A DNA stretch of 16,108 bases from Candidatus Sumerlaeales bacterium (GTDB lineage: Bacteria; Sumerlaeota; Sumerlaeia; Sumerlaeales; Sumerlaeaceae). The notes below the pieces were generated by a model that did not search any database, was not told the DNA's origin, and saw nothing but the letters and a program-made list of their open reading frames with translations. Made by a program: the position numbers and the translations under genes. This document shows positions 1 to 16,108 of the stretch, piece after piece. Every line of letters starts with the position of its first letter. The first letter of the stretch is position 1. Location of the stretch: the NCBI GenBank assembly GCA_038243585.1, contig JBBSQY010000063.1, forward strand, positions 1-16,108. The letters are read 5' to 3'.

Positions 1-2
1 AT

Positions 3-1955
3 CTGGAAAAGATTATCGCGGACAACGTGGCGGAAAAATTTGTGAGTGTGGTGGGCGAGCGCCCCATGCTGGTTGTCAACAATACAGGCGAGGCGGACAA
101 CGTAACGGAGGTTCTTCGCGCAGGAGGCATTCCTCTGCACCTGGTTTCCATCGGCGCGTACAAAATGGATATCAACCAGCTTTCCGGCTATAAGGGCGTG
201 ATCCTCAACAACGTTTCAATAACCGGTCTGCCGAAAAAGGTCATTGATGACCTTGGCCGATTTGTGACGCAGGAGGGCGGCGGGTTGCTCGTGTCGGGGG
301 GTAATCGCAGTTTCGGTGCCGGGGGATACTATCGGTCGGCGCTGGAAGATGTGCTGCCGGTTTCGCTGGAAGACAGGCGCCAGAACAAGAAGATCAGCGG
401 AGCGTTTTGTTTCGTGCTGGATCGCAGCGGGAGTATGGCGATGGAGGTGCCGTCCGGCGGAACGAAGATGGATCTGGCCAACGCCGCCGCAGTGGAAGCG
501 CTCGGCCTGCTCGGGCCGGCAGACAGCATTTCCGTCATCGCTGTCGATAGTTCGGCGCACATTTTCGTGCCGCAGCAGTCGGTGGAAGAGCCGGGCCAAA
601 TCGCGTCGCAGATTCGCGGCATTGAGAGTATGGGTGGCGGTATTTACACCTATACAGGCCTTGTGGCAGCGTCCACGCAGATCGCCGGCGCGACCCAGGC
701 GAACAAGCACGTGCTGCTGTTTGCCGACGCCGCCGACGCTGAGGAGCCGGGCGAATACGAAGAACTGCTGGAAAAATTTGTGGCGGCGGGAATCTCGGTG
801 AGCGTGGTGGGCCTGGGCACGGAGCAGGATGTGGACGCGGAATTTCTGAAAGACGTGGCGAAGCGCGGCGGCGGCAACGTCTATTTTACCCAGGATCCCG
901 GCCAGCTCATCCAGTTTTTTACCGCCGATACGATTCAGTACACCCGCAAAAATTTCATCGAAGATCCTGCGCCCATGAAAGTCCTGCCCGGCGCTTTTAC
1001 GATGTCGCCGGAACAGACCTGGCGGGATTTCTCGTCTGCGGATTACAATTTGTTGTTCCCCAGGGAAGGCGCCGAGGTGGCCATTATGACGGCCAACGGC
1101 GACGATTCGCCGGTGTTGGCGTTCTGGCAGAGAGGCGTGGGACGAACCGCGAGTCTGGCTCTGGACGCTGGTGGAGATTTTAGCGATCAACCGGATTTCC
1201 CCGATGTCGTTCTGAGCGCGGCGCGGTGGATCATGGGCAGCAATGTGAACGACAACTTTCAGGTGGCGAGCGAGACGAACGGCAATTACGCGCGTATCAC
1301 GATGGAGGTGAGTGATGAGGAACGGGCGGCGATGGGCCAGGCGCGGTTGACGATGTTCGCGCCGGATGGAACAACCATAGAGCAGCCGCTCCAGTGGGAT
1401 ACCTGGAATCGGATGTCAGCGGACATTCGCCTGACCCAGACGGGCGCATGGCGGGGTATCATTCAGGTGGGCGACCAATCGTACCGGGTGGGGCCGGTGA
1501 GTATGCCGGTTTCTCCAGAATTCGCGTGGCGGGGAGACGCCGGTAGCGGGCGAGAAACCCTGTTGGAACTGGCGGCGCTCACCAACGGTCGGGAACTGCT
1601 GGATATTAATCCGCTATTCGAGAGAAGGAATGCGAGCGTTGTGAGCCAGCCGCTTATCTACCCGTTGCTGATTCTGCTTGTGCTGATGCTGCTGGCAGAA
1701 ATCGCCGAAAGCAGGTTTGGCGGGGCGCAGTTGATGAAAGGTAAGGTGGAAACTATTGCCAAAAGTTTGAGAAGTGGTAAGAAACCGAGACCCGTAAAAA
1801 AAGTAAACGCGAGGATGGAGGAGGGTGAGGTACCGACATCCGAGCCATTGGAGAAACCTGTATTAGTTAAAGAGACTTTGGCTCCTGCAGAGGAAATGAA
1901 TTACCTGGCGGGCGTAAAAGCCCGCGCGCGGAAGTCTATGAAGGATAAGAAATAA
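3..1955 (+). CDS. vWA-domain protein with class-I glutamine amidotransferase-like domain and C-terminal transmembrane helix (5'-truncated)
   Basis: The frame is open from base 3 (LEKIIADNV...), so the GTG at 27 is probably not the real start. GATase-like segment (YKGVILNNV...FVTQEGGGLLVSGGNRSFGAGGY...LEDVLPV, resuming at WQRGVGRTA). vWA MIDAS motif FVLDRSGSM, plus GGGIYTY and VLLFAD. Hydrophobic helix LIYPLLILLVLMLLAEIA followed by a Lys-rich tail. Confidence 0.8.
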   Translation: MEKIIADNVAEKFVSVVGERPMLVVNNTGEADNVTEVLRAGGIPLHLVSIGAYKMDINQLSGYKGVILNNVSITGLPKKVIDDLGRFVTQEGGGLLVSGGNRSFGAGGYYRSALEDVLPVSLEDRRQNKKISGAFCFVLDRSGSMAMEVPSGGTKMDLANAAAVEALGLLGPADSISVIAVDSSAHIFVPQQSVEEPGQIASQIRGIESMGGGIYTYTGLVAASTQIAGATQANKHVLLFADAADAEEPGEYEELLEKFVAAGISVSVVGLGTEQDVDAEFLKDVAKRGGGNVYFTQDPGQLIQFFTADTIQYTRKNFIEDPAPMKVLPGAFTMSPEQTWRDFSSADYNLLFPREGAEVAIMTANGDDSPVLAFWQRGVGRTASLALDAGGDFSDQPDFPDVVLSAARWIMGSNVNDNFQVASETNGNYARITMEVSDEERAAMGQARLTMFAPDGTTIEQPLQWDTWNRMSADIRLTQTGAWRGIIQVGDQSYRVGPVSMPVSPEFAWRGDAGSGRETLLELAALTNGRELLDINPLFERRNASVVSQPLIYPLLILLVLMLLAEIAESRFGGAQLMKGKVETIAKSLRSGKKPRPVKKVNARMEEGEVPTSEPLEKPVLVKETLAPAEEMNYLAGVKARARKSMKDKK

Positions 1956-2302
1956 GCAGGGCTGGGACGGATGCCAATCATGCTGACTTCTCCTTCGGGC
2001 GCAATACCTGCTTAAGGTGATTACCTAAACAATCCTCACTATTAAAAAAATTAATTAGCGAATGCGATGGAAATGCAAACGTTTGACGGTGTTGTCGGTA
2101 GTATGCTTTTTACACCATTCATTACGTACGCCACCTAGCGGAAAGCCTGTAACGTGTGCAGTTTATCCATAGACAACCCTGACCCGGAATTGAACATCAC
2201 TTATTGTCCGCAAGCGTCACGTTTTCGGTCAAACTTTGTTTTCTTTTCCAGTGAATCCCCCGTGGCATTACCGCTAATACAGTCGACGGTGAACAGATAA
2301 AG

Positions 2303-5134
2303 ATGACGATAGATTCGGCCCTGGCGTCTAACGCCGATTATTTGGAGCAAAGTTATCAAGCCTGGAAACGCGATCGTGAAAGCGTTCCGGCGGATTTGGC
2401 CCATTTTTTTGATGGGTTTGATTTTGCGCAGAATAGCAGTTGCGGGATATCCGGACAGAAACAGTCCGCCGTCGACCGGCTGGTATATAGCTACCGGGAT
2501 ATCGGGCATCGTGTAGCCCAGATTAATCCCCTGGGTGATAATCCAGTAGATACCCCCAACCTGAATCTTGAAGAGTTTGGGCTGAGCGAAGCAGACCTTG
2601 ATACGGTTTTTGATTCTGACGACATCCCTGGTATTGAAGTAGCGCCCCTGCGTCAGATTATTGACCACCTGAAAGCCACTTATTGTGGTTTTATTGGCGT
2701 TGAGTATATGCACATCCAGGATATGGCGGAGCGCCAGTGGCTCCAGGAACGCATGGAAGGGACGCGGAATCAGCCGAATTTCACCCGCGACCAGCATTTG
2801 CGGATCCTCTGGAAGCTGCGCAAAGCGGAGATGTTTGAGCAATATCTGCACACGACTTACCGGGGGCAGAAGCGGTTTTCTCTCGAAGGAGCGGAGACTC
2901 TGATTCCCGCGCTGGACCGCCTGCTTGAGCTGTCGGTAGCCGCCGGAATTCATGAAATAATTCTCGGAATGACCCATCGCGGACGACTGAACGTGCTGGC
3001 CAACATCCTTGAAAAAAGTTACAATGACGTCTTTTCCGAGTTTGAAGACAACTTTCAACAGGACACCATCCATGGCGATGGCGACGTTAAGTATCATAAA
3101 GGTTTTTCTAATGATCTCCGGGTCAACGGTCAGGATATCCATGTCTCTCTGACCCCTAACCCCAGCCACCTTGAGATGGTCGGTCCAGTTGTGGCGGGCA
3201 AAGTGCGTGCGAAGCAGGCCATGCGCCTCGACAAAGAACGAAAAACCGTTCTGCCCTTTATCATCCACGGCGATGCGGCCTTCGCAGGTCAGGGAATAGT
3301 GGCTGAAACTTTCAATCTTTCTCAACTGCGCGGCTACCGCACCGGCGGTACCTTGCATTTCATTATCAACAACCAAGTAGGGTTTACCACTACAGCCATT
3401 GATTATCTGAGCGGCCTTTATTGCACGGACGTAGCCAAGATGATGGCCGTGCCCATATTTCACGTCAATGGCGACCAGCCTGAGCATGTGCTCCACTGCA
3501 TGGATATGGCCATGGAATATCGTCAGACCTTTGGTAAAGACGTGGTTATCGATATGTGGTGTTACCGTCGCCATGGTCATAATGAAGGCGACGAGCCATC
3601 GTTTACACAGCCGCTTCTTTATAATCGGATTCGTAAGCACCCCAGCGTCGACGACCTCTACGGAGAAGAGTTGGCGAAAAAAGGGGAAGACGCGCTGGAA
3701 GAGACGACAGCGTTGGCCCTGGAGTTTGAAAAACGCCTGGACGAAGCAAAGCGTCAGGCCGCGAAAATTGAAGATCGGGAATACTCGACAGACGGCTTCA
3801 AAGGGGGCAAGTGGCGTGAATTGCGCGGGCAATACGCGCACGAGCTTGTGGAAACCCGCGCCTCTATTGAAGACCTTCGCCTCGCAGGCGAGACCCTGGC
3901 GAATCTGCCCGAAGGATTGAACATCCACCGGGTTCCCCGGGACCAGATGGAAAAAATCCGTCAGGCGACCATGGGCGAAGGCGAACTTCGCTGGGCAGAA
4001 GCGGAGCTGCTTTCGTTTGGGACCCTATTGATAGATGGCTCCGGAGTACGCCTGAGCGGCGAAGACAGCGGACGAGGAACTTTCAGCCAGCGCCACGCCA
4101 TCCTGTATGATCAAAAGACCGGCGAAAAGTTTGTTCCTCTCGCCCAGCTGGACAAGGGCAATGTAGAATTTAAATGCTACGATTCGAGCCTGGCAGAACT
4201 CTCGGTTCTCGCGTTTGAGTACGGCTATTCTCTCGGAGACCCCAGCAAGCTGATTATGTGGGAAGCGCAGTTTGGCGATTTCGCCAATGGTGCCCAAGTG
4301 ATCATCGACCAGTTTCTCGCGGCGGGACAGAGCAAATGGAGTCGCATGAGCGGCTTAGTGATGCTGCTGCCCCACGGATACGAAGGGCAGGGGCCGGAAC
4401 ATTCGAACGCCTGGCTCAGCCGATATCTTACCCTCTGTGCGGAAGACAACCTGCAGGTGGTGAATCCGACCACGCCCGCCCAATATTTTCACCTGTTGCG
4501 TCGTCAGGTAAAACGGGATTTCCGTACGCCTCTCGTTGTAATGACACCGAAGAGCCTGCTCCGGCGTCCCGGCGTGACAAGCCCGGTCACGGACCTGGCC
4601 GAAGGACATTTTCAGGAAATCATCGATGATCCCCGCCAGCCCTCAAATGTGCGCCGATTGGTGCTTTGTTGCGGCAAGGTGTATTATGATCTGATGGATA
4701 AGACCAAGTCTGAAGATGTTAATGCGGATGATGTGGCAATCGTGCGTATTGAGCAACTCTATCCGTTTCATCCGGAAAAGTGGAAAGAACTCGCAGAAAA
4801 ATACGATAACGTAAAGGAATGGGTCTGGGTTAGCGAAGAACCCGTCAACTATGGGGCTTGGGCGTTTATACGGCAGCATTTGGAATCCATGTATGATGGT
4901 TCCCTTTGGTATGTCGGGCGGGCGCGATCCGCGTCTCCCGCCACAGGCAGCAAACGAGCCCACGATCATCAGCAGGAATTGATCGTAAATTATGCGCTGC
5001 AGTCAGGTCCCCTGGCTGCAGAGCTTGTTGACGGAGTAACCGCGTTTACGCTCGGTGATAAACTATGGCACATGAAATCAAAATCCCGTCGGTCGGTGAA
5101 TCGGTCAGTGAAGGAACCCTCGCACAGTGGCTGA
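2303..5134 (+). CDS. sucA: 2-oxoglutarate dehydrogenase E1 component
   Basis: E1o signatures [48 protein letters not shown]; ThDP motif [10 protein letters not shown]...[61 protein letters not shown]. Confidence 0.98.
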
Positions 5135-6663
5135 AAAGCGACGGCGATTTGGTCAAAAAAGGTGAGAACATTGTTGTCATTGATACGGAAAAGGCCAGCC
5201 AGGATCTGCCCGCCGACGTAAGCGGTCGCTTGCGGATTACGGTGAAAGAAGGCACCGATGTCAAAATTGGCGCTGTTATCGGCCATATTGAAGACGATGC
5301 CGCGGGTGATTCTGCGCCAGACAAAACCGCGGTGCCCGCTGCGAAATCTGAGTCCTCCGAACCTCTGCAAAAATCCTCTTCCAACACAAATAACGCTTCT
5401 GTTGCCCAGGCACAATCGTCCTCTCCCTCCGCCGCGCAAACGTCCGGTAAATCTTATGATATCGTTGTGCCATCTGCCGGCGAATCCATCAGCGAAGGTA
5501 CCATCGCCCAGTGGGTTAAAAAAGACGGCGACCACGTTGTAAAGGGCGAAGATATTGTCGTCATTGACACGGAAAAAGCGTCTAGTGATTGTCAGGCAGA
5601 GCATTCCGGCATTTTGAGAACCCTTGCCGCGACCGGCGAAGACGTGAAAATTGGTCAGGTTATCGGGCGCATCGAGGCGACCGATGAGGCGACCGATGAC
5701 GGGAGAAAGGCGGAGGAATCAAAACAGGCCCTTCATATCGCCTCTCCGACTCCACAACCTGGAACTAGTCAGCCTCCCGACCAGGTGCCAGCTGCCGAAG
5801 CGCGGGACGCTGAAATGGAAAATCGCCCCCCGATTGCTCCGGAAAAAGGGGAAAACCGAGCCGATCCTGAAAAGGTCGCGGACGCGAACAGATCAGCAGC
5901 CTCAACCAAACCGTCAGCCGCCCCAGCCCAGCCCGCTCGTGCGTCCGCAACCAATGACGGGGATCAGCGCGTAACCCGTGAACCGATGACCCGCATGCGC
6001 CGCACTATCGCCGCACATCTGCTAAAGGCAAAACAGGAAACTGCTATGCTGACCACCTTCAGTGAGGTGGATATGTCGGCTATTATGGCAATGCGGAAAA
6101 AGCACGGCGAAGCCTTCCTAAAGCGCCACGGCATAAAACTGGGCTTTATGAGCTTCTTCATTCAGGCATGCGCGGATGGTCTTCAACGCTTTCCCCTGGT
6201 TAATGCGTCGCTGGATGGTAACGATATCGAGTATCACCACTACGTAAATATGGCCATAGCCGTAAGCACGGAGCGCGGTCTGGCGGTTCCGGTTATCCGT
6301 AACGCGGATGCAATGAGCTTCGCAGAAATTGAATCCGCTTTGATGGGCCTCGCCCAAAAGGCCAAAACTGGACGTATACCTCTGGAAGATTTAAAGGGCG
6401 GTACGTTTACCATCACCAACGGCGGCGTGTTCGGCAGTATGATGTCCACTCCGCTGATCAATCCACCGCAGGTGGCCATTCTCGGAATGCACTCCATTGA
6501 CCAGAGAGCTGTCGTGATCGACGGCAAGGTGGAAGTGCGACCCATGATGTATCTGGCTCTCAGCTACGATCACCGTCTCATCGATGGCAAAGAAGCCGTT
6601 CAGTTCCTCGCCCACGTAAAAGACAGAATAGCAGCTCCGGAACGGTTGCTTATCGGGTTGTAG
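5065..6663 (+). CDS. sucB: Dihydrolipoyllysine-residue succinyltransferase (E2o) with two lipoyl domains
   Basis: Two N-terminal lipoyl domains ([12 protein letters not shown]...[16 protein letters not shown]...TEKA), Ala/Pro/Ser linkers, catalytic domain ([50 protein letters not shown]). SD-like GGTGA upstream of ATG 5065; follows sucA. Confidence 0.97.
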
Positions 6664-6884
6664 GTTTATGACAGGTAACGCTTGAGATTGCAATCTTGCC
6701 ACCCTTGTTATCTTAAAGCAGCCCAATTAATATTATTAGTGCATTTACTTTACGGCTCCAAATGGATACCGTGACCGTAGTTACTACGCCCATTTTGACG
6801 ACCTTGCTCGATGCCTTCCAGCATGAAATAGGTAAGTAGATGGCTTTGATTGGCAGATGGTAAACCAAGTCTCCGCTCAGCACA

Positions 6885-7050
6885 TCGTAGTGCGGAGTAC
6901 CCCGGTTGGGCACGTTTACGTCGGCGCCCGCCTTTACAAGTTCTTCTACTAGAGCGGTGGGTAACGAGTTGTGAAGAGCGGTATTACCATCTTATCCCGT
7001 CTGGAAACTAGATCGGGTGCAAACTTTACTATAGTTCTGCAATACTTTTC
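6885..7050 (-). pseudogene. Degenerate ankyrin-repeat gene fragment
   Basis: My translation of the minus strand gives ...TIVKFAPDLVSRRDK, then after a 1-nt frameshift near 6992 DGNTALHNSLPTALVEELVKAGADVNVPNRGTPHY. This fits the ankyrin consensus D-x-x-G-x-T-A/P-L-H...L-L-x-x-G-A-D-V-N. Boundaries are approximate. Confidence 0.65.
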
Positions 7051-7070
7051 GTCACACAGGCTATCGCTCA

Positions 7071-9872
7071 CTACATCCCTTCAAGCATCTTTTTTGAAGT
7101 CTTTTTCCGTAGGGGTTCCACACCCGCAAGCAGGGGCGACAGCATTGCTTCGTATCGGCCTAGCAGGTGCTCCGCCCGGTGGCGGTCGTCGGTGAAGGGT
7201 TTTGGATTGTAGAGTTTGTCGACGGCGAGGTCCAGGGTTTGGTGTGCTTTTCTGAGCACCGGCGGCATGGCCGTTAGGTCGTAGAGATCGGCGAGGGTGG
7301 AGTCGGGGAACCGGGCACGGGCGTCGAGAACTTTTTTTGCGTGGGCGTCCAGCCTGAGCTTTTGCGCGTCGGTGATGTCGGGAAGCGGGAACGTGTTGTA
7401 GACGATTCCGATGGTGTATCGGTAGTCGCTTTTAAGTCGGCCTCCTATTGTCCGAAGCCACGCCATGTGCATACGGGAGGTCAAAAGAGCGAACAGCCAT
7501 GGGGAGGCATTGGGAAGAACTTGCAGGAGATCACTGGGCACTACCGGCGGGTCCAAATAGGCTATTGGGGCATACTCGCGTCTTTCTGAGCTTACTTTTG
7601 GGACTGCTAAAAATGAAGCGGTCGGCAATACATTAACATGGAAGCGAGTGGGTGAATCTGATATTGCTTGAGTCGGTGAGCTCCTACTTTTCGATCGGTA
7701 TTCCCGGACACGCTTCAGCCTTTCCATCACATATGGCATAGCTCTGAGCTCCGCAGGAGTTGCGTCTTGTAAGGCAAGGATATAGCGGACGCTTCCATTG
7801 ATCAGTTCGTAAGCACCAACATAGGGACGTAAATAGATTTCAGCCTTCGGCTCGAGGATAAGAAATGCTGCGCGTTCTTCCTCCGAAAATATCAGATGTC
7901 CGCCGTCAATAGGTTTCGATCCGATGATCAACTGGGGTAATTCATTTATTGGGCGGGCCTCTTCACGCACCACAATATGCGGGTCGTTCAGATTACCAGC
8001 GTCGATCAGGTACGGGGACAGCTTCGCGTGGGTCGACTCGACCGGGTCACCCTTGATGTCGGGATAGGTGAAGAGCCGCTTTACCTTCGGCTCATCTTCC
8101 CGGCGGGAAAGGCCAAGGACCACCACATGGACATGAGCCATGCCCCGGGCGTCGCTGCCCCAGGCGAAGGTGCGGTGGCCATAGGCTATTTCCAGGTCAC
8201 ACCGGTTGAACATAAGCGGCCACAGCTGAGCCACCTGTTCACCTTGAATAATGGAGTTCGTGGCCACGAAACCGATTCGCGGAATGCCCCCTCGCGCGAA
8301 CTCTCCGGCTTTTATAAACCAGGCAGTCACGTAGTCCAGCGTTCCCCCGGTTTTGCCCAGGTCGGCAATGCGGCGGACCTGTCCGCGTTGCAGTTCCGAC
8401 TGGTATTTCGCGCCGATAAACGGTGGATTTCCGAAGACATAATTGCACTCATCCGCCGGCAGCACCGCGTTCCAGTCCATCTCCAGCGCGTCCGCGTGGT
8501 GAATACGTGGCGAAGTTTTAAGGGGGATGCGAAGAAAGACTTCTCCGAAGTGGAGAGAGATTTTATTATTGGCGATGTGGTCAGTCATCCACATGGCAAC
8601 CTCGGCGATACGGGCGGGGAACTCGCCGATCTCTATGCCATAGAACTGATCGACGTTCGTCTGCACCAGCCACATCTGATTTTCATCGGTGCCCCTGGTC
8701 AGTTCGATTAGCACCTGCAATTCCAGCTCACGCAGTTCCCGGTAGGCGATGATCAGGAAATTTCCGCAGCCGCAGGCCGGGTCGAAAAACTTGAGACTGG
8801 CCAGTTTGTTCTGAAACGTGAGAAGCGCCTCCCGGCGGTTCTTGGTTCCCCGCCTCTTCAGTCTCCCGAATTCCGCCCGAAGTTCATCCAGGAACAACGG
8901 TTCGATGACCTTGAGAATGTTCTTCTCCGTGGTGTAATGCGCCCCCTGTTTGCGCCGTTCTTTTTCGTCCAACACGCTTTGGAAAAGCGCTCCGAAAATA
9001 GCCGGAGAAATTTTGCTCCAGTTGAACCGGCACGCCAAAAGCAGTTGCCGGCGCATGACCTCCGTAAACGCGGGCACCCGCAGCCGCTCGGCGAACAAAT
9101 CGCCGTTGAGAAACGGAAACGCCTTCAGGTCTTCGTCCAGGCTGGTCTGGCGCTCATCCTCCGGCTGGTTAAGCACGTCGAACAGCATAGCAAGCCACTG
9201 GCCCACGTCCGCCCCGTCTTCCGAGGTGCGCTGTTCGATCAAATCCGTGAAAATGTCGCGGGGTTCGAAGATGCCGGTGTCATCCGCGAAGAGACAAAAC
9301 AGCAGGCGCACCAGCAGCCGTTCCAAATCGTGGCCCAGATAGCCCGACGCTTTTAAAGCATCATGCAGATGGCCCATGAGTTCCGACGCTTCGATGTTGG
9401 CCGGGTCCTGATCGCGGAATACCCGTTTTTCGATGCCGAGAATGAAACCAAAGTGTTCAACGTTAGCGGATAGTTCCGAAAGCGGAAACCGGACCTCCGT
9501 GCCCAGCTCCAGATCATAAAGCTCGAAGGTCTGGAAGTCCGACAACAGCAGATAGCGCGGCAGTTCAGCATCTTTGAGGCCCGGAAAGTAGTCGAACGCC
9601 TGGGTTTTGGCGGGAACCAGCTTGCGCCCGGCGCTCTTTTGCTCGACAAGCAGCACGCCCTTCCAGAACATATCAAGGTAACCGCGCCTGCCTTCCGACA
9701 GGTTTTTCACCGGGTGCTCAAACGTGGCGACCTTCCGGCGCCGGACGCCGAACACCTGGAAGAAGTCATTATAGAAGCTCTGGGTTTCGCCCCGTTCATA
9801 ATGGGCGTCGCGCCATTCTTCTGCTAAGCGCGATGCGTTCGCGCGTATTTGGTTCCAGCTTAAGCGGCTCAT
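7071..9872 (-). CDS. MmeI-like Type IIL restriction-modification enzyme (fused endonuclease, N6-adenine methyltransferase and target-recognition domain; YeeA-like)
   Basis: 933 aa. N-terminal PD-(D/E)xK-like nuclease (ERGETQSFYNDFFQVFG...GYLDMFWKGVLLVEQKS), RLLFCLFADDTGIF, ISPAIFGALFQ, GAHYT, motif I FFDPACGCGNFL, motif IV GNPPF, TNSIIQGEQV, GGRLKSDYRY, and C-terminal TLADLY...MPPVLRKAH..LD.AVDKLY, all typical of the MmeI family. Confidence 0.93.
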   Translation of the reverse strand: MSRLSWNQIRANASRLAEEWRDAHYERGETQSFYNDFFQVFGVRRRKVATFEHPVKNLSEGRRGYLDMFWKGVLLVEQKSAGRKLVPAKTQAFDYFPGLKDAELPRYLLLSDFQTFELYDLELGTEVRFPLSELSANVEHFGFILGIEKRVFRDQDPANIEASELMGHLHDALKASGYLGHDLERLLVRLLFCLFADDTGIFEPRDIFTDLIEQRTSEDGADVGQWLAMLFDVLNQPEDERQTSLDEDLKAFPFLNGDLFAERLRVPAFTEVMRRQLLLACRFNWSKISPAIFGALFQSVLDEKERRKQGAHYTTEKNILKVIEPLFLDELRAEFGRLKRRGTKNRREALLTFQNKLASLKFFDPACGCGNFLIIAYRELRELELQVLIELTRGTDENQMWLVQTNVDQFYGIEIGEFPARIAEVAMWMTDHIANNKISLHFGEVFLRIPLKTSPRIHHADALEMDWNAVLPADECNYVFGNPPFIGAKYQSELQRGQVRRIADLGKTGGTLDYVTAWFIKAGEFARGGIPRIGFVATNSIIQGEQVAQLWPLMFNRCDLEIAYGHRTFAWGSDARGMAHVHVVVLGLSRREDEPKVKRLFTYPDIKGDPVESTHAKLSPYLIDAGNLNDPHIVVREEARPINELPQLIIGSKPIDGGHLIFSEEERAAFLILEPKAEIYLRPYVGAYELINGSVRYILALQDATPAELRAMPYVMERLKRVREYRSKSRSSPTQAISDSPTRFHVNVLPTASFLAVPKVSSERREYAPIAYLDPPVVPSDLLQVLPNASPWLFALLTSRMHMAWLRTIGGRLKSDYRYTIGIVYNTFPLPDITDAQKLRLDAHAKKVLDARARFPDSTLADLYDLTAMPPVLRKAHQTLDLAVDKLYNPKPFTDDRHRAEHLLGRYEAMLSPLLAGVEPLRKKTSKKMLEGM

Positions 9873-9894
9873 GATCTCATTTCATTTGGCAGGC

Positions 9895-10006
9895 GGCGGC
9901 TTAGAGGTGACACATTCCCTCTGCGCGTCCACATACAAAAAATTTCAAATGCCGTAGTGTCTTGCTGTCAAGCACCGTAGTCTTACCGGGAATGTGTCTT
10001 GCCGCC
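9895..10006. repeat. Inverted-repeat-bounded intergenic element with internal direct repeats and a TTGACA hexamer
   Basis: GACACATTCCC (9909-9919) and GGGAATGTGTC (9988-9998) form a perfect 11-bp inverted repeat. Outer GGCGGC (9895-9900) pairs with GCCGCC (10001-10006). Direct repeats GTGTCTTGC (9957, 9994) and CCGTAGT (9952, 9975). Minus-strand TTGACA at 9966-9971. Confidence 0.6.
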
Positions 10007-10020
10007 CCGGAGCAGTTGCA

Positions 10021-12864
10021 TCAAATTCGTTGAGATTCAGGTTGTATCTGCGAAGACACAAATGGCCCGCTTGTGCCTGTCCTTGCTTGTGGCTTAATGC
10101 ACACCCGCTCAAGTTTTAGGTTCATTCGCAGCCCGTAACGCGGATCGGTTACAATGGCTGTGTCTGCCAGTTCTTTCGTTGCTGCCTTGCCTAGTTCGCG
10201 GGTTAGCGTGCTTTTGTGGGCGCTGATCTGTTGTGGTTCCACCTTTTCTCCCGGCCATACGATTTCGTCGATAGACAGATAAGTCACCGTGTTTCCACAC
10301 CTCTCCGCGAGCAGGCAGAGAAGTGCATAAGGTTTCGGTGGCAGGCGCAGACGCCTGCCGTAAAAAATTACGCAACCGGGGTCGGCAGAGTTCAGGATCA
10401 GGTCATACCGGTCTACGCGCCTGCTGACGGCGTTCGCCAGATTTTCCGTGTTGGGTTCATCTGCGGCTCCCGCCGGTGGCTCCTGCGTCTCACATTTAAT
10501 CGATGATGGTGGCGCGTTACTCAGGCGCATTTCGTCATCTTTCGTTGATGCCCTTTTGTCGTTGTGATCTTTCAGACGTTCCGATAGGCGCTGCCTTAGA
10601 AAATCAGGCAGCAGATTTTTCAGATCGTGTTCACCCGCGGCTTTCAGGGCTGCCATGGAATCATAGCCATCGGCCGCGAGACGATTTAAAAACGTGCGCG
10701 ATAAACCAGAAACCTGCAACTGGGACAACCGCGCGGCCCGTTGCGTAAGCCCCTGGGGCAACCGCCCCGCCAGCCGCCTGATCGCGTTTCCCACCTCCTC
10801 CGGACACTGCGCCGCCGCGGCGCATGACGCCAACCCGCCGACCAGCCACGCCAGGTGCGCCGCCAAAGCCGCAACTGTTCCGGCGACCACGCGAAACTGC
10901 TCCTCCACCTCAGCGGTTGATTTTTTCGAAACCCATTCCCCCGCAATTACAGCCATTTTCAGCGCCCCGTGGCCGGCCAGAGCCAGACCGCCGGCCGGCT
11001 CCATCAGCCGCCGCAGCTCGTCGCTCCGTAGCTCTCCGCCACGATCCATACGTTCCCGCGCGGCCCGCAGCCAAAGATTGCTCTTCATTTCCGCCGCCGT
11101 GGCGGACAAAGCAAAAGCTTCTCCGTCCGCCGTGAATGCGCATAAGCATAGTATCTCAAAATCGGCCGGCGTCCTCGTTCTCCAGGCGCTGCAGAAGCTC
11201 ATCATTTCCCGAATGGTTTCCGCGCGAAATCCGCCTGCCGCCATGGCCTGTCCAGATCCGGTCAGGCGCAACCGATGCCCCCCGCTCTCGTCGATCAGTT
11301 GCAGATCAAGAAGCCCCCTAATACACTCGCCCAGCCGGTCTTCCAGCGCGCGATCCGCCGTGACCGCCCCGGAATGCCACGCGAAGGTATGGGCCAGCGC
11401 GGCGTGGATTCCGGAATAGCTGTCGGCGAGGCCGGAATGAACGCATTCGAGGACAAAATGATCCATGCTGTGATCGGTAAACGCTCGCGACACACTCTCC
11501 GGCTGAGCCTGAACGTAAGCGCGAGACAGCCGCGCCGCCTCGAGATGACTGCCAGCAATGAGGATACTTCGGCCAAACGGCTCGCCTGCCCCAAGCCGAC
11601 CAGCGCGCCCGGCCTGATTACGGTATCGGCTCACGCTCAGCGGCGCCTGCGCCGCCCGCTGCGTGTTGCCACTGCCATGACCACGCAACATGATGGGGAT
11701 TTGAATCACGTTTTTCGCCCGCAGATTGACCCCCTGCGCCAGCGTGGGCGTTGCCACCAGCACACGGATGCTGCCCGCTTCGAAAGACTTTTCCACCATC
11801 GACCGCAACTCCGCAGTCAGTTCGGAATTGTGAAACGCGACCCCCGCCGGCATACACTCCAGCAGCTGGCGCCGGACGAGTGAATCCTCTGCCAGGCGCA
11901 GTTCATCCCACATCGGGCTACTCACTTCGTCAGCCTGAACGCCCATCTCCGACGCCACAGCTATACAAAGCTGACGGCTCAGGGCCCGGGTGGGCACAAA
12001 CAACAGACAATTCTCACCCGCCAGCGCCAGGGCAGTACAAAGTTCCACTATTCCCGCAGAACAATCGCCGTCACCGTCATTGCCCGCAGCAGTTTGCCGG
12101 TCCCGGATGTCGGCCGGCAGCAGCTCATCGGTCCATTCCCGTTGGGCCGCCGTCCGATAATGAAACGCGTTATGCTCTCTGCAATAGATTCCTTCGCGCA
12201 ACTCCGCGGGGCGCACTGTCGACATCAGCAGTTCCGCGTCCAGCCAGGCGGCGAGTGTGTCTCCATTCTCCACTACCGCTGATAGCCCCACCACCTGAAC
12301 GCGAGGCTCCGCCCTGGTCAGTCGCGTCAGCAGCAGGTCCGCAGTTTCACCCCGTTCCTGATCGCCCAAAATCTGCAACTCATCTGCCACCGCGACCCCC
12401 ATGGAAAATATCATGTCCGGGCACGAGACCAGAAACGCACGTAGCTTTTCGTAAACCATGACGGCAAAATCGTAATCGCCGCGCCGGATGGCGGCGTCGT
12501 GACGGGTGTAATCGGCGGTCGCCATCGCCACGCGAATTCCCAATGGGGCATAACGGCTTTCGAGATGCCGAAACTGCTCAGCCACCAGCGCACGGGTAGG
12601 ACAAAGAAAGACCGCTTTGCGACCCGCCTGCCAGTGGCGCACCGCCGCCATTTCGCCGACGAACGTTTTACCGGCAGAGGTGGGCGCCAGCGCCAGAACG
12701 TTCGAGCCGCGCAGAAGTCCCGTGCGCATTACCGCATCCACCTGTAGCGGCATAAGCTGCACGACGCCGGAGTTTACCCAGCAGGCAATGACTTCAGGTT
12801 CAAATCCATAAGCGGCCAGATGCCCCGCCGGCAGAGGATCGCGAGTAAGTGAGTAAGTGTTCAT
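10021..12864 (-). CDS. Hel308/Ski2-like SF2 helicase with helix-hairpin-helix region and C-terminal OmpR/PhoB-type winged-helix DNA-binding domain
   Basis: Q motif LMPLQ, motif I APTSAGKT, Ia PTRAL, Ib VYEKL, II VADELQ, III LSA, IV LLFVPTR, V VATPTLAQGVNL, VI QAGRAGR. Hel308-like C-terminal domains (EWVSKKSTAEVEEQFRV.AG...AWL; RLPQGL; LQVSGLSR..LNRL..DGY). Terminal segment LRLPPKPYALLCLLAERCGNTVTYLSIDEIVWPGE...ISAHKSTLTRELG...IVTDPRYGLRM resembles Trans_reg_C. Confidence 0.85.
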   Translation of the reverse strand: MNTYSLTRDPLPAGHLAAYGFEPEVIACWVNSGVVQLMPLQVDAVMRTGLLRGSNVLALAPTSAGKTFVGEMAAVRHWQAGRKAVFLCPTRALVAEQFRHLESRYAPLGIRVAMATADYTRHDAAIRRGDYDFAVMVYEKLRAFLVSCPDMIFSMGVAVADELQILGDQERGETADLLLTRLTRAEPRVQVVGLSAVVENGDTLAAWLDAELLMSTVRPAELREGIYCREHNAFHYRTAAQREWTDELLPADIRDRQTAAGNDGDGDCSAGIVELCTALALAGENCLLFVPTRALSRQLCIAVASEMGVQADEVSSPMWDELRLAEDSLVRRQLLECMPAGVAFHNSELTAELRSMVEKSFEAGSIRVLVATPTLAQGVNLRAKNVIQIPIMLRGHGSGNTQRAAQAPLSVSRYRNQAGRAGRLGAGEPFGRSILIAGSHLEAARLSRAYVQAQPESVSRAFTDHSMDHFVLECVHSGLADSYSGIHAALAHTFAWHSGAVTADRALEDRLGECIRGLLDLQLIDESGGHRLRLTGSGQAMAAGGFRAETIREMMSFCSAWRTRTPADFEILCLCAFTADGEAFALSATAAEMKSNLWLRAARERMDRGGELRSDELRRLMEPAGGLALAGHGALKMAVIAGEWVSKKSTAEVEEQFRVVAGTVAALAAHLAWLVGGLASCAAAAQCPEEVGNAIRRLAGRLPQGLTQRAARLSQLQVSGLSRTFLNRLAADGYDSMAALKAAGEHDLKNLLPDFLRQRLSERLKDHNDKRASTKDDEMRLSNAPPSSIKCETQEPPAGAADEPNTENLANAVSRRVDRYDLILNSADPGCVIFYGRRLRLPPKPYALLCLLAERCGNTVTYLSIDEIVWPGEKVEPQQISAHKSTLTRELGKAATKELADTAIVTDPRYGLRMNLKLERVCIKPQARTGTSGPFVSSQIQPESQRI

Positions 12865-12871
12865 GCGTAGT

Positions 12872-12901
12872 GGAATACGAGATAATGAACCGGGCTGTCA
12901 A
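12872..12901 (-). promoter_or_regulatory. Putative sigma70-type promoter of the helicase, possibly leaderless
   Basis: Perfect -35 TTGACA (12901-12896), 18-nt spacer, weak -10 TATTCC (12877-12872), then 7 nt before the ATG at 12864. No SD visible. Confidence 0.45.
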
Positions 12902-12908
12902 CTAAAAC

Positions 12909-12924
12909 TAGAACAAATGTTCTA
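12909..12924. promoter_or_regulatory. Putative LexA (SOS/Cheo-type) operator
   Basis: TAGAAC-AAAT-GTTCTA has perfectly complementary 6-bp arms. Its core matches the Gram-positive-type SOS box GAAC-RNRY-GTTC. It sits 7 bp upstream of the -35 of a DNA helicase gene. Confidence 0.7.
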
Positions 12925-12960
12925 CAAATTAACCCCTAAGGCGTCTAGCCAGAGCCTGAA

Positions 12961-13135
12961 TGAAGTAGCATAGGCGTCCCGCCTGTGTAGGCTTATTGCG
13001 GGAAGTTAATACAGTTCCCCCGTGGAACGTCTTGTTGTACTACGTCAAAATGCATCTGGAGAAATACTTTGCACAGGCGGGACGCCTATGCTACTTCAAT
13101 AGCTTGCGCGGACACAGGCGGGACGCCTATGCTAC
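12961..13135. repeat. Cluster of three GTAG-family REP-like palindromic repeats (REPIN/BIME-like)
   Basis: 23-mer GTAGCATAGGCGTCCCGCCTGTG at 12965-12987 (+), with exact reverse-complement copies at 13072-13094 and 13113-13135. Copies 1 and 2 extend to a 27-bp perfect inverted repeat (12961-12987/13072-13098). Each unit is GTAG plus hairpin CATAGGCG-TCC-CGCCTGTG. Confidence 0.85.
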
Positions 13136-13167
13136 CTCAGCTGTCTATGCTATCTTTCAGGATAGGC

Positions 13168-13404
13168 CTACCGCCGCGTGGCGCGACGGTTTATCGGGGG
13201 CGGTTCAGGACTTTCTCTCGTGATCGTGGCGCCGATAGCATCGTTCAGCTGCGATTCCAGCTCCTCGGCTTTCAGCTTATACTGCGTTGCCCGAGACGCA
13301 AATAGAATCACCCCTCCAATCAGGAGCGCGTTAAACAGCAACAGCCAGACAACGAGATCCGTAAGGCCTTGGATCAGTGGTATCTTTGTAAGATAATCGT
13401 TCAT
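13168..13404 (-). CDS. Small hypothetical single-pass membrane protein, 78 aa
   Basis: ATGA overlap with the yicC stop codon. One hydrophobic helix (LVVWLLLFNALLIGGVILFA), a short coiled-coil-like segment (YKLKAEELESQLNDAI) and a Pro/Arg tail. Confidence 0.65.
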   Translation of the reverse strand: MNDYLTKIPLIQGLTDLVVWLLLFNALLIGGVILFASRATQYKLKAEELESQLNDAIGATITRESPEPPPINRRATRR

Positions 13405-14300
13405 TCCAGATTCTGCACCTGTTCCCGGATTTTCTCAATCTCGCTCTTCATCGATACTATGCGCGACGCTACCGCTACGCCGCGTGCCTTGTTGCCAATT
13501 GTGTTGGTTTCGCGCAGAAGCTCCTGCACAAGAAAATCCATGGATTTGCCTACCGGCTCGCCGGAATCACGGTTCGCCATCGCGCGAAACGATTTCAGAT
13601 GAGCGTCCAGCCGCACGAGCTCTTCCGTAATGTCGCTCTTGTCCGCAAAAAGCATGATCTCAGTTTCCACCCGCACCGGATCCATTGCCGCGTCCAGGGT
13701 CTTGCCGAGGAGTTCGATTCGATCTTTCAGGCGCTTGCGATACTCTTCAAGCAGAACATCCTTAACCTGCTCCACCTCGCCTCGGAAGGCGGATAGGTTA
13801 TCCAGGTGTTCGTTAATGGCGTCTACCAGTTCGCGTCCTTCGGTCTGGCGGGCCTGTTCCAACGCGTTTACGGCCTCATGCACGGCAGTAATGACCAGCT
13901 GGGTAAGAGGGCCATCTTCCGCAGCGACAGTGCCGGGGCTGACGACTCCGGGAAGCTGCAGCAGCGCGCCAAGGTCTATATTGTCTGCGCCGGCGGAATC
14001 AACCCCTGCCAGGGCGGCCTTTACCTGGGCAGCGTAATGGCGCAGCGCCGTCGGGTTGATATTATATAGCGCCTGAGCTTCCTCAGCAGGGACAAAACGG
14101 ATAAACATATCCACCTTGCCTCGACGCAGCCGGCGCTTGACCTCGTCGCGGATGCGCGGCTCGATGGAGTTAAGCTCTCTGGGCAGCCGCACAGAAAAAT
14201 CGAGAAACCGGTTGTTGACCGATTTTACATCAATGGAAATTTCGCCAAACGCCGGATCGGAGGTGATTGCCGATCCGAATCCTGTCATACTTTTTATCAT
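13401..14300 (-). CDS. yicC: YicC/YloC family endoribonuclease
   Basis: MIKSMTGFG start, KSVNNRFLD, RRGKVD, ARQTEG, ADKSDITEELVRLDAH, GKSMDFLVQELLRETNTIGNK, EIEKIREQVQNLE end; 299 aa; GAGGT SD-like sequence upstream. Confidence 0.95.
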   Translation of the reverse strand: MIKSMTGFGSAITSDPAFGEISIDVKSVNNRFLDFSVRLPRELNSIEPRIRDEVKRRLRRGKVDMFIRFVPAEEAQALYNINPTALRHYAAQVKAALAGVDSAGADNIDLGALLQLPGVVSPGTVAAEDGPLTQLVITAVHEAVNALEQARQTEGRELVDAINEHLDNLSAFRGEVEQVKDVLLEEYRKRLKDRIELLGKTLDAAMDPVRVETEIMLFADKSDITEELVRLDAHLKSFRAMANRDSGEPVGKSMDFLVQELLRETNTIGNKARGVAVASRIVSMKSEIEKIREQVQNLE

Positions 14301-14398
14301 GATTATACGCTACCTCTGAGGTTGAAAAGCTATTACAGATTTCACGCGTGCCGCGAAATTTCAGCGCAGAGCCACGCGATGGGAAAGCAGGATAATCC

Positions 14399-15667
14399 TT
14401 AAAGCAGCGTTTCCGCCGCCACGTGAGAGGCGCTGTAGATGTGATTTAGAATCTGTCCGCCAGCCCCCAGCAACACAGCGTCTTCTCCCAGGCTACTAAA
14501 TCTTATCCGTGTCTTTTCCATGATGAAAGGCACGGCAGATCGTTTCGCAGCTTTAATAAATAAATCCTGAAACGAAGCGACGTGGGGAGCTATGGGGCCG
14601 CCAAGCACGATGGTTTCGGGATCGAATAGATTATCTGCCATGACAATTCCCAAGGCCAGATGCTGGCTGAACTGCTCCAGCACCCCCCGGGCCGCCTCCT
14701 CTTTGTGGGCCCGGTCCGCCAGCTGCGCAATACTTACGGATTCGATATCGGGAAACAGGCCGGCCTCCACCGCCAGCCGCGCCAGGCCGCTGCCGGAGAC
14801 GATGTTTTCCAGACAGCCACTAGAACCGCAGTGGCATGGGATGCCCGGCTGTCCCAGGGGCACATGACCTATCTCCCCGGCAAGGCCGTGGTTTCCGCTC
14901 AACATCTTGCCATCGACAATACAGCCAATGCCGAGGCCGTCGCTCAGGTTGAAAATCACCGCGTTTCTCATGCCTTTGGCATTCCCAAACCATTGCTCGG
15001 CAATGGCAACCAGGCGCGAATCGGTTTCGGCACTGACAGGCACCTTCAGCGCGGCTTCGAGAGCTGCACAAATAGGTTTGGTGGCAACCGCGTGACTTTT
15101 TGCGGCGTATTGCTTAAAAACAAATCCTTCGAAAGACAACCCTGCCCCGGCCAGCGGCGGTAGATCGCCATGATGAGTTTTAAGGAAGTCAATTACAGCG
15201 GACACCAGCCAATCCCCCTGCTGTTCCGGGGAATCATCGAAATCCGACGCCTGTTCCGTCCGAACAAGCACTTTTCCCTGTAAATCCAGTAACGCGATTA
15301 CGGTCCGATGGCGGCCGACATCGATCCCCATCACACAGGCGGCGCTGGAGTTCAGTTGCAGAGGTATGGGGCGGCGACCCATTTGAGCGCTTATTTTCAC
15401 CGGCATTTCAGAAATGACATTATCCGCGACTAAAGCCGCAACCAACAGCGATACCGTACGCAAATTAAAACCCAGCGCCCGCGACACGTCGACCCGGCTG
15501 GCCGGTCCGTGGTGTAAAAGGTGGTTGAGGATTTGGCCCTTGCGAAGCTGCCGTATGGCCGCCATTCGTTCGGCGGGCGTCTCCGCCTCGCCACTGAAAT
15601 AAAGCTGAACCCGTCGCGGGAAATTATCGTCGTCTGCCGTGGAGTCATCGTAATTTTGCTTAACCAT
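14399..15667 (-). CDS. ROK-family transcriptional repressor (NagC/XylR/Mlc-like)
   Basis: N-terminal HTH (ILNHLLHHGPASRVDVSRALGFNLRTVSLLVAALV), GRRP linker, GIDVG, GLGIGCIVDG, AGEIGH, zinc motif CHCGSSGCLE, DPETIVLGG. The start is probably ATG 15667 or 15682 rather than TTG 15778. Confidence 0.9.
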   Translation of the reverse strand: MVKQNYDDSTADDDNFPRRVQLYFSGEAETPAERMAAIRQLRKGQILNHLLHHGPASRVDVSRALGFNLRTVSLLVAALVADNVISEMPVKISAQMGRRPIPLQLNSSAACVMGIDVGRHRTVIALLDLQGKVLVRTEQASDFDDSPEQQGDWLVSAVIDFLKTHHGDLPPLAGAGLSFEGFVFKQYAAKSHAVATKPICAALEAALKVPVSAETDSRLVAIAEQWFGNAKGMRNAVIFNLSDGLGIGCIVDGKMLSGNHGLAGEIGHVPLGQPGIPCHCGSSGCLENIVSGSGLARLAVEAGLFPDIESVSIAQLADRAHKEEAARGVLEQFSQHLALGIVMADNLFDPETIVLGGPIAPHVASFQDLFIKAAKRSAVPFIMEKTRIRFSSLGEDAVLLGAGGQILNHIYSASHVAAETLL

Positions 15668-15812
15668 ATATGACTGATACATCCGGGGATCGGGCTGCGC
15701 TAGAGAAAAATTCGGACAAGTTTGACGGATGAAGAACTTAGACAGGTCGGACTTGCGTTTCTCTTTCCGGCAGAACAAATCGATATTAGAAAGTTACGGA
15801 GGATTTTGCCAG

Positions 15813-16108
15813 ATGCGAGTGCAGCTGTGGTGTGACATGGAAGGCGTCGCCGGAATTACCAAGTGGGACCAAGTAAACGGCGGAGCGCCCCAGTATGAGG
15901 AAGGGCGGCGCCTTTATACCAACGAAACCAACGCCGTCATACGCGGTTGCAAACGCGCTGGCGCTACAGAAATTGTGGCGATAGACGGCCACGGAGCCGG
16001 CGGCGAATGGTCATTCAACTCCTGGATTCACGACAAGCTGGAACCCGGCGCGGAATACATCACCGGCTACCGCTGGGGCTGTTATGTGGAAGGATTCAAA
16101 GACGGCAT
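15813..16108 (+). CDS. M55 family D-aminopeptidase (DppA-like), 3'-truncated
   Basis: Not in the ORF track because it runs off the window. SD GGAGG at 15798-15802, ATG 15813. Translation MRVQLWCDMEGVAGITKWDQV...YEEGRRLYTNETNAVIRG...GATEIVAIDGHG... contains the M55 metal-binding DMEG and DxHG motifs. Confidence 0.9.
   Translation, partial: MRVQLWCDMEGVAGITKWDQVNGGAPQYEEGRRLYTNETNAVIRGCKRAGATEIVAIDGHGAGGEWSFNSWIHDKLEPGAEYITGYRWGCYVEGFKDG

Follow-up and report, generated by a model that had tools for sequence, protein, structure and literature searches.

In archaea and animals, the Hel308, HELQ and Pol-theta helicases have been investigated for their part in fork repair and annealing; to our knowledge, bacteria are usually omitted from this picture. 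Archaeal Hel308/Hjm structures (PDB: 2p6r, 2va8, 2zj2/2zj8, 9b15) share a body composed of two RecA folds (RecA1 and RecA2), a winged helix, a ratchet and a helix-hairpin-helix (HhH) domain, and motif II of archaeal Hel308 is DExH. Activators of the OmpR type touch sigma or the alpha-CTD, and PhoB and OmpR contact RNA polymerase via the loop between helices 2 and 3. In E. coli, DinG, UvrD and RuvAB are SOS-inducible helicases of unrelated helicase families; we know of none among the three that bears an OmpR-type domain. In passages of a 2026 review, the five-domain Hel308 is described without an OmpR-type winged-helix (wHTH) domain or an extra linker (PMC13623763). The protein considered here has the same body, and differs from the archaeal enzymes in its bacterial host, a motif II of DELQ, an identity of only ~22–24% in structural alignments, an additional linker and OmpR-type wHTH, and predicted control by LexA.

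The Hel308-like helicase body

The window is the whole stretch of 16,108 nt that was analysed. From the ORF list and its translation, a 947-aa ORF lies exactly at 10021..12864 on the minus strand, as do all of the domains below, with its stop codon at 10021-10023. The ORF list, Pfam, NCBIfam, PADLOC, an AlphaFold2 model and Foldseek were combined to describe the whole gene as a Hel308-like helicase with a C-terminal OmpR-type wHTH. RecA-like domain 1 (residues ~25–215, 12220..12792) is supported by a Pfam DEAD match (residues 50–199, E = 2e-22) and motif conservation, and RecA-like domain 2 (residues ~216–455, 11500..12219) by a Pfam Helicase_C match (residues 334–425), motif conservation and the model. 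The internal winged helix, or Hel308 domain 3 (residues ~456–547, 11224..11499), was placed from the secondary structure of the model and the Hel308/Hjm superposition, and its boundaries were drawn by eye on the AlphaFold2 model. The ratchet, domain 4 (residues ~548–708, 10741..11223), is supported by conservation, Foldseek and a Pfam Helicase_dom4_arc match that falls below threshold (residues 633–705, E = 3.4e-5). The HhH region, domain 5 (residues ~709–776, 10537..10740), is seen in the model as helices spanning residues 711–781 and was aligned by Foldseek over full Hel308 chains.

The full-length AlphaFold2 model has a mean pLDDT of 87.7 and a pTM of 0.81. When it was searched with Foldseek, the top matches were the Hel308/Hjm structures 9b15, 2va8, 2zj8 and 2p6r (TM-score on the target, TMt = 0.82–0.87 over ~760 columns) with a superposition spanning both RecA folds, the winged helix, the ratchet and the HhH domain. 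The metazoan Pol-theta helicase domain came next (9bh6, 5aga, 5a9j; E = 1e-37 to 1e-38, TMt = 0.74–0.81), followed by Brr2. The domain order is shared with Pol-theta and HELQ, both of which act on DNA damage; however, the protein here has neither a polymerase domain nor the N-terminal HELQ extension, and its wHTH has no counterpart in those enzymes.

Among 71 aligned sequences, the catalytic residues are strongly conserved. In Walker A (APTSAGKT, residues 60–67) and motif II (DELQ, residues 161–164), T62, S63, G65, K66, D161 and E162 are invariant, while Q164 is at least 90% conserved. Motif VI (QAGRAGR) in the second RecA-like domain has G419, R420 and R423 invariant. In the same sequences, W644 of the ratchet and R723 of the HhH domain are invariant and W673 of the ratchet is at least 90% conserved. 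By the alignments and the model, the ATPase core is intact and the five-domain Hel308 body complete. The first-pass annotation had proposed a Hel308-like five-domain architecture for this ORF, which the profiles, the AlphaFold2 model and Foldseek bear out, and its placement of the HhH region at ~10600-10740 agrees with domain 5.

The NCBIfam models for archaeal Hel308-type proteins cover residues 24–778 (E = 5e-97), yet the scores are far under the equivalog cut-offs of NF040935 and NF002654 (215.7 vs 1200 bits and 325.9 vs 887 bits). Thus, the helicase is placed on a distant bacterial branch and is not an equivalog of the archaeal enzyme.

The C-terminal wHTH domain and its family

The helicase body is followed by a charged, disordered linker of ~40 residues (residues 777–817, 10414..10536; pLDDT = 30–54 in the full-length model) that is poorly conserved in sequence and variable in length between family members. 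The OmpR/PhoB-type wHTH (residues 818–927, 10084..10413) was assigned from a profile search against the PDB, PF00486, AlphaFold2, Foldseek and a dN/dS of ~0.03 relative to a related second contig. The protein ends in an unconserved and disordered tail (residues 928–947, 10024..10083; pLDDT about 34), and close homologues mostly stop soon after the wHTH with a median of 4 residues beyond it. Both the flexible linker and the extra domain are found where the annotation had put them, and modelling of the C-terminal region, on which it had staked the assignment, yielded an OmpR-type wHTH.

The match of the wHTH to PF00486 is below the gathering score of 26.2, both in the whole protein (17.4 bits) and for the domain alone (21.2 bits); the 35 aligned family members all reach E ≤ 0.01 against PF00486, with 2.8e-14 as the best value. 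A family profile searched against the PDB recovered 67 sequences at E ≤ 1, with ArlR as the best (2.3e-12), and the 60 of these that were listed are all DNA-binding response regulators or transcriptional regulators of the CadC/ToxR/PhoB type. The AlphaFold2 model of the domain has a core pLDDT above 94 and returned 41 Foldseek matches at E ≤ 1e-3. Among the matches listed, all are OmpR/PhoB-type, including CadC (5ju7), BaeR, ToxR (8b4b), ArlR, PhoB (1gxq) and CovR (TMt = 0.82). The modelled fold has a three-stranded N-terminal sheet, three helices including the recognition helix, and a C-terminal hairpin wing. This is the fold and topology of the OmpR/PhoB family (PF00486; ArlR, PhoB, CadC, ToxR, CovR); however, an extra short helix (residues 897–903) is present between helix 3 and the wing, and the domain is joined to a helicase rather than to a receiver, a membrane sensor or a SARP/BTAD module. 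No Response_reg match was found in the protein by Pfam, the N-terminal 776 residues being helicase.

In the alignment of 35 sequences, the exposed residues of the wHTH recognition helix are nearly invariant, with E876 and Q879 present in all 35, H/Q883 in all 35 and K/R884 in 33. The stretch before helix 3 is also conserved (V875 in 31 of 35, W870 at least 90%), as is G911 of the wing (35/35). The median pI of the domain across the family is 8.7; in the protein from the window, the recognition helix and wing carry a net charge of only +1.

The wHTH is kept at the C-terminus in 106 of 120 close homologues. The subtype attached to the helicase was matched by 717 clusters at 50% identity (E ≤ 1e-10) and is distinct within the wider OmpR/PhoB family, for which there are 55,255 representative clusters (E ≤ 1e-3). 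Hosts of the fused protein include Sumerlaeota, Hydrogenedentota, Nitrospirota-labelled bins and Armatimonadota. From these sequence comparisons, the Hel308-wHTH architecture is not a one-off and appears to define a large, stable family, that is, a large bacterial branch in which a complete Hel308 body and an OmpR-type domain are stably fused across several phyla. It would offer a naturally occurring example of a repair motor that has taken on a transcription-factor fold, and Hel308 function could become testable in bacterial genetic systems. A literature search for a Hel308 or Ski2-like helicase with an OmpR/Trans_reg_C domain, for bacterial Hel308, or for Hel308 with LexA found nothing relevant, the Trans_reg_C and helicase papers having been judged irrelevant by title. 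The family is therefore without a characterised member in that literature, as the annotation had supposed. The family loci discussed below were gathered with a family-alignment query, since a query with the single protein recovered none.

Within the class Sumerlaeia, a helicase match was found in 33 of 41 genomes, and in 26 of the 32 of high quality, mostly at one per genome. The helicase gene stands alone on the chromosome, is common across the class and is mostly present as a single copy. With 8 of the 41 relatives lacking it, one of them a 95% complete genome of the same genus, it is also dispensable. Between members of the same genus, identity of the helicase is only 50%, which is fast evolution for a core repair enzyme.

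An internal start that would release a free wHTH was considered and rejected. The in-frame ATG at residue 779 has no Shine-Dalgarno sequence, and a start codon with a Shine-Dalgarno sequence is present in the linker at just 3 of 34 loci. A search for short proteins with residues 815–930 gave two matches, both of them helicase fragments bearing domain 4. The best 150 matches to the wHTH subtype included 64 new proteins of less than 520 aa, 51 of which begin with methionine; these are read as probable fragments because many hold pieces of domains 3–5.

Predicted LexA operators

A perfect palindrome, TAGAACAAATGTTCTA, is found at 12909..12924, ~45 nt upstream of the helicase ATG, where it adjoins a TTGACA hexamer on the minus strand (12897-12902). 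It was annotated as a predicted LexA operator from its sequence and from a motif in common with the lexA promoter. The palindrome is identical in type to that before the lexA gene of this genome (TIGR00498, 191 bits), which is preceded at 44 nt by GTAGAACAGTCGTTCTAA. Going by motif sharing only, LexA would be expected to bind at the helicase promoter. The regulatory logic would then be that of E. coli DinG, UvrD and RuvAB, whose promoters have a LexA operator and which presumably act at damaged forks.

The genome contains nine copies of AGAAC-N4-GTTCT, eight of them intergenic, and is ~91% coding according to a crude ORF call. The sites are located 2–72 nt upstream of their genes, which include lexA, a Pol IV-like Y-family polymerase and the helicase. 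Two radical-SAM genes behind such sites are repair-linked (TIGR03916 and the PA0069 family), and a YihY/BrkB gene and an unannotated 74-aa ORF at a contig end are preceded by the same motif. One intergenic copy has no called gene within 300 nt. The broader GAAC-N4-GTTC is no more frequent in the genome than expected (49 found vs ~52 expected); it is the extended AGAAC..GTTCT form and its positions that carry the SOS argument. A promoter scan of 9800-13450 did not rise above shuffled sequences (2 found vs 1.5 expected).

Upstream of helicase genes elsewhere, GAAC-N4-GTTC was found at 7 of 93 loci compared with 48 of 4622 background windows, and the operator also precedes the orthologue at L001 in the same genus and at L094 and L096 in the same family. 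A second box, CTGA-N8-TCAG, precedes the helicase at 26 of 92 loci, compared with 56 of 5171 background windows. It also precedes lexA in all five tested genomes of the Hydrogenedentota/Nitrospirota-labelled group. The lexA gene of genome G009 bears TAGAACGCAAGTTCTA. The Armatimonadota lexA promoters have a one-mismatch form, TCGAAC-N4-GTTTGC, in 4 of 4 cases. From these motif matches, the Hydrogenedentota/Nitrospirota-labelled and Armatimonadota orthologues carry what are predicted to be the LexA boxes of their own lineages. Damage-linked operators are thereby predicted in three lineages, each with its own LexA box and with two box types overall. Since the boxes match the lineage in all three, they lend comparative support to a DNA-damage role that is independent of any single genome. 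Neither box type is present at 23 of the 45 judgeable wHTH-bearing loci, including most of the other Sumerlaeia; thus, SOS control is not family-wide or the operators differ there.

Proposed function and alternative readings

Considering the sequence and model evidence together, the gene probably encodes a DNA-damage-inducible Ski2-like SF2 helicase of the Hel308/Hjm branch that has an extra handle for duplex DNA and is not a regulator. LexA would repress the gene and DNA damage would induce it. Where forks have stalled or broken, the Hel308 body may then load onto single-stranded DNA and, by analogy with characterised Hel308 enzymes, translocate 3'->5'. The tethered wHTH would grip adjoining duplex DNA as an additional anchoring or targeting handle, on a principle like that of the winged helices in PriA and RecQ, and would not act as a promoter-specific transcription factor.

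The main competitor to a damage-induced repair helicase is the idea, raised in the first-pass annotation, that the wHTH binds a defined motif and either delivers the motor to it or gates transcription, as a one-component regulator would; in the latter case, transcription-factor activity would depend on the helicase sensing single-stranded DNA or ATP. The fold is truly OmpR/PhoB-type, a family made up overwhelmingly of sequence-specific activators, the domain hangs on a flexible tether, and the conserved, exposed residues of the recognition helix would fit one conserved target sequence. That same conservation can be turned around, however, since contact positions that are near-invariant across at least four phyla are unlike those of regulators that track lineage-specific promoters. 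No conserved neighbour, target gene or divergent promoter was found for the helicase among 30 loci and 20 relatives, the protein lacks a receiver or any other sensor domain, and the predicted control of the gene itself by LexA speaks for an effector of repair. The absence of a conserved target gene, the near-invariant recognition helix and the LexA operator before the gene weaken the regulator reading, and taken as a whole this reading is unlikely. Of the two ideas in the annotation, targeting by an extra DNA-binding module may hold, and the evidence here points to a DNA-damage context that the annotation had not noted; a regulator with a helicase as its sensor is unsupported given that no conserved neighbouring target gene was found and a predicted LexA operator is present. 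There is a small chance that the wHTH reads one DNA sequence or structure common to several phyla and steers a motor made after DNA damage to defined chromosomal sites or, alternatively, acts as a second-tier SOS factor with DNA binding gated by the helicase engaging single-stranded DNA. If the wHTH did read sites, fork repair and site-specific DNA recognition would be directly coupled, which is undescribed for any Hel308, HELQ or Pol-theta helicase. The wHTH might instead present a protein surface to RNA polymerase, recruiting the helicase to transcription complexes that have stalled, much as with Mfd, UvrD or HelD. Such docking is suggested by the fold, by the PhoB/OmpR contact loop and by the strong conservation of W870, V875 and E876 before helix 3, but conservation also runs along the recognition helix and into the wing at G911, as for a DNA contact, and this proposal is considered quite doubtful.

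Two further readings concern the motor and its surroundings. The Ski2-like group includes RNA enzymes, Brr2 is a structural match (E = 1e-25 to 1e-27), and motif II has the form DExQ, shared with the Suv3 Pfam model, itself a sub-threshold match. An RNA helicase for surveillance or decay is nevertheless very improbable, as it is the DNA helicases Hel308/Hjm and Pol-theta that match best in structure and profile, a Hel308-type HhH domain 5 is present, and the predicted SOS operator is common to lexA and a translesion polymerase. A complete MmeI-family type IIG gene (PADLOC REase_MTase_IIG, 1145 bits; all five MmeI Pfam domains) is located 148 nt downstream of the helicase on the same strand, and the order of the two genes is repeated on a second, near-duplicate contig of the same bin. 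Together with a match to the PADLOC HamB profiles (best E = 1.7e-36), this could indicate a phage-defence component that works with the restriction-modification enzyme, or a Hachiman-like HamB helicase. The SF2 core is indeed shared with HamB and with other Ski2-like defence helicases (SngC, BrxHI); however, the HamB matches are limited to the generic helicase core (residues 35–423), and those to the defence helicases as a group to residues ~35–430. No HamA (DUF1837)-like partner was seen upstream, where a 78-aa ORF with no Pfam match, YicC and a ROK protein have no PADLOC matches, and the downstream gene is MmeI. Apart from the two contigs of this bin, the helicase-MmeI order was not seen: tblastn with the MmeI protein recovered it at none of 80 family loci, no neighbourhood gene in 20 relatives fell into a cluster with it, and it was not downstream in the same-genus genome G001. 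The neighbouring restriction gene is therefore particular to this species, and the helicase neighbours in relatives are ordinary metabolic and housekeeping genes as opposed to defence islands. With a predicted LexA operator that fits repair and a promoter-like element in the gap that would serve MmeI (TTGACA-N18-TGAAAT, read by eye), a role in defence is judged highly unlikely. No terminator was found in this gap on the coding strand in a scan of 9800-13450, and an Rfam scan of the whole window gave no match.

Returning to a repair helicase, its relationship to other fork-remodelling enzymes was also considered. A general replacement of RecQ or RecG by the helicase was rejected. RecQ and the helicase occur together in this genome, and across the 41 relatives the presence of RecQ shows no complementary pattern; RecG was found in each of five Hydrogenedentota/Nitrospirota-labelled genomes carrying the helicase, which argues against a general replacement. 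In the 41 Sumerlaeia genomes, no RecG match over the cut-off was found; as RecG seems to be missing from this class, it may be asked which enzyme is responsible for fork remodelling in it. The best matches to the RecG search in Sumerlaeia were Mfd-like ORFs, and the next-best in genome G000 was an ORF matching PriA.

Architecture of the helicase and its C-terminal domain

The ORF at 10021–12864 (minus strand) is uninterrupted and encodes a product of 947 residues. Pfam identifies a DEAD domain (residues 50–199) and a Helicase_C domain (residues 334–425), with a sub-threshold match to archaeal helicase domain 4 at residues 633–705. The archaeal Hel308-type models of NCBIfam cover residues 24–778 (E = 5e-97) at scores well under their equivalog cut-offs, and the PADLOC profiles HamB, SngC and BrxHI match the helicase core only. 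An AlphaFold2-type model of the full-length protein had a mean pLDDT of 87.7 and a pTM of 0.81, with pLDDT values below 50 confined to residues 1–5, 262–265, 397–400, 777–817 and 928–947. When the model was searched against the PDB with Foldseek, the best matches were the Hel308/Hjm structures 9b15, 2va8, 2zj8, 2zj5 and 2p6r (E = 5e-41 to 4e-37, TMt 0.82–0.87), followed by the Pol-theta helicase domain and then Brr2. The Hel308/Hjm alignments span about 760 columns and thus whole chains, so the protein has the two RecA folds as well as the winged helix, ratchet and HhH domains, and the complete Hel308 architecture proposed in the first-pass annotation is borne out.

An alignment of the helicase with 70 homologues (71 sequences) shows invariant residues in Walker A (T62, S63, G65 and K66), motif II (D161 and E162) and motif VI (G419, R420 and R423). 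Q164 is conserved in at least 90% of the sequences; thus motif II reads DELQ (residues 161–164; window 12373–12384 within the minus-strand ORF). In contrast, motif II of archaeal Hel308 is DExH. A sub-threshold match to the Pfam model DEXQc_Suv3 was also observed.

Within the full helicase, Trans_reg_C is detected at residues 836–897 at 17.4 bits, below the cut-off of 26.2 bits. When submitted alone, the winged helix-turn-helix (wHTH) of the window matches the same family, PF00486, with 21.2 bits (E = 3e-4). The region was then considered across the family in an alignment of 35 sequences, composed of window 10024–10467 and the C-terminal regions of 34 family loci, the latter being the 38 tblastn-positive loci less four with broken frames. 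All 35 sequences match PF00486 at E ≤ 0.01, the best at 2.8e-14. A profile made from this alignment identified 67 PDB sequences at E ≤ 1 with ArlR at the top (2.3e-12), and each of the best 60 of the 67 bears the name of a DNA-binding response regulator or of a regulator of the CadC/ToxR/PhoB type. The AlphaFold2 model of the wHTH has a pLDDT above 94 over model residues 21–125 and presents the three-stranded sheet, three helices and terminal hairpin expected for an OmpR-type fold. Foldseek returned 41 matches to this model at E ≤ 1e-3; among the matches listed, all are of the OmpR/PhoB type (CadC, BaeR, ToxR, RpaA, ArlR, PhoB and, at TMt 0.82, CovR). Taken together, the Pfam, PDB profile and Foldseek results confirm the additional OmpR-type domain that had been noticed from the sequence, and a C-terminal region modeled on its own adopts that fold.

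Several wHTH positions are strongly conserved in the 35-sequence alignment. E876 and Q879 do not vary, position 878 is Q or N in 30, position 883 is H or Q in all 35, position 884 is K or R in 33, and the wing glycine G911 is present in every sequence. These positions presumably include some that contact DNA in the PhoB–DNA structure. The median pI of the domain is 8.7. When the window is compared with contig C94 of the same assembly, the wHTH dN/dS is approximately 0.03; since dS is about 2 and saturated, this figure may be taken only as a rough sign of constraint.

Distribution of the family

The helicase is matched in 33 of the 41 genomes of the class Sumerlaeia (26 of the 32 high-quality genomes), mostly as a single full-length copy, with identities of 50% within the genus falling to about 36% across the class. 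It is absent from one genome of the same genus that is 95% complete. In a word-indexed protein search with the helicase, 1524 proteins were identified at E ≤ 1e-3 among 8000 scored. In the best 120 of the 1524 matches, a precomputed PF00486 label is carried by approximately 57 of the 119 non-query entries (hand count), and the wHTH profile locates the domain in 106 of the 120 (query counted), ending at a median of 4 residues short of the C-terminus. The 14 proteins lacking the domain consist of seven short or partial sequences and seven of about 900 aa that end in a different tail lacking annotation, six of which were covered by the Pfam scan.

A search of the wHTH profile against 1.84 billion cluster representatives returned 55,255 proteins at E ≤ 1e-3, representing the OmpR family at large, of which 717 reach E ≤ 1e-10 and 71 reach E ≤ 1e-30. 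Among the best 150 matches, the full-length proteins (approximately 760–1080 aa) carry the wHTH at the C-terminus. As a separate observation, three proteins have multiple matches to this wHTH subtype, namely P0157 (1500 aa, 10 matches), P0158 (6306 aa, 6 matches) and P0179 (718 aa, 5 matches); these appear to be very long proteins in which OmpR-type domains are arrayed in tandem.

The titles of 80 family loci name Sumerlaeota/BRC1, Hydrogenedentota, Nitrospirales and Manganitrophus, Armatimonadota and others. Relatives from Binatia, Polyangia and the deltaproteobacteria align only up to about residue 750. A search of the literature outside subscription journals found no publication that links Hel308 with OmpR or Trans_reg_C, or that concerns bacterial Hel308; Hel308 with LexA retrieved spliceosome papers only, and Trans_reg_C with helicase retrieved nothing related as judged by titles. 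In the review PMC13623763, neither 'fusion' nor 'Hachiman' occurs as a term. The permanent fusion of a Hel308-type helicase to an OmpR-type winged helix is real, and the protein belongs to a widespread bacterial family that is unstudied as far as the literature searches show.

A predicted LexA operator upstream of the helicase

A perfect 16-bp palindrome at 12909–12924, approximately 45 nt before the helicase ATG, is a predicted LexA operator. The promoter region on the coding strand reads ...TAGAACATTTGTTCTAgttttagTTGACA.... The core pattern GAAC-N4-GTTC is not over-represented in the genome (49 found versus about 52 expected) and 12 of the 49 are intergenic. The extended pattern AGAAC-N4-GTTCT occurs nine times, eight of them intergenic, in a genome that is about 91% coding by a crude ORF call, and seven of these eight sites lie 2–72 nt upstream of a called gene. 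Besides the helicase (10021–12864, minus strand), the genes behind such a site are lexA itself (contig C42:1975–2652; LexA_DNA_bind and Peptidase_S24; 191 bits to TIGR00498), a Y-family polymerase resembling Pol IV (C2:32907–34118), a TIGR03916 'DNA modification/repair' radical-SAM gene (C5:62972–64222), a PA0069-family radical-SAM gene (C28:207–1295), a YihY/BrkB gene (C13:1168–2091) and an unannotated 74-aa ORF at a contig end. From its content, this gene set looks like the SOS regulon of the genome.

Among relatives, 7 of 93 distinct loci have GAAC-N4-GTTC in the 300 nt preceding the helicase, as compared with 48 of 4622 background windows (1.0%). One of these 7 loci is of the same genus (L001), two are of the same family (L094 and L096) and four are from Armatimonadota. 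The lexA gene of genome G009 carries TAGAACGCAAGTTCTA, and the four Armatimonadota lexA promoters all contain TCGAAC-N4-GTTTGC and none the exact GAAC-N4-GTTC box. Loci labelled Hydrogenedentota or Nitrospirota have CTGA-N8-TCAG in the helicase promoter, positioned between TTGACA and the -10 region. This second box precedes the helicase in 26 of 92 loci versus 56 of 5171 background windows (1.1%), and it accompanies lexA in five of five genomes of that kind. Orthologues in three lineages are thus preceded by two operator types, each of which matches the box at the lexA gene of the same genome. Against conservation of the operator, neither pattern is present in 23 of the 45 wHTH-bearing loci for which the upstream region was usable, including most other Sumerlaeia. 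The SOS regulon is predicted to include the helicase in the window genome and in several other lineages. A contig labelled Candidatus Bathyarchaeia (L062) encodes a family member with a bacterial-type CTGA-N8-TCAG LexA box upstream, and is probably misbinned.

Gene neighborhood and possible role

The window is contig C63 of a 3.43 Mb genome that is 89.7% complete. Its neighboring genes (VWA, SucA, SucB, MmeI, YicC, ROK and M55) are each found in none of the 80 family loci, and no conserved gene partner was identified in 30 loci or in 20 relatives. The Pfam annotations of 64 flanking genes include FeoB, AhpC, NusA, POR subunits, kinases, glycosyltransferases and type II secretion ATPases; synteny of the locus is confined to one genus and one family.

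The adjacent gene encodes a complete MmeI-type IIG restriction-modification enzyme of 933 aa (7071–9872, minus strand; all five MmeI Pfam domains; PADLOC REase_MTase_IIG, 1145 bits), which sits between sucB and the helicase, 148 nt downstream of the latter. By eye, the enzyme has D..EQK and NPPF motifs, and the 148-nt gap has a promoter-like TTGACA-N18-TGAAAT for it. The pair occurs elsewhere only on contig C94 (L130, 4136 bases), which is collinear with window 6580–10385 at 79–84% nucleotide identity and contains the end of SucB, MmeI (87% amino acid identity) and the helicase C-terminus (90%). C94 probably stems from another, related population whose sequences were binned with this MAG (contamination 3.6%). 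No MmeI follows the helicase in the same-genus genome G001. As a result, MmeI is regarded as a local insertion rather than a partner. Different histories of MmeI and the helicase are hinted at by the dS values between the window and C94, which are about 0.68 for MmeI but about 2 for the wHTH portion.

The near-constancy of the wHTH residues across phyla argues for one common ligand and speaks against lineage-specific promoters; the ligand may be duplex DNA itself, a site that is conserved or a conserved protein. A separate wHTH freed by a start inside the ORF is not supported here, as the ATG at residue 779 has no ribosome-binding site; a start codon with a Shine-Dalgarno sequence is present in the linker in only 3 of 34 loci, and searches of the family proteins gave no clear free-standing form. 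Because of the residue constancy, the flexible tether and the lack of an adjacent target gene, we favor a wHTH that would provide a repair motor with an auxiliary DNA handle, in preference to one that would act as a transcription factor.

As for the motor, RecQ was found together with the helicase. The RecG model TIGR00643 reaches its cut-off in none of the 41 Sumerlaeia genomes, and to our knowledge RecG is near-universal among bacteria. In this class the model is best matched by Mfd-like ORFs, some 1170 aa in length; the next-best match in the window genome falls within an ORF matching PriA. A simple replacement of RecG by the helicase is ruled out since RecG and the helicase occur together in five of five Hydrogenedentota- or Nitrospirota-labelled genomes that have the helicase.

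Two minor features lie upstream of the helicase. An unannotated 78-aa ORF (13168–13404, minus strand) has a hydrophobic stretch and no Pfam match, and its start codon shares bases with the stop codon of yicC (ATGA). Between it and the helicase promoter, a 23-nt element is present three times, two direct and one inverted (12965–12987, 13072–13094 and 13113–13135). The genome has 93 copies with up to 3 mismatches, and 82 of these are intergenic, which identifies the element as a REP-like dispersed repeat. In six Hydrogenedentota- or Nitrospirota-labelled loci (L010, L017, L018, L026, L029 and L033), a same-strand gene encoding a protein of roughly 690 aa comes after the helicase. The single member scanned (L018:12653–14710, plus strand) is a type I phosphodiesterase/nucleotide pyrophosphatase (PF01663), and the two genes may form an SOS operon.
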